A stretch of 64,000 nt of DNA, taken from NCBI GenBank assembly GCA_965198365.1, contig OZ240617.1:10102-74101 (forward strand), read 5' to 3'. The notes below the pieces were generated by a model. That model saw nothing but the letters and a program-made list of their open reading frames with translations. It did no database searches and was not told the origin of the DNA. Below, one piece after another: positions 1 through 64,000 of this stretch. Made by a program: the position numbers and the translations under genes. The stretch is from Candidatus Aldehydirespiratoraceae bacterium. GTDB lineage: Bacteria > Actinomycetota > Acidimicrobiia > Acidimicrobiales > Aldehydirespiratoraceae. The first letter of the stretch is position 1, and the number at the start of each line of letters is the position of its first letter.

Positions 1-1842
1 GTCAACGTCAACACCAATGTGCCGAACAGCGACGCCGATACGACATCGTTCACGGTCACCGGCCTCGCCAACGGCGTCTCATACGAAGTAGCCGTAGCAG
101 CGGTCAACAGCGTCGCTCGAGGAGGCTACGCATCAGAGCAGAACGTCGTCCCGGCGACTTTCCCGACCGCGCCGAGAAACCTCACGGCTGAAACAGGCGA
201 CACCCAGGTGACCCTCGAGTGGGCCGCGCCGACGTTCGACGGCGGGGTCGCGATCGACGGCTACGAGTACCAGCAGAGGACAGGCAGCGGCGCCTACGGC
301 TCGTGGACCGACATCTCCGGCGCGGATGAGGACACGACCGAGCACACCGTGACCGGCCTCACCAACGGGACATCCTACAGCTTCAAGGTGAGAGCCAAGA
401 ACCCTGTGGGCGGCGAGGGCCCGGCCTCCAACGAGGCCACCGCGGTGCCGGTGACGGTGCCCAGCGCCCCGCAGAGCTTCACCGCGACCGCGCTCAACGC
501 CAAGGTGCGCCTGGAGTGGGCGGCGCCGGCCTCTGACGGCGGCAACCCGATAGTGGGCTACGAGTACCGCTACAGGGCCGGGAGCGGCTCGTTCACCGAG
601 TGGGCCGACGTGCCGGGAAGCAACGTCAACACCACGTCCTACACCGTGACCGGTCTCATCAACGGCACGGTCCACACCTTCGAGGTCCGGGCCAGGACCT
701 CGACCCTCAAGGGCGCAGCCGCATCGGCTGACGCGACCCCGATGGCGGTGGCGCCGGACGCGCCCCTGGTGACCGTCGAGTCCCGGAACACAGCCCTGCG
801 CGTCACCTGGAACGTCGCCGACAACGGCGGCAGCGACATCTTCCGGTACCAGGTGCAGTGGAAGTCGGGTGCGCAGAGCTTCGCCAACACCCGCCAGCAG
901 GACTTCATAACCGACCGCCACACGACGATCACCGGGCTCACCAACGACACGGAATACGACGTGCGGGTGCGGGCCAGGAACACCATCGGCTGGAGCGACT
1001 GGTCCACGGTCAAGTCGGGAACGCCTCGGCCGAAACCGGCGCCGACCGTCGCCGTCACCGCCGACGTGACCGAACCGGTGACCGGGCCCTTCAGGGTGAC
1101 CTTCACGTTCACCGACACCAACCTCGCCGGCGACGAGTTCTACGACGTGGTGGGCTTCGAGGCCGACGAGATCATCGCCTGGTACACCAGCCGAGGCCAT
1201 GCCAGCTACGAGTTCCTAATCACGGACTTCCGCGAGGAAACACCCGGCCGCGTTTACAGCGCGTTGGTCGACAAGATAATCGACGGCAAGCTGTGGATCG
1301 AGGTCGAAGCGGACTCGGCGCAGTCCAGCCATGACGGCCAGGGCAACACGCTCGCCTACGAGACCTGGCAGGTCGACGCGCCCGACCCCGAGCCCGCCGA
1401 AGAAGGATCCGCCATCTGGAGCGATACCCTCACCGTCGGCGGCCAGTACCCCGACGGCTACGGCCTCGACGGCTACGACACCGGCACCTTGGGCTATTTC
1501 AAAGGCTGGTCCCCCGCCTCTACCAACGACGTCGCCTACGGAGCCCTGACCGACAACAGCTTCAGCTTCGCCGGATCCCGCGAGGTGCTGGAACTGAGCT
1601 ACACCCCGGGCTGGCGTGTTGTGCGGCTGCGGCTGTGCCCAAGGCCGATGTTCGCGCCCCGCACCTTCGAGCTCCGACTGGGCGACGACAAGTGGCTGGT
1701 CTTCCACGGCCCGAATATGAGACAATGGGACTTCGGCCGCATCAGCGACGGAGTCCGCCAGCAGTGCCGCGAATACAACTGGGGGCCGGTGATCCTCAAC
1801 TGGCAGTACGGCCAACAGATCACCGTGCGCATCACCCGCTAG
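1..1842 (+). CDS. Fibronectin type III repeat surface protein (5' end outside window)
   Basis: Repeated FN3 signatures (PTAPRNLTA..VTLEW..P..GG..I..YEY; TVTGLTNGTSYSFKVRA), about four copies; frame open from the window edge. Confidence 0.85.
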   Translation, partial: VNVNTNVPNSDADTTSFTVTGLANGVSYEVAVAAVNSVARGGYASEQNVVPATFPTAPRNLTAETGDTQVTLEWAAPTFDGGVAIDGYEYQQRTGSGAYGSWTDISGADEDTTEHTVTGLTNGTSYSFKVRAKNPVGGEGPASNEATAVPVTVPSAPQSFTATALNAKVRLEWAAPASDGGNPIVGYEYRYRAGSGSFTEWADVPGSNVNTTSYTVTGLINGTVHTFEVRARTSTLKGAAASADATPMAVAPDAPLVTVESRNTALRVTWNVADNGGSDIFRYQVQWKSGAQSFANTRQQDFITDRHTTITGLTNDTEYDVRVRARNTIGWSDWSTVKSGTPRPKPAPTVAVTADVTEPVTGPFRVTFTFTDTNLAGDEFYDVVGFEADEIIAWYTSRGHASYEFLITDFREETPGRVYSALVDKIIDGKLWIEVEADSAQSSHDGQGNTLAYETWQVDAPDPEPAEEGSAIWSDTLTVGGQYPDGYGLDGYDTGTLGYFKGWSPASTNDVAYGALTDNSFSFAGSREVLELSYTPGWRVVRLRLCPRPMFAPRTFELRLGDDKWLVFHGPNMRQWDFGRISDGVRQQCREYNWGPVILNWQYGQQITVRITR

Positions 1843-2047
1843 CCGAGTTCTCAGGTTTGCAGACCACATTCCAGGTTGCTGACCGGAATCAGGCTCATCA
1901 CACACCCACAGCGCCCCGGCCCACTACCGGGTCCCCCCCAACCCATTCGCCGCGTGGGTTGACCTACTCGTCAAGGGCTAGAGTTGAACCCGCTACGGCA
2001 TCCCGACGTTTTGAACGATAAGTCCCCAATTCGGGTAGAATGACGGC

Positions 2048-3034
2048 ATGGACACCGCTTGCGCTTCCTCCCCCGAGCGGACTTCTTCTGGGAGGACCGC
2101 TTGGAACCTCCTCGTCGAGGCCAGGTGGCCGGATGGGGTGGAATGCCCGAGGTGCGGGACCGGTGACCCGGTGTTTCGGTCGGGGCGCTCAGCGTGGAGG
2201 TGTCATTGTTGCCGCTACGACTTCACGGTCACAACCAGAACGGCCATGCACAGGTCGAGAGTCGATGTCGCCAAGTGGGTGCAAGCGGCCTGGCTCTCTG
2301 ATTTCCGCCCTGCGGTGCTGGCACGCGAACTCGATGTGTCCGCTCCTGCCGCCCGGCGCATCGCCGCTGCATTGGAGATGACAAGACAGCCACCCGGAGA
2401 GGGCCGCTTGAAGGCGCTGATGCATCAGCCCAACGATCCCGCAGAGGCAATTCGGAGCCGCCTGCCCTGCACGTTCGACCCCGATGCCGGCCATGTCGTT
2501 GGCCTGAGCAGAGGCCAGCGGGCTGTGATGGGAATCCTGAGGAGCAGGATCAGGGGCACAACGCTCAGCCAAGTGGCCACCGAAGCCCTCCTGTCCGAAG
2601 ACCACGCGCGGCGATGCTTGAACGCCCTTGCCGAAAAGGGCTTCGCACGGCGAGAACACGGCAGCGTGCCCTGGGGCTACGGTTCGCGCAAGACCGTCCT
2701 GTGGTCGCTCGAGCTCAGCGAAGAGTGCGTGACGGCGTTGGCCTACCTGCCGCCGCGGCCCCGACAGGAGAACGACACCTGCGGTGAGCGGGTGCCGCCT
2801 GAGTTCTGGAGCCTGTTCTGGAACGGGGCGAGCGCCAAGGACCTGAGGCTCCCCGACAACGCCTTCTTCGTGGCCACCACCCTGCTGGACGGCCCTGACC
2901 CGGTGGCGCGCACTTGGGCGCTGAGATGCCTCCCCCTCGACGCTCTGCGAAGATGCCGGGACATGCGCGGCTATGACACGGGAGAGATCGCAGCCAGCAT
3001 CGACAAGGCCATCGCCCGGCGCGCCGATGGCTGA
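2048..3034 (+). CDS. Fusion of IS1595-type Zn-ribbon/HTH + winged HTH + DUF6922-like domain; putative antitoxin/regulator
   Basis: RWPDGVECPRC..WRCHCCRYDFTVTTRTAMHRSRVDVAKW..LARELDVS matches the IS1595 transposase N-terminus; no DDE domain; central wHTH; C-terminal VPPEFWSLFW..DL..FFVATTLL resembles DUF6922; overlaps the AbiEii gene. Confidence 0.65.
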   Translation: MDTACASSPERTSSGRTAWNLLVEARWPDGVECPRCGTGDPVFRSGRSAWRCHCCRYDFTVTTRTAMHRSRVDVAKWVQAAWLSDFRPAVLARELDVSAPAARRIAAALEMTRQPPGEGRLKALMHQPNDPAEAIRSRLPCTFDPDAGHVVGLSRGQRAVMGILRSRIRGTTLSQVATEALLSEDHARRCLNALAEKGFARREHGSVPWGYGSRKTVLWSLELSEECVTALAYLPPRPRQENDTCGERVPPEFWSLFWNGASAKDLRLPDNAFFVATTLLDGPDPVARTWALRCLPLDALRRCRDMRGYDTGEIAASIDKAIARRADG

Positions 3035-3839
3035 GATCGACGCATGGACCGATGTGCTCTCAGCTGAGATGCGCTCAGTGTGGCCCATCCTGTCGAGGGT
3101 CACCGATCCGCTCGAAGGCTGCCTGATGGGCGGCACCGCGCTGACGATCCATCTGCGCCACCGTGTGTCCTTCGACCTCGACTACATGACGGCCGACGGC
3201 TTCTCCGGCGACGACCTCGCCAGGAAGTTCGAGAAGGCCGCTGGCAGTGTCGACATCTACGAAAGCGGCGCCGACCAACTGCACGCCAGAGTCGACGCCG
3301 TGCAAGTACAGGTGTTCAAGGCCCCACACCGGGGGGCCAACCCCGGCCACGTCAAAACCCTCGCCCAGCCCACTCAGATAGACGGGTTGCCCGTCGCCTC
3401 CCTGGCAGACCTGCTCGCCTCCAAACTCGACGTGGTCATGTACCGGCCGAAACTACGGGACTACATCGACTTGGTGGCCATAGACAGGGCCGGGCCCTAC
3501 ACCCTCGAAGACGGGCTGCGGTTCCACATGCACCGCTACGGCATCACCCCCGCATCCACTGACGCCTCCCACATAATCAGCCTGCTCGAAAGCCCTGGAG
3601 ACCTCGACCACGATCCCCACTTCGCAGATCGCAAAGACGAAGTTCTCCAATACCTCGCAGATCGCGCACCCGACCTCGAACAGTTCTTACACCAGATGCG
3701 AGTGGACCACCGCGGCCCGACCAACCCGGAGCCTCCCGACAGGAGAAGCCCCGCGGGCCTCAAATCAGACTTCGACGAGACCCTCGGGTTCCTGTCGGCA
3801 GGGGACCCCGGCTCGCTCAGACGACCCTTCGATGAGTAA
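3027..3839 (+). CDS. AbiEii/AbiGii-family nucleotidyltransferase toxin
   Basis: LMGGTALTIHLRHRVSFDLDY, LASKL and RDYIDL motifs; ATG at 3027 overlaps the upstream stop by 8 nt. Confidence 0.85.
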   Translation: MAEIDAWTDVLSAEMRSVWPILSRVTDPLEGCLMGGTALTIHLRHRVSFDLDYMTADGFSGDDLARKFEKAAGSVDIYESGADQLHARVDAVQVQVFKAPHRGANPGHVKTLAQPTQIDGLPVASLADLLASKLDVVMYRPKLRDYIDLVAIDRAGPYTLEDGLRFHMHRYGITPASTDASHIISLLESPGDLDHDPHFADRKDEVLQYLADRAPDLEQFLHQMRVDHRGPTNPEPPDRRSPAGLKSDFDETLGFLSAGDPGSLRRPFDE

Positions 3840-3877
3840 GACCGGGGTGGACCGTCCTGCTTCGTCTTGACTGGTCG

Positions 3878-3938
3878 ACAATCCCGCGAACAGTAAAGCA
3901 ACAATATCGCGATTGAAATGGCCACAATATCGCGATTG
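3878..3938. repeat. Three 23-bp-period direct repeats (ACAATATCGCGATTG core) upstream of the AAA/DUF4143 gene
   Basis: acaatcccgcgaacag at 3878; exact acaatatcgcgattg at 3901 and 3924. Confidence 0.75.
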
Positions 3939-3968
3939 GAGGACCTATGATGGGTCCTGGGAGGTCGC

Positions 3969-5249
3969 TTGGTGGCTGATCGGCTAACACCATCCGGGTA
4001 TATGCCAAGGGTGGCAGATCGTGAGGTGGAGAGCGCCTTGCGCGCCTCGCCGGCGGTCGTTGTCGAGGGGCCGCGGGCGTGCGGCAAGACATGGACTGGT
4101 CGGAATCATTCCCGCAGCGAAGTGCCCTTTGACGCCGTCTTCGAGAACCGGCTGGCCGCGCAGGTTTCCCCGATGGAAGTCCTTGAGGGGTCCGTGCCGC
4201 GCCTGTTGGACGAGTGGCAGCTCGCTCCCGGCGTGTGGGATGCCATGCGGCGGGCTTGCGATGATCGGGGGCAGAAGGGCCAGTTCATCTTGACCGGGTC
4301 GGCCGATCCTCCTGACGATGCCACCCGCCACACTGGCACCGGCCGGATCATCCGGGTGCGGATGCGCCCGATGAGTTTGTTTGAGAGCGGGGAATCGAGC
4401 GGGGAGGTCTCCCTGCGCGGCTTGCTCGCCTCGCAGCGCAGTTCTGCCCCGCCCTCCGCTCTCGGCCTCCCCGACATCGTGGACTTGGCCTGCCGGGGCG
4501 GTTGGCCTGGCATGTTGGGCGACTCACCCGCAGTGGCGCAGAGACAGCTTCGCGCCTATCTCGACGAGACCAGCCGGACCGACGTCTCCCGGGTCGACGG
4601 CACTGCCCGCGATCCGGTGGGAGTGCGCCGTTTGCTGGCCTCTTTGGGCCGGAACACCTCTACAGAGGCGACGCTCAAGACACTCGGCCAGGATGTGGCC
4701 GGGGGCGGCGAGACCCTGCATCCCCGAACCGTCAAGAGCTACCTGGACGCACTGAGTCGCTTGTTCGTGGTGGAGGAGTTAGCGGTGTGGAGGCCGCATC
4801 TGCGGTCTCGAGCCCAGCTTCGCCGCACCCCCAAGCGCTACTTCACCGACCCGGCGCTGGCCGTGGCCGCGCTGCGGGCCAACGCCGACCAGCTGATGGG
4901 GGACCTGAGCTATTTCGGCCTCCTGTTCGAGTCGATGGTGCTGCGCGATCTGCGCGTCTATACCCAAGCCAATGACTGGGACGTTTCGTACTATCGGGAC
5001 AGCTCCGGACTTGAGATAGACGTGATTCTCACAAGCTTGGACGACCGGGAGTGGGCTGCGGCCGAGGTGAAGCTCGGCGGAACCGAGTTGATCGAAGAGG
5101 GCGTAGCGTCGCTACGACGGTTGCGCGACCGGGTTGACACCGCACAGATGGGCGAGCCGCGCAAACTCATGGTCATCACTGCGGGCGGCCGCGGCTTCGA
5201 GTACCCGGAAGGAATCTCAGTCGTCCCCATCACCGCCCTGGGACCGTGA
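3969..5249 (+). CDS. AAA_14 ATPase with DUF4143 domain
   Basis: GPRACGKT Walker A, LLDEWQ, FILTGS, PKRYFTDP, FESMV, YYRDSSGLEID..AAEVK; start may be ATG 4002. Confidence 0.9.
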   Translation: MVADRLTPSGYMPRVADREVESALRASPAVVVEGPRACGKTWTGRNHSRSEVPFDAVFENRLAAQVSPMEVLEGSVPRLLDEWQLAPGVWDAMRRACDDRGQKGQFILTGSADPPDDATRHTGTGRIIRVRMRPMSLFESGESSGEVSLRGLLASQRSSAPPSALGLPDIVDLACRGGWPGMLGDSPAVAQRQLRAYLDETSRTDVSRVDGTARDPVGVRRLLASLGRNTSTEATLKTLGQDVAGGGETLHPRTVKSYLDALSRLFVVEELAVWRPHLRSRAQLRRTPKRYFTDPALAVAALRANADQLMGDLSYFGLLFESMVLRDLRVYTQANDWDVSYYRDSSGLEIDVILTSLDDREWAAAEVKLGGTELIEEGVASLRRLRDRVDTAQMGEPRKLMVITAGGRGFEYPEGISVVPITALGP

Positions 5250-5260
5250 TCAGAGGCCGC

Positions 5261-5608
5261 TCAGGGCCAGTGGACGCCGGGATACGGGTTCGGGTTGGCG
5301 ACGGACCATTCGTGCAGGTGGCGTGCCAGGGCGGGACCCAACGCCGAGCCGCGAAGGTGCTGGCGCTTCTGGACGAAGACGACGGGCACGCACGGCGCGC
5401 CCGCGGCTAGACGGTCTTTCGTAATGGTGGCGAAGTCCGCAAAGTTCTCTGTCACGATGACGTAATCCTGCTCGACGGCGGTCTCGTAGAGGGCGTCGTC
5501 ATCGCTGCCGGCAAGCCCAGCCTCGGCGACACTGAACGCCTCATGTCCGAGCGCGGCCAGCCCCGCCGCGGTGGCAGGCGGCAGCATCTCGTCGATCAGC
5601 CACCTCAA
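5261..5608 (-). CDS. DUF5615/VapC45-like PIN-domain toxin
   Basis: MRWLIDEMLP..GHEA..SDD..VIVTENFADF pattern; overlaps the upstream antitoxin by 4 nt. Confidence 0.85.
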   Translation of the reverse strand: MRWLIDEMLPPATAAGLAALGHEAFSVAEAGLAGSDDDALYETAVEQDYVIVTENFADFATITKDRLAAGAPCVPVVFVQKRQHLRGSALGPALARHLHEWSVANPNPYPGVHWP

Positions 5609-6027
5609 GACGACAGCAACTGCTCGCGCCGACGAATCTGGCGGCGGACCTCCTCGGCAGCACGCTCATCCGCTCGGATCAACTCATCGATCTCCTCAGG
5701 GAACGACGCATAGAAATCCGCCGCCAACAGCACCGACTCTGCGGTAAGGCCAGTCTCGGCGACAAGGTTCTCGACGCGATCCATCCCCCGACCCGGCGCG
5801 GACGCGAGATCTCGCACCACCTCCCACACGTCCGGGCCGCCCACAACCGCAGCGCGTCGGCCCCCCACTCCGCCGCGGTAGACGACACCGGCAAAGCGGC
5901 GCGTCTTCAGACCCTCGTCGAGCAGGGAGGAAACCAGTTGCGTGATCGAGGCGCCGACATCGCGACTCTCGGCCTCGATGCGCTCCAGTAGTTCCTCAGG
6001 AAGACGGAACGATGTAGGTCGTGGCAC
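5605..6027 (-). CDS. RHH + DUF433-like antitoxin
   Basis: TSFRLPEELLERI ribbon-helix-helix; GRRAAVVGGPDVWEVV..FYASFPEEID. Confidence 0.8.
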   Translation of the reverse strand: MPRPTSFRLPEELLERIEAESRDVGASITQLVSSLLDEGLKTRRFAGVVYRGGVGGRRAAVVGGPDVWEVVRDLASAPGRGMDRVENLVAETGLTAESVLLAADFYASFPEEIDELIRADERAAEEVRRQIRRREQLLSS

Positions 6028-6100
6028 AGTACACCTCGTAGCTTGCTCGCGCTACAGAGTACTACACCACGGAAGAAACACAACCGAAGCCGACCGTGAG

Positions 6101-7018
6101 CTAGGGGAAGTGGAGTTTGAGGCCGGGGCGGGGCCAGTCGATTTCGACTAGTTGACCGGTGCCGGACAACGTGCAGAAGGCACGCGGCTCGTCGTCGACA
6201 AAACAAATGTTGGTTACCAGCACATCCGGCAGCGCAACGTGTTCGACAGTTGAACCATCGGGAGAGATCGCGGTGATCCCACCGTTGCCGATCGTGGCGA
6301 CACAGACCCACCCCTCGCCGTCAACCGCCAACGAATCAAACAACTGGGCTCCCGGCGCGCCATGAAGCAGTTCGCCTCCTGTCGAACCCAACAAGTCCGT
6401 CGTGTCGACCATCCCCGGTGCGGTCACATCCCAAACCCGAACCCGACCCGTGTGGGTCTCCGCGGCATAGAGCCGGGAACCGTCGGGCGACAACCCGATG
6501 CCGTTGGGGGCGTCGAGTGGATGAACTCGCTCAACACACGAGGAACCGTCGATCGTGGCGTAGTGCAAACCCGTTCGGTCGCTCGTGCGCTCGAACCGAA
6601 CCCCGTGATCCGTGAACCAGAAGCCCCCGAACTCGTCGAAGACCAGGTCGTTGGGCGCACGAAGCGGGCCGCTGCTGCTCTCGGTGTAGACGGTCTCGAC
6701 CTCGCCCGTGACAGGATCGACTCGCTGGATCGACCCGCCAGACCAATTGGTCGGCACTTCTCCTGGGATCAGCAGGCCCATGACTTCTTTGAACTGAAAG
6801 CAGCCACCGTTGTTGCAGACGTAGATCTTGCCGTCAGGGCCGTAGGCCGCTCCGTTGGGCCCACCACCACAATCCGCCACGACCGTCACCTCGCCATCGG
6901 GGGTGACCCGGCTCAAAGTGCCGCGGGCGATCTCGACGAGCAACACGCTTCCGTCAGCTTCCGCAATAGGCCCCTCCGGAAACTGCAGTCCGGTGGCAAC
7001 AATCCGAGGTTCGCTCAT
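6101..7018 (-). CDS. SMP-30/gluconolactonase/LRE family protein
   Basis: GLQFPEGP, GGPNG, PNDLVFD..WFTD, PNGIGLSPDG, DSLAVD, TNICF. Confidence 0.9.
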   Translation of the reverse strand: MSEPRIVATGLQFPEGPIAEADGSVLLVEIARGTLSRVTPDGEVTVVADCGGGPNGAAYGPDGKIYVCNNGGCFQFKEVMGLLIPGEVPTNWSGGSIQRVDPVTGEVETVYTESSSGPLRAPNDLVFDEFGGFWFTDHGVRFERTSDRTGLHYATIDGSSCVERVHPLDAPNGIGLSPDGSRLYAAETHTGRVRVWDVTAPGMVDTTDLLGSTGGELLHGAPGAQLFDSLAVDGEGWVCVATIGNGGITAISPDGSTVEHVALPDVLVTNICFVDDEPRAFCTLSGTGQLVEIDWPRPGLKLHFP

Positions 7019-7186
7019 TGCCGGACAGTAACCCCACCACCATTTCGCTCGCACATCGCCTCGTCACATTCTCGAATGGATGCTCGGGTCGTCAACAACA
7101 TAAAGGGGGGTCTGCATTTAACTCGCGGCGGCCGAAACTGTGGTGTGCGTGACTTCAAGATGTCCGAACGGTAGCGTGATTAGAAG

Positions 7187-8032
7187 ATGCCCGAGCTTCC
7201 AAGCTTTGAACGGCCGCCTGTCAAGGAGGTCGTGATCGCAGCGCGCTTCAAGCGCGCTAACCGCTACTCAATCCTGGCCCTCGGCGAAATAGCGCAGCAG
7301 ATGGAAGCTGCCGGCTTCTCAAAAATTGAGGAACAACCCAGCTATGAAGCGCCGGTCGAAGAGTTCGGCCCGACCAACGAACAAAGCGGCATGTCTTTAA
7401 GGCTCCTCCCGGGTCCGGCCCCGATTCGCTACTGGTTCTCAAACGACGACGGAGACGAACTTCTCCAAGTTCAGCCCAACTGGTTCGCAGCGAACTGGAA
7501 GAAAACCGCTCCTTCGGCGGAGTACAAGCGTTGGAGGCCCCGCTGGAACGATTTCCAACGTTGGTTGACGGTCGTATCCGCGGCCATTTCCGAGGGAGAA
7601 TTGGACTTCGACCAAGTGGAGGTGACTTACATCAACCACATTGAACCGGACGGTGTCTGGACTCACCACGGTGAGGCCGCCAAAGTGTTCAAGTCTCTCG
7701 CACTCGCTCAAGGTGAGTTCCTTGGGGCCCCCGAGCAATGCACTGCGAACTTGCAATATCTGATTGGCGCGGACACAGGCGAAGAAAACGCTTCAGGGCG
7801 ACTGCATGTCTCGATTAGTCCTGGGTTCAGTCGACCAGACGGCACTCCCCTCTTCGTAATGAATTTGACCGCGCGTGGAGGTCCGACCGGCAGCGGTATC
7901 GAGGGAATACAGGGTTTCGCGGAGGTGGCACACGAGTGGATCGTTCGCGGATTTACGGATCTGACAAGTGACGCGATGCACGATGCGTGGAAGAGAATAC
8001 GACAACGGGAAAGGAATCCATTAGATGAGTGA
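7187..8032 (+). CDS. TIGR04255-like protein
   Basis: LPSFERPPVKEVVI..F, RYWF..LLQVQ..FAANW, YINHI, AHEWIVRGFTDLT..MHDAW match my recollection of this family. Confidence 0.75.
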   Translation: MPELPSFERPPVKEVVIAARFKRANRYSILALGEIAQQMEAAGFSKIEEQPSYEAPVEEFGPTNEQSGMSLRLLPGPAPIRYWFSNDDGDELLQVQPNWFAANWKKTAPSAEYKRWRPRWNDFQRWLTVVSAAISEGELDFDQVEVTYINHIEPDGVWTHHGEAAKVFKSLALAQGEFLGAPEQCTANLQYLIGADTGEENASGRLHVSISPGFSRPDGTPLFVMNLTARGGPTGSGIEGIQGFAEVAHEWIVRGFTDLTSDAMHDAWKRIRQRERNPLDE

Positions 8033-8552
8033 TGTAATCGACCGGCACCGAACAACGATGAGCGATTCGGATGTGATCCATCGAGCCCTACCAGCTCAGC
8101 ATTCGTGTGGCCGGATGTCTGACGACGATTGGGTCGCCGGATCTAAGTCGATTCTCACCGATTTCTGGGAACCTACGTATGAATGGCCTCCCCAGCTGTT
8201 TACGAGCCCGAAGATGTCTGCGTTACGGCAGCTCGAACATCAATTACTGTCGGTCACCGACAACTGGGATGGATACCACGCAAAGGCACCAAACACCGAA
8301 GCGATCGCGACCACCTTGACGGTTCTGAACTCGATGCCTCCGGGTATACCTTTCCCAGATGTTTACCCAAGCACTGACGGCGGCGTAATCCTTGAGTGGG
8401 AGTCATCAGACGCCGAGGTCCTCCTAGTCGTCGAGTCCAAAAACAAGATAGAGACGACGGTAGACCTTGAGGGGTCTCGATTCGAGGGTCCGATAGAGTC
8501 GGTGATGTCGGATCTGGTTGCAGCGCTACAGAGAATCTCTTCAAGCGCTTGA
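8025..8552 (+). CDS. Hypothetical protein with NWDGY..P..P..DGGV.LEW motif; putative antitoxin
   Basis: Overlaps the upstream gene by 8 nt; motif DNWDGYHAKAP..PDVYPSTDGGVILEW. Confidence 0.6.
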   Translation: MSDVIDRHRTTMSDSDVIHRALPAQHSCGRMSDDDWVAGSKSILTDFWEPTYEWPPQLFTSPKMSALRQLEHQLLSVTDNWDGYHAKAPNTEAIATTLTVLNSMPPGIPFPDVYPSTDGGVILEWESSDAEVLLVVESKNKIETTVDLEGSRFEGPIESVMSDLVAALQRISSSA

Positions 8553-8564
8553 GCAGTACTGATT

Positions 8565-9008
8565 GTGCCGCCCGATCCCTCGTCTGTCTACGACGACGAC
8601 CCGACAATCGGCGATGACGAACTCCTATACCGGATGGTCAACCGGGGGAACACAAAATATGATCACGGCATCGCTATACGCGGCGGTACAAACGCGTTTC
8701 AAGACATTCCTCCTGACAAATTGGAACGTGTCGGAGCACCCGCTGTAGCCGTCTCGGTTTATCTCGAATCGGAACTGAGGTCCTACGGCTTGTCCGCCGA
8801 TTACCTCGTTCAAAGCTGGGGCGAACAATACGGCGTTGTCTCGATTCGCGCTCGCGACGTACGCAACGAGAATCAGGGAATCGTGCGCTGGCCGAAGCCT
8901 GATCAACCGGGCCACGCAATGATCTTTTCTTGTTCCGGTCCCAAAAAAAACGGTGGTCAGAGTAAGCGCCTCGCCAGGGCATCCGATGTAGTCATCGCAC
9001 CAGGTTAG
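8565..9008 (+). CDS. Putative ADP-ribosyltransferase-fold toxin
   Basis: DDELLYR..AF..VSVY..GVVSI..VR..P..PGHA.I arrangement resembles small ART-like toxins; start codon is GTG. Confidence 0.5.
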   Translation: MPPDPSSVYDDDPTIGDDELLYRMVNRGNTKYDHGIAIRGGTNAFQDIPPDKLERVGAPAVAVSVYLESELRSYGLSADYLVQSWGEQYGVVSIRARDVRNENQGIVRWPKPDQPGHAMIFSCSGPKKNGGQSKRLARASDVVIAPG

Positions 9009-9070
9009 AACTGCCCAGACGCGCACCACTCGGGTCCCCGTCAGGGGCCAGACCGTGCCCGGTCTGCCAC

Positions 9071-9243
9071 ATTGATGCGATCTTTATCGGACCCGCAGAC
9101 CCGTCGATCACTCTCGGCTTGCCGCCCGGCAACAAGGACGGCGAGCAAGCGGTCGATGATGCTCTCAGTTTCATCCTCGGACGCTGCGCAGCCCACAACA
9201 TCATCGCCGGTATCCAATCGACCGGTGCATTGACCTTCCGTGG
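9071..9243 (+). pseudogene. HpcH/HpaI aldolase fragment
   Basis: Translates IDAIFIGPADPSITLGLPPGNKDGEQAVDDALSFILGRCAAHNIIAGIQ (D.hhhGP.DLS motif); no start or N-terminal part. Confidence 0.7.
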
Positions 9244-9262
9244 GATAGACCTATCACCAGCT

Positions 9263-11035
9263 TCACGGGCGGGCTGCCCGGAGTAATTGACTCATCGGGC
9301 CATCGCCGGAATAGGTGACGGTCAATGTTTCGATCGCCCGCGTTATGGCAACGTAGAGCAGTCGTTGACGGGTCTCGTCTTCGTCGTCGTTTACCCAAAT
9401 GTCGTTGACGCCGCCGATGAGCACATGGGGGTATTCGAGTCCCTTCAGTAGCTGGAGGGTGGACACCCGCACTATGCCGCGCATCGACACCACTTGGTCC
9501 CGCTCCTGCTGTGCGTCGAGTGCTCGAATTTGCTCTGCTCTCAGCGTCTGTATCAAAGAGATCCGCAAGTCTTTCGATCCCGACATGATCACGATGTCGT
9601 CGGGTGTGGCCCCGTTGTGGAGGAGTTCGGCTGTTTTCCTCGTCAGAGTCTCAGCCTCGGTTCTCAGATCGCCGCACTCGAGAAGATCCGGGGCCCTACC
9701 ATTGCGCAAGGCGGCTTCGGGCATGACGAAGACGTCCAGGTCGTCTGGAGAAGCCTGGCCCGCGCTGGTCTGGGTGATCCCCGCAATCGCTCCCAGCGCG
9801 AAGTCGAGCGTCTGCTTCGTGTTGCGGTAGTTGTCTCGGAGAATGGTCGAACGACCCCGGGCGGTCACGCCCGGTGGATTCCAATTCATCCTGCGCCGGT
9901 AGACGTTCTGCGCGCTGTCCAGGGCAATGACAAAATGCCTGCGGTCTGTCGGCAATTCCTGTTTGCCCATTGCCCAGGCCAGGTCCAGCCCTGAGTTGCC
10001 AAGATCTTGGGCTTCGTCCACTAGCACCATGTCGAATTTCGCTGATGCAGGCAGAGTCTCAGTTGCCTTGATTGCTTCCTTCCGCCGGGCATCGTAAGCA
10101 GCGTCGTTGTTGCCGTCGGTTGGCGTTCCACCCGCGGCGCGAATGACCTTGCTGGCGAGGGAGTCGATGGTGGACACCGTCACGTTCTCCATGTCTTCGC
10201 ACTCTGCCTGAAGAGCCTGTGCGAGAGCTTTGTTGAAACAGGCAAGCAAAATGCGCCATCGGGGCATGTTCTCGCCGATAAAGCGGGCTCTGTGGGTCAG
10301 GACCAGGGTCTTGCCGCTTCCGGCCACGCCTCGGATGAGACGGTAGCCAGGTCCGAGGTGTTCTGCTAGGCGTTCTTGGGCCAGGTCCAGAACTCGAATC
10401 AACTCCTCAGACGTCTGGGGAGCAGTGTCGAACATCTGGCCCTGCTGACCGATCACGATGTTGGGATTGATGGCGGCTCGTACCTGTGCTCGGCTCTGGT
10501 TGTCGAGCGCGGGATTCTCCCCGCCGAGTATCTGCCGGATGGCCGCCAACAAGGTGTCTTCATCGAAATCTTCTAAGTGAAGCCGTGGCGTCGTTTCGTC
10601 GGCCAAAGGCACGGGTTGGTCGCCGCGAACATCAGGCAGCGCCAGAGCTCGAGCTACGGGCAGCGACTCGATCTTGTGCTGCAATCCGTCGACCCTGGAG
10701 ATGATGGCTCTTTGGGCCTGGTCGACGCCGACTCGCGGCTGGCGCCGGAAGCGGCTCCGCTTCTTGGCGCCGAGAGGTCGGAGCGTGGGGGACTCCAGCA
10801 CCAGGATACCCGCGGCGGGGTCGAACACGACCAAATAGGGGACCGACTCGGTGCTGGAGTTTGGAACCTCATACCCGAGATCGTTCCGTTGCGCTGCGGC
10901 GGTATCGTCACCGGTTCGCTCAAGTGACACCACGACATCTCCGGGTGTCGCGTCGCGCAGCAGCCGGGCAGAAGTTCTAAGCCTTTCGGGTATGTCGTTT
11001 CGACTGGGAATATTCTCGGGAATCAGGCTGGCCAC
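9263..11035 (-). CDS. SF1 UvrD-like helicase with degenerate NERD-like N-terminus
   Basis: GVAGSGKT, LACFNKAL, VDEAQD, QNVY, NYRN, LKGLEY, LLYVAITRA; N-terminal PYLVVFDPAAGILVLES is NERD-like but lacks the D and K. Confidence 0.85.
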   Translation of the reverse strand: MASLIPENIPSRNDIPERLRTSARLLRDATPGDVVVSLERTGDDTAAAQRNDLGYEVPNSSTESVPYLVVFDPAAGILVLESPTLRPLGAKKRSRFRRQPRVGVDQAQRAIISRVDGLQHKIESLPVARALALPDVRGDQPVPLADETTPRLHLEDFDEDTLLAAIRQILGGENPALDNQSRAQVRAAINPNIVIGQQGQMFDTAPQTSEELIRVLDLAQERLAEHLGPGYRLIRGVAGSGKTLVLTHRARFIGENMPRWRILLACFNKALAQALQAECEDMENVTVSTIDSLASKVIRAAGGTPTDGNNDAAYDARRKEAIKATETLPASAKFDMVLVDEAQDLGNSGLDLAWAMGKQELPTDRRHFVIALDSAQNVYRRRMNWNPPGVTARGRSTILRDNYRNTKQTLDFALGAIAGITQTSAGQASPDDLDVFVMPEAALRNGRAPDLLECGDLRTEAETLTRKTAELLHNGATPDDIVIMSGSKDLRISLIQTLRAEQIRALDAQQERDQVVSMRGIVRVSTLQLLKGLEYPHVLIGGVNDIWVNDDEDETRQRLLYVAITRAIETLTVTYSGDGPMSQLLRAARP

Positions 11036-11064
11036 AGCACGTCAACCTACACTTCAAGCAACTT

Positions 11065-14000
11065 TCAGTCTTGTTCGGCTATCTCCAGATACTTGTATTG
11101 GGTTCGTTCCAATTCTCCCGGCCGCTTGACTTCTCCCGGCCGCTTGACGAGGACCTCGTCTTCAACCAACTTATCGATGGCCTTCTCGACTCCTTCTCGC
11201 TTTAGAAAGGCCAATCTCCCAAAAGCATCTTGCTTGGCCAAACGCTTTGGGAGTTCGTAATTCCCGCCGCTGTGTCCGGCCAGGGTGTTGACAATGCTAT
11301 TGAACGAATAGCGCGCTCCGGCAGTACTCTCCACCAACTCCGTAATGATGGCGTTGACCGGCAATGATTCGAGGAGACCCTCTCGGGTCAGGTGGCTGTC
11401 GGCCCATGGCCTGGGAAGCTCGACGCATAGGTCGCACCGTTCACAGGATTCGGGTGCCTCTGTCCCCAAATATTCGAGCATCCCCTTTCGTCGGCATCCC
11501 TTGGAGGAACGGGCCAGATCCTTCGCTGCACTGGACTTTTCTTCTACCAAGCGCCTGCGGTCTTCGGCTGAATGTTCGATTGCCCCCCACGGGGGATCGG
11601 CGTCGAGCCGCTCCAGTACCCAGGCGTGCTTCCAAGCGGTGAAGCCCAAAATGTCCCGTTTGTTCAACTCGAACAGGTCTGCGGCAATATCCCAGGGCTT
11701 TCGGCCCAGACTCCGCTCCCAGGTTCGCGCATGGTACTCATCGCTGTCTTGCTGTTCGGCTAGAGCCAGAATGTGCCGAGCCCGCTGGGCCAGTTCGGGA
11801 TCTTCTCCTTCCAACTCTTGGACCATGCGCACGGTGTCTCCGACAACGACTATCCGCCCTTTCCAGACGGTGTCGGGATGTCGTTGCACAGCTCCATGTT
11901 CTTGGAGGTAGTGGACGGCTAGGGCAGTGCTCACCGACTCGGGGTCCCCGTCGTAACCTCTTTCCGCTAGTTCCTCCGGATCGTAGGCGTTCGTGCCCGT
12001 CTCAAGCTGTGAACAGATTCGCCGCACCTGCCCAATGACGGGAGCCGAGTTCTTGATGAACATCCGGTGGATGGAGCAATCCCTTGGCATGGTCAAAAGG
12101 ACGGCTGTACCTGTGTCCGGTCCCGTTCCTTCGGCAGCACCGCGGGCCGCCCGGCCGGTCTCCTGCACGTACTCCTCGATGGAGGCAGGCATCTCCAGGT
12201 GGACGATCAGGGCGATGTCGGGCTTGTCAATCCCCATCCCGAACGCCTTGGTGGCCACCACGACATCGATCTCACCGTGGCGAAAGGCGTCTTCGATGTG
12301 CTGGCGTTGGGGATGGTCCATCCGCCCGTGGTAGGCGAACGCGTTGTGGCCGGCCGGCCGCAGCAGGCTGGCGATTCTTGCGGCATCTCGGCGGGTGGGC
12401 ACGTAGACGATGGCCGGTTGGTGGCGAAACGCCTCCACGATCTGGACCACTCGCAAATCGCGGTCTACGCTGTTTTCGCAGCGCTCGCCGAAGTAGCGGA
12501 TCTCCGGCCGATCGGGTGACAGGGCCACCGGCTTGTCTTGTAAATCCAGATCGAGCAGATCCGCGATCTCACCTCGAACCTTTGGAGTGGCGGTAGCGGT
12601 GACGGCTAGGATCGCGGGTCCAGGGTGGCCGGCGATCCGATTTATGGCTTCGGGGATGGCCGCGTACTCCGGACGGAAGGAGTGGCCCCACTGGGAGATG
12701 CAATGAGCTTCATCGACTGCGATCCGGGCCACACCTATCTTGGACAGTTCGCCCACGAACTCCTGAGACCAGAGCCGCTCGGGGCTCACATAGAGCAGCT
12801 TGTAATGGCCGCGATGCGCTCCCCGTAGAATCTCCCGCCATTCCCCTTGGGGTATGCCGCTGTGGATGGTGGCCACCTTGGCCACACCCTTGGCGCGCAG
12901 GTTCTCGGCTTGGTCGTTCATCAGGGCCACCAAGGGGGCGATGACCAGGGTCACACCCGGAGACAGCAGGGCCGGGATCTGAAAAGTGACCGACTTGCCC
13001 GATCCGGTAGGCAGCACGGCCAACATGTCGTCGCCCCGCAGGAAACCGATCATGGTGTCTCGTTGGCCGGGACGCCACTGCTTGAACCCGAAACGCTCTC
13101 GAACCCGGTCGAGGCATTGATCGATCACAGTCTCGTTAGCGAGGTCGGCCTCGGAGAGCTCCAAGTCCGCGAGCGCGGACCACGGGTCGGCGCTGGGCAG
13201 CGCCTGGAGCCGCTGGCGCATCGGCTCGTCGAGAACCACATCGCCGAGGTGGTCGGCGATGAGCTGGTAGGCGTCTTCGGCGTTGTTGGCCCGCTCTAGT
13301 CGAGGGGGACCGGGGAGAGTGCCGAGGATCTGATCTCGATAGGGGACGGCTCGGCACAGCCGGTTGTCCAGAATCACCGTGACCCCGCGATCACGTTCAG
13401 TGCGGATCAGTCGGCCTGCGCCCTGGGCGAAGCGGATGGCAGCTTTGGGCACGATGTAGTCGGCGAACGGGTCTTTGCCGCGACGTTCCATAGGCTCTGT
13501 TCGGGCCCCAACCACAGGATCGGCGGGTGAGTCGAAAGGGATTTTCTCGATGACCAGCAGGCTCAGGGCTTCGCCGGGGATGTCGACTCCTTCCCAGAAG
13601 GAGCGCAGAGCGATCAAACTGGTGGCCAACTCCATCCGCATCCGTTCCACCAGCGCAGGCGCGGTGTCATCCCCTTGAGCCAACAGGGGGATCTGTTCGT
13701 TGTCGAGTACCGGCCGAGCATGGTCACGCACGAACTCCATCCGTGAACGAGCGGCCATGAGGACAAGCCCCCGACCGTCAGTGAGGGTGAGCAGGCGGGG
13801 AATCTCCGAGGCCGCCGACGTCTTGAACTCCTCCATCAGCCTTGGGCGGGGAGCGGGTAGATAGTCGGTGCGCAGCACCATGTGGTTCTCGGTCAGCCAG
13901 GTGAAGGGACTATCAAGGGCAAAGGTTTCAGCGCTGCCCAAACCCAGGGTGTTGAGGGTGTAGCCGAAGCTGTTTCCCACTCTTAGGGTGGCCGAGGTGA

Positions 14001-16092
14001 GCACGGTGGCGTCCAACGAATCCCACAGGGAACGCAGACCATCGGCCACTGATATAGGAGCGCGTTTCAGCTCCCATCTCCACCCGTCTTCGGTGTGGTG
14101 GATCCCGCCGATGGCGACCCACTCCTCAGGTTCGGTGGCCCACAGCACATATCCGATAGTCCTCATCGCATCTCGGGCCTGTTTCCCCAACCGGCTGATT
14201 CGGGCCTCCAAGCGGTACCGCCGAAAACCTGGAGCCAGATCCTCGGGCAGGTTTACATCGTTGAGAGCATCAGCAAGTTTGGACAAGGCGTCTTGGAGGT
14301 GGTGGCCTGCGCCCAGCACCGGTTGCTGGTAGTCGGGATGGCGGGTGTCGATGCCCTTCCTGAGCCGGTATGACACCGGGTACGCGTCTTCTTGTCCGGC
14401 ACCGGTGCGAATTCGCAAGTAATGCACGAAAACCGAACCGAAGTGGGCAGATGCCGATCGGATCTCCTCGGTCGCGCGGCGAATAGCGTCGAGCGGCTCA
14501 TCGCCGATCGGCCATCTGGCCGCTCGGGCAACGCTGACCACCTTCCCGCTGCGGCTCAAAGGATCCCAGACGGAATCGCATAGATCGGCGACATCGCTTT
14601 GGGACACAGAGGCCGAGAGCGCGTCGGTGGCGGAGTCCTCCAAGTTATGGGCCTCGTCCAGAATCAGGTGCTTGGAACAGTGCAGCCAGTCGCTCCAAGT
14701 CACCAGCAGGGCATGGTTGAGCACGGCCACATCAGCGTCTGGGAAGAGATCGCGTGCCCGTCTATAGAAGTCCCGGTGGTCGAGCTGGGACTTGGGCGGA
14801 CCGCCCGGCGCCTCGGCCACGCTAAGCAGTCGGCGGATGCGGCGCACTTCGGGAATCCTCTTCTCGATGGCGCCGGTGCGTAGGTCGTCCCAGTCGCCGG
14901 TTCTGGTTTGCGCCACCCAACCGCAGAGAATGGCGAGGACTAGGACCTCGGGATGGGTGAAGGCGGGTTGAGGCGGCGCTTCACTTGTCACCCCGGTAGT
15001 CCCGGTCGCCGAGGCCAAGATATCCAGCTCTCCGTCCAGCGAATCCAGGCTGATGTAGTTGCCCATACCCTTGAGCAGGACGTAGACGAACGGACCGAGA
15101 TCTTCTTGAAGCTCCTCCAGTGTCGTCATCACCTGGTCTTGAAGAACCTTGGAATGTGGGGCCACGACAACGGGCCGCTGGACGGCCCGGCCGTACGTGA
15201 TGGCCGGCGCCAGATAGGCCAGCGTCTTGCCTGTTCCGGTGGGAGCTTCGATCAGCCGTCGACCGCCCTTATACAGGGTGTCGGCAATGAGTTTCGCCAT
15301 CTCGGTCTGCTGTTCGCGGGGCTCTCGGTTATGGCCCATCAGTGTGCCCCCGTCATGGAACATCTCGGTGACAGCATCGGGATTGAATGGTCTTGCGGGC
15401 GGTTTTGGCTGTGGCGGCTCGGGAAGCGGTACGACATCCGCCAGAGCTGTGCGCTCAGATTGCGATGACAAGAATCTAGCCCACGGGTGATCGCCGGCTT
15501 GGAGGACCCAACGTTGGAGACGACGCATCGGGGAGTCTTCTTCCATGGCGACCAACAGCCCCAGCAAGACTCGATACAGAAGCAAAGCATCGTCGAGAGC
15601 GCGGTGAGCACCCCGGGGCTGGTCTCCGAAGAAGTGCCGGGCCAACTCGTCGAGACTGCGGCCGTTCGGCGGTGTTCCGCCGTCGATGTTAACGACAATG
15701 CCCTTTCCCGCCCGGGGGAAGACGATGTGAGCGAGTTCCAAGGTGTCGAGCCGCTGGTGATCGGGAATCTTCTCCCCAACGGCATCAAGGAGCACAAAAT
15801 CGTATCCATGCCCATTGTGAGCGATCAGTGGGCGGTTCCCGACAAAACTGCGGAACAAGCGCAACGCCTCCGCTGGTAGGGGTGCAGCATCCACCATCTC
15901 TTGTGTGATGCCGGTGAGTTCCTGTGTCTGGGGGCGCAGAGGCCGTGTGGGACGAACCAGGGTCTCGAATCGATCGGCCTCCTCGCCGTCGCGGATCAAT
16001 AGAGCACCGATCTCGATGATCTCGTGCCGTGGCGGATGGGCTTGGTCGGCGTTGGCTTCCAAGTCGAAGATCACGTACTCAGAAATCGCCAC
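11065..16092 (-). CDS. DEDDh 3'-5' exonuclease - DinG helicase - RecQ helicase fusion (1675 aa)
   Basis: Exo: FDLEA, HNGHGYD, HRALDDA. DinG: REQQ, EAPTGTGKT, DEAH, SATL, FWEGVD, QGAGRLIR. RecQ: FGF..RPGQ, PTGSGKS, DEAHCISQWGHSFRPEY, TATAT, AFGMGID, QETGRAAR, CRR..CERCDLC. Confidence 0.9.
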   Translation of the reverse strand: MAISEYVIFDLEANADQAHPPRHEIIEIGALLIRDGEEADRFETLVRPTRPLRPQTQELTGITQEMVDAAPLPAEALRLFRSFVGNRPLIAHNGHGYDFVLLDAVGEKIPDHQRLDTLELAHIVFPRAGKGIVVNIDGGTPPNGRSLDELARHFFGDQPRGAHRALDDALLLYRVLLGLLVAMEEDSPMRRLQRWVLQAGDHPWARFLSSQSERTALADVVPLPEPPQPKPPARPFNPDAVTEMFHDGGTLMGHNREPREQQTEMAKLIADTLYKGGRRLIEAPTGTGKTLAYLAPAITYGRAVQRPVVVAPHSKVLQDQVMTTLEELQEDLGPFVYVLLKGMGNYISLDSLDGELDILASATGTTGVTSEAPPQPAFTHPEVLVLAILCGWVAQTRTGDWDDLRTGAIEKRIPEVRRIRRLLSVAEAPGGPPKSQLDHRDFYRRARDLFPDADVAVLNHALLVTWSDWLHCSKHLILDEAHNLEDSATDALSASVSQSDVADLCDSVWDPLSRSGKVVSVARAARWPIGDEPLDAIRRATEEIRSASAHFGSVFVHYLRIRTGAGQEDAYPVSYRLRKGIDTRHPDYQQPVLGAGHHLQDALSKLADALNDVNLPEDLAPGFRRYRLEARISRLGKQARDAMRTIGYVLWATEPEEWVAIGGIHHTEDGWRWELKRAPISVADGLRSLWDSLDATVLTSATLRVGNSFGYTLNTLGLGSAETFALDSPFTWLTENHMVLRTDYLPAPRPRLMEEFKTSAASEIPRLLTLTDGRGLVLMAARSRMEFVRDHARPVLDNEQIPLLAQGDDTAPALVERMRMELATSLIALRSFWEGVDIPGEALSLLVIEKIPFDSPADPVVGARTEPMERRGKDPFADYIVPKAAIRFAQGAGRLIRTERDRGVTVILDNRLCRAVPYRDQILGTLPGPPRLERANNAEDAYQLIADHLGDVVLDEPMRQRLQALPSADPWSALADLELSEADLANETVIDQCLDRVRERFGFKQWRPGQRDTMIGFLRGDDMLAVLPTGSGKSVTFQIPALLSPGVTLVIAPLVALMNDQAENLRAKGVAKVATIHSGIPQGEWREILRGAHRGHYKLLYVSPERLWSQEFVGELSKIGVARIAVDEAHCISQWGHSFRPEYAAIPEAINRIAGHPGPAILAVTATATPKVRGEIADLLDLDLQDKPVALSPDRPEIRYFGERCENSVDRDLRVVQIVEAFRHQPAIVYVPTRRDAARIASLLRPAGHNAFAYHGRMDHPQRQHIEDAFRHGEIDVVVATKAFGMGIDKPDIALIVHLEMPASIEEYVQETGRAARGAAEGTGPDTGTAVLLTMPRDCSIHRMFIKNSAPVIGQVRRICSQLETGTNAYDPEELAERGYDGDPESVSTALAVHYLQEHGAVQRHPDTVWKGRIVVVGDTVRMVQELEGEDPELAQRARHILALAEQQDSDEYHARTWERSLGRKPWDIAADLFELNKRDILGFTAWKHAWVLERLDADPPWGAIEHSAEDRRRLVEEKSSAAKDLARSSKGCRRKGMLEYLGTEAPESCERCDLCVELPRPWADSHLTREGLLESLPVNAIITELVESTAGARYSFNSIVNTLAGHSGGNYELPKRLAKQDAFGRLAFLKREGVEKAIDKLVEDEVLVKRPGEVKRPGELERTQYKYLEIAEQD

Positions 16093-16166
16093 GGGGCGAG
16101 AATAGTGTTTTAATCTCGCGAGTTCCTGTCTGCGCTCACCTCCAAACGACTAAGTGGGACAGTCTT

Positions 16167-16739
16167 CTAACCCAGGGTTACACCCGCAGCGACGAGTTCG
16201 GTTAGTGCAGCGTCGGTCGTTTCGGGGGCGACACCGGCGCAGTGTTCGAGCAACACGGTGGTGTCGAAACCGGCGGCCACGGCATCGAGCGCCGTCGCTC
16301 TCACGCAATGGTCGGTCGCTAAACCGACCACATCGACAGAAGTGACTCCTCGCGCCTTGAGCCAGTCACCGAGCAGCACTGTCTCGTCTGAGGCTGCACC
16401 TCCGTCGAAACCCGTGTAGCTAGCGGTGGTCCGGCCTTTCAAGAAGACCTCGTCTACCACTATGTCCAAATCAGGGTGGAAGGCCGCACCTTCGCTGTCG
16501 GCAACGCAGTGAACCGGCCAGGTGTCGACGAAGTTCGGGCCGACTTCGGGATCGGCGAAATGTTCACCCGGATCGACATGCCAATCCTTGGTGGCCGCGA
16601 CCAACTCATAGGCGCCACCGGCACGGTCCAAACCCGCCAGCTCAGTGATTGAACGGGCCACCGATCCGCCGCCGTCCACCGCCAAAGCACCGCCTTCGCA
16701 GAAGTCGTTCTGGACATCAACAACGATCAACGCCTTCAT
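16167..16739 (-). CDS. pncA: Nicotinamidase/pyrazinamidase
   Basis: VDVQNDFCEGGAL, DWH, WPVHC, VGLATDHCV. Confidence 0.93.
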   Translation of the reverse strand: MKALIVVDVQNDFCEGGALAVDGGGSVARSITELAGLDRAGGAYELVAATKDWHVDPGEHFADPEVGPNFVDTWPVHCVADSEGAAFHPDLDIVVDEVFLKGRTTASYTGFDGGAASDETVLLGDWLKARGVTSVDVVGLATDHCVRATALDAVAAGFDTTVLLEHCAGVAPETTDAALTELVAAGVTLG

Positions 16740-18103
16740 CGGCTCATACCTCCATTGCTGTTGACAACCGCCGCCGATAGCGGTTCTTCAACACCTTCCC
16801 AAATTGTAGGCACCGCCGGTGTAGTCACGGGCCAGGGAGTCCTGTCTTCATCAACCAAACGTGCACGTCGCTCGGCGCAACGAGCCCGAGCCTCGCTCAC
16901 GTCGGTCAAATCGGCGACAACCTCACCATCGCGCAGTAGCGGTACCTGCGGGCACATCGAGTTTTCGGGCACATCCACCGGAAGAACCGAAAGAACCTCG
17001 GCAAGAAACCTGCCTTCGGCGTCATAGGTCCGGTGTACGGACTTGTGACCACCAATGGTGCGTTTCCCCGGCGAGTGCTTCCCGACCGCTCGTAGCGGGC
17101 CGGGATGGTCATCGTCAGCGATCGACACCAACTTGTAGACCATCGAAGCCGTCGGATGGCCCGAGCCGGTGACCAGGCTTGTCCCAACCAGATAGGCATC
17201 GATCGGTGCGCCGGCGAGTTCCAAGTCGGCGATCAGGAACTCGTCGAGGTCACTCGACACAACAATCCGACAATCAACAGCACCCAGTTCGTCGAGCAAC
17301 TGGCGGGCCGCACGACTGTCGGCGAGCAACTCGCCGCTGTCGATTCGTACGGCTCCGATTTCGCGTCCGACCACATCAACGGCCCGACGTATGCCTTCCA
17401 TCACGTCGAAAGTGTCGACCAGATAGGTGGAACCGACACCCAGAGTGTCGCGTTGCACTCTGAAGGCTTCGGTCTCGCTGTTGTGGGCCAGCACGAACGC
17501 GTGAGCTGTGGTTCCGCCGGTTGGGATGCCATGGCGACGACCCGCCTCGAGGTTCGAGGTTGTGTCGAAACCTCCAACATGCGAGGCACGAGCAGCAGCC
17601 ACCGCCGATTCTGGATCGGTGCGCCGCGACCCACCCTCTACGAGCAGGCGTCCACCTGCGGCATCGGCCACCCGGGCCGCGGCGGAAGCAACCGCGCAGT
17701 CATGGTTCAGGACCGACAGCAGGACTGTTTCGAGCACCACGCATTCAGCGAACGAACCAGCCACGGTCAGCACCGGGCTGTACGGAAAAAACAGTTCACC
17801 TTCGGCGTAGCCGGTGATGTCTCCACCGAAGCGGTAGTTGCGCAGCCAGTCGGCCATCATCTCGCCTTGAACAACTCCGCAAGCCATCAAGTGATCAACG
17901 GTGTCTTCGTCGAACTGGAAACGCTCAACGGCATCCACTAGGCGGTCGATGCCCGCGACCACTCCGTAAGCTCGGCCTTCGGGGAGGCGGCGAGCGAAGA
18001 CCTCAAAGACGGCACGTCGAGAGGCAACCCCTGACTTGAGGGCGGCTTCCACCATGGTCAGCTCATAGTGGTCGGTGAACAGCGCACTTGAGGGACGTTC
18101 CAT
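16736..18103 (-). CDS. pncB: Nicotinate phosphoribosyltransferase
   Basis: TDHYELTM, GGTTAHAF, LVDTFD, VRIDSG, SSDLDE, VYKLV; overlaps pncA. Confidence 0.93.
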   Translation of the reverse strand: MERPSSALFTDHYELTMVEAALKSGVASRRAVFEVFARRLPEGRAYGVVAGIDRLVDAVERFQFDEDTVDHLMACGVVQGEMMADWLRNYRFGGDITGYAEGELFFPYSPVLTVAGSFAECVVLETVLLSVLNHDCAVASAAARVADAAGGRLLVEGGSRRTDPESAVAAARASHVGGFDTTSNLEAGRRHGIPTGGTTAHAFVLAHNSETEAFRVQRDTLGVGSTYLVDTFDVMEGIRRAVDVVGREIGAVRIDSGELLADSRAARQLLDELGAVDCRIVVSSDLDEFLIADLELAGAPIDAYLVGTSLVTGSGHPTASMVYKLVSIADDDHPGPLRAVGKHSPGKRTIGGHKSVHRTYDAEGRFLAEVLSVLPVDVPENSMCPQVPLLRDGEVVADLTDVSEARARCAERRARLVDEDRTPWPVTTPAVPTIWEGVEEPLSAAVVNSNGGMSR

Positions 18104-18126
18104 CCCGCATCACGCTACCGGTCTGT

Positions 18127-18258
18127 GCCAGCGCCGATGACTTCCACATCCGAAGCCCGAGAATCCACACAGCGCCAGCACCGATGACTTCCACATCGAA
18201 ACCCCGAGAATCCACACAGCGCCAGCACCGATGACTTCCACATCGAAACCCCGAGAAT
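18127..18258. repeat. 47-bp tandem repeat, about 2.8 copies, intergenic
   Basis: Unit gccagcaccgatgacttccacatcgaaaccccgagaatccacacagc starts at 18127, 18174 and 18221. Confidence 0.9.
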
Positions 18259-18301
18259 TCGCGGGGGCATCACGGGCGCAGGGTCTGCGTAGGCTCACGG
18301 T

Positions 18302-20167
18302 ATGACCGCGTCGAGTCCGTTCCAGGTAATGCACTCGATGAGCGCGGATCGCTCCGGGATCGAAGGCAAGCAACTCAACAAGGACACGCGGCGCCGCGTG
18401 CTTGCGTTCGCCCGCCCATACCGAGGCGCCATCTTCGTCTACCTGTCGATCATTGTGCTGACGACTTTCCTCGGGCTGCTGCCGCCGCTGTTGATCCGCA
18501 AGATCTTCGACGTGGCAATTGTCGACAGCAACGGCCGCTATCTCAACGTGCTCTTCGTTGTGATGGTGAGCGCGGCGGTGGCCGAGGCTCTGTTGTCACT
18601 GGTGGATCGCTGGCTCAGTTCACGGATCGGCGAGGGACTGATCTTCGACTTGCGGGTGCGCCTGTTCGATCACGTTCAGCGAATGCCCCTGGCCTTTTTC
18701 ACCCGCACCCAGACCGGCACACTCATAAGCCGCCTCAACAATGATGTGATCGGCGCGCAGCGTGCCTTCACCGGCACTTTGGGCACAGTTGTCGGCAACC
18801 TGATCACGCTCACCGGCACGTTGCTCGCCATGCTGATCCTGGAATGGCGACTAACTCTGCTGGCCATCATCATCCTGCCGGTTTTCGTGCTGCCGGCTCG
18901 CCGGGTCGGTGCCAGCCTGCAAGACATCACCCGCGAGTCGATGACTGTCAACGCGTCAATGAACAACACCATGACCGAGCGGTTCAATGTCGCCGGTGCC
19001 CTGCTCGTCAAACTCTTCGGGCGTCACGGTGCCGAAGCCGCAGATTTCTCGGACCGGGCGGGTCGGGTGCGCGACATCGGTGTGCGCAGCGCCATGTACA
19101 GCCGCATATTTTTGGTGGCGTTGACAATGGTTGGGGCGGTCGGCACGGCGATCGTCTACTGGCTTGGCGCACATCTCGTCATCGACGAGGCCATCACCAT
19201 CGGTACTCTCACCGCCCTGGGTCTCTACACCGTGCGCATCTATATGCCTCTAACCAGTCTGTCCAATGCTCGGGTGGATGTGATGACCGCTTTTGTGAGC
19301 TTTGAGCGGGTGTTTGAAGTTCTCGACGCTCCCAACGCCATCGTCGATGCTCCAGATGCCACGGAGTTGGTCAACCCACAAGGCGAGGTGCGGTTCGATC
19401 ATGTGTATTTCCGTTACCCCGACCCTCCCGAGGGGACACCGGCATCGCTTGGGGGCGACGAATCGACTGCTTCGATCGGCGATGTGTTGAGCGACATCGA
19501 CCTGACCGTGGCCCCTGGCCAGATGGTCGCCATTGTTGGGCCGTCGGGGTCCGGGAAGACCACGCTCACCTCGCTTGTTCCCCGCCTCTACGACGTGACC
19601 ACCGGAGCAATCAGAGTCGACGGCCATGATGTGCGTTCACTCACCCAAGATTCTCTGCGGCGCGCTATCGGGGTCGTGAGCCAGGACCCGCACCTGTTCC
19701 ACGACACGGTCGGAATGAATCTGCGTTATGCCGACACCGAAGCGACCCAAGCTGAGATCGAGGCGGCGTGTCGCGCAGCCCGGATCCATTATGTGATCGC
19801 GGCTCTTCCTGACGGCTACGACACAATCGTGGGCGAACGCGGTTATCGGCTTTCCGGAGGCGAAAAACAACGCTTGGCGATCGCTCGAATGCTGCTTAAG
19901 AACCCGGCGATCGTTGTGCTCGATGAGGCAACCAGCCATCTCGACACCGAGAACGAGGCTTACGTGCAGGAGGCGCTGGCCAACGCTTTGGCCGGTCGCA
20001 CATCGCTGGTGATCGCCCATCGCCTGTCGACCATCACCGACGCCGACATCATCGTCGTGCTCGACAACGGCCGGGTAGTCGAAACCGGCACCCACGACGA
20101 ACTACGGCACCGCGGCGGTCTCTACGAAGAACTCTACGAAGCTCTGGTCCGCGCAGATCACGCCTAG
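18302..20167 (+). CDS. ABC exporter, fused permease/ATP-binding
   Basis: TM domain, then GPSGSGKT, LSGGEKQR, LDEATSHLD. Confidence 0.92.
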   Translation: MTASSPFQVMHSMSADRSGIEGKQLNKDTRRRVLAFARPYRGAIFVYLSIIVLTTFLGLLPPLLIRKIFDVAIVDSNGRYLNVLFVVMVSAAVAEALLSLVDRWLSSRIGEGLIFDLRVRLFDHVQRMPLAFFTRTQTGTLISRLNNDVIGAQRAFTGTLGTVVGNLITLTGTLLAMLILEWRLTLLAIIILPVFVLPARRVGASLQDITRESMTVNASMNNTMTERFNVAGALLVKLFGRHGAEAADFSDRAGRVRDIGVRSAMYSRIFLVALTMVGAVGTAIVYWLGAHLVIDEAITIGTLTALGLYTVRIYMPLTSLSNARVDVMTAFVSFERVFEVLDAPNAIVDAPDATELVNPQGEVRFDHVYFRYPDPPEGTPASLGGDESTASIGDVLSDIDLTVAPGQMVAIVGPSGSGKTTLTSLVPRLYDVTTGAIRVDGHDVRSLTQDSLRRAIGVVSQDPHLFHDTVGMNLRYADTEATQAEIEAACRAARIHYVIAALPDGYDTIVGERGYRLSGGEKQRLAIARMLLKNPAIVVLDEATSHLDTENEAYVQEALANALAGRTSLVIAHRLSTITDADIIVVLDNGRVVETGTHDELRHRGGLYEELYEALVRADHA

Positions 20168-20242
20168 CGGCCTGCTAGCGGCTTCGGTCACCACGGAAAT
20201 CCTGCGGCTCATGGCAGCACGAGCCCCGTAGGCTTGTAGCTC

Positions 20243-21466
20243 GTGCATATCGAAGCCGACGCTGACAATTCAAGCGAAACCGTTCTGGTGAGGATCACCG
20301 GGCCTGACCACCCGGGGGTAACCGCCGGGCTGATGAGTGTTCTCGCCGACGCCGGCGCCGAGGTGTACGACATCGAGCAGATAGTGATCCGCGACCAACT
20401 CACGCTCGGTTTAGCGGTGGGGGTGCCTCAGGGGCGTGACCTGCTTAAGGACGTGTTGCTGTTTGGTTGGGAACAGGGCATGGAGGTCGATTTCGATCTG
20501 GTGTCGAACACGCCGTCCTCGCAGCTACCGGGCACTGTCGTCACCCTCCTTGGACCAGACCTCAACCCGACCGAAATCGGTGCGGCCGCCACCGCGATCG
20601 CTGACGCCGGCGCCAACATCGAGCGCATTATCCGGCTTTCGCGTTTCCCTGTGATGAGCTACGAGTTGCTTGTTCGCGATGGCGATGTCGGGAAGCTCCG
20701 TTCCAATCTCATGCATACCGCCGCGGCGCATCCCAATATGGATATCGCTATCCAGCGCGAGGGAATCGGGCGTCGAGCCAAGCGGCTGATCGTGCTTGAC
20801 GTTGATTCCACAATCATCGGCGACGAAGTAATTGATCTGCTGGCTGCTGAGGCGGGCTGCCTCGCTGAGGTTCAGCAGATCACCTCCGACGCAATGGCGG
20901 GCGCGCTTGACTTCGAGTCTTCGCTGCGCACGCGAGTAAGGCTCCTGGCCGGGCTCGATGAGGATGCGGTGGCGCGCGCGCACAGCAACCTCCGTTACAC
21001 CCCCGGTACCCGCACCTTTGTCCGTACTCTGCAACGTTTGGGGTACACCGTGGCGATCGTGTCGGGGGGGTTCACGGTTTTCACCGACCGGATCGCTGAG
21101 GACTTGCGGCTTCACCATGCCTACGCCAACGTGCTCGAATTTGTTGACGGGAAGCTGACTGGCGAACTTGTCGGCCCGATTGTCGACCGTGAACGCAAAG
21201 CGGCTTTGCTGCGAGAGATTGCGGCGACAGACAACGTTCCGCTGTCACAGACGGTGGCCGTCGGCGATGGCGCCAACGATCTTGACATGCTCAGCGAAGC
21301 CGGGCTCGGTATCGCTTTCAACGCCAAGCCGATCGTTTCCGAAGCGGCTGACACGGCCCTTTCGGTGCCTTTCCTCGACGCCATTCTGTTTGTTCTCGGC
21401 ATCCGCCGCGAAGACGTTGAGGCCGCCGATCGCAGCGACAACAACGGTAACGGCGACCTCGCCTGA
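20243..21466 (+). CDS. serB: Phosphoserine phosphatase with ACT domains
   Basis: GPDHPGV ACT domain, DVDST HAD motif, VSGGF, GDGANDL. Confidence 0.93.
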   Translation: MHIEADADNSSETVLVRITGPDHPGVTAGLMSVLADAGAEVYDIEQIVIRDQLTLGLAVGVPQGRDLLKDVLLFGWEQGMEVDFDLVSNTPSSQLPGTVVTLLGPDLNPTEIGAAATAIADAGANIERIIRLSRFPVMSYELLVRDGDVGKLRSNLMHTAAAHPNMDIAIQREGIGRRAKRLIVLDVDSTIIGDEVIDLLAAEAGCLAEVQQITSDAMAGALDFESSLRTRVRLLAGLDEDAVARAHSNLRYTPGTRTFVRTLQRLGYTVAIVSGGFTVFTDRIAEDLRLHHAYANVLEFVDGKLTGELVGPIVDRERKAALLREIAATDNVPLSQTVAVGDGANDLDMLSEAGLGIAFNAKPIVSEAADTALSVPFLDAILFVLGIRREDVEAADRSDNNGNGDLA

Positions 21467-21527
21467 TTTCTTCGCGCATCTGATTGTCGACGCGTCACTG
21501 TCACTTGGGGGGAGTACGGTCGGCGGG

Positions 21528-22907
21528 GTGAATCAGGGGACTTTGACGGTTGCTGAACTCTGCTCGCTCATTCGTGCGGTTATTGAGCAGACCATGCCCG
21601 ACGATGTGTGGGTGGAGGGCGAGATAAGCGGCATTCACCGGGCCCGCAATGGCCATGTTTATTTCGACCTGGTCGAGCCTGGTGAAGGTCCTGGGGCTGC
21701 GCCTGTCGCAACCATGCCTGTGGTTCTGTTTCGAGAGACCCGTGACCGGGTCAACCGGCTGTTGAAACGGCATGGCGACCCGATTCGCATGAGCGATGGT
21801 GTCTCTGTTCGCATACAGGGTCGGGTTGATTACTACCCGCCTTCGGGGCGGGTGCAGCTCCGTATGTCGTCCATCGACCCGACCTACACCTTGGGCAAAC
21901 TGGCTGCCAGCAAAGATGCACTATTGGCTGACCTGTCAGCTGAGGGAATCCTGCGGGCTAATGCGGCACGGTTGTTGGCGCCGGTTCCGCTTCGTGTTGG
22001 CTTGGTGACTTCTATCGGCAGCGCCGCCCACGCCGACATTTCTGCGGTGTTTGAAGGGGCGGGCTTCGCGTTCACTGTCGTGGAGGTCGACACGCCGGTG
22101 CAGGGGGTGGGTGCTGAGGTGCCGGTCGCCGCCGCGATCCGTGCCGCGGATTCTGCCGGGGTCGATGTGTTGCTCGTGGCTCGCGGCGGGGGTTCCAAGA
22201 CCGATCTCGCGGTTTTCGATCACGAGTGGGTCGCCCGGGCGATCGCTTCCGCGGAGGTGCCTGTCGTCACGGGCATCGGCCACGATATCGACCGCAGCGT
22301 TGCCGACGAGGTTGCTCATACTGCGACCACAACGCCAACCGCGGCTGCCCAGTTTGTTGTGGGGAGGGTTCAGCTTTGGCTTGACCGGCTGGACGATCAC
22401 GAGAATTCGTTGGTTGCTGCTGGACGACGGGCGGTTCAAAGAGCCGATCAGCGTGTCGAGACGGTTAGAAGCGGAGTGGCTGCATCAACCGCCAACGTTT
22501 TGGACCGCGGTGACCGGTTGTTGACGGCTCGTTGCGGTCGATTGGTGAGAACGGCGCGTTCGGTGGAGCGACGAGCTGTCGGCCAAATTGCTCAGGGGGT
22601 TGCTCGCCTTGAGGTTGCGCAACGGCATGGCTTGATCACTGCTAGTAGGCGGGTTGATGCGGCGGCAGCTCAAGTGCGTGCTCTCGACCCGGCTTTGGCG
22701 TTGGCGCGGGGCTGGTCGATCACTCGAGATGCCGACGGGCGGGTTGTGCGCTCAGCGTCTGGCGTCGAGTCGGGCGACATCGTGACCACGCAGCTAGTAG
22801 ACGGCACGTTCACAAGTACGATCACTGCGGCAACGGACCACGCGCGAACAAACGACACAAGTCCACAACAAAACACCAAGAGCGGGACATCAGAGGAGGC
22901 CACATGA
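21528..22907 (+). CDS. xseA: Exodeoxyribonuclease VII large subunit
   Basis: VWVEGEIS..GHVYF, ARGGGS, GIGHDID..DEVA..TPT, LARGWS; start inferred at GTG 21528. Confidence 0.92.
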   Translation: MNQGTLTVAELCSLIRAVIEQTMPDDVWVEGEISGIHRARNGHVYFDLVEPGEGPGAAPVATMPVVLFRETRDRVNRLLKRHGDPIRMSDGVSVRIQGRVDYYPPSGRVQLRMSSIDPTYTLGKLAASKDALLADLSAEGILRANAARLLAPVPLRVGLVTSIGSAAHADISAVFEGAGFAFTVVEVDTPVQGVGAEVPVAAAIRAADSAGVDVLLVARGGGSKTDLAVFDHEWVARAIASAEVPVVTGIGHDIDRSVADEVAHTATTTPTAAAQFVVGRVQLWLDRLDDHENSLVAAGRRAVQRADQRVETVRSGVAASTANVLDRGDRLLTARCGRLVRTARSVERRAVGQIAQGVARLEVAQRHGLITASRRVDAAAAQVRALDPALALARGWSITRDADGRVVRSASGVESGDIVTTQLVDGTFTSTITAATDHARTNDTSPQQNTKSGTSEEAT

Positions 22908-23182
22908 ACGACAATCAGGCTGAAAACGGCGACGACGCGAACAGCGACGAGTCAATCGGTTACGCGGATGCCATGGCGGAACTTGAACAAATCCTGCGTG
23001 ATCTTGAGGGCGACGACCTAGATGTCGACATGCTGGCCGCTCGCGTGGAACGTGCCTCTTTCCTTATCGGCCTCTGCCGCAAACGCATCGGTGCGGCCCG
23101 AGTGCAGGTCGAACGAGTTGTCGCCAACCTCGACAGCGAAGACGAGGCTGAGACCGATGCCGAGGACGACGACCTGTCGTGA
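22904..23182 (+). CDS. xseB: Exodeoxyribonuclease VII small subunit
   Basis: YADAMAELEQILRDLE..LDVD..C..RI; overlaps xseA. Confidence 0.9.
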   Translation: MNDNQAENGDDANSDESIGYADAMAELEQILRDLEGDDLDVDMLAARVERASFLIGLCRKRIGAARVQVERVVANLDSEDEAETDAEDDDLS

Positions 23183-24237
23183 AACCTCCGCCGCCGCAAC
23201 TCTTGGCCGTCGCAACCAAGGTTGACGCAGCGCTGAGTTCCCTGTTTGTCGAAGAACGCAAGACTTGGGCCGAGCTCAACCCAGCGTTGGATGTGCCGCT
23301 GGCCGATCTTGCTGATTTCGTGGCGAGCGGAGGCAAACGAATCCGTCCTGCGTATTGCCATTGGGGTTGGGTGACCGCTGGTGGCGATCCGTCTGGTGAC
23401 GGTGCAGTTGCGGGAGGGTGCGCTCTGGAACTGCTCCATGCCTTCGCGTTGATCCACGACGATGTGATGGACGGATCTTCAACACGCCGATCCTCGCCAA
23501 CCGTGTGGGCCCGCTACCTGGAACGCCACCACGACGGCTCCTTGCGGGGCGAGGCAAGACGTTTCGCTGAGGCCGCGGCTGTCCTGGTGGGCGACATAGC
23601 CATCGTCATGGCCGACCGAACCTTGGGGAACACCACCGCTGAGGTGCGTCGAGTTTGGGACGCGTTACGCACTGAGCTGAACATGGGACAGTACCTCGAC
23701 GTGATCGGCACCGCTCAAGGTGGGGTTTCTGTCGCCGATGCCCGCACCATTGTGCGCCACAAAACTGCCGGTTACACGATCGTTCGTCCCCTCCAACTCG
23801 GAGCGGCGCTGGCCGGTCGAGCCGATTTGGCTGCAAAGTTGTCCGCCCACGGGATGCCGCTCGGTGTGGCGTTCCAGTTGCGTGACGACATGCTCGGCGC
23901 GTTCGGCGAACCGGACCGTACGGGCAAACCGGTCGGTGATGATCTTCGCGAAGGTAAACCGACCGTTTTGTTGGCGTTGGCTCGTGAGGCAGCCAGTGAC
24001 TCACAACGCGCCGTGCTCGCCACGGTGCGCGCCAACGGCGGGCCTGAGGTGAGCGATGACAACATTGCGGCTATCCAGGAGGTGATGGTCGAAACGGGAG
24101 CGGTGGCAGCCGTCGAAGCCGAAATCGATCAACTGTTGGCCAGTGCTCTCGAAGCGATCGACGATCTTCCTGATATCAACGGCAGTCATGCGGCCCTTCG
24201 TGCACTGGCCGACTATGTGGTCGACCGCGACACCTGA
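23179..24237 (+). CDS. Polyprenyl (GGPP-type) synthetase
   Basis: GGKRIRP, LIHDDVMD..RR, GQYLD, KTA, FQLRDD, GDDLREGK. Confidence 0.92.
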   Translation: MKPPPPQLLAVATKVDAALSSLFVEERKTWAELNPALDVPLADLADFVASGGKRIRPAYCHWGWVTAGGDPSGDGAVAGGCALELLHAFALIHDDVMDGSSTRRSSPTVWARYLERHHDGSLRGEARRFAEAAAVLVGDIAIVMADRTLGNTTAEVRRVWDALRTELNMGQYLDVIGTAQGGVSVADARTIVRHKTAGYTIVRPLQLGAALAGRADLAAKLSAHGMPLGVAFQLRDDMLGAFGEPDRTGKPVGDDLREGKPTVLLALAREAASDSQRAVLATVRANGGPEVSDDNIAAIQEVMVETGAVAAVEAEIDQLLASALEAIDDLPDINGSHAALRALADYVVDRDT

Positions 24238-24288
24238 ACGACCCGCACGACCTGCAGCAAGACTAGCCAACGGTCTTAGCCTGTAACG

Positions 24289-25866
24289 GTGGCTGATCTT
24301 GAGACCGAAGCGCAGCGTCGCAGGACGTTCGCCATCATCTCGCACCCCGACGCGGGTAAAACCACACTGACAGAGAAGTTCCTTCTGTACGGGGGCGTTC
24401 TCACGGCCGGTGCGGGTGCTGTCAGAGCCAAAGGCACGCACCGTTCCACAACCTCGGACTGGATGGAGCTGGAACAGCAACGCGGTATCTCCATCAGCTC
24501 AACAGTGTTGCAGTTCCCCTATCGAGACTGTGTTCTCAACCTGCTCGATACCCCCGGCCACCGTGATTTCTCCGAAGACACATACCGGGTTTTGGCCGCC
24601 ACCGACGCAGCCATCATGGTTCTCGACGGCTCAAAAGGCATCGAGAACCAGACCCGCAAGCTGTTCGAGGTATGCCGCGACCGAGAAATCCCGATCGTCA
24701 CGTTCATCAACAAATGGGACCGTCCAAGCCGAGACCCGCTGGGTCTGCTCGATGAGATTGAGGAGCAGTTGATCCTCGAACCGGTCCCGATCACCTGGCC
24801 GGTTGGAGATGGCGAACGGTTCCGGGGATTGATCGACCGCCAAAGCGGCGATTTCTTGCGTTTCACACGCACCGCCAGAGGCGCTACAGAAGCCCCAGAA
24901 GAACTCGTCGACTCTAACAGGGCAGCCCAAGAGGAAGGCGATCTCTGGATCGAGGCGCGAGACGGTGTTGAACTTCTTGATTCGGTCGGACGTGACTACG
25001 AGGCGAAGCTGTTTGAATCAGGCGAGTTGTCGCCCGTCTTCTTTGGGTCGGCGCTCACCAACTTTGGGGTCAGATTGCTCCTTGACGCGATGGTCGATCT
25101 GGTTCCGTCGCCAACTCCGCGTAACGACAAGGCCGGTGAACCTCGTGCCCTTGCTGATCCGTTCTCAGCGATCGTGTTCAAAGTGCAGGCCAACACGGAT
25201 CGCAACCATCGTGACCGAATGGCTTTCATGCGGGTCTGTTCGGGGCGCTTTGAGCGGGGCATGGTTGTCACGCACGGCCCCACCGGCAAACCTTTCGCCA
25301 CAAAGTACGCCCAATCGGTGACTGGTCGTGACCGCGAGACTGTCGAAGAGGCATACCCGGGTGACGTGGTCGGTCTGGTCAACGCCAACGAGTTTCGGGT
25401 CGGTGATGCGGTCTACGTTGATTCTCCGGTCCGCTGGCCTGACATGCCGGCATTCGCGCCCTCACATTTTCGGATGGCACGCACCCTCGACACTTCCAAA
25501 GCCAAACAATTTCGCCGAGGCATCAGCCAGCTCGACGAAGAGGGCGTGGTTCAAGTCCTGCGGGAACCCGAAGTTGGCGATCAGGCGCCGATCCTCGCCG
25601 CGGTTGGTCCGTTGCAGTTCGACGTCGCGACTCATCGCCTCGAAAACGAGTTTGGTGCGCCCGTTGAGTTGAACCGGTGCTCATGGACCACCGCACGTAT
25701 CACCGATGAAACGTCGGCTCTCAAGCTTCGCCGAATGAGCGGTGTAACCGTGGCGAACCGAGCAGACGGTGAACTTCTGGCCCTGTTTGAGAGCCCCTAT
25801 TGGCTCCAGCGTCTTGAGGCGGACCAACCTGAGCTGACGCTAACGAGACTTATTGCCGAGGGCTGA
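24289..25866 (+). CDS. prfC: Peptide chain release factor 3
   Basis: RRTFAIISHPDAGKTTLTEK, SDWM..EQQRGIS, DTPGH, NKWD, GPLQFDV. Confidence 0.95.
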   Translation: MADLETEAQRRRTFAIISHPDAGKTTLTEKFLLYGGVLTAGAGAVRAKGTHRSTTSDWMELEQQRGISISSTVLQFPYRDCVLNLLDTPGHRDFSEDTYRVLAATDAAIMVLDGSKGIENQTRKLFEVCRDREIPIVTFINKWDRPSRDPLGLLDEIEEQLILEPVPITWPVGDGERFRGLIDRQSGDFLRFTRTARGATEAPEELVDSNRAAQEEGDLWIEARDGVELLDSVGRDYEAKLFESGELSPVFFGSALTNFGVRLLLDAMVDLVPSPTPRNDKAGEPRALADPFSAIVFKVQANTDRNHRDRMAFMRVCSGRFERGMVVTHGPTGKPFATKYAQSVTGRDRETVEEAYPGDVVGLVNANEFRVGDAVYVDSPVRWPDMPAFAPSHFRMARTLDTSKAKQFRRGISQLDEEGVVQVLREPEVGDQAPILAAVGPLQFDVATHRLENEFGAPVELNRCSWTTARITDETSALKLRRMSGVTVANRADGELLALFESPYWLQRLEADQPELTLTRLIAEG

Positions 25867-25880
25867 TCTATGGTGCTGGC

Positions 25881-26078
25881 ATGAGAATCACCTTGGACAG
25901 CGATGCGTGTCAGGGACACAATCGCTGCTACATGCTCGCCCCGGAGCTGTTCGACACCGACGATGAGGGCTACGCCGTTTTGCGCATCGAAGGCGAGATT
26001 CCAAAAGAACTCGAAGAGAAGGCAATGTTGGCAGTCGACAACTGCCCCGAGTTCGCGATTGCGGTCGCCGACGACTGA
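25881..26078 (+). CDS. Ferredoxin (3Fe-4S type)
   Basis: CQGHNRC..APELF..CPE.AI. Confidence 0.9.
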   Translation: MRITLDSDACQGHNRCYMLAPELFDTDDEGYAVLRIEGEIPKELEEKAMLAVDNCPEFAIAVADD

Positions 26079-26143
26079 CCGTCGCCACAGGCGTTCACCC
26101 CCCTGCGTTCACTCCAATGGGGTTGATCACGTACGCTGCGAAC

Positions 26144-27181
26144 GTGCGTATCCACAAGTTCACGTCCACCGATGCCTTCGTGGCTATCGACCTCGTTGGA
26201 GCGGAGACTTCGTCGGGTCCGGTTCGTTGGGCTCGCAGGGTGCTCCAAGGGGGCGCCAAGGATCTGGCACGATCGCAGACCTATTCATATGCGGTTCTCA
26301 ACATGCGTCATGGTGGGGCCTCCGCGGGGATCAGCGCGCAAGGCCCGAAGCGCAGCGAAGCGATTGCCGCGTTCGTGGCTGAGGCGGCTGAGTTGGTCGA
26401 GTACGGCACCTACCTGCCCGACGCTGCCAAGGGCGTCGGCGAAGCCGATCTCGCACCGCTGCGTGCTAATGATCCCCGCGATACCACGCGGCTGGTGGGC
26501 AACAGATCAACGTTCGCTGACCAGTGCGAGGGTTTGTCAGCGGCGGTGTGCGCTCAGCACAGCGTGGGCGATCTTTCGGGCCGGTCGGTTTCAATCGAGG
26601 GGTTCAACGCCAACGGGCCGGCGTTGGCCGCGGCTGTGATTGAGCGGGGGGCCACCGTTGGCGCTGTCGCCACGAGCGTCGGCACTGTCAGTTCCAGTTC
26701 TGGCTTCGATGCGCAGACCTTGGCCGATGCCTGGGCTGCACGCGGGGCTGATCTGGTCAATGAGCTGGGCGTTGTCGGCAGTCCAGCCGATGTGTTTGCT
26801 TCCGAAGCTGCCGTGTTCTTTGTGGGTTCCAAAATGGGCGCTGTCAACCACGAGATCGCCGCTCAGATCCAGGGTGCCGCAGCGGTGGTTGCGTGTGGGC
26901 GTACCCCTGTCACCGCTCGGGCTCTCGCCGTGTTGCGGCGCGGCGGTGTGGCGGTTCCCGCGGATTTTGTCGCTCTCGCCGGTTCAGCCCTTGCCCTTTG
27001 GGGGGACCCGGCCCGTTCAGATGCCGAGGTTCTCGACGCTGTGGCTGAAACCGTCGGCGTTCTGAGCAGCGAGTTCGCGGTTGATCCCGACGGGCCGTTT
27101 CTGGCTGCGTGCCGTGCCGCTGAGTCCTACCTGTTGACTTGGCAGGACGAGCTGCCATTCGGTCGACCCCTGGCTCCTTAG
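26144..27181 (+). CDS. Glu/Leu/Phe/Val dehydrogenase-like protein (divergent)
   Basis: FVAID..G.VR..LARS.TY..GGA, LSGRSVSIEGF Rossmann-like region, VPADFVALAG; canonical lysines absent. Confidence 0.6.
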   Translation: MRIHKFTSTDAFVAIDLVGAETSSGPVRWARRVLQGGAKDLARSQTYSYAVLNMRHGGASAGISAQGPKRSEAIAAFVAEAAELVEYGTYLPDAAKGVGEADLAPLRANDPRDTTRLVGNRSTFADQCEGLSAAVCAQHSVGDLSGRSVSIEGFNANGPALAAAVIERGATVGAVATSVGTVSSSSGFDAQTLADAWAARGADLVNELGVVGSPADVFASEAAVFFVGSKMGAVNHEIAAQIQGAAAVVACGRTPVTARALAVLRRGGVAVPADFVALAGSALALWGDPARSDAEVLDAVAETVGVLSSEFAVDPDGPFLAACRAAESYLLTWQDELPFGRPLAP

Positions 27182-27403
27182 ACCCACCCATCCTGCGCCC
27201 AAGTGGAGAGCTACCCGGCAAGGCCCGGTCCCATTGCACAAGCCTGCGGGTGCTGCCGCCAACGAACAGGTCCGCGAGTTTTTGCCAAGAAGACGCTACG
27301 CTCGCACGGTTTGTGAATACAACTCGTTACACCACTGTATTTTCGATACCTCTCGCCTCTTACCGAATGGCGGGATTGCGCCTGCCGAAAGGGCCCAGTA
27401 GTC

Positions 27404-29533
<2,130 letters not shown>

Positions 29534-29538
29534 GCTGA

Positions 29539-29715
29539 CTAGCCCACTTTAGCGGCTCGCCGCACCATCATCCGCATAGCCTCGATCTCGGTTCTGGCTC
29601 GACGTGCTGGGGTCCGAGTGTGTTGGAACAGGGCGTCTCGAACTTCGGCTTTGGTCCAGCCCGCGTCGGCGAAAGTTCGGGCCGGCATCGGCGACAGCAC
29701 CAAGACGGGGCGGCG
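29539..29715 (-). pseudogene. Chimeric remnant: acyl-CoA dehydrogenase fragment joined to an unrelated gene fragment
   Basis: ARTEIEAMRMMVRRAAK matches ARTEIEAMRMMVLRAAK of the gene at 42646-43947; preceded by unrelated PVLVLSP..ARTFADAGWTKAEVRDALF. Confidence 0.65.
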
Positions 29716-29759
29716 GGCCCGCTCCGGGTGGGCGGGCAGCCTTACGCTAGTATCGGCCG

Positions 29760-30545
29760 ATGACCCAATCCCAGACATCTGATGTGTTCGCTGTGCGGGG
29801 CCGCCAGATCGTCGTCGTCGGCGGGACCTCGGGTATCGGCGCGGCCGTCGCAGAATACCTGGCCGATGCCGGCGCCGAGGTGACGATCACTGGTCGGCGG
29901 GCCAGCGGCCAGGCCACCGCGGAGCGGATCGGGGCCCGTTTCACAACCATGGATGTAGCCGACAACCAGTCGGTCCGAGACAGCTTCACAGAGCTCTCCG
30001 CCACCCCGATCGACTGCTTGATCCTCAATGCCGGTATCAAGGAGGAGCACGGGGAGATAGTCGATCTCGATCTTGGTGTGTTCGAGCGGATGATCGAGGT
30101 GAACACCGTGGGGACTGCTCGGGCGCTGGCTGCCGGGGTCGGCGCTATGCGGCCGGGCGGGTCGGTGGTGGTGACCACCTCACCGGCCGGTTCCATCACC
30201 TTGCCCGGGTTGGCGGCGTACTCTGCCTCCAAGGCAGCCCTCGACATGCTTGTGCGCACATGGGCGCTGGAACTGGGCCCGAGGGGGATCCGGGTCAACG
30301 CAGTGCTGCCGGGGATCGTGGAGAGCGAGATGGCTGCGGCGGGAAGCGACGAGGTGGAGACCGTGCGGCGCATGACCGCCAACGGGGTGTTCCGCCAACC
30401 CAACGAGATGGGGCCGGTGTTCCAGTTCTTGGCCAGCGACGCCAGCGCCACCCTCACCGGGTCGCAGGTAGGCGCCCACGATGGCATCTCGGTGGGCTAC
30501 AGCGCCGAGGTCATGTCGCTCATAAGCGCCGAAATCACCGTCTGA
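29760..30545 (+). CDS. SDR-family oxidoreductase
   Basis: GGTSGIG, NAG, YSASK, IRVNAVLPG. Confidence 0.92.
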   Translation: MTQSQTSDVFAVRGRQIVVVGGTSGIGAAVAEYLADAGAEVTITGRRASGQATAERIGARFTTMDVADNQSVRDSFTELSATPIDCLILNAGIKEEHGEIVDLDLGVFERMIEVNTVGTARALAAGVGAMRPGGSVVVTTSPAGSITLPGLAAYSASKAALDMLVRTWALELGPRGIRVNAVLPGIVESEMAAAGSDEVETVRRMTANGVFRQPNEMGPVFQFLASDASATLTGSQVGAHDGISVGYSAEVMSLISAEITV

Positions 30546-30591
30546 CCCACCGAAGGGCGCACAGCCTGGCCCAGTCGGAGTCGGCGCACCC

Positions 30592-30657
30592 TTGACAATC
30601 CTGCGAACAAGTGCTTAGAGTGATGCACAATTGTACATTCAATAGAGCGAATGTTCA
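30592..30657 (+). promoter_or_regulatory. Sigma70-type promoter with three 20-bp-spaced palindromic operator-like boxes
   Basis: TTGACA at 30592, TAGAGT at 30616; boxes cgaacaagtgctta (30604), tgcacaattgtaca (30624), agagcgaatgttca (30644). Confidence 0.65.
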
Positions 30658-30684
30658 TCGAATATTCGCAGAAGGGGGATCGGG

Positions 30685-32685
30685 ATGCGTTCCCGGACAT
30701 TTTTTATTGCGCTGTTCCTCGCGTTCAGCTTGATTGTCGCGTCATGCGGCAACGACGACGAACCCGAAGTCAGCGACGACGATCAAACCCAGCAGCCCGC
30801 TGACGACGGCACAGACGAAACGCCGGCTGAGACTCCAGACGAAGCCGCCCCAACGGGCGAGTTGTCGTTGGATGGTTTGACGGTTGGTGTTGCGGTTGTC
30901 GGCACCCAGCACTTCTGGGACCGTGAAGCGTTCGAGGGCGCGGTGGCCGAGGTTGAGCGCCTAGGCGGCACCGCGGTGACCACCGACGGAGGCCGCGACA
31001 ACCAAGTCCACGCCGACAACCACGACGTGTTCTTGACCCGCCAAGTCGACGCGGTGATCACCATCTTGGGAGACGCCGCGGTCGAACCCAAGCTGGAAGC
31101 GTTGAAAAACGCTGGAATCGCGGTGTTCGGCGTCGACCACGCCTCGCCACACATCATCAACAACACCGGCTCAGACAACTTCTACGCGGGCTCGTCCGCG
31201 GGTCGTAACATGGGCGACGCCATCGGCGGGGCCGGCAACGTGGCAGTGTTCAACGCCTTCGGCGAAGTGCTGTCGTTCTGCGGCGACCGCTACAACAACT
31301 GGCGCTACGTGTTGGACAACGCCTACCCCGAAATCACCGTCGTCGAGGAACTCGCCGAAGAGTTCGCCAACGCCCCCGAAGACGCCCGCCAGCAGACCCT
31401 CGATCTGCTCGAGCGCTACCCCGAGGGTGAACTCCACGCCATCCACGTGGCCTGCTGGGACCAGCCCGCCATCGGCGTGTACGAGGCACTCAACGAAGCC
31501 GGACGCACCGAGATCATCGTCTCGGCCATAGACGCCGGACCCGACACCTTGTCGCTCATGTTGGAACCCAACTCCAACTGGGTCGTCAACGTAGCCCAGC
31601 AACCACGCCAAATCGCCACCATCGCCGTGCAGAACGCGGCACGGCACCTCGCCGGCGAAACCGTGCTGCCCCAAAGCTACGTCGACGTCCTCCCCGTCAA
31701 AGGCGCCGAACAAGCCGCAGACGTCTTCGAACAACTCGGATACGGCGACGCTCCCGACGTGGCCCCCTCCGGCGACGCCGGCATACCCGTTGATCAACTG
31801 TCGTTGGATGGTTTGACGGTTGGTGTTGCGGTTGTCGGCACCCAGCACTTCTGGGACCGTGAAGCGTTCGAGGGCGCGGTGGCCGAGGTTGAGCGCCTAG
31901 GCGGCACCGCGGTGACCACCGACGGAGGCCGCGACAACCAAGTCCACGCCGACAACCACGACGTGTTCTTGACCCGCCAAGTCGACGCGGTGATCACCAT
32001 CTTGGGAGACGCCGCGGTCGAACCCAAGCTGGAAGCGTTGAAAAACGCTGGAATCGCGGTGTTCGGCGTCGACCACGCCTCGCCACACATCATCAACAAC
32101 ACCGGCTCAGACAACTTCTACGCGGGCTCGTCCGCGGGTCGTAACATGGGCGACGCCATCGGCGGGGCCGGCAACGTGGCAGTGTTCAACGCCTTCGGCG
32201 AAGTGCTGTCGTTCTGCGGCGACCGCTACAACAACTGGCGCTACGTGTTGGACAACGCCTACCCCGAAATCACCGTCGTCGAGGAACTCGCCGAAGAGTT
32301 CGCCAACGCCCCCGAAGACGCCCGCCAGCAGACCCTCGATCTGCTCGAGCGCTACCCCGAGGGTGAACTCCACGCCATCCACGTGGCCTGCTGGGACCAG
32401 CCCGCCATCGGCGTGTACGAGGCACTCAACGAAGCCGGACGCACCGAGATCATCGTCTCGGCCATAGACGCCGGACCCGACACCTTGTCGCTCATGTTGG
32501 AACCCAACTCCAACTGGGTGGTCAACGTAGCCCAGCAACCACGCCGAATCGCCACCATCGCCGTGCAGAACGCGGCACGGCACCTCGCAGGCGAAACCGT
32601 GCTGCCCCAAAGCTACGTCGAGGTCCTCCCCGTCAAAGGCGCCGAACAAGCCGCAGACGTCTTCGAACAACTCGGATACGGCTGA
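30685..32685 (+). CDS. Sugar ABC transporter substrate-binding lipoprotein with two near-identical binding modules
   Basis: Lipobox IVASC; RbsB-like module present twice. Confidence 0.9.
   Translation: MRSRTFFIALFLAFSLIVASCGNDDEPEVSDDDQTQQPADDGTDETPAETPDEAAPTGELSLDGLTVGVAVVGTQHFWDREAFEGAVAEVERLGGTAVTTDGGRDNQVHADNHDVFLTRQVDAVITILGDAAVEPKLEALKNAGIAVFGVDHASPHIINNTGSDNFYAGSSAGRNMGDAIGGAGNVAVFNAFGEVLSFCGDRYNNWRYVLDNAYPEITVVEELAEEFANAPEDARQQTLDLLERYPEGELHAIHVACWDQPAIGVYEALNEAGRTEIIVSAIDAGPDTLSLMLEPNSNWVVNVAQQPRQIATIAVQNAARHLAGETVLPQSYVDVLPVKGAEQAADVFEQLGYGDAPDVAPSGDAGIPVDQLSLDGLTVGVAVVGTQHFWDREAFEGAVAEVERLGGTAVTTDGGRDNQVHADNHDVFLTRQVDAVITILGDAAVEPKLEALKNAGIAVFGVDHASPHIINNTGSDNFYAGSSAGRNMGDAIGGAGNVAVFNAFGEVLSFCGDRYNNWRYVLDNAYPEITVVEELAEEFANAPEDARQQTLDLLERYPEGELHAIHVACWDQPAIGVYEALNEAGRTEIIVSAIDAGPDTLSLMLEPNSNWVVNVAQQPRRIATIAVQNAARHLAGETVLPQSYVEVLPVKGAEQAADVFEQLGYG
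30863..32682 (+). repeat. About 884-bp internal duplication (offset 936 bp)
   Basis: 30863-31746 versus 31799-32682; I see only about 4 differences, all near the 3' end. Confidence 0.92.
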
Positions 32686-32763
32686 GTGCTCACGCTCTCT
32701 CCACCTCTGGCAGCATTTCAGGGAACGCAGTTGTCTGTAGTGCCAACAAGCTGAGAGGGACAC

Positions 32764-34365
32764 ATGGCTAACAAGGTTGACGCAACGTCGAGTGCCCTGT
32801 CGATGCGCAGCATCTCCAAAGCGTTTACGGGGGTGCAGGCGCTCGACGGCGCCAGCCTGGCCGTGGCACCACGAGAGATCCACGGCCTCGTCGGTGAGAA
32901 CGGGGCCGGCAAGTCAACCATCATCAAGGTGCTGGCCGGGATCTACGAGGCTGACAGCGGATCGGTGGAAGTCGACGGGTCCACTCTCGAACAGGTCACC
33001 CCCGAGATCGTGCACGAGCGGGGGGTACGTTTCATCCACCAAGAGCTCAGTCTGGTACCGCACTTCAACGTCACCGAGTCGGTGTTCATGGCCCAGGAGA
33101 AACGGGGGCCGCTCGGACTCGAGTCCCGCAAGATGCGCCGCCAATCCGAGCAATTCCTAGCCGAGACGCTCGGACTGGAGATCGACGGCCGCACCCTTGT
33201 ACGTGAACTCACCGTGGCCCAGCAGAAACTGGTGCAGATCGCCCGTGCCCTCATCGACGGCCAAGCCAGATTGGTGGTGTTCGACGAGCCGACCGCCGTG
33301 CTCGGCGCCAAGGACATCAACACCTTGTTCAACGACATCCGCAAGCTGCGTGACACCGGTATCTCCATCGTCTACGTGTCCCACTACCTGTCGGAGATCA
33401 CCGAGATCTGCGATCGGGTGACGGTGTTCCGCAACGGTGAGGATGTGGGCACCATCGACCTCGCCGAAAACGGATCCGCGCCCAGCCCCGGAACCAGCAG
33501 CGAGGGCTCGGGCTGGGAGTCGTCGAAGGGGTCGCCCCACCAGGGCGAGATCATCAAGCTGATGGTCGGCCGGGAGATTACAGACATGTATCCCGACAAG
33601 CAGGCCGAGCCAGGCGACGCGCTGCTCGAAGTGGCCGGTCTCAGCGACGGGTCGCGTTTCTCCGACGTGGGCTTCTCGGTGAAGGCCGGCGAGATCGTCG
33701 GCCTCACCGGGATCATCGGCTCGGGGCGCGAAGCACTCGTTGACACCATCTACGGGATTCGCCGGGTCCGCCGGGGCACCGTCAAGGTTGACGGGAGCCC
33801 GGTCAAGCTGCGCTCCCCGGCCCAGGCGATACGGTCCGGTCTGGTGCTGGTGCCCCGCGACCGCCGCAACGACGGTCTAGTGCTCGACATGAGCGTCGGC
33901 GACAACGTCAACGTGGCCACCCTCGATGCGGTCAGTTCCAAGCTGGGCTGGCTCCTGCGGGGCCAGGCCCGGGACCGCTCGGACCAGCTTGTGGAGCAAC
34001 TCGACGTGAGGCCCCGCCGCTCAGACACCATCGTGCGGTTTCTGAGCGGCGGCAACCAGCAGAAAGTGGTGCTGGCCAAGTGGCTGGCGACCTCGTCCAA
34101 AGTCTTCGTGCTCGACCAGCCCACCACCGGCGTCGATGTCGGCGCCCGCAGCGAGATCTACTCGCTGATCGCCCAGCTGGCCGAGGACGGAGCCGGGGTG
34201 ATCGTGTCATCAAACGACCTGGCCGAGATCCTCGGCATCTGCGATCGGGTGCTTGTCATGGTGCGGGGCCGCATCGTGGCAGAACGACCCACCGCCGGCC
34301 TAGCTTTGGACGAGCTCGTGGCACTCACCACGGGCAGCGCCGCCGCCGAGAGTGCCGGGCCGTGA
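32764..34365 (+). CDS. Sugar ABC transporter ATP-binding protein (RbsA-like)
   Basis: GENGAGKST, FDEPT, LSGGNQQK, GVDVGA. Confidence 0.93.
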   Translation: MANKVDATSSALSMRSISKAFTGVQALDGASLAVAPREIHGLVGENGAGKSTIIKVLAGIYEADSGSVEVDGSTLEQVTPEIVHERGVRFIHQELSLVPHFNVTESVFMAQEKRGPLGLESRKMRRQSEQFLAETLGLEIDGRTLVRELTVAQQKLVQIARALIDGQARLVVFDEPTAVLGAKDINTLFNDIRKLRDTGISIVYVSHYLSEITEICDRVTVFRNGEDVGTIDLAENGSAPSPGTSSEGSGWESSKGSPHQGEIIKLMVGREITDMYPDKQAEPGDALLEVAGLSDGSRFSDVGFSVKAGEIVGLTGIIGSGREALVDTIYGIRRVRRGTVKVDGSPVKLRSPAQAIRSGLVLVPRDRRNDGLVLDMSVGDNVNVATLDAVSSKLGWLLRGQARDRSDQLVEQLDVRPRRSDTIVRFLSGGNQQKVVLAKWLATSSKVFVLDQPTTGVDVGARSEIYSLIAQLAEDGAGVIVSSNDLAEILGICDRVLVMVRGRIVAERPTAGLALDELVALTTGSAAAESAGP

Positions 34366-35366
34366 CCGCGCCGGCCACCCATCACGCGCCGGCCGTCTCC
34401 ACAGCCCGGCGGGTGTTGCATTTCGCCATATCCCGCGGCCCGTTGGTGGTGTTCGCGGTGCTGTTGATCTACCTGTCATTCAAATCCGAGTTCTTCTTGG
34501 AGTGGCGCAACATCAAGAGCATCCTGCGCCAGAGCGCTCCCGACGCCATCTTGGCCAGCGGCCTGGCCGTGGTGGTGATGGCCGGCGGCGACGACGTGGT
34601 GGTCGGCGGCATCGACATCAGCATCCCCGCCGCCGCTACGCTGGGCGTGGGCCTCATCGCCGACCAGTTGGTGGGCGGCACACCACTATTGTGGGCCTTC
34701 CTTTTAGGCGCGGCCGCGGTCCTGGCCGTCGGCGTGGCCAACGCCTTCCTCGTGGTCTACGTCAAGCTCACCCCGCTGCTGGCCACCCTGGCCACCCTGG
34801 TAGCTTCTGTCGGGCTGTACCGATGGGCGATCAGCAACCGGCGCATCACCGTTTTGGACAACGAATTCGTGAACGAGGTGCGCGACGGTGACTTCCTCGG
34901 CATCCCGGTTCCCGCGCTCTTCATGCTGGGCACGCTGCTGTTGGTGGGGGGCATCTCCCACCGCACCCGCTTCGGCATCCGCATGCAGGCAGTGGGCGGC
35001 AACCGGTCGGCCGCCGAGATCGCCGGTCTGCGCCCGGGTCGCTATCTCGCGGCCAGCTTCATCCTGGCCAGTTTCTGCGGCGTCATCGCCTCCATCGTGT
35101 TGATCGCCCGGGGCTCCGGACTCTCGCCGGGTATCGAAGAGCGGCTCCTGGTCGACATGGTGCTCGCCACCTTCGTGGGCGCGGCGTTCTCGCCGCGGCG
35201 GGTGGTGACCGTACCCGGCGCGGTGGCCGGCGCGATCCTGGTGAAGGCGCTGGGCAACGGCTTCCAGCTCATCCAGGTGGACCTGTTCAAGATCGGCATG
35301 ATCAAAGGCGTCCTCATCCTGGTGGTGGTGGCCAGCTCGGCCCTGGTAGGGAGGCTCCGTCAATGA
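34362..35366 (+). CDS. Sugar ABC transporter permease
   Basis: GGIDIS, P.LATL, RTRFG..AVGGN..AA..AG; GTG overlaps the upstream stop. Confidence 0.9.
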   Translation: MTAPATHHAPAVSTARRVLHFAISRGPLVVFAVLLIYLSFKSEFFLEWRNIKSILRQSAPDAILASGLAVVVMAGGDDVVVGGIDISIPAAATLGVGLIADQLVGGTPLLWAFLLGAAAVLAVGVANAFLVVYVKLTPLLATLATLVASVGLYRWAISNRRITVLDNEFVNEVRDGDFLGIPVPALFMLGTLLLVGGISHRTRFGIRMQAVGGNRSAAEIAGLRPGRYLAASFILASFCGVIASIVLIARGSGLSPGIEERLLVDMVLATFVGAAFSPRRVVTVPGAVAGAILVKALGNGFQLIQVDLFKIGMIKGVLILVVVASSALVGRLRQ

Positions 35367-36340
35367 CCGGGCACCCCTCCACCCTCACCCTGTTGTCCCG
35401 CTACGGGTTCTTGGTGGTGTTCCTGGGCTTCTTCGTATTCTTCGCCACCCGCTCCGACGCTTTCTTGAACGGCAGCAACCTGGTCAACATCCTTGAGGGC
35501 AACGCCATCTTGCTGGTGGCCGCTCTAGGGATGACCCTGGTGGTCGCCTCGGGAGGCATCGACCTGTCCATCGGCATCGCCATCGACTTCGGTGGCTGGC
35601 TGGCCATCGTCGCCATGATGGATTACGACGTGGCCTGGCCACTGGCCGTCATCGTGGGCATCGTCGTGGGCGCTGGGGTGGGGTTGTTCAACAGCGTCCT
35701 CATCGTCTGGCTGGGTGTCAGCCCTTTCCTGGCCACGCTCGGCACGTTCTTCATCGGAGGCAGCATCCAGCAGATCTACACCAGCGGCGGCGGCCAAGTG
35801 CCGTTTCGCGAGATGCCCGAGGGTTACCAGGCCCTGGCCACCGGTGACACGCTCGGCATCCCCAACGAGATCGTCATCGGCGTCATCGTCCTGTTGCTGT
35901 TCTACGTGTTCCTCGAGCGGTCCATCCACGGTAAGCGCATCCACGCCATCGGCCTCCAGCGCAGCGCCGCTGCGGTGGCCGGCATCAACGTGAAGGCCTA
36001 TCTGTGGACGACGTTCATCGTGGCGTCGGCCTCCGCTTCGGTGGGAGGCGTCATCGCCACCGCCGGGCTGCGTCAGTTCACCCCGCTCGCCGGGTTCAGC
36101 TACCTGCTCGACGCAATCGCCGCGGTGTTCATCGGCGCCTCGATGCACCCCCAGCAGCGTCCCAACGTGCCCGGCACCCTGGTCGGCGTGCTGTTCTTGG
36201 GGATGGTCTCCAACGGGCTCAATCTCATGGGCCTGGACTTCAACTTCCGCGACGCTCTCGAAGGGCTCATCCTGGTTGGCGCCATCGCACTGGCTGTGTC
36301 GCAGCGCCGCCTGCTCGGCCGCACCGGAGCACCGGCATGA
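35363..36340 (+). CDS. Sugar ABC transporter permease
   Basis: GMTLVV.SGGIDLS, PFLATLG, LDAIAAVFIG. Confidence 0.92.
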   Translation: MTGHPSTLTLLSRYGFLVVFLGFFVFFATRSDAFLNGSNLVNILEGNAILLVAALGMTLVVASGGIDLSIGIAIDFGGWLAIVAMMDYDVAWPLAVIVGIVVGAGVGLFNSVLIVWLGVSPFLATLGTFFIGGSIQQIYTSGGGQVPFREMPEGYQALATGDTLGIPNEIVIGVIVLLLFYVFLERSIHGKRIHAIGLQRSAAAVAGINVKAYLWTTFIVASASASVGGVIATAGLRQFTPLAGFSYLLDAIAAVFIGASMHPQQRPNVPGTLVGVLFLGMVSNGLNLMGLDFNFRDALEGLILVGAIALAVSQRRLLGRTGAPA

Positions 36341-37764
36341 ACGTGCTAGCCGTGGATGCGGGCACCACCGCGGTCAAGGCCGCTGTCGCCGACCAAACCG
36401 GCGACATCGCCCGGGTGAGCCGAGTGACAGTCGACCGGGGTCCCGGCCCCGGCCCCGGCATCGACCCCGAGCAGTACTGGAAAGCCGTCGCCCAAGCCAT
36501 CTCCGAAGTCGCCAACACGGCAACCGCTGTCGACGCGGTGACCGTGACCGGCCAGGGTGACGGGCTGTGGACGCTGGACGCAAACGGCGCCCCCACAGGC
36601 GACGCCTTGGAATGGAACTCGACGGTGGCCGGCGAGATCGTCGCCCAATGGGAGGCCGACGGCACAATCGCAGACCACTACGCCCGCACTGCCACGGTGC
36701 TGTGGCCCGGAACCACCGCCGCGCTGTGGAACTGGGCGCAACAACACCAACCCCGACTGGTGGCCGACACCCGCCGCGTGTTCTACGCCAAAGACTGGAT
36801 CAACTATCGCCTCTGCGGGACGATCGCCACCGACATCACCGACGCCACCATCCCGTTCCTGGACATCTTCGCCGGCCGATACGACCCCCAGGCCTTCTCC
36901 TCGCTGGGGTGCGACGACCTCGCCTTCGCCATGGCTCCGATCGTCGGTGCCGGAACCGAGATCGGCGCCATCACCGCCGACGCCGCGGCGGCCACCGGCC
37001 TCGCTGCGGGAACGCCGGTGCTGATGGGCACAATCGACGTGGTGGCTATGACCCGGGGGGTGGGGGTGAGCGCGCCCGGCCAGGCCGTGGCCGTGCTGGG
37101 CACCACCGCGGCCGGTATGGCCATCGTCGACCGGCTCGACACCGGCGGCGAACCGGTGGGGGCCACGCTGCGGATCGACCACGCCGAGCAGCGGTTTCTG
37201 CGGGTGATGGGAGCGTTGTCGGGCACCAGCACGCTCGACTGGTTCCTAGCCGAGTTCTACCCTTCGGCGTCATCGCCCCACGAAGCCTTCTGGGCCGACT
37301 TCGGCACCGCCGAACCCGGGGTGGTCATGCTCCCTTATCTGGCCGGGGAGCGGGCCCCGTTCCTAGCCCCGCAGGCCACCGGGGCCTTCTTCGGCATCAC
37401 CGGCCGCACCAGCCGCGCCGATCTCGCCCGGGCCGTCGCCTTGGGTATCACGTTCTCGCTGCGCCACTGCGTGGAGCACGCGGCGTCAACCACGCCCGAC
37501 ACGGTGGTGCTCACCGGCGGCGGCACCACCAGCGCCACATGGTGCCAACTCGTCGCCGACGTCATGGGCGCCACGGTGACCGTCGACGACCGCCCGCATG
37601 TGGCCTGCGCAGGAGCGGCGGCCATCGCCGCGGGCCGAGCGCCGGCCACAGCGCCTGAGCGCCCGCCCTACGAGCCCCGCCACGACTTCACCGCCGAATT
37701 CGGCGAATTCCTGGCCATCACCCACGCCATGCGGCCAATCTGGGAAGGAATGAACCCGCGATGA
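36337..37764 (+). CDS. FGGY-family carbohydrate kinase (EryA/L-xylulokinase-like)
   Basis: AVDAGTTAVK, TGQGDG, PYLAGERAPF, LTGGG..W.QL.ADV. Confidence 0.9.
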   Translation: MNVLAVDAGTTAVKAAVADQTGDIARVSRVTVDRGPGPGPGIDPEQYWKAVAQAISEVANTATAVDAVTVTGQGDGLWTLDANGAPTGDALEWNSTVAGEIVAQWEADGTIADHYARTATVLWPGTTAALWNWAQQHQPRLVADTRRVFYAKDWINYRLCGTIATDITDATIPFLDIFAGRYDPQAFSSLGCDDLAFAMAPIVGAGTEIGAITADAAAATGLAAGTPVLMGTIDVVAMTRGVGVSAPGQAVAVLGTTAAGMAIVDRLDTGGEPVGATLRIDHAEQRFLRVMGALSGTSTLDWFLAEFYPSASSPHEAFWADFGTAEPGVVMLPYLAGERAPFLAPQATGAFFGITGRTSRADLARAVALGITFSLRHCVEHAASTTPDTVVLTGGGTTSATWCQLVADVMGATVTVDDRPHVACAGAAAIAAGRAPATAPERPPYEPRHDFTAEFGEFLAITHAMRPIWEGMNPR

Positions 37765-38852
37765 TTCCCGAAACCATGTATGTGGGGGTGTACTACGGCC
37801 CCGGAGACATCCGCGTGGAGGTCGCGCCCGTCCCCAAGATCGGAGACGACGAGATGCTGGTCAAGACACTGGCCACGTCCCTGTGTGCCAGTGAGGCCAT
37901 GGACTGGTACTCCCGGAGGGACGGCGGAAAGATCCTCGGCCACGAGCCGGTGGGATTGGTCGCAGAGCTGGGTCGAGACGTCACCGGCCTGGAGATCGGC
38001 GACAGGGTGTTCGTCAACCACCATGTGGGGCGGATGAACTCCCACTGGGGAGTGCGGGGACGCTTCACCAAAGACCCGGTCTTCAAGCAGAACCGGCTCG
38101 ACCCCGGGGCCATGGCCGAGTACTTCCGTGTCAGCGCCGCCCACCTGCGCGCCGATGTCCACAAACTGCCCGACACCATCGCTGACGACGTTGCCACCAC
38201 CATCGAACCGTGGTCGTGCGTGCTCGGCGGGCTCAAGCAGTGTCTGATCCAGCCTGGCGACACCGTGGCGGTGGTGGGCGCTGGGTTCATGGGGCTGGGT
38301 TTCGTCCACATCGCCCCCCTGTTCGGCGCTGGCCAGGTGATCGCGTTGGACCTCTCAGACTGGCGCCTGGGTAAGGCTGTCGAACTCGGTGCCACCCACA
38401 CAATCAACCCCCAGCACGCCGACGCGCCCGCCGCGATCAAAGACCTCAACCGGGGTCTGCTCGCCGACGTCGTGGTCGTGACCGCCCCCTCGATAACCGC
38501 CTGGGACTCGGCGTTGGAGCTGGTGGAACCGGGCGGCAACCTCCACCTGGGGGCGCCCGCGCCGCCCGGCACGCAGTTCGGCCTCGACGGTGCAGACACC
38601 TACTTCAGCGAGATCACCATCAACTCCAAATACTCGGCCGACCACCGCGACACCTACCAGCTGATCCGGCTCATCGAAGCAGGCCGAGTCGATCCCCGAC
38701 CGGCCATCACCCACCGGCTCCCCTTCGCCCAACTACCCGACGGGTTCGACCTGCTCAGCGACGCCGGCGAATCCCTCAAGATCGTGATGATGCCCCCCGA
38801 TCCCGTCAAGGAGCCCCCCGACCCCCTCAAGGAGACAGGCCATGTTGGATGA
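37761..38852 (+). CDS. Zn-dependent (MDR) polyol dehydrogenase
   Basis: LCASE, GHEPVG, EPWSC, VGAGFMG; structural-Zn cysteines absent. Confidence 0.88.
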   Translation: MIPETMYVGVYYGPGDIRVEVAPVPKIGDDEMLVKTLATSLCASEAMDWYSRRDGGKILGHEPVGLVAELGRDVTGLEIGDRVFVNHHVGRMNSHWGVRGRFTKDPVFKQNRLDPGAMAEYFRVSAAHLRADVHKLPDTIADDVATTIEPWSCVLGGLKQCLIQPGDTVAVVGAGFMGLGFVHIAPLFGAGQVIALDLSDWRLGKAVELGATHTINPQHADAPAAIKDLNRGLLADVVVVTAPSITAWDSALELVEPGGNLHLGAPAPPGTQFGLDGADTYFSEITINSKYSADHRDTYQLIRLIEAGRVDPRPAITHRLPFAQLPDGFDLLSDAGESLKIVMMPPDPVKEPPDPLKETGHVG

Positions 38853-39486
38853 CCTTCGGGCCGAAGTGTTGGAGATGAACCTCGAACTGCCGCGAAACCG
38901 CCTCGTGGTGTGGAGCGGAGGCAACGTCAGCGGGCGCGACCCCGACTCCGGCTGCGTGGTGATCAAGCCGAGCGGCGTGCCCTTCGACCAGCTCACCGTC
39001 CGCTCGATGGTGGTCGTCGACCCCGACGGAACCGTCAAAGAGGGCGACCTGAAGCCCTCGGTTGATCTGGGCATCCACCTCTACCTGTACGCCGCCCGTC
39101 CCGACGTGTCCGGTATCACCCACACGCACTCCCCCTACGCCACCAGTTTCTCGCTCCACGACGAGGGCATACCAGCCGCGCTCACCCCGCTCACCCATCT
39201 CATCGGCGGCGGGGTCCCCTGCACCCGCTACGCCACCCCCGGCGCCCAAGACACCGGCGCGGCCATCATCGAGTCGGTGGGCGAGACCGGCATGGCGGCC
39301 ATCGTCGCCCGCCACGGCGTGTTCACATTGGGCGGCTCGGCCCGCCAGTCGGTGGAGATCGCCCTGCATGTGGAGGAGGCGGCCATGAGCATCCGGCTCG
39401 CCCAGCAGACGGGGCCCGTGACGCCCATGGACGACGAGGAAATCGCCCGCTGTTTTGCCTGGTACCGCACCAACTACGGCCAGTAG
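38842..39486 (+). CDS. Class II aldolase/L-ribulose-5-phosphate 4-epimerase family protein
   Basis: WSGGNVSGRD, IKPSG, HTHS.YAT, HGVF, Y..NYGQ. Confidence 0.88.
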   Translation: MLDDLRAEVLEMNLELPRNRLVVWSGGNVSGRDPDSGCVVIKPSGVPFDQLTVRSMVVVDPDGTVKEGDLKPSVDLGIHLYLYAARPDVSGITHTHSPYATSFSLHDEGIPAALTPLTHLIGGGVPCTRYATPGAQDTGAAIIESVGETGMAAIVARHGVFTLGGSARQSVEIALHVEEAAMSIRLAQQTGPVTPMDDEEIARCFAWYRTNYGQ

Positions 39487-39488
39487 AA

Positions 39489-39538
39489 CCTATGCCCGAC
39501 CCCATGCCCGACCCTATGCCCGACACAATGCCCGACAC
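39489..39538. repeat. 12-bp tandem repeat x4, intergenic
   Basis: atgcccgac at 39492, 39504, 39516 and 39528. Confidence 0.85.
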
Positions 39539-39558
39539 ATGGACCACTGTTCGAAAGG

Positions 39559-40470
39559 ATGAGTATGACCACTACCGCCGAGCTTGAGAACCTCGCCGAG
39601 CGAATTCGCAACCGCGTCTTCGAGCATGTGCTCAAGAACAACGGCGGCTACCTCTCCCAGGCCTTGTCCGCCGGGGAGATCTTCGCCGCCCTGTACGGGT
39701 CTGTGCTCAAACTAGGCCCGGTGGAGGGAAGCCCCATGCCCGGACAGTTCGCCGGCGTGCCTAACAAACACAACAGCGCCTACTACTCGGGCGGACGGTT
39801 CAATGGCGGTCCCGGCCCGGACCGGGACCGCTTCTTGTTCTCCCCGGCCCATTACGCCCTCGTGCTGTACGCCGCGCTGATCGAAGCGGGTCGCCTCGAC
39901 GCCTCGGCACTCGACGAGTTCAATGTCGACGGGTCGACCATGGAGATGATCGGCGCCGAGCACTCTCCCGGCGTCGAGACCACCACCGGGTCGCTAGCCC
40001 AAGCGCTGAGCCAGGCGTGCGGCATCGCGCTGGCCCGCCGGATGCGGGGCGAATCGGGGCGCACCTGGGTTTTCATGTCCGACGGCGAGTTCCAGGAGGG
40101 CCAAACCTGGGAAACGCTCCAATTTGCCTCCTACCACCGCCTGGACAAACTGCGTGCTGTGGTCGACGCCAACGGACAGCAGTGCGACGGCGCCATGGAC
40201 GACGTGATGAGCATCGAGCCCATCATCGAACGCATCCGCTCCTTCGGTTGTGAGGCCGCCGCCGTCGACGGCCACGACATCGCCCAACTCACAGCCGAAA
40301 TGGACCAGCAGATCGACAAGCCGCTGATCGTGATCGCCCGAACCAACCCCGCCCACACTCTGCCGCTGCTGCAAGAGCGGGCTCCGGTGCTGCACTACCT
40401 GCGATTCACATCCGACGAGGAGCGCAACCGCTACCAAGCCGCCTACGAAGAGAGGATGGTCGCTGTCTGA
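39559..40470 (+). CDS. Split transketolase, N-terminal (ThDP-binding) subunit
   Basis: DRDRF, TTGSL.Q, SDGEFQEGQTWE, VDGHD. Confidence 0.9.
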   Translation: MSMTTTAELENLAERIRNRVFEHVLKNNGGYLSQALSAGEIFAALYGSVLKLGPVEGSPMPGQFAGVPNKHNSAYYSGGRFNGGPGPDRDRFLFSPAHYALVLYAALIEAGRLDASALDEFNVDGSTMEMIGAEHSPGVETTTGSLAQALSQACGIALARRMRGESGRTWVFMSDGEFQEGQTWETLQFASYHRLDKLRAVVDANGQQCDGAMDDVMSIEPIIERIRSFGCEAAAVDGHDIAQLTAEMDQQIDKPLIVIARTNPAHTLPLLQERAPVLHYLRFTSDEERNRYQAAYEERMVAV

Positions 40471-41477
40471 TGGAACTCGTCTCCCGACCCCATGTCGACA
40501 ACTTCATCAAGTGGTGCGCCACCCGCCCCGAAGTCCTCGTGCTGTCCGCCGACCTCACCAACTCCTGCGAGGTGGGACTGTGGCGCGACACCTACCCCGA
40601 CCGCTTCATCACCGCCGGCATGGCCGAGCAGAACATGCTGGGCGTGGCCGGCGGCCTGGCCCGGGAGGGCTTCGTGCCCTTCATCCACACGTTCGCTGTG
40701 TTCATCTACCGCCGCGCCTACGACCAGCTGGCCATGTCGGTGGCCTACCCGAACTTGAAGGTTCGCTTGGTGGGCTTCCTGCCCGGCATCGTCACCCCTG
40801 GGGGCGTCACCCATCAGGCCATCGAGGACATCGCCATCATGCGAACCACCCCCAACATGACGGTGGTGGAAACCGGTGACGCCACCGAGGCGGAGTCGGT
40901 GCTCGACGCCATCGAGCATGTGAGCGGCCCGGTGTACGTGCGGATGCTGAGAGGAGATTTGCCTCGACTGTTTCCCGCAGAGGAGCCCATGGTGCTCGGC
41001 CGGTCTCGCCTGCTCAACGAGGGAGACGACGTCACCGTGATCACCGCCGGCGTCACCACCGAGGAGGCACTGCGGGCCACCCAGGCCCTCGAAGCCCAGG
41101 GAGTAGGACTCACCCACGTGCACGTCTCCACCCACAAGCCCTTCGGCGACCCGATCCTTCACGACGCAATCCGACGGGCCCGCCACGGCGTGATCACCGT
41201 GGAGAATCACGTCGTGACCGGCGGGCTGGGCTCGGCGGTCGCCGAGTACATGGCCGAGCGCGGCATGGGCACCCGCCTGGTGCGCCTCGGCTTGCAGGAC
41301 ACCTACGCCCACGGTGCATCCAAGCCCTACCTGATGAGGGAATACCGCCTCGACGCCGCGGCCCTCGCGGAATCCGTCGAGCAGCTCATCGGCCGCCCAC
41401 TGGCCATCTCCGAACAAGACCTCAAGTCCGTGCGCCTCGACGCCGTCCACAGTGCCGCCAAAGCCGAAGCCCTCTGA
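40470..41477 (+). CDS. Split transketolase, C-terminal subunit
   Basis: LSADL, G.AEQNM.G.A.GLA, RAYDQ, THQAIED, ENH..GGLGSAVAE. Confidence 0.9.
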   Translation: MELVSRPHVDNFIKWCATRPEVLVLSADLTNSCEVGLWRDTYPDRFITAGMAEQNMLGVAGGLAREGFVPFIHTFAVFIYRRAYDQLAMSVAYPNLKVRLVGFLPGIVTPGGVTHQAIEDIAIMRTTPNMTVVETGDATEAESVLDAIEHVSGPVYVRMLRGDLPRLFPAEEPMVLGRSRLLNEGDDVTVITAGVTTEEALRATQALEAQGVGLTHVHVSTHKPFGDPILHDAIRRARHGVITVENHVVTGGLGSAVAEYMAERGMGTRLVRLGLQDTYAHGASKPYLMREYRLDAAALAESVEQLIGRPLAISEQDLKSVRLDAVHSAAKAEAL

Positions 41478-41540
41478 GCCCCGCCCCAGGGAACGACCTT
41501 CTAATCGCTAATCGTCCTAATCACTAATCGTCCAAAAGGG

Positions 41541-42506
41541 CTAATCGTCCAAAAGGGCTCGAGCGGTTGGCTCATCAGTGATCAATGAGGTGATCAGACC
41601 GCCGTTGAGCGCACCGCGGAGTGCATCGATCTTCAATGGCCCAGAGGCCGCAGCCACGCGCACGGGTATCTTCTTGAACTCTTCGAGCGACGGCCCGAGT
41701 ACCAGTGCCGTGCGTTCGGTTTCGATGGACTCCCCGTTGATGTCAAAGAACCGGGCGTTGATGTCGCCTACCGCCCCCATTCGGCGCAGAGCCTCCGCGT
41801 CGTCTTCGGTAAGGTCGGCCCGCAGAATGATCGAGCTTCGCGCCGCGATTCCGCCAACACCCACAAGAGCCAAATCGCTGTTTGCCGCTGTCTCAAAAGC
41901 CCGTTGCACGCTGGGATCTTGCTCAAGCAACCGCAGCATCTCTATCGAGCCGGTGAACACAGGAGCGGCGAGCGTATGCGAGCGGCCCCCATAGGCGGCT
42001 GCGAACACCGCGGCAATGTTGCTGGGCGTCGGCGGCGTGACCAAACCGGGATTGGTGCCCTGGAGCGGCACGAACGTTGTGGTGGGCATGAGCTCGGATG
42101 GCTTCACCGTGTGGGCGATAGCGGCCAATGTCTCCGACACGCCCACCGTCACCTGAGTGCCGGCCTCAATGACCTGCTGAACCGCCGCTGCGCCCACGGT
42201 GGCCATATTCTCCAAATCGGCTTGGTCCGCCTGACTCGGCGGGCCGATCCAGGCCTGGTCGAGGCCGAACCGCTCGCAAAGCACCCGCTCCTCTTCCACA
42301 AAGATCGGCTCGTCGCTAAAAACAGTGATATGGACGATGCCCTGCTCGCGGGCTTCTTGAAGCGCCCGCGTCACCTTCACCCGGTTCCAGCCAATCAAGT
42401 CGGCAATCTGCTGATGGGTGTAGTCGTACTCGTAGTACAGCTTCGCAATGCGCCCTAGCACGTCCTGATTTCTCCGACCCACCGCCGATTTGCACAGTAA
42501 TCCCAT
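41541..42506 (-). CDS. SorC/DeoR-type sugar-binding transcriptional regulator
   Basis: IAKLYY..THQQIA..RVKVTRAL.EARE.GIV, GAVGDI..RFFD..G, LITDE.TA. Confidence 0.92.
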   Translation of the reverse strand: MGLLCKSAVGRRNQDVLGRIAKLYYEYDYTHQQIADLIGWNRVKVTRALQEAREQGIVHITVFSDEPIFVEEERVLCERFGLDQAWIGPPSQADQADLENMATVGAAAVQQVIEAGTQVTVGVSETLAAIAHTVKPSELMPTTTFVPLQGTNPGLVTPPTPSNIAAVFAAAYGGRSHTLAAPVFTGSIEMLRLLEQDPSVQRAFETAANSDLALVGVGGIAARSSIILRADLTEDDAEALRRMGAVGDINARFFDINGESIETERTALVLGPSLEEFKKIPVRVAAASGPLKIDALRGALNGGLITSLITDEPTARALLDD

Positions 42507-42645
42507 TCAGGGAACACCGATACTATACCCGATGGCCCAGCCACTCAGCTTAATCGGTGAGATGGCTCGCGGTCCAGACGCGGCACGGCACCAACGTTAC
42601 GAAGCCATCCCCGAACCCACCAAACCAACAAGTCACCCACACCAA

Positions 42646-43947
42646 CTAACCCATTGGGCCCATCGCCGCGGACGTGGGCGAAGCAGGCACTTCGAGGCCT
42701 TCGTAGCTGGCTAGTTCGGAGCGTCCGACAACCATCCAGTGAACCTCGTCTGGGCCATCGGCGAGGCGTAGCGTGCGTTGGCTTTGATACATCCCGGCCA
42801 GTGGCGTCCATTGCGAGACGCCGGTTGCTCCGTGCATCTGAATGGCCTGGTCAATGATATTGCAGACCCTTTCGGGGACTAGGGCTTTAACTGCACTGAT
42901 CCACACTCTTGCTTCGGCGTTGCCGAGAGTGTCCATGGCTTTTGCCGCACGCAGCACCATCATCCGCATAGCCTCGATTTCGGTGCGGGCTCGGGCGATG
43001 ATCTCAGTGTTCCCTCCCAACCGGGCGAGCGGCTTCCCGAACGCTTCACGGGTGAGTCCGCGTCGACACATCAGATCAAGCGCCTTCTCGGCGGCGCCGA
43101 TGCCTCGCATGCAGTGGTGGATGCGGCCCGGGCCGAGACGGAGTTGTGAGATTTCGAATCCTCGGCCTTCGCCCCACAACATGTTGCTGGCGGGCACCCG
43201 CACATCGGTGAGGCGCAGATGCATGTGGCCATGGGGTGCATCGTCTTGGCCGAACACATGCATCGGGCCAAGAATTTCGAGACCTGGGGCGTCCATCGGC
43301 ACAAGGATCTGCGACTGGCGGCGGTGCGGCGGCCCGTCGGGGCTTGTCTGGCACATCAGGATCATGATTTTGCAGCGTGGATCTCCGGCGCCGGAGATGT
43401 AGTACTTCTCGCCGTTGATCAGGTATTCGTCGCCGTCGCGCAGTGCTTGGCAGCACACATTCTTGGCGTCGGAGGAAGCAACGCCTGGTTCGGTCATGCC
43501 GAAACAGGAGCGGATCTCGCCGTTTAGGAGGGGTTCGAGCCACTGCTGTTTCTGCTCAGGGGTGCCTACACGTTCGAGGACTTCCATGTTGCCGGTGTCG
43601 GGGGCGGAGCAGTTGAGTGATTCCGATCCGAGTGGGTATTTCCCCAGTTCAACGGCGAGATAGGCGTAGTCGAGGTTTGACAGGCCTTGACCTGTCTCGG
43701 GCAGGAAGAAGTTCCACAAACCCTTCGTCTTGGCCTGGTCTTTGGCACCCTCCAGCAGTTCAAGTTGACGTTCGGTGTAGCTCCAACGGTCGGATCGTCC
43801 TTCACCGGCTTCGAAGAACTCTGCTTGCATCGGATCAACGACCGTCTTGAGGAACTCAACAACTGCTTCGAAGAAGGGGCGGGACTTCTCAGACATCCGC
43901 AGATCAAAGTCGTCCATTGAGTTGGTTTTGAGTGCCCGTGATTCCAT
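42646..43947 (-). CDS. Acyl-CoA dehydrogenase
   Basis: NCSAPDTGNMEVL, MTEP.VASSDA, RLGPGRIHHCMR, LADGPDEVH; start may be 43917. Confidence 0.93.
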   Translation of the reverse strand: MESRALKTNSMDDFDLRMSEKSRPFFEAVVEFLKTVVDPMQAEFFEAGEGRSDRWSYTERQLELLEGAKDQAKTKGLWNFFLPETGQGLSNLDYAYLAVELGKYPLGSESLNCSAPDTGNMEVLERVGTPEQKQQWLEPLLNGEIRSCFGMTEPGVASSDAKNVCCQALRDGDEYLINGEKYYISGAGDPRCKIMILMCQTSPDGPPHRRQSQILVPMDAPGLEILGPMHVFGQDDAPHGHMHLRLTDVRVPASNMLWGEGRGFEISQLRLGPGRIHHCMRGIGAAEKALDLMCRRGLTREAFGKPLARLGGNTEIIARARTEIEAMRMMVLRAAKAMDTLGNAEARVWISAVKALVPERVCNIIDQAIQMHGATGVSQWTPLAGMYQSQRTLRLADGPDEVHWMVVGRSELASYEGLEVPASPTSAAMGPMG

Positions 43948-44039
43948 CGCTTGATCCTGCCACCGTCACCGTGGCGATGCCACGCCCAAGGCAAACCGGA
44001 GACCGTTGAAGCGAACCAAACCGGTATCCTCTCCCGCAC

Positions 44040-44113
44040 GGGGCTGTAGCTCAGTTGGCTAGAGCGCCTGCTTTGCAAGCAGGAGGTCGCGGGTTCGATT
44101 CCCGCCAGCTCCA
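44040..44113 (+). tRNA. tRNA-Ala (TGC)
   Basis: GGGGCTG/CAGCTCC acceptor stem, cctgc-tttgcaa-gcagg anticodon arm, GGTTCGATTCC T-loop; CCA not encoded. Confidence 0.97.
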
Positions 44114-44151
44114 CTCGCGCTCGGGGGTCCAGGTAGGCGTGCCACCGGGGC

Positions 44152-45207
44152 TCAGGGCTGCTTGACGGTCCTGGGGCCGCAGCGGGCCCTCATTCGCTCA
44201 CGCATTCGAGCGTTGGCCTCGGGGGTGCCGTCGTGGAAAGTTCCCGACAGCGTGTCCAACGGCACAGGCCGGTTGCCGTAGTTGCACTCGAAGAAGCGGT
44301 GGTGCAAGTGGTGAAAGTAATCGGCGCCCTTCATGCTGCGCCCCCCACGCCTGCCGATCTCAAACCGTTCGAACCCCGAGTGGGTGACCGCTGTAGCCAG
44401 GCTGTTCGACGACAGGGTCAGGATCAGGATGACCGGATGGGCCGGCACCACCCACCACAGCAGGAACATGCTGAGGTACATCATGTGTTCGACCGGATGC
44501 ATCGACAAGCCACTCCACGGTCCAGGGTTCACGTTGCGGTGATGGAGATAGTGGACCCGGTCATACACCCAGCGAATGTGCAACACCCGATGGATGCAGT
44601 AGAAGTGGGTGACCGACCACAGCGACGTCAACACGGTGAGCGCCGACAAGTACAGCCACCCCCACCCCGAACTCCACTCGACAGACGGAATCCAATCGTT
44701 GGCGTAGAACCACAAAGTGAGCGACTCGTAAACGGTCCAAACCACACAGCCGCTGGCCAGACACCAGAATATGTTGTCGCGGGTCTGGTCCCCCCACAGG
44801 AAATCAGGGTTGCTACTGAGCCAGCGAGTGTTGTACTTGTAGCGCTGCTGCTGCGCCCGCCTGCGGTACAGCACTATGTGCAACGTTCCCGCAAGCAGCG
44901 TGAACATCACCACGTTGCGGACGTAGATCTCCAGAACCCACCTCGGGTGAAGGGTCGCCATACGCTCCATCGACGGGGTGAAGAAGTTCCACACCACCAC
45001 CGCGATCCCCACCCAGATGAGGCCCTGTGGGAGCATCATCGAGGCGATATGACGCAGTGTTGCCACCGGCCGCGGTGGCCAGTCCAATATCGTCGACACT
45101 GTGATCGGCACATCGGGCACGTAGCCCTTGCCCTCCGAACCCCTGGCCGCTGAACCCTTGGCCGCCGAATTCGGCGATTTGCCGACAGTTGACTCCGTGT
45201 CCGTCAT
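44152..45207 (-). CDS. Sterol desaturase/fatty-acid hydroxylase family protein
   Basis: His boxes HFYCIHRVLH, HYLHH and HHLHH; PWSGLSMHPVE. Confidence 0.9.
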   Translation of the reverse strand: MTDTESTVGKSPNSAAKGSAARGSEGKGYVPDVPITVSTILDWPPRPVATLRHIASMMLPQGLIWVGIAVVVWNFFTPSMERMATLHPRWVLEIYVRNVVMFTLLAGTLHIVLYRRRAQQQRYKYNTRWLSSNPDFLWGDQTRDNIFWCLASGCVVWTVYESLTLWFYANDWIPSVEWSSGWGWLYLSALTVLTSLWSVTHFYCIHRVLHIRWVYDRVHYLHHRNVNPGPWSGLSMHPVEHMMYLSMFLLWWVVPAHPVILILTLSSNSLATAVTHSGFERFEIGRRGGRSMKGADYFHHLHHRFFECNYGNRPVPLDTLSGTFHDGTPEANARMRERMRARCGPRTVKQP

Positions 45208-45407
45208 CGGGCTACCACCTCCCAGTTCAGGTCGAATCATCGACTTCCGGTATGCACGACATGCTACAACTCCATGTCAACCCCCAGACGGGCCGATACT
45301 GCCTACGGTCAAATCCGGCCCACGGGCTCCGGCTATTGTGGCGAGAGTTCGTAGCGCTCTTCAGGGACCGCGCAGTAGCCTCGCCTCGCGCTCGGACAGG
45401 AGGAGCC

Positions 45408-47111
45408 ATGGTCAAACTCAGCGGTGGTGAAGCCCTTGCCAGGTCGCTCGTCACCGAGGGCGTCGAGGTCGTCTTCGGGATCCCGGGCATCCAGACGTAC
45501 GGGCTCGTCGCGGGCCTGCGCGACGAGCCGGGGATTCGCCTGATCTCAACCCGCCACGAGCAGGCCGCGACCTACATGGCCGATGGCTATGCGCGCGCCT
45601 CCGGGAAACCCGGCGTTGCGCTGGTGGTGCCTGGCGTCGGGCTCTACAACGCCGCCTCCGGCCTGGCCACGGCATACGCTCGCTCCTCGCCCGTGCTCCT
45701 CATCGTCGGTCAGGTGCCACGGGGCGCCATCGGCAAGAATGTCGGCGCGGTGCACGAGGTGCTGGACCAGGCCGACACGGTGCGCTCCGTGACGAAGTGG
45801 CAGCGGGCGGTGATGAGGCCTCGTGAGGTTCCCGCAGCCGTCACCGAGGCCTTCAGGCAGATGCGCAGCGGCCGCCCCCGCCCCGTGCTGATCGAGGCGC
45901 CGCCCGAAGTTGGCGTGGAACGGGAGGAGATGGAGCTCTGGGATCCGGCGCCCGTCTCGCCGATCGTGCCGAGCCCGGACCAACTGCGGGAGGCGTGCCG
46001 AGTCATCACCGGGGCGCGCCTGCCAATCATCTACGCGGGCGGCGGGGTAGCGCGATCGGACGCTGAGGACGCCCTCGTCAGGCTGGCCGAAGCGACGAAC
46101 ATCCCGGTTGTCACGTCAAGCGGCGGCAAGGGGACGATCCCGGACAGCCATCCGCTCTCGTACGGTTCCTGCTTCAGCCCCGGGGGGAGGGGGGGGGGGG
46201 GGGAGCGGCAGGAGATGAACCAGCTGTTCGATGTGATGCAGTCCGCCGACGTCGTGATCGGCATCGGCGCGCGCTTCTCACTCGGAAATCCGGCGGGCAA
46301 CGCCTCCACGCTGGTGAACATCAACGTAGACGACGGGGAGTTGATGCGGATTCAGTCCAACACGATCCCCCTGCACGGCGACGCCAAGACGACCATCGAA
46401 GCGATGCTCCCCTACCTCGACGAGGCCGGAGCCGGCCAACGCCCATCGCCTGTTGAGGCCGTCGAGGCGGCACGCAACCTGATCGCCTACTACGACATCA
46501 GGTTGAAGGAGCCGCAGTACGCGGTGCTGGAGGCGATCCAAGCCAGCATCCCCGAAGATGCATTCATCGTCTGGGACGTCACCCAGTTCGGCTACTACGC
46601 CCGCACGCACTACAAGGTGAACCACCCGAAGACCTACATCGACTCCGGCTATCAGTTCAACGTCGGCTACTCGTTCCCGACGGCGCTGGGGGTGAAGGTC
46701 GCCCAGCCCGACCGACCCGTGGTCTGCATGGTTGGGGACGGCGGTTTCCTGTTCAACGCGTCGGAACTCGCCACAGCCGTACAGCACGGTATCAACGTGA
46801 CCACCGTCGTCTTCCGCAACGACTCCTACGGCAACGTAGCACGCGATCTCGACTTGGAGTTCGGCGGTGCCTACGGAACCGACCTCCACAATCCCGACTT
46901 GGTCAAGTTCGCCGAGTCGTTCGGCGCCGTCGGAATGCGTGCGGACGATCCGATGGAGCTGTCAACGCTGCTTCCTGAGGCGCTCGAGTGCGACGCGCCT
47001 GTAATCATCGATGTGCCGTTCGGCGACATGCCGATCCCGCGCGCGCCGCAATTAGCGTCCGTCTATCACTTGCCCTGGACGCAGCCCCAGGATGGCCTGA
47101 TCGAGTCCTGA
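45408..47111 (+). CDS. ThDP-dependent enzyme (acetolactate-synthase-like family)
   Basis: FGIPG, RHEQAA..ADGYAR, GDGGF..N..YG; RBS aggagg before ATG 45408. Confidence 0.9.
   Translation: MVKLSGGEALARSLVTEGVEVVFGIPGIQTYGLVAGLRDEPGIRLISTRHEQAATYMADGYARASGKPGVALVVPGVGLYNAASGLATAYARSSPVLLIVGQVPRGAIGKNVGAVHEVLDQADTVRSVTKWQRAVMRPREVPAAVTEAFRQMRSGRPRPVLIEAPPEVGVEREEMELWDPAPVSPIVPSPDQLREACRVITGARLPIIYAGGGVARSDAEDALVRLAEATNIPVVTSSGGKGTIPDSHPLSYGSCFSPGGRGGGGERQEMNQLFDVMQSADVVIGIGARFSLGNPAGNASTLVNINVDDGELMRIQSNTIPLHGDAKTTIEAMLPYLDEAGAGQRPSPVEAVEAARNLIAYYDIRLKEPQYAVLEAIQASIPEDAFIVWDVTQFGYYARTHYKVNHPKTYIDSGYQFNVGYSFPTALGVKVAQPDRPVVCMVGDGGFLFNASELATAVQHGINVTTVVFRNDSYGNVARDLDLEFGGAYGTDLHNPDLVKFAESFGAVGMRADDPMELSTLLPEALECDAPVIIDVPFGDMPIPRAPQLASVYHLPWTQPQDGLIES
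46182..46203 (+). repeat. G6-A-G15 homopolymer tract inside a CDS
   Basis: gggggg a ggggggggggggggg, translated as GGRGGGGE. Confidence 0.9.
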
Positions 47112-47223
47112 GCGCGGGGAACGACCGCAACATGGTCGCCTGGGACTGTCAAATTCTTGGTGACGCAAACACGAGCGCTGGAGCATGGGCGCACAGTCGG
47201 GTGGCCGTTCGGTTGCATAGGCG

Positions 47224-47274
47224 GTATATCACCGTTCGGTTACAGAAGCTTCATGTAACTGAACGGTGATATAC
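47224..47274. promoter_or_regulatory. 21-bp inverted repeat, probable HipB operator
   Basis: gtatatcaccgttcggttaca-9 nt-tgtaactgaacggtgatatac (1 mismatch), 7 nt before the hipB ATG. Confidence 0.8.
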
Positions 47275-47281
47275 TGGTCGC

Positions 47282-47584
47282 ATGGGCTCACATGCCGATC
47301 CTGCGTTCAGTCACGCTCGTGTGCCGCTTGCTCGACCGCTTGAGGTCGGCCGCGCCATCCGAGCCATCCGCAATGAGCGCGATATGACTCAGGCCGAGCT
47401 CGCCGACGCTGCGCAAGTGTCGCGCAAGTGGCTCTCTGAGACCGAGAACGGAAAAGCCTCAGCTGAACTTGGCTTAGTGCTCGCGGTCCTCAACGCCTTG
47501 GACTGCGGCATGACGATCATCGAGCGGTCCCAACCCGAGTTCGACCTCGAAAACCACATCGAATCGTTTGCCCGAAGGGACTGA
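47282..47584 (+). CDS. hipB: HipB-like XRE HTH antitoxin
   Basis: IR..R..MTQAELADAAQVSRKWLSE.ENGK; directly upstream of hipA. Confidence 0.85.
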   Translation: MGSHADPAFSHARVPLARPLEVGRAIRAIRNERDMTQAELADAAQVSRKWLSETENGKASAELGLVLAVLNALDCGMTIIERSQPEFDLENHIESFARRD

Positions 47585-47586
47585 GA

Positions 47587-48897
47587 GTGCTGTGCGTACT
47601 GATCGGCGGCAAGCACGCCGGCGACATCGAGTTCCGCAAACGGAGGGCCACGCTTCGGTACCGGCCTGAGTACATCGGGGAATCCTCAGTGCCGTTGTCT
47701 GTCCGGTTCCCCGTGGCGGGGCGAGAGGCGAGCGGTCCCGAGCTGCGGAACTGGCTGCTGAACCTCTTGCCTGACGACGACGAGGTTCTGAATCAGCTGA
47801 GATTCGAGTACGGCGTTGCCGGTCGGGATCCGCTGCGGCTTCTCGAAACGCCGATGGGTACCGACTGCGCCGGAGCAGTGCAGTTCTGCCCGCCTGGACG
47901 CCTTGCCGACCTGCTGGCTTCAGGAGGCGGTGAGCAACCGGTCAGCCATGTTGAGATCTCCGAGTGGCTGCGTGACTATCCGGTGCTTCCTGCGAGCATG
48001 GACCTATCGCGCAGCGATCTTCACGTCGGGTTCAGTCTCGCGGGCATGCAACCGAAGATCGCATTACGGCGCGCTGCTGACGGAGGATGGATGCGGCCGT
48101 GGGGCAGACTGTCGACGACGCACATCATCAAAGCGGCCCGCGTCGAGTACCCCGACGAGTGCGTCTTCGAGCACCTCGCAATGGAAACAGCCGCTCGGCT
48201 GGGCATCCCCGCGGCGAGGACCGAAGTGTCCAAGATCGAGGGTCTCCAAATCATCATCGTCACCCGTTTCGACCGCATAGGCAACGGAACGATCCGCATT
48301 CATCAGGAAGACACATGCCAAGCCCTCGGCAAGCCCCCATCAGAGAAGTACGAGCGATTCAACGGACCTGGGATCGCTGAGCTGCGTGAACTCGCTTCAA
48401 ACGCCGGAAGTTCAACCGTGTCCCGCAACGTTGACCGGCTGAGAGACATGCTCATCTACCACTGGCTGATCGTCAGCAACGACGCACACGCGAAGAACTA
48501 CAGCTGGCTGTTCGCCCAGGACGGAAGTACACGGTTGGCACCGCTCTATGACGCGTGCAGTTGGCTTCCCTACCGAAGGAACCGCCAGATCCAGCGCATT
48601 CCGCTCGCGATGAGCATGGGCGAGGGATTCAACCTGAAGACCTGTGACAAGGAAGCTGGTCTCGTGGGCCTTGCACACAAGCTGCGACGCTCTCCCGCGG
48701 AGGTATGCGAGCGCGCCGCCGATCTGGCGAACGAACTGCCCGCCGCAGTCGACGCCACGATGAGCACGCTCCCTGAGATTGCCGGGAACCCGCAGACGCT
48801 TGAACGTCATGTCATCGAGCTTCATGAGCGAGCACGGCAGTGCGAGAGCCTGGCCACCCAAGTTAACGCTCGGACCGTGGGAGACCTTCGTTATTAA
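47587..48897 (+). CDS. hipA: HipA-family kinase toxin
   Basis: NLLPD, DCAGAV, SLAGMQPK, THIIK, RFDR, HQED.CQA, NDAHAKNYS, LAPLYD. Confidence 0.92.
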   Translation: MLCVLIGGKHAGDIEFRKRRATLRYRPEYIGESSVPLSVRFPVAGREASGPELRNWLLNLLPDDDEVLNQLRFEYGVAGRDPLRLLETPMGTDCAGAVQFCPPGRLADLLASGGGEQPVSHVEISEWLRDYPVLPASMDLSRSDLHVGFSLAGMQPKIALRRAADGGWMRPWGRLSTTHIIKAARVEYPDECVFEHLAMETAARLGIPAARTEVSKIEGLQIIIVTRFDRIGNGTIRIHQEDTCQALGKPPSEKYERFNGPGIAELRELASNAGSSTVSRNVDRLRDMLIYHWLIVSNDAHAKNYSWLFAQDGSTRLAPLYDACSWLPYRRNRQIQRIPLAMSMGEGFNLKTCDKEAGLVGLAHKLRRSPAEVCERAADLANELPAAVDATMSTLPEIAGNPQTLERHVIELHERARQCESLATQVNARTVGDLRY

Positions 48898-49021
48898 CGT
48901 GTGGGACTTATGTGCCTAATCATCGTCCTCATCGTCGGAATTCAGCCTTACGGCTAACCCCGAATTCTACACCCAGTGACAACCCAAGAAATGCCGTTCC
49001 TACCGTTCTCAGGTGGGGAGT

Positions 49022-50572
49022 TCAGCCTCCGGTGAGGCGGTCTAGGTACTCCTGGCGCAGGGGTTTCTTGTAGAGCTTGCCGGTCGGCAGCCTGGGGAGT
49101 TCGGCTCGGAAATCGATCACCCGGGGCACCTTGTAGTGGGCGATCTCGGCGCGTGCGAAAGACCGCAGTTCCTCAGCGAGTTCGTCGGACGGTTCCACAC
49201 CCGCCTCGGGCTGAACCACTGCATGCACGTACTCTCCCATCTCCGGATCGGGCAGACCGAACACGGCAACATCGGCGACCTTGGGATGCAGCGCGAAGCA
49301 CGCCTCTATCTCCTGTGGGTAGATGTTCACGCCGCCGCTGATGATCATGAAGGCCGAGCGATCTGTCAGATACAGGTAGCCGTCCTCGTCGAGGTATCCG
49401 ATATCACCGAGCTTCGACCAGTTCGGGTGGTCCGGATGTCGCGACTCGGCGGTCTTTTGCGGATCTCCGTGGTACTCGAACGCGGAAGTCTCCTGCTCGA
49501 AGTAGACCAACCCGACCTCCCCAATCGGCAATTCGTTCCCCTCGTCATCGCAGATGTGGGGAATGCCGAGCGCGGACTTCCCCACCGAACCCTTGTGCTC
49601 AAGCCATTCCTCGCTGGTGATGAAGCAGAACCCGTTGCCTTCGGTGCCCGCGTAGTACTCCTTGATGATCGGGCCCCACCACTCGATCATCTGCTCCTTC
49701 ACCGGAATCGGACACGGAGCGGCCGCGTGGACACACATTTTCAACGACGACAGGTCATAGGCCGTGCGCACGTCCTTGGGGAGCTTGAGCATGCGCACGA
49801 ACATGGTCGGCACAACCTGAGTGTCGCTGATCGAATAGCGTTCGACGCACTCGAGGAACTTCGCCGCATCGAACCTCTCCATCACAATGACCGTGCCACC
49901 GAGCTCGTGCATTCCTCCGCACCACTGCAGAGGCGCCGAGTGGTAGAGCGGCGCCGGCGAGAGGTAGAGCGAGTTCTCGTCCATCTCCAGCAGATAGCGC
50001 ATGAGCATGGTCAAACTCGAGCGTTCCGGATCGTTGATCTGCAGGCCGCTCAGCTCCCGTCGGATGCCCTTGGGTCGACCGGTCGTCCCCGAGGAGTAGA
50101 GCATCACATCTCCGGCCGGTTGGTCTGCGAGCGATTCGGTCGGCATCGCCGCAACGGCCTCTTCGTAGGAGTCGAAGCCGTCTGTGGTCCCGTCCATCAT
50201 CAGGCGTTTCTGACATTGCGGGATCAACTCAGCCATCCCGGCGGCGGTTTCAGCCATCGCCGCAGTCGTGACTAGCACGCTCGAGTTGCTGTCGTTCACG
50301 ATGTAGGCCGCTTCTTCAGGTGAGAGGAAACGGTTGATGGCGGTGATGTAGAGTCCCGAACGCAGCGCGGCCCAGTACACCTCGAAGTAGCGCGGGTTGT
50401 TCTCAGCCAGGATCGCTATGTGGTCACCCGACCGTAGCCCTTGGGCGAAAAGCCAATGGGCCAACCGGTTCGAGGCCTCGTCGAGTTGGCGGTAGCTGAC
50501 CGACTCACCGGACCCGGCCATGACGATCGCCGGTTGGTCGGGTGTCGTCGTTGCATAGTGGCCGGGGTACAT
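49022..50572 (-). CDS. Acyl-CoA synthetase (AMP-binding)
   Basis: YSSGTTGRPKG, EYYAGTE, GDIGYLD, SGGVNIYP, PTGK. Confidence 0.93.
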   Translation of the reverse strand: MYPGHYATTTPDQPAIVMAGSGESVSYRQLDEASNRLAHWLFAQGLRSGDHIAILAENNPRYFEVYWAALRSGLYITAINRFLSPEEAAYIVNDSNSSVLVTTAAMAETAAGMAELIPQCQKRLMMDGTTDGFDSYEEAVAAMPTESLADQPAGDVMLYSSGTTGRPKGIRRELSGLQINDPERSSLTMLMRYLLEMDENSLYLSPAPLYHSAPLQWCGGMHELGGTVIVMERFDAAKFLECVERYSISDTQVVPTMFVRMLKLPKDVRTAYDLSSLKMCVHAAAPCPIPVKEQMIEWWGPIIKEYYAGTEGNGFCFITSEEWLEHKGSVGKSALGIPHICDDEGNELPIGEVGLVYFEQETSAFEYHGDPQKTAESRHPDHPNWSKLGDIGYLDEDGYLYLTDRSAFMIISGGVNIYPQEIEACFALHPKVADVAVFGLPDPEMGEYVHAVVQPEAGVEPSDELAEELRSFARAEIAHYKVPRVIDFRAELPRLPTGKLYKKPLRQEYLDRLTGG

Positions 50573-50789
50573 GGGTCCTCAGTCAGGGTTGGGGCCGGCG
50601 TCCGACGGCAAATCACCGTGCGGCTCCAAGCTCAGTATGAAGGAGCCACCCCCCGCCCGCCAACTCTCTTCCGACCCCGCCCACAGCCGGGGTGCGCTGA
50701 CTCAGGTCCCGTTGACGCGACGTCCCCTTAGCGCTACGGTCCGAGTACTACCCCTGTCGCTTCATGCGTCGGGGGTTTTGTTTTGGCGG

Positions 50790-50840
50790 AGACTTACAAA
50801 GTCTAACAAAATTGACTGGCTAAGTCCATCAGAATGGACT
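50790..50840 (+). promoter_or_regulatory. hicAB promoter with two short palindromes
   Basis: agactt-aca-aagtct (50790-50804), TTGACT at 50812, agtcca-tcagaa-tggact (50823-50840). Confidence 0.55.
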
Positions 50841-50843
50841 ACT

Positions 50844-51050
50844 ATGAACAGGCGGAAACTCATCAAACGGATCCAAGAGATTGCCAGAGAAGAAGGCTTT
50901 GTGCTGACTTTCGTGCGCGAGGGAGGAAATCACGAGATCTGGTCAATCCGCAGCTACCGACTGGTTATCCCCCGCCATCGAAAGATCAATGAACACACCG
51001 CGCAAAGCATCATCAAAATGGTCAAGGAGGTGACTAGAGATGAACAGTGA
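50844..51050 (+). CDS. hicA: HicA-family toxin
   Basis: MNRRKLIK..REGGNHEIW..IPRH..I.E.TA..I. Confidence 0.88.
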   Translation: MNRRKLIKRIQEIAREEGFVLTFVREGGNHEIWSIRSYRLVIPRHRKINEHTAQSIIKMVKEVTRDEQ

Positions 51051-51429
51051 GCAGACTTACCGAGTTGAAGCAGTCCGATCCGGTGACTGGTGGGCCATCA
51101 CCGTGCCAGAACTCGCCGGGGTTTTCTCCCAGGCCAAGCGCCTCGACCAGGTCGAGTCCCGAGCACGCGAGGCGATCGCCATGATGCTCGACATCGACGA
51201 AACCGTTGTCGGACACCTTGAAATTCATGTCACGCCTCCAGGAACCACAAAAGAACTGCTCGAGACTCTGAAAACGACTGTGACCGCCGCCGCCGAGGCC
51301 GAGACAAAAGCCGCTCGAGTACGTCAGGAGGCAGCACTGGCCCTCCGAGCCGAGGGTCTGCCACTGCGCGATGTCGGGCGACTCATAGGAGTGTCCCATC
51401 AACGCGTCCATCAACTCCTCTCCAGCTAG
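51040..51429 (+). CDS. hicB: HicB-family antitoxin with C-terminal HTH
   Basis: WWAITVPEL.GVFSQ..L..AREAI; RDVG.LIGVSHQRVHQL. Confidence 0.88.
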   Translation: MNSEQTYRVEAVRSGDWWAITVPELAGVFSQAKRLDQVESRAREAIAMMLDIDETVVGHLEIHVTPPGTTKELLETLKTTVTAAAEAETKAARVRQEAALALRAEGLPLRDVGRLIGVSHQRVHQLLSS

Positions 51430-51482
51430 GTCGGCAGGCGGCTCCACATCACAACGTCGGGTTGTTCAAAGCGGCAAGATTG

Positions 51483-52055
51483 TCAGATCCGTTGACCTTC
51501 CAGGCGGGCGAGCCAGGTGTTGACATCGCGACCGGTTCGGAGCCAGACAACTGGCAGCTTGGGCTGGTGTTTCAAGAGGTCGCGTACCCGCGGCTCGTGC
51601 TCTGGGAAGGTTCGCCAAGCCCAGCGGACGATGTGATCTTGATCCGTGAACAGTTTACGAAGCGGCGGCTCTCGGCATCCTTCCCACAATTCGGTCCGAA
51701 GCAGCATCCTCTTGATGGTGCGACGGACCACACGAGCCACAACCAGCCAGCGAGGCAGATCAAGAAACACAAGCAGATCGGCACGTGCGCCGAGAACCGG
51801 GCGGGCCAATTGATACTGCCATTCGGTCACCCACCGCTCCGACCCAGCAAGATCCGCCACATCGCTTTCGAACGACGGACGCGGAACCCAACCAGGCCCG
51901 TGATACAGGGAATCCAGTTCCACGTAAGGGAATCTCAACTCCGCTGCGATGACCGCAGCCACCGTTGACTTCCCGGCGCCACACGCCCCCGCCACGACCA
52001 CGCGGTTCAGTTGCGCAGGTAACGGATCATCCCGCCCGAGTAGTGCCACCCACAA
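51483..52055 (-). CDS. P-loop kinase (adenylate kinase/FlaR-like)
   Basis: [31 protein letters not shown]; start uncertain. Confidence 0.8.
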
Positions 52056-52123
52056 AGCGTACGCACCCGCAGCCCGAAGCTGTGATCCTCAAGAGGGTTC
52101 GGCGGGGCAGTAGGTTGGGGGGT

Positions 52124-52561
52124 GTGAGAGCACTGGTGCAGCGGGTGGCAGAGGCACGGGTCCGAGTTTCCGGTGAGGTCGTTGGGGAGATCGGCGCTGG
52201 GTTGTGTTGTCTGGTGGGTGTGACTCACAGCGACGATCAGGAAAGCGCCACAAAGCTGGCTCGCAAACTCTGGCACCTGCGAATATTCGCCGACGCGAAC
52301 GGACACATGAACCTGTCGGTGGCCGATACGAGCGGGGAGGTTCTGGTGATCAGCCAGTTCACCCTCTATGGCGACACCCGCAAGGGCCGCCGCCCGTCCT
52401 TCGTGGCGGCCGCTGAACCAGATCAAGCAGCCAGGTTGATCGACGAACTCTCAGCTGAGTTAAGGCTGCTCGGTGCGGCAGTGGCCACCGGATCGTTCGG
52501 GGCAATGATGGATGTGGAACTGATCAACGACGGTCCAGTGACCCTGATGCTGGAGGTCTGA
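52124..52561 (+). CDS. dtd: D-aminoacyl-tRNA deacylase
   Basis: RALVQRV, LRIF, SQFTL, GRRPSF, FGAMM.V.L.NDGPVT. Confidence 0.95.
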
Positions 52562-52665
52562 ACCGCAAGGGCAGCTGGGAACTAATCTTGGCTTGGAGTC
52601 GTCTGAATGGGAAAGGTGCCAGATCGAAGGCTTACCCGGCCTAGTCCTCTGAAGCGAGGATCCAG

Positions 52666-53478
52666 ATGAGAACCAGAACTGAGAACCAAAAAACCAAGAA
52701 CTCCAGCAAGAGCCGAGTTGTCACCGCCGTTGGCATTCTGATCGCATTGTTGTTCGGATCGACTTGTCAATCGTCTTCGGGTTCAGCGAATTCAGTCCAA
52801 GGCACGGTCAACTACCTGGAGAACCTGGAGTTGACCGACGATGCAGTCTTGCGAGTCAGCCTCCGCGACACGTCATACGCCGATGCAGCGGCCGAACTCA
52901 TCGCTGAGCAGGTCATAACCAACCCAGGTCAAGTCCCGATCAAGTTCAACGTCGAATACGACCCCAACGACTTGGACTCCAGAAACACCTATTCCATATC
53001 GGCGAGAATCATCGAGACCGGGGAGCGCTTGGCTTTCATCAACGACACCGCCTACGACGTAGTCACCAGAGGCAACCCGAGCAGAGTCAACATGTTGTTG
53101 GTCATGGCCACGCCGCCACCTGACCCGACGGGTCAGTGGGATGAGTCGAACTGGCAGACATGGGTGGAAGCAGAAGTCCCGGTGCTCGGGGCAGAGATGG
53201 TCGAGTTCCATCCCGAACCGATACTGCTTGTCGAACATCCCCAATCCACCATGGACGGTTGCGCGCGCCGCGGCAACCAGAGTTTCGAGGTGAGAGGATC
53301 CGACATCTTCGTTTCTGTGACCCTCCAGCAACCACCGCCGACTCCCTGGGCAATACCATGCGACGATGAAGTCGTGACCGTCGAAGAAGTAGTGCGGTTC
53401 GGGGATGCGCTCGTATCCGGGGAGACGTACCGGGTGATCGCCAACGGTGTGGACACAGGCACGGTTACGATCCCCTAG
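52666..53478 (+). CDS. YbaY-family lipoprotein
   Basis: V.GTV.YLE..L..DA.L.VSL.D.S.ADA, GQVPI.F..YDP..Y.ISARI. Confidence 0.8.
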   Translation: MRTRTENQKTKNSSKSRVVTAVGILIALLFGSTCQSSSGSANSVQGTVNYLENLELTDDAVLRVSLRDTSYADAAAELIAEQVITNPGQVPIKFNVEYDPNDLDSRNTYSISARIIETGERLAFINDTAYDVVTRGNPSRVNMLLVMATPPPDPTGQWDESNWQTWVEAEVPVLGAEMVEFHPEPILLVEHPQSTMDGCARRGNQSFEVRGSDIFVSVTLQQPPPTPWAIPCDDEVVTVEEVVRFGDALVSGETYRVIANGVDTGTVTIP

Positions 53479-53481
53479 CAA

Positions 53482-54939
53482 GTGACTGATTCGCCAAGTC
53501 CCTCGCCTGCACCGACGAGACTCCAAAGGGATTTCTTCACTAGGGACTCACTGGAGGTGGCTCCGGAGTTGCTGAACAAAGTGATCGTGTTCGGCGGTTG
53601 CCGTGGCCGACTTGTGGAGGTTGAGGCATACCGGGGAGCCGACGACCCCGGCAGCCACGGGCACCGCGGGATGACCCCCCGCACCGAGGTGATGTTCGGG
53701 CCCCCTGGTCATCTCTACGTCTACTTCACCTACGGGATGCATTGGTGTGCCAACGTCGTGTGCGGTACCGACGGCGAATGCAGCGCTGTGCTGCTACGGG
53801 CCGTCACCCCGCTCGCGGGTTTGGCCGAGATGAGACAGCGCAGGCCCGTGGCTCGACGCGACCGAGACCTGTGCAGCGGTCCAGCCAAGTTCACCTCGGC
53901 TTTCGGTATCGACGGCACCCAGAACGGCGCAGACCTGGTTACCGCAGACGCGGGGATCGAGTTGTTCGACGACGGAACCCCACCCCCACCAGACCCCGGC
54001 CGTTCCACCCGCATCGGCCTCAGCACCGGCGCAGACTTGCCATGGCGCTGGTATGTGAGCGGCTGCGATGACCTGTCGCGCCGAGGTCAAGGTCAGCAAA
54101 TGAGAGTCGGCATCCCAAGCGGTATCCCAACACAGTCGAAAACTCTGGCCGCGCTGCTGGCGTTCTCGCTCGTGCTCGGAGCCTGTGGCGATGACAAAAC
54201 GGTGGTGGGAGGCCCCACAGCGTCGGACGATTCGAGCGAGCTGTCCCTCGACGGGCGGCAGTTCTGGTCTGTGTCAGTGCTCGAAGACGGCGTCGAAAGG
54301 CCATTGGTGGAAGGCACGCGCATCTCGCTGCGGTTCAACAACGGCAACATCGGAGCATCAGCCGGATGCAACTCAATGGGCGGGCCGTACCAAATCGACG
54401 ACAACCAGCAGTTGACAGTAACGGACCTGTCAACAACAGAAATCGGCTGTGACCCGGAGCGTCACGCACAAGACGAGTTCGTAGCGGCCGTTCTCAACGC
54501 CCAACCCCAGCTAACGCTGAACGGCGACTATCTGATACTCGCCACCGACACCGTCCGAATCGAGTTTCTCGACACGGAGGTCGCCGACCCGGATCGTCCG
54601 ATCGTCCAAACACGCTGGGTCGTCACGGGGTTCATCCAAGGCGAAACGGCCACATCGATGAACGTGGACCCCGCTCAGGAAGGCTGGATCGAGTTCAGCG
54701 AAGACTCGCAGCTGACCGGGTTCGATGGTTGCGTCGATTTCAGCGCACCCGTAGAAGTCAGCGACGGTGAAATCCAATTCGGTGAAGTGACCTCTGCGGA
54801 CTGCGCGGAGCCCTCCTCCTACAGCGAGGCCTTCGCAGCCCTGTTCGAGACCGACAACGCCGTATTCTCCATAGACGGCCCGAGGCTGACCCTGCTCAAC
54901 TCCGATGGCAACGGCGTGACCTTCAGAGCCGACGAATAG
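53482..54939 (+). CDS. mpg: 3-methyladenine DNA glycosylase (MPG) in frame with a META/HslJ-domain lipoprotein
   Basis: VEVEAY.G.DD..SH, LYVY..YGMH.C.N, SGPAK, RIG..WRWY; then M at 54100, lipobox LGAC and two META-like repeats (AGCN.MGG.Y, TEIGC). Confidence 0.85.
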   Translation: MTDSPSPSPAPTRLQRDFFTRDSLEVAPELLNKVIVFGGCRGRLVEVEAYRGADDPGSHGHRGMTPRTEVMFGPPGHLYVYFTYGMHWCANVVCGTDGECSAVLLRAVTPLAGLAEMRQRRPVARRDRDLCSGPAKFTSAFGIDGTQNGADLVTADAGIELFDDGTPPPPDPGRSTRIGLSTGADLPWRWYVSGCDDLSRRGQGQQMRVGIPSGIPTQSKTLAALLAFSLVLGACGDDKTVVGGPTASDDSSELSLDGRQFWSVSVLEDGVERPLVEGTRISLRFNNGNIGASAGCNSMGGPYQIDDNQQLTVTDLSTTEIGCDPERHAQDEFVAAVLNAQPQLTLNGDYLILATDTVRIEFLDTEVADPDRPIVQTRWVVTGFIQGETATSMNVDPAQEGWIEFSEDSQLTGFDGCVDFSAPVEVSDGEIQFGEVTSADCAEPSSYSEAFAALFETDNAVFSIDGPRLTLLNSDGNGVTFRADE

Positions 54940-54983
54940 GGTTGACGAATAAGTCACGGAATACTTGGCAGTAAATATGTAAC

Positions 54984-57710
54984 GTGTCGGGAGTGACCGA
55001 CGCATATCTCCAGCAGATCGACACGGCCCTTCGCAACGACATCCGACGACTCGGCACCCAACTCGGGGCGGCTCTGGTTCGTCAACACGGCCCCGAACTG
55101 CTCGAAAGAGTCGAGCAGGTGCGCACGCATGCAAGTCGACTACATCGCAACGGCGAGTCCGGTCCCGACCTCATCGATCACCTCACCGACGTCGATCTCG
55201 TCGAGGCGATCCTGTTGGTGCGGGCGTTCACGGTCTATTTCCATCTGGCCAACACCGCCGAGCAGGTTCACCGCATCGAACACCTCAATGCCAACCCGAG
55301 AACAAGCAACAGGCGCTTCGCCGAAACCGTCGCCAAACTCCAAGCCAGCGGAGTCAAAGACTCCGAAATCATCGATACAACCTGCTCGCTCGACCTGCGG
55401 CCGGTGTTCACCGCCCATCCCACCGAAGCCTCACGCAGATCGATACTCGACAAGCTCGCAGAGATCGCCGTTCTCATTGAGGAGCGCAACGAATCCAGCG
55501 CCGGGACAAGCGACAAGCAGCGCATCGACCGTCGAATCGACGAACTGATCGATGTCATCTGGCAAACCGACGAACTACGCAGAACCCAACCCAACCCGGT
55601 CAACGAGGCACGCTCAATTCTCTATTTCCTCAACGAAATCACAACCGAAGGGGTTCCCGAACTCTTCGACGATATCGACGCGGTTCTGCGCAGCATTGGA
55701 GGAGCACTCAACGAAAACGCACCGGTTCATTTCGGTTCGTGGGTTGGTGGCGACCGCGACGGAAACCCCAACGTCACACCCCAGATCACTCTTGAAGTGC
55801 TCGAGTTCCAACGAAGTCGAGCGCTGCGCATCCTGATCCACGAAGTCGAGCAGCTCTCAGCGGAACTATCGGTCAGCGACATAGTCGCCGACGTATCGGC
55901 TGAGTTGCTCAGCCAACTGGAAGCCGACCGCGCAGCCTTCCCGGCGGTTACCGCACGATTCAACCAGCTCAGCCAAGGCGAACCTTACCGGCGACGCTGC
56001 GGCGTCATTCATCAACGTCTTCAAGAAACCGCTAGCACACCCCCCGGTCCCAACGCCTACAGCTCACCTCAAGAATTCGATGCGGACCTGGCGGTCATGG
56101 GAAGATCGCTCGTTTCACACCGCGGCACCTTGTTGGCACAGGGCCGCCTCGCGCGACTGCGCCGCACCGTGGCAATGATCGGGTTCCACCTGGCCACACT
56201 CGACATACGAGAACACGCAGATGTTCACCATCGTACGCTCAGCGAACTCTTTTCGGCTCTCGGCACCGAATACTCGACCTTGGACCGGTCAGCTCGCATC
56301 GACCTGCTGACAACCGAACTCAGCAGCCGCCGCCCGCTTGCGCCACCAACAGGCCGGACCGGCAGCGGAACGCTCTCCCTCCTAGCGGCCCTGCGCGATG
56401 CCATGAACCAGGCCGGCGACGAGATCATCGGCGTCTACATCGTTTCGATGACCCAGGGAGTTGACGACATCCTGGCTCCCGCGGTGCTGGCCCGTGATGT
56501 CGGGCTCGTCGATCTCGTGGCGGGTGTGGCTCGGCTGGGTTTCGTTCCGTTGTTCGAAACGATCGACGATCTCCGAAATATCGGCACCGTGCTGCGTGAT
56601 CTGCTCAACAACCCGTCCTATCGGCGTCTCTTGGAGTTGCGGGGCAACGAGCAGGAGGTGATGGTCGGCTATTCCGACTCCAACAAGGACGGCGGAATCA
56701 CGACCTCGCAGTGGGAGATCCACAAGGCCTTGCGTCAGATCGCCGAGGTAGCGTCCGAAACCGGCATCAAAATCACCGTGTTCCACGGTCGGGGTGGCAC
56801 TGTCGGGCGAGGGGGAGGCCCCACCAACGCTTCGATTCTCAGCCAGCCCGCCGGAGTCATCAACGGTGCGGTCAAGATCACCGAACAAGGCGAAGTCATC
56901 GCCGACAAATACGGACTGCCCGGACTGGCCCAACGCAACCTCGACCTGGCTTTGTCGGCAGTGCTGGAAGCTTCGCTGGCGCACCGTACACCTCGCCACG
57001 AATGGTCAGCGACGCACAGCTGGAACACGGCTATGGAACTCATGTCGCAACGAGCTTTCGAGTCCTACCGGGAGCTGCTCGAAACTCCCGGGTTCGTCGA
57101 TTACTTCCAGAAGTCGACGCCGGTGGAGGAACTGGCCGACATGAACATCGGCTCACGTCCCGCACGCCGCACAAGTGCCGGAGCCGGCCTTGAAGGACTT
57201 CGGGCTATCCCCTGGGTATTCGGCTGGACCCAATCCCGCCAGATCATTCCGGGATGGTTCGGGGTCGGGAGCGCTCTTGAGGCCGCCCGGTTGGCGGGGC
57301 ACGCTCCCGAACTCACCGCGATGTATGACGACTGGCAGTTCTTCGCGGCGTTCATCTCCAACGTTGAGATGACCCTTGCCAAAACGGACCTTGCGATCAC
57401 CCGTTATTACGTTGACCGCCTCGTACCGCTGGAATTGCATCACTTCTTTGACACCATCGCAGCCGAACACGACCGAACCGTGGCCGAGATCGCCCGAATC
57501 ACCAACCGCGATCTTCTTGATGACCTGCCGATTCTGAAGCGCACGCTGGCCGTGCGCGATGCCTATCTGGACCCGATCAACGTGTTGCAGGTCGAGTTGC
57601 TTGCCCGTTCGCGCGCCGGCCACGACGACGGCCACGACTTGACCCGTCTGCGCCGCGCCCTGCTGCTGACCGTCAACGGCGTCGCCGCCGGCCTCCGCAA
57701 CACCGGCTGA
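54984..57710 (+). CDS. ppc: Phosphoenolpyruvate carboxylase
   Basis: VFTAHPTE, SWVGGDRDGNP, VMVGYSDSNKDGG, FHGRGGTVGRGG, LRAIPW, LRNTG. Confidence 0.97.
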   Translation: MSGVTDAYLQQIDTALRNDIRRLGTQLGAALVRQHGPELLERVEQVRTHASRLHRNGESGPDLIDHLTDVDLVEAILLVRAFTVYFHLANTAEQVHRIEHLNANPRTSNRRFAETVAKLQASGVKDSEIIDTTCSLDLRPVFTAHPTEASRRSILDKLAEIAVLIEERNESSAGTSDKQRIDRRIDELIDVIWQTDELRRTQPNPVNEARSILYFLNEITTEGVPELFDDIDAVLRSIGGALNENAPVHFGSWVGGDRDGNPNVTPQITLEVLEFQRSRALRILIHEVEQLSAELSVSDIVADVSAELLSQLEADRAAFPAVTARFNQLSQGEPYRRRCGVIHQRLQETASTPPGPNAYSSPQEFDADLAVMGRSLVSHRGTLLAQGRLARLRRTVAMIGFHLATLDIREHADVHHRTLSELFSALGTEYSTLDRSARIDLLTTELSSRRPLAPPTGRTGSGTLSLLAALRDAMNQAGDEIIGVYIVSMTQGVDDILAPAVLARDVGLVDLVAGVARLGFVPLFETIDDLRNIGTVLRDLLNNPSYRRLLELRGNEQEVMVGYSDSNKDGGITTSQWEIHKALRQIAEVASETGIKITVFHGRGGTVGRGGGPTNASILSQPAGVINGAVKITEQGEVIADKYGLPGLAQRNLDLALSAVLEASLAHRTPRHEWSATHSWNTAMELMSQRAFESYRELLETPGFVDYFQKSTPVEELADMNIGSRPARRTSAGAGLEGLRAIPWVFGWTQSRQIIPGWFGVGSALEAARLAGHAPELTAMYDDWQFFAAFISNVEMTLAKTDLAITRYYVDRLVPLELHHFFDTIAAEHDRTVAEIARITNRDLLDDLPILKRTLAVRDAYLDPINVLQVELLARSRAGHDDGHDLTRLRRALLLTVNGVAAGLRNTG

Positions 57711-57741
57711 CCGACCCCTGGGCCCTCCGCGATCGCGGGGA

Positions 57742-58290
57742 TTATTCCTTGGCGGGGGGGCGGTAGAACAGGGCTAGTTGGGCGATGGCGGCGGCGACTC
57801 CGCCGACAGCGCTGATCAGCAGTCCGGTAACTCCGTCGAGGTTCTCGATCAGCTCGAGTTCGTAGTCAAGGGAGTATTTTCCGGGGCCGGTTGTGGCTAT
57901 GCCAACGGCGATGATCGCCAGCACGAAGTTGTACTCCCAGCCTTCAGCCACGATGAAGAAGCCGTTGTCGCGATGGACCGTCCATCCGGCTACGACCATC
58001 AGAGCCACAAAGGCGAGCGCAGCCAGCGGGGTGAGCAGGCCCACAGCAAAGAGGAGCCCGGCGCCGACTTCGGTGGAAGCAGCGAGCAGGGCGTGGAACT
58101 TTCCTGGCCGCATCCCCATGGAATTGAACCAGCCCGCGGTGCCTTTGATCTTGCCGCCTCTGAAGAACTTTCCATATCCGTGGGCAGCGAGGGTCAGGCC
58201 GATGGCCACTCGGACGATTAGTGTTCCGAGGTTGAAGCCGTCGATGTCGATGAGGTAGTTCTCGGCTCCAAGCATCAATGCTGATCCCAT
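57742..58290 (-). CDS. DoxX-family membrane protein
   Basis: R..IG..L..HG..K, G.LT..AA, GWEY, GPG.YSLD. Confidence 0.88.
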   Translation of the reverse strand: MGSALMLGAENYLIDIDGFNLGTLIVRVAIGLTLAAHGYGKFFRGGKIKGTAGWFNSMGMRPGKFHALLAASTEVGAGLLFAVGLLTPLAALAFVALMVVAGWTVHRDNGFFIVAEGWEYNFVLAIIAVGIATTGPGKYSLDYELELIENLDGVTGLLISAVGGVAAAIAQLALFYRPPAKE

Positions 58291-58395
58291 TGCGTTCCTT
58301 TGCGTTTCGGATTGCCTTTGCTTTTCTAAGCGACAAGCGTCGGGCCGGCGCCTGATGGCTACCCGCGTCCGGCGTCAGTGTAGAAGACTCAGGCA

Positions 58396-59541
58396 ATGAC
58401 CGTCATACTCGCTGCCGCTTGTCGAACCCCGTTCACCGGAATTGACGGTGCTCTCGCCCGTTGGCATCCGGTTGACCTCAGCGCGTTGGTGATGAACGAG
58501 GTGATCCGCCGTGGTGGCGCTTCTGCTTCCTTGGTTGATGAGGTGTGGGTTGGATGTGCCGAACCGGTTGGCGCGCAGGGTGCGAACATGGCTCGAGCGG
58601 CCGTGCTCAGCGCCGGTTGGCCCCAGCGCATCAACGGAGTCGTGGTCGAGGCGGCGGAAACGAGCGGTTCGGCTGCTTTGCATGCCGCAATCGCTGCGAT
58701 CGCCTCCGGGTCGGTCGGTACGGCGGTTGTGGTTGGGGTGTCGGTCGCGTCGATTGTGGCGCCTGGAGCTTCGGCTTTGGGCCGGGTGTACGGACAGCCG
58801 TGGGGTGAAGGCCCCGCCACACGAGTCGCCGAAGACGGCGGGTTGTTGCCACCACCGAGAACGGCCGATGCGACTGCCGGGCTGCTTGGGATTGATCGAG
58901 CACAACAGGACCTCGCCGCGACCCGCAGCCTTGAGCGCCGCCGAGCCGCCGCGACAACGGGTTTGGTTCCGATCGCAGCCCATCCTGGGAGCCGTCTCGG
59001 AGCGGTTCGCGGAATGTCTGTCACAAGCGACGAACACCGCGGGGTGATCGACGATCCCTCCGAGTTGCCGCCATTGTTCGTGTCTGACGGCACTGTCACT
59101 TCGTACTCGTTTGCTCCACCCGTTGACGGTGCGGTTGCGCTGCTCCTCACTGCTGGGGGTCCTTCCGCCACGGGCCCGGGATTGGCCGATGTGGTCGATG
59201 TGGGGCGCGCTGCGGGCAACCCGCTCGATACCACCGGAGGTGTGGAACTAGCGCTTCATCGTGCGCTTTCAAATGCTGGTACTGACCTGCCCGAGATCAC
59301 TCGTTGGGAGATTGCCGAACGCACCGCCGCCGGGTTCTTGTCGATCTGTCACCGCCTGGAGATAGATCCGATGATCGTCAATCCCGACGGAGGAACACTC
59401 GGCGTCGGCGATGCCGGCGCAGCCGAGGAACTCCGCCTGACCGTCGACGGCGTGCTGAACACGCCCCCCGGCGAATGCATCGCCGCGGTCAGCGCTGGGT
59501 CGACCGGTTCGGCGGTCACGCTGTGGCGTCGCCGGGCGTAG
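58396..59541 (+). CDS. Thiolase-fold protein lacking the catalytic residues
   Basis: AACRTPF, DEVWVGC..QGANMARAA, DGTVT..DGA, VNPDGG.L.G; Cys/His catalytic positions replaced. Confidence 0.75.
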   Translation: MTVILAAACRTPFTGIDGALARWHPVDLSALVMNEVIRRGGASASLVDEVWVGCAEPVGAQGANMARAAVLSAGWPQRINGVVVEAAETSGSAALHAAIAAIASGSVGTAVVVGVSVASIVAPGASALGRVYGQPWGEGPATRVAEDGGLLPPPRTADATAGLLGIDRAQQDLAATRSLERRRAAATTGLVPIAAHPGSRLGAVRGMSVTSDEHRGVIDDPSELPPLFVSDGTVTSYSFAPPVDGAVALLLTAGGPSATGPGLADVVDVGRAAGNPLDTTGGVELALHRALSNAGTDLPEITRWEIAERTAAGFLSICHRLEIDPMIVNPDGGTLGVGDAGAAEELRLTVDGVLNTPPGECIAAVSAGSTGSAVTLWRRRA

Positions 59542-59552
59542 GCTGGCCTGTA

Positions 59553-59804
59553 GTGAACGTGTTGAATGTGATTATCGCGGTGGTAGCGGCATTCCTCATC
59601 ATTCGTATTGGGTTGGCGATGCTACGGGGGCTCGCTCGGCCGGTTCCGGAGCCTCCACCAGCGGGCGAGTTGCGGAAGGTGAAGATCACTTACCGTTGCA
59701 GCATCTGTGGTACCGAGGTTCGTATGACCGTCGCTCCCGACGAGGATCCAGAACCTCCCCGGCACTGTCTTGAAGACATGGATCTGGTGGCTCCGGTCGA
59801 CTAG
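59553..59804 (+). CDS. Small membrane-anchored Zn-ribbon hypothetical protein
   Basis: TM helix, then YRCSICGTE..PRHC.EDM. Confidence 0.65.
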   Translation: MNVLNVIIAVVAAFLIIRIGLAMLRGLARPVPEPPPAGELRKVKITYRCSICGTEVRMTVAPDEDPEPPRHCLEDMDLVAPVD

Positions 59805-59812
59805 ATCGGTGG

Positions 59813-59860
59813 TTTTCCACAGTCTGTGGGCAAATCCGTGGATAATCACACCTGTGTGAT
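59813..59860. promoter_or_regulatory. Three DnaA-box-like 9-mers plus a palindrome upstream of crgA
   Basis: ttttccaca (59813), tgtgggcaa (59825), cgtggataa (59837); atcacacctgtgtgat (59845-59860). Confidence 0.6.
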
Positions 59861-59907
59861 TCAGCGAACAAGGCCCGCCGACCGTCTCAAACCTCTAGAG
59901 TTGCCAC

Positions 59908-60192
59908 ATGTCTGAAAAGCCCGCAAAGCGCCGGGTGTCCGGTGGCAGGGTCACTCCCAAAGGAACGAGACCCGACGGATACACGCCCGACACTGTGTCC
60001 CACACCGGTCAGGACACAATGCCCCCGAGTCCCATGTGGGTTCCGGTGCTCATGTTCGGCCTGCTCGGTGCCGGTATCGCAACCATCCTCGTCAACTACG
60101 TCGGTTCGTTCTGGGACACTTCCAACCCCGTGCTGCTGCTGGGTTTGGGGCTGATCCTGGCGGGCATCATCACCGCAACCCAATACCGCTGA
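59908..60192 (+). CDS. crgA: Cell division protein CrgA
   Basis: PSP.WVPVLMFGLL..G..NY..N..L..G..L..G..TQYR. Confidence 0.88.
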   Translation: MSEKPAKRRVSGGRVTPKGTRPDGYTPDTVSHTGQDTMPPSPMWVPVLMFGLLGAGIATILVNYVGSFWDTSNPVLLLGLGLILAGIITATQYR

Positions 60193-60207
60193 CCCCACTC
60201 GCTTCGG

Positions 60208-60774
60208 CTAGCTGTCGAAGTTCTCCCAGTACCTGCTGGGCATGGGTCCACGCTGGTTCTTGTATTTCGACCGGAGCTTGTCAGAACCGTATGGATGCTC
60301 CGCGGCAGTGGTCATCTGCTGAAATGAGATCTGTCCGATCTTCATGCCGGGATACAGCTTGATCGGCAGATTGGCGACGTTGCTGAGCTCCAACGTCAAC
60401 TGCCCGTCGAACCCGGCGTCGACAAAACCGGCCGTCGAGTGGATCAACAGACCCAAGCGACCCAGGCTCGACTTGCCCTCGAGGCGCGCCACGAGATCGT
60501 CGGGAACCGCGACCCGTTCGAGAGTGCTGCCCAACACGAACTCGCCGGGATGCAGGATGAACGACTCGTCCTCACCGACCTCGACCAACTGGGTGAGATC
60601 GCTGAGGTCCTCCTTCACATCGATATGGCCCATCGTGTGGTTCCTGAAGACCTGAAACAGCCCGTCGAGCCTCAAATCCACCGACGAAGGCTGCAACGCA
60701 GAGGGGTCGAGCGGATCAATGATGATGCGCCCGTTTTCAAGCTGTTCGCGCAGTGTGCGGTCAGAAAGAATCAC
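60208..60774 (-). CDS. dcd: dCTP deaminase
   Basis: [46 protein letters not shown]. Confidence 0.96.
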
Positions 60775-60872
60775 TTGTATCCGATCTCAGTTGCCATTCG
60801 ATGGCGACCTTACCCGCGCGCATCACACCATCACACCAAATCGCGCCAAGCATCGTCGCTTCAAGAAATCCT

Positions 60873-61293
60873 CTAGCTCGGACCCTGGCTAATCACGCAC
60901 TTTCCTTGGACCCAAACATCGATGATGTTGGTCGGATCTGATCTGCGCACCAGCTTTTCGAAGATTCGATCCCAGTCGTCGAGGCCGTCCCAAACACCTA
61001 CCGTTGACCCTTCGCCAATGCGCAACGCCACCGCGTCGAACCATCTTCAAGCATCCGCGACGACGTCACAGCCTGTTGGCGTGTGGTGCCTGGGGTTTTG
61101 GTGTTGAGCAATCCCGTCGCGGGTTCATGGATGGAGGCGAAATAGACCGCTGTCGTGGTGCCGTTGCGCAGCAGCGACGGGACCATCGACGCCCAACGCC
61201 ATCATCGTCGATCGTTACGAGATGGTCTTCAAGAACCTGAAGGATGCCCGGCTCAGGCGTCTGCAGAATTGTTCCGCTTACGGTGGTTGGCAT
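60873..61293 (-). pseudogene. guaD: Guanine deaminase pseudogene, internally collapsed
   Basis: Three fragments: N-terminal GTILQTP..LEDHLVTIDDDG; middle LLRNGTTTAVYFASIH; C-terminal WFDAV..IFEKLVR..NIIDVWVQGK. Confidence 0.7.
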
Positions 61294-61452
61294 GGACGCT
61301 CGATTCTCTACGACGGCTCAGCCGCCGGAGGCAACTGAAGCCTACCGAGCGGTGAAGTTCCACAAGGATTGCTTGGGGTGACCGCAGCTAGCAGCAATAG
61401 ACTGCGACCGAGCCGACGCGGCCAAGCCGATTCGACTCAGATCAACACGCCA

Positions 61453-61526
61453 GCGGGTGTAGTTCAATGGTAGAACATCAGCTTCCCAAGCTGATAACGC
61501 GGGTTCGATTCCCGTCACCCGCTCCA
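61453..61526 (+). tRNA. tRNA-Gly (CCC)
   Basis: GCGGGTG/CACCCGC acceptor stem, tcagc-ttcccaa-gctga anticodon arm, GGTTCGATTCC, encoded CCA. Confidence 0.97.
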
Positions 61527-61847
61527 AAGGGGGTTAGCCATTATTTGTGGTCTGGGTTAGCCATTTATCCTGGGTTGGGGTGGCCCACGAGGTTTTTCGG
61601 GGTTCACGCCGGGTCCATAGTGACTCTGCAGTCGAGTGTGGAGTACCGGTTCATGATGACTTCGTTCTTTCTTCTTTGTGCTGTACTGCTGCTGATGCTG
61701 GTTCTGACACAAACGACCCGGGAACTATATTCGATATCCGAAACCGCACCACCGCCCTGGCACATTGAGAAACAAGGGGATGGCCGGTTACACGCCATTC
61801 GGTGTAGGCGTATTTCGAGTTGACGAGTTCGTTGATCTGGATTTGTC

Positions 61848-62003
61848 GGCTACATCGAATGGTTCAACGGCTGACTCCGCTACGAGTGCCTCAAAACCGA
61901 GGACTTCGGCAGCCACCTAGAACCCCGGGTCGTCATCGATGACCGGCGACGCGGCTACAACCACCACCGGCCGCACCGGCCATTCGACGAAATCCCGCCG
62001 TCT
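61848..62003 (+). pseudogene. IS3-family transposase (OrfB C-terminal) remnant
   Basis: GYIEWFNG*LRYECL..F..RVVIDD.R..YN..RPH resembles ESFNG.LRDECL..YN..RPHS; contains an internal stop. Confidence 0.75.
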
Positions 62004-62022
62004 ACGCTGCTAACCACCGAAC

Positions 62023-62370
62023 TCAACTAGACGGTCTGTTCAACTCGCGCAGTGTCGTGGCCTGCTCTCCGCTGATCTCGAACGAGCACATCCGGCTCTT
62101 GCAGTGGCGGCAATACTGCGACTCGCCTTCCAAAAGCAGGTCCAACAACAGGACCGCAGCACCAGCGAAAAGGGCGATGGCTCCTGCCGTCGCATCGAAT
62201 ACGACCAGAGCTACGAATGCGGATGCGATCTCAACGAAGAAGAACAGGAGCTTCAACATCCAGACCTTGGGGGGTACGCCGATCAGAATGTTCTTCGACC
62301 ACTCGTTGACCTCGCAGTTCAAACACTGCCCAGACATAACTGCTGGATTCCAAAACTTGTTTCGCTTCAT
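62023..62370 (-). CDS. Hypothetical membrane protein with two CxxC motifs
   Basis: CLNC..two TM segments..CRHC. Confidence 0.45.
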   Translation of the reverse strand: MKRNKFWNPAVMSGQCLNCEVNEWSKNILIGVPPKVWMLKLLFFFVEIASAFVALVVFDATAGAIALFAGAAVLLLDLLLEGESQYCRHCKSRMCSFEISGEQATTLRELNRPSS

Positions 62371-62478
62371 GCTCTTTCTCGGGCACTCTGCCGACCCACC
62401 CGAAACAGGACGCGCAGGTACCGGAACGGCTGGGCTCCTTCTCCGGCTAGTCTGCCGCCGTGTCGATGATCACAGCAG

Positions 62479-63201
62479 CTAGACCGCACGGGCAATGCCG
62501 CCGTCTTCGAACCGCCATTTCCCGAGCATGTGGAAGCACTCCCACCGCTCCTTAGAGAGGATCAGCCGCAAGACCATCGTGCGTCCCTCGGCTTCAACGG
62601 CTTGGGTAAATGCCCACACTTCGTCGTAGCCGAAGTGCCTAGCTTTCTCCATAATGTCGTTTAAGCTCGGCATCGTAGCCACTAAGCAGACGCCTGTGAT
62701 CTGGTTGGACTCCACATCAATCGTGAGTGATGGAACGGGTGTGAACAAGCTCTCTAGTTCTGTCCCAGCGTCGTCGTCCAACTGAATACATAGCCATCTC
62801 TCATCCACGGACACCGCCTGGAGTTGCCCCCGTACGGCTTTATCCTTCATCTTGCGCTCCAGCGTCTTGCAGAGGTCCGCTGTGTCCCCAGTGGTCCAAC
62901 CCTTGAATCGGTGGCCTACCCGTTTTGTGATGTTGCCCGTCGGCCAATCCTCATAGCGCCAGTCGGTCTTCTTGGACGTTACTTCCATAGCGACAGACCG
63001 GCCGTCTATCTGCAAGAACCAGTCCGGTGTGCGTACACCGTGACGTTCGGTAGGCCGTTCGTGGAGTGCATCAGGGTGCAGCTCAAGGACCATACACAAA
63101 GCAAGCATCTCGGCACGGTTCGTGACGTGACGGGAGCGGATCTGAGTGCGTCTACCCATCGGTGCCTCTAGCGGTCCAAGCTGATGCCGCGTGAGAGGCA
63201 A
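62479..63201 (-). CDS. Hypothetical protein, possible PD-(D/E)xK nuclease fold
   Basis: E..RTPDWFLQIDGRSVAMEVTS; start uncertain. Confidence 0.5.
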   Translation of the reverse strand: MPLTRHQLGPLEAPMGRRTQIRSRHVTNRAEMLALCMVLELHPDALHERPTERHGVRTPDWFLQIDGRSVAMEVTSKKTDWRYEDWPTGNITKRVGHRFKGWTTGDTADLCKTLERKMKDKAVRGQLQAVSVDERWLCIQLDDDAGTELESLFTPVPSLTIDVESNQITGVCLVATMPSLNDIMEKARHFGYDEVWAFTQAVEAEGRTMVLRLILSKERWECFHMLGKWRFEDGGIARAV

Positions 63202-63373
63202 GACTGTAAAGGAGGTGTTCTGCCCTTATGAGCATCGCGACGACTTCTTGGATGGTGCGGCGTTGAATGGCCTTAGAGGACGCGCGGATTGGGTCTGTAT
63301 GGTTGTTTTGGTGCTGTGACGGGTGACTGTTGTGTCGGGTTGTAGACGCGGCCCGTTACGGAGGTCAACTGTT

Positions 63374-64000
63374 GTGCGTGCTTTAGATCCAGAAGTGGTG
63401 GAGGCTGTGTGGGCGGCGACAGCACCAAAGATCCCGGCACCGGCAAACAATCATCCGGTGCGGGGTCACAGGCCCCGAATCCCTGACAAAACCGTGTTTA
63501 CGGGGTTGTTGATCAGGCTAGTCACCGGGTGTTCCTGGGTCACTGTTGAAGCTTTGATGGGGTATGTCGTGTCGGACACGACCATGCGCAGCCGCCGCGA
63601 CGAATGGGTTGCTGCGGGTGTGTTCGATGCGTTAAAGGCCGAAGCTCTCCACGCGTATGACCGTGTTGTGGGTTTGGCTCTGTCTGAGACGGCGGTTGAC
63701 GGGTCGACCCATAAAGCACCATGCGGTGGTGACGGCACCGGCAAAAGCCCTGTTGACAGGGCCAAACTGGGTTGGAAATGGTCGATCTTGACAGACCGGG
63801 CCGGGGTGCCTGTAGCGGCGGCTGTTGCCGGGGCTAACAGACACGACACCGTTTTGCTGAAACCTACGTTGGGTGCTGTTCCGGACAAATATTTGGCCGA
63901 TATCGAAACGCTGCATCTGGACCGGGGCTACGACAACGCACCCGCCCGCGCAGCATGCGCCGCAGCCGGCATCGACGATGTTGTGTGCGCAAAGAAACGG
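63374..64000 (+). mobile_element. IS5-family transposase (runs off the window)
   Basis: RALDPEV..W..HP..HRPRIPD..RLVTGCSW..SDTT.R.RRDEW..G, VDGS.HKAP.GG, GANRHD, HLDRGYD; GTG at 63374 with ggagg RBS. Confidence 0.9.

Follow-up and report, generated by a model that had tools for sequence, protein, structure and literature searches.

What is a single protein that joins an exonuclease to two helicases of different families for, and does it act together with the third helicase encoded beside it? The question is raised by a locus in a 64,000-nucleotide stretch of DNA (herein the window) from Candidatus Aldehydirespiratoraceae bacterium (class Acidimicrobiia; contig OZ240617.1). Its large gene encodes, in order, a DEDDh exonuclease, a DinG-type helicase and a RecQ-type helicase; helicases of the DinG family move 5′–3′ and those of the RecQ family 3′–5′. 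A first-pass annotation made from the letters alone had proposed a single-chain, bipolar helicase-nuclease in defence or specialised DNA end processing.

Architecture and integrity of the fusion and its partner

The annotation had described one uninterrupted frame for a 1,675-residue protein, with a codirectional SF1 helicase gene 29 bp downstream. The ORF call and the Pfam and NCBIfam domains bear out the first, and the second gene does follow on the same strand after a gap of 29 nt. The features, in coordinates of the window, are as follows:

11065–16092, minus strand: Exo-DinG-RecQ fusion gene (P0001; 1,675 aa, GTG start, stop included)
15565–16074, minus strand: DEDDh 3′–5′ exonuclease domain, aa 7–176 (Pfam RNase_T, 8e-23, 82.2 bits)
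13288–15333, minus strand: DinG/XPD-type SF2 helicase, aa 254–935 (Pfam, NCBIfam, alignments)
13105–13287, minus strand: conserved DinG-RecQ linker, aa 936–996 (no stop or frameshift)
12037–13104, minus strand: RecQ-type SF2 helicase core, aa 997–1352 (TIGR00614; PDB RecQ 4tmu, 6e-79)
11068–12036, minus strand: RecQ C-terminal region, aa 1353–1675 (Zn-binding motif, no HRDC)
9263–11035, minus strand: UvrD-like SF1 helicase partner gene (P0002; 590 aa, GTG start)
10436–11035, minus strand: partner N-terminal domain, aa 1–200 (predicted secondary structure)
9302–10408, minus strand: partner SF1 helicase core, aa 210–578 (Walker A and motif II invariant)

Re-reading of the translation showed the motif strings and coordinates given for the large frame to be correct. 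The exonuclease carries FDLEA (aa 9–13), HNGHGYD (aa 92–98) and HRALDDA (aa 163–169). In the DinG part, to which NCBIfam DinG models align over aa 254–935, Pfam places ResIII/DEAD_2 at aa 257–500 (DEAD_2 at 18.2 bits, under its cut-off of 21) and Helicase_C_2 at aa 766–925 (112.9 bits); Walker A is GTGKT (aa 286–290; 15223–15237), the DEAH box is at aa 479–482 (14647–14658), and motif VI comprises Q890, G893, R894 and R897. Between Walker A and DEAH (aa 290–479) there are just two cysteines, C390 and C472, too few for a 4-Cys Fe-S site; no cysteine in the interval is invariant among the Acidimicrobiia homologues (alignment A1).

The RecQ part, matched by NCBIfam RecQ models over aa 997–1352, has DEAD at aa 1008–1171 (125 bits), Helicase_C at aa 1217–1317, a core Walker A at aa 1029–1034 that includes GSGKS (aa 1030–1034; 12991–13005) and DEAH at aa 1127–1130 (12703–12714). 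The reported combination of a Zn-binding motif with no HRDC also stands: RecQ_Zn_bind matches aa 1508–1556 (28.9 bits against a cut-off of 25), with cysteines C1533, C1550, C1553 and C1556, and neither RQC nor HRDC gives a Pfam match at E ≤ 0.01. The motif is preceded by an insert of ∼155–190 residues and followed by a ∼120-residue tail. The protein passes the RecQ family cut-off (TIGR00614 recQ_fam, 306.4 bits against 219.8) and falls short of the equivalog cut-offs for both RecQ (TIGR01389, 369.6 against 640.2; PRK11057, 321.8 against 1015) and ExoDinG (PRK08074, 378.6 against 789; TIGR01407, 330.9 against 547.7). An 18-nt perfect tandem duplication is present at 11113–11148, within the sequence for the RecQ C-terminal region.

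All catalytic motifs are invariant among 15 Acidimicrobiia homologues (A1) and again in A5, an alignment of nine sequences at 27–65% identity from Acidimicrobiia, Chloroflexota, another Actinomycetota lineage and Deinococcota; both alignments keep the exonuclease residues D10, E12, D98, H163 and D168. The four Zn cysteines are invariant in A1, and C1550 varies across phyla in A5; linker residues Y942, I945, H948, L949, L979 and L994 are invariant in A1. The architecture search that the annotation had called for found full-length homologues in abundance, with at least 120 clusters listed (50–93% identity, 1,477–1,873 aa); 117 of these have the exonuclease and both helicase domain sets, and RNase_T is absent in three. 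Contigs from a separate study's run cover 12166–16092 with seven substitutions and no gaps and thus cross the DinG-RecQ junction (∼13100–13300) with no stop or frameshift, a comparison of contigs rather than of individual reads. Such indels as separate the protein from independent contigs are in frame. These contigs, from metagenome runs, break at ∼12140–12260, within the conserved RecQ core, where sequence common to other organisms in the runs may be the cause.

To judge from these alignments, the fusion gene is genuine and intact, as are the active sites of all its enzymatic domains. That it is instead an assembly or annotation artefact, whether a pseudogene in decay or two or three genes that a sequencing error has run together, has practically no probability: we found no support for it, decayed copies being confined to other genomes (L027, L029 and G015), and the homologue clusters, the conserved linker, the bridging contigs and the invariant catalytic residues all speak against it.

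The partner matches Pfam UvrD-helicase (42.6, cut-off 23), UvrD_C (41.5, cut-off 25.6) and AAA_19, with invariant Walker A (GSGKT, aa 239–243) and DEAQD (aa 340–344) motifs. Its profile (alignment A2) matches PcrA and UvrD at ∼1e-21; the protein scores far under the cut-offs of the equivalog models, and a Foldseek search with the whole-partner model returns SF1 helicases and SLFN11/14 only. The predicted order of the N-terminal domain is H17–29, E35–40, H45–52, E66–72, E76–81, H104–121 and E127–132; D72 is near-invariant, E81 is variable, and P83 occupies the position expected for the catalytic Lys. The name “pseudo-NERD”, proposed for this domain in the annotation, finds weak support in a language-model lead, an ESM Atlas search with aa 1–200 in which 27 of 30 hits were NERD clusters (score 0.93; 179–184 of 256 features common); on the other side, Pfam NERD (PF08378) is undetected even at E ≤ 1, and Foldseek with the domain model (pLDDT 69.8) gives no match at E ≤ 0.001. 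The partner N terminus is possibly a degenerate NERD/PD-(D/E)xK-like domain. A complex prediction for aa 1320–1675 of the fusion with the partner (A1 and A2; score 0.02, mark 0.32) speaks neither for nor against binding. Longer proteins include no fused orthologue of the two, giving 11 weak SF1 matches (26–31% identity), a negative of little weight.

A conserved pair at a variable site

The linkage to the UvrD-like gene holds in homologues: this gene lies directly downstream of the fusion in 13 of 13 Acidimicrobiia loci, and the pair is kept although no flanking gene of the window is common to them. Within the genus, 3 of 17 genomes have an orthologue of the fusion, and the partner was found in those three; in G015 a deletion has fused what is left of the two genes at the corresponding site. 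The identities of the two proteins to their homologues covary (r = 0.96; n = 11 loci, the kin not being independent). The pair is a conserved unit in Acidimicrobiia.

It is also accessory and hotspot-located. The class sample contains the fusion in 3 of 301 genomes (E ≤ 1e-150), and the site, bounded by pncA and a gluconolactonase-like (SGL) gene, is variable: among the pncA-SGL loci of nine relatives, eight lack the pair and one has the remnant, with AbiEii/HTH, PIN/RHH and PDC-S01 genes in changing arrangements nearby. This distribution excludes a housekeeping protein syntenic across relatives, which, together with a lack of partner linkage or defence phenotype, the annotation had named as fatal to its proposal. 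Decayed copies of the fusion gene were seen at L027 and L029, the latter split by a 3.2-kb insert.

In the window the pair adjoins toxin-antitoxin pairs and one PADLOC candidate; components of Dpd, PsyrA, Csf and GajA were absent from the 10 neighbouring window ORFs scanned. The “broken aldolase” once placed beside it was not found, the ORF at 8625–9029 (minus strand) having no Pfam match at E ≤ 1. The 144 neighbouring ORFs of the 13 Acidimicrobiia loci give few specific defence matches (PD-Lambda-5 A and B, MTase_II, SoFic and two AriA-like proteins), and their commonest Pfam families are luciferase-like monooxygenase (5), ABC transporter (5) and methyladenine glycosylase (2). The suggestion of a defence island is thus upheld in part: defence-type neighbours occur in the window and beside distant homologues, whereas neighbours in the 13 Acidimicrobiia loci are mostly metabolic. 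There are no tRNA genes in window positions 1–30000 and no flanking repeats in 6900–16400, and no Pfam integrase or relaxase families were reported among the scanned window ORFs. The locus has no sigma-70-like promoter and one terminator-like site, which is below shuffle expectation.

Distant triple fusions and known systems

The annotation knew of no characterised protein that joins both helicases. Characterisation is indeed still lacking, but the fusion itself was in print by 2005, when a DnaQ-DinG-RecQ protein was described in T. thermophilus HB27 (Omelchenko et al., PMC1274311). Our literature search on the fused architecture gave nothing specific besides that paper, and the main text of a DinG review, with its ten subgroups, uses the word RecQ 0 times (PMC11981726). 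The HB27 gene (TT_RS10770, 1,649 aa) lies on pTT27 between cas3 and cmr genes. Its product is collinear with the window's fusion and has all catalytic residues in common with it (A5), at ∼27% identity overall in that alignment and at 32% by tblastn within aa 1–1310, in two pieces that cover 46% of the query. Like the window's pair it is accessory, the three-domain fusion being absent from strain HB8 (PMC1274311), and on pTT27 recQ is rated “Highly Permissive” to transposon insertion and assigned to the shell pangenome (PMC13140390). It differs in being plasmid-borne and in being followed by three other conserved genes rather than by a UvrD-like partner. Two of these Thermaceae genes encode coiled-coil-like proteins and one a protein of ∼510 aa with no Pfam match; BLASTP of window ORFs at 7187–9008 against the three found no matches.

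The homologues listed from the plasmid collection belong to Thermus, Meiothermus/Allomeiothermus and Deinococcus, and the five loci opened are on megaplasmids, all typed non-mobilizable. The A. silvanus fusion lies near cas1c/cas2 and a WYL gene, that of T. aquaticus after a Phd/VapC pair, and that of T. oshimai after brxL and a relative of the window's UvrD-like gene (hhalign E = 3.7e-37); an integrase and IS elements are close to the fusion in A. silvanus and T. aquaticus. At L032 the fusion is downstream of, and codirectional with, genes for a type III methyltransferase (7.7e-273) and a ResIII protein, neighbouring genes there overlapping or standing ≤10 nt apart, and at L031 it is downstream of a gene for a 2,017-aa DrmMI/type IIG-like protein. 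In the phage and plasmid collections no homologue covers ≥80% of the window's fusion, the 771 matching plasmid records included, and no phage record has more than the DinG part.

ExoDinG of S. aureus and B. subtilis (PDB 8zef) resembles the fusion in its N-terminal DEDDh domain and in a DinG part without the four Fe-S cysteines (PMC11981726); it differs in its length of ∼900 aa and in having no RecQ half. The S. aureus enzyme, short of Fe-S cysteines, has 3′–5′ exonuclease and 5′–3′ helicase activity (PMC12345164), although an earlier study of it, as cited in the review, saw no helicase activity (PMC11981726); a link with replication stress is reported for the B. subtilis enzyme (PMC12525004). 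Bacterial RecQ structures (E. coli 1oyw, C. sakazakii 4tmu) match the core at 6e-79 to 2e-76 and have the Zn cysteines in common with it, whereas the fusion has no HRDC or RQC match and its Zn motif is displaced by the insert.

Human WRN, which acts in repair and telomere maintenance, likewise unites an exonuclease of the DnaQ superfamily with a RecQ helicase in a single polypeptide (core match ∼1e-44); it is eukaryotic, with neither a DinG module nor an SF1 partner, and the likeness is one of convergent architecture. RecBCD, AddAB and AdnAB combine two motors with a nuclease, and the opposite family polarities of the fusion's motors make them an analogy only: their motors are SF1, on separate subunits, with RecB-type nucleases, whereas in the fusion both motors are SF2 and share a chain with a DEDDh exonuclease, the SF1 protein being separate. 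The partner's helicase core matches PADLOC C3a187 “NERD+UvrD” at 1.2e-46, Gabija GajB at 1.7e-14 and Nhi at just 2.5e-4. The C3a187 match spans aa 179–576 only and so excludes the NERD part, and the partner is unlike NERD-helicase defence proteins in its undetected Pfam NERD and absent catalytic Lys.

Foreign DNA, repair or mobile cargo

Our leading reading, to which we give somewhat less than even odds, is that of a mobile accessory two-gene helicase-nuclease module directed against foreign or aberrant DNA, most likely in anti-phage or anti-plasmid defence. Here we infer polarity, complex formation, substrate and defence role. The fusion protein would engage DNA at an end or at a branched replication intermediate; its DinG-type (5′–3′) and RecQ-type (3′–5′) motors would track both strands in one direction, as RecB and RecD do, while the N-terminal exonuclease would digest the 3′-ended strand. 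The partner, its nuclease-like N-domain having presumably lost the catalytic lysine, might add a third motor, might sense or load, or might displace proteins. The invariant motifs, the conserved pairing, the patchy hotspot distribution and the distant contexts suggest such a role, as do PADLOC relatives of each module, matched at the domain level only (DpdF, PsyrT, typeIV_DinG, Cas-associated DEDDh and C3a187), the tolerance of pTT27 recQ to transposon insertion and the two activities of S. aureus ExoDinG. Against it weigh the classical repair and replication roles of the DinG, RecQ and UvrD families, the mostly metabolic neighbours in the 13 Acidimicrobiia loci, the lack of mobile-element boundaries in the stretches scanned and of ≥80% homologues in the phage and plasmid collections, and the earlier S. 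aureus ExoDinG study without helicase activity (PMC11981726).

A bolder form of the defence reading, which we consider unlikely, is a new anti-phage or anti-plasmid family: a self-contained “RecBCD-like” machine on one chain that, independently of Chi, would destroy the ends or replication intermediates of foreign DNA, with the SF1 helicase as its gate or loader and the inactivated nuclease domain of that helicase now a sensor. The core would be reused with other partner sets, such as the three Thermaceae genes or, elsewhere, type III or DrmMI-like methyltransferases. Proteins joining DinG-type and RecQ-type motors have yet to be characterised; members of this family add an exonuclease that looks active, and the family is conserved in at least four phyla and repeatedly recruits further helicases. 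Should the two motors prove to draw on opposite strands, a single chain would be doing what takes RecBCD and AddAB several subunits; should the family prove defensive, a new type of helicase-nuclease would join those known in defence. T. thermophilus, harmless and genetically tractable, offers a direct test: HB27 carries a homologue on a dispensable megaplasmid, and HB8 does without it.

The main rival, doubtful in our judgement, is an accessory DNA-repair or replication-rescue machine, a WRN-like exonuclease-RecQ with DinG and a UvrD-type helper, that would clear R-loops, G-quadruplexes, stalled forks or protein blocks where standalone RecQ is absent. All four domains come from repair helicase or nuclease families, and in E. 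coli conflicts between transcription and replication are handled jointly by DinG, Rep and UvrD. Genome G000 has a separate DinG-like gene of 633 aa but, by the query used, no further RecQ-type gene, and its RecQ function could come from the fusion; methyladenine glycosylase, a repair enzyme, occurs in 2 of the 13 Acidimicrobiia neighbourhoods. The pTT27 gene has been counted as the Thermus recQ, among redundant helicase-nuclease pairs (PMC13140390, PMC11143384), and the replication-stress link of B. subtilis ExoDinG points the same way. This account sits poorly with the very patchy distribution, the deletion of the module in G015, the unmet equivalog cut-offs for RecQ and DinG, and the variable context, which is a toxin-antitoxin and defence-type hotspot or megaplasmids beside CRISPR, BREX and restriction-modification genes.

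It is improbable that the pair serves a mobile element, for instance in the processing or protection of plasmid or ICE DNA or against host nucleases, and is chromosomal cargo in Acidimicrobiia. The pair is chromosomal there, the surveyed parts of the window contain no tRNA, integrase, relaxase or flanking repeats, the opened plasmids are typed non-mobilizable, and phage records carry the DinG part at most. In favour are the plasmid-collection homologues, with all five opened loci on megaplasmids, the integrase and IS elements near the A. silvanus and T. aquaticus fusions, and the insert that splits the L029 gene.

The Exo-DinG-RecQ fusion and its homologs

P0001 combines three catalytic modules, all intact, in a single chain, with an additional motor, P0002, encoded alongside. 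The two genes, and the domains that Pfam places in P0001, are as follows:

11065-16092, minus strand: Exo-DinG-RecQ fusion gene P0001, an uninterrupted ORF of 1675 aa with a GTG start
P0001 aa 7-176: RNase_T exonuclease
P0001 aa 257-500 (ResIII/DEAD_2) and 766-925 (Helicase_C_2): DinG-type helicase
P0001 aa 1008-1171 (DEAD) and 1217-1317 (Helicase_C): RecQ-type helicase
P0001 aa 1508-1556: RecQ zinc-binding motif
9263-11035, minus strand: UvrD-like partner gene P0002, 590 aa, 29 nt downstream of P0001

NCBIfam agrees with Pfam (DinG models, aa 254-935; RecQ models, aa 997-1352), although a RecQ subfamily model is the only one above cut-off and the equivalog models all fall far below. The first-pass annotation had described one continuous reading frame with a DEDDh exonuclease, DinG and RecQ; ORF, Pfam and NCBIfam analyses bear this out, and its motif strings and coordinates were all correct on re-reading the translation. 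As it also noted, there is no obvious HRDC domain: Pfam detects neither HRDC nor RQC in P0001. With just two cysteines between its Walker A and DEAH motifs, the DinG part lacks the Fe-S cluster known from E. coli-type DinG, as do the Bacillales ExoDinG proteins described in a review of DinG-like proteins (PMC11981726). In a nine-sequence cross-phylum alignment (A5), the consensus near P0001 aa 430-445 contains two cysteines (C-x-G ... C-F-Y) where P0001 has none; judged from this consensus, some distant homologs may retain an Fe-S site. In the C-terminal tail, a perfect 18-nt tandem duplication (11113-11148) repeats the six residues VKRPGE; the 18 nt are absent from one contig of public run X8, and run X3 has in-frame gaps at the site.

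A search of a large protein collection gave at least 120 clusters of P0001 homologs (50-93% identity; 1477-1873 aa). Both DinG-type and RecQ-type helicase domains are present in all 120 clusters listed, and RNase_T also in 117. Named homologs are annotated as "RecQ family ATP-dependent DNA helicase" and derive from MAGs of Acidimicrobiia, several of which bear Candidatus names associated with sponges. Alignment of 15 of the homologs listed shows that the five DEDDh residues, the Walker A and DEAH motifs of both helicases, DinG motif VI and several linker residues are invariant, as are all four zinc cysteines; none of the distant triple-fusion lineages aligned in A5 departs from the catalytic residues of the exonuclease, DinG or RecQ domains. 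The stretch was found, whole or in part, in public runs from nine studies. In a run from another study, contigs (rather than raw reads) extend over 12166-16092 with seven substitutions and no gaps, crossing the DinG-RecQ junction, and every indel seen in public-run contigs over the stretch is in frame. That the fusion is an artifact of assembly or annotation has a negligible probability.

A conserved unit with a UvrD-like partner

A survey in which each species was represented by a single genome gave 80 loci. Thirteen, all from Acidimicrobiia, carry a full-length or near full-length P0001 homolog (38-78% identity); four have a triple fusion at ∼31-33% identity (two Chloroflexota, another Actinomycetota lineage and Deinococcales), and at 63 the match is confined to the Exo-DinG part. 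At 13/13 Acidimicrobiia loci the next gene downstream, in the same orientation, is a P0002 homolog (35-73% identity), confirming the co-directional SF1 helicase of the first-pass annotation as a retained partner; tblastn found none at the four other triple-fusion loci. The window's pncA/pncB flank occurs at none of the surveyed loci. P0001 and P0002 identities correlate (r = 0.96; n = 11 loci, relatives that are not independent), and the two genes are co-inherited and co-lost. Two copies of the fusion are damaged: L029 is split by a ∼3.2-kb insert (4434-7631) holding 557-aa and 185-aa ORFs with no Pfam match at E ≤ 1, and L027 lacks aa 719-990 (site 8965-8949).

P0002 had been called "pseudo-NERD/UvrD-like". 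The second half of the name stands: P0002 is an SF1 helicase of UvrD/PcrA type, with Walker A and DEAQD invariant in the family alignment. For the N terminus the evidence is mixed. The best match in the defense-system profile collection PADLOC (C3a187 "NERD+UvrD", 1.2e-46) is limited to aa 179-576; NERD has no Pfam match in the first 200 residues, even at E ≤ 1, and Foldseek gave no significant match for the isolated N-domain. In AlphaFold models the elements run helix-strand-helix-strand-strand-helix-strand, which would fit a restriction-endonuclease-like core, and a language-model search with the first 200 residues gave NERD clusters in 27/30 matches (score 0.93), no more than a lead. Aligned across the family, D72 is almost invariant, the next acidic residue varies and proline occupies the would-be catalytic lysine position. 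"Degenerate NERD-like" is thus plausible but unproven.

Accessory distribution and the pncA-SGL site

Within the genus, P0001 orthologs are found in 3/17 genomes, G000, G011 (94% identity) and G004 (76-78%, split over contig ends), and P0002 in the same three; pncB is present in all 17. Across the class, 3/301 sampled genomes have a P0001 match at E ≤ 1e-150. The distribution of both genes is accessory.

Nine relatives were compared downstream of pncA for the following neighboring features, the first three of which are present, absent or reordered among genomes:

2048-3839: AbiEii-like toxin with HTH/Zn-ribbon
3969-5249: AAA_14/DUF4143 ATPase, PADLOC candidate PDC-S01 (2.6e-64)
5261-6027: PIN(DUF5615) with RHH
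7187-9008, plus strand: three small ORFs (281, 175 and 147 aa) converging on the helicase pair

In G009, pncA directly adjoins the gluconolactonase-like gene (SGL); in G014 and G012 the two are ∼1 kb apart, with sequence matching neither the pair nor the 7187-9008 ORFs. The latter adjoin pncA in G016, where the helicase pair is absent, and therefore form a separate cassette. In G015 a remnant at the same site (L100, 7026-7860), in which fusion aa 345-414 abut partner aa 375-590, is a deletion product of the pair. The pncA-SGL interval holds different cassettes in different genomes and is no syntenic housekeeping locus.

In the genus, the stretch from here and beyond (window 2048-9008; L100-L108) is a hotspot of variation between strains. 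GC content is lower (0.55-0.57) around the 7187-9008 ORFs, none of which has a Pfam match; the 175-aa ORF weakly matches PADLOC PDC-M32A (6e-9). A 270-aa ORF (6362-7174, plus strand) overlaps SGL on the opposite strand (6101-7054; Pfam 1e-39) and is probably not a gene.

Genomic contexts and putative function

The 144 neighbor ORFs of the 13 Acidimicrobiia loci include few specific defense matches (PD-Lambda-5 A and B, a type II methyltransferase, SoFic and two AriA-like ATPases), and the commonest Pfam families are metabolic, which argues against a simple defense island in this clade. The picture is different for distant triple fusions. On T. thermophilus HB27 pTT27 the fusion sits between cas3 and cmr genes; it is near cas1c/cas2 and a WYL gene on an A. 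silvanus plasmid, and follows a Phd/VapC pair in T. aquaticus, brxL and a 594-aa UvrD-like gene in T. oshimai, and an 828-aa UvrD/PcrA-type helicase in Deinococcus (all on plasmids). At L032 a ResIII protein and a type III methyltransferase (7.7e-273) directly precede it on the same strand, with spacing of ≤10 nt or overlapping ends, and at L031 a 2017-aa DrmMI/type IIG-like protein lies upstream.

Three further downstream genes, two coiled-coil-like and one of ∼510 aa with no Pfam match, are common to 4/4 Thermaceae plasmids examined; BLASTP finds weak counterparts of the first and the third in Deinococcales locus L033. The resulting four-gene operon (L109, L111, L112, L113) encodes the fusion and proteins of ∼230-320, 160-190 and ∼500-514 aa, the last annotated "BglG" in one record.

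The T. oshimai UvrD-like protein is kin to the P0002 family (hhalign E 3.7e-37). In G008 a single 1729-aa chain (L097 5355-10544; full sequence read) combines a RecQ-like core (aa 322-642, 35% identity to P0001) with a UvrD/GajB-like helicase (aa 1112-1581), and from a weak alignment may carry a DEDD-like motif near its N terminus. Together with the Deinococcus neighbor and the Acidimicrobiia partner, these cases suggest that RecQ-type and UvrD-type motors are recurrently linked. In ten other genomes of the genus, long open frames (1432-1761 aa) match the RecQ core to a similar degree; a match of this kind is absent from G000. An NsnB/AriA-like AAA_15/AAA_21 ATPase lies ∼3.5 kb from the G008 gene.

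RecQ and UvrD move 3'-5', and E. coli DinG and S. aureus ExoDinG are described as moving 5'-3'. Given these family polarities, the two SF2 motors of P0001 could travel the same way along opposite strands, with the DEDDh exonuclease stripping the 3'-ended strand as they run; P0002 might act as loader, sensor or protein-clearing factor. The pair is a variant of the helicase-nuclease kind. The observation behind the first-pass annotation holds, and its interpretation survives in part, with the cassette behavior and distant contexts speaking for a defense role and the Acidimicrobiia neighbors against. Defense against foreign DNA is the favored, though tentative, assignment. Accessory repair, with which the methyladenine glycosylase found at two of the 13 Acidimicrobiia loci would fit, appears rather doubtful. 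The pair serving mobile elements is improbable: no tRNA gene marks the cassette within window 1-30000, no flanking repeats surround it in a 6900-16400 scan, and no integrase Pfam family was reported among the window ORFs scanned.

What appears to be new is the conserved pairing with a UvrD-like gene, the cassette behavior and the cross-phylum spread with alternative partner sets. The first-pass annotation knew of no characterized protein joining DinG and RecQ; no functional study of any family member, nor any hyphenated name for the fusion, was found in the literature searched (mostly outside subscription journals), but the architecture itself is in print, as a DnaQ-DinG-RecQ fusion on pTT27 (Omelchenko et al. 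2005, PMC1274311). It has been seen before, but no study of its function is known. A 2025 review divides DinG-like proteins into ten subgroups, its main text leaving RecQ unmentioned (PMC11981726). T. thermophilus HB27 offers a ready experimental model: in a Tn-seq study of 2026 the pTT27 gene, taken as recQ, belongs to the shell pangenome and is scored "Highly Permissive" to insertion (PMC13140390).
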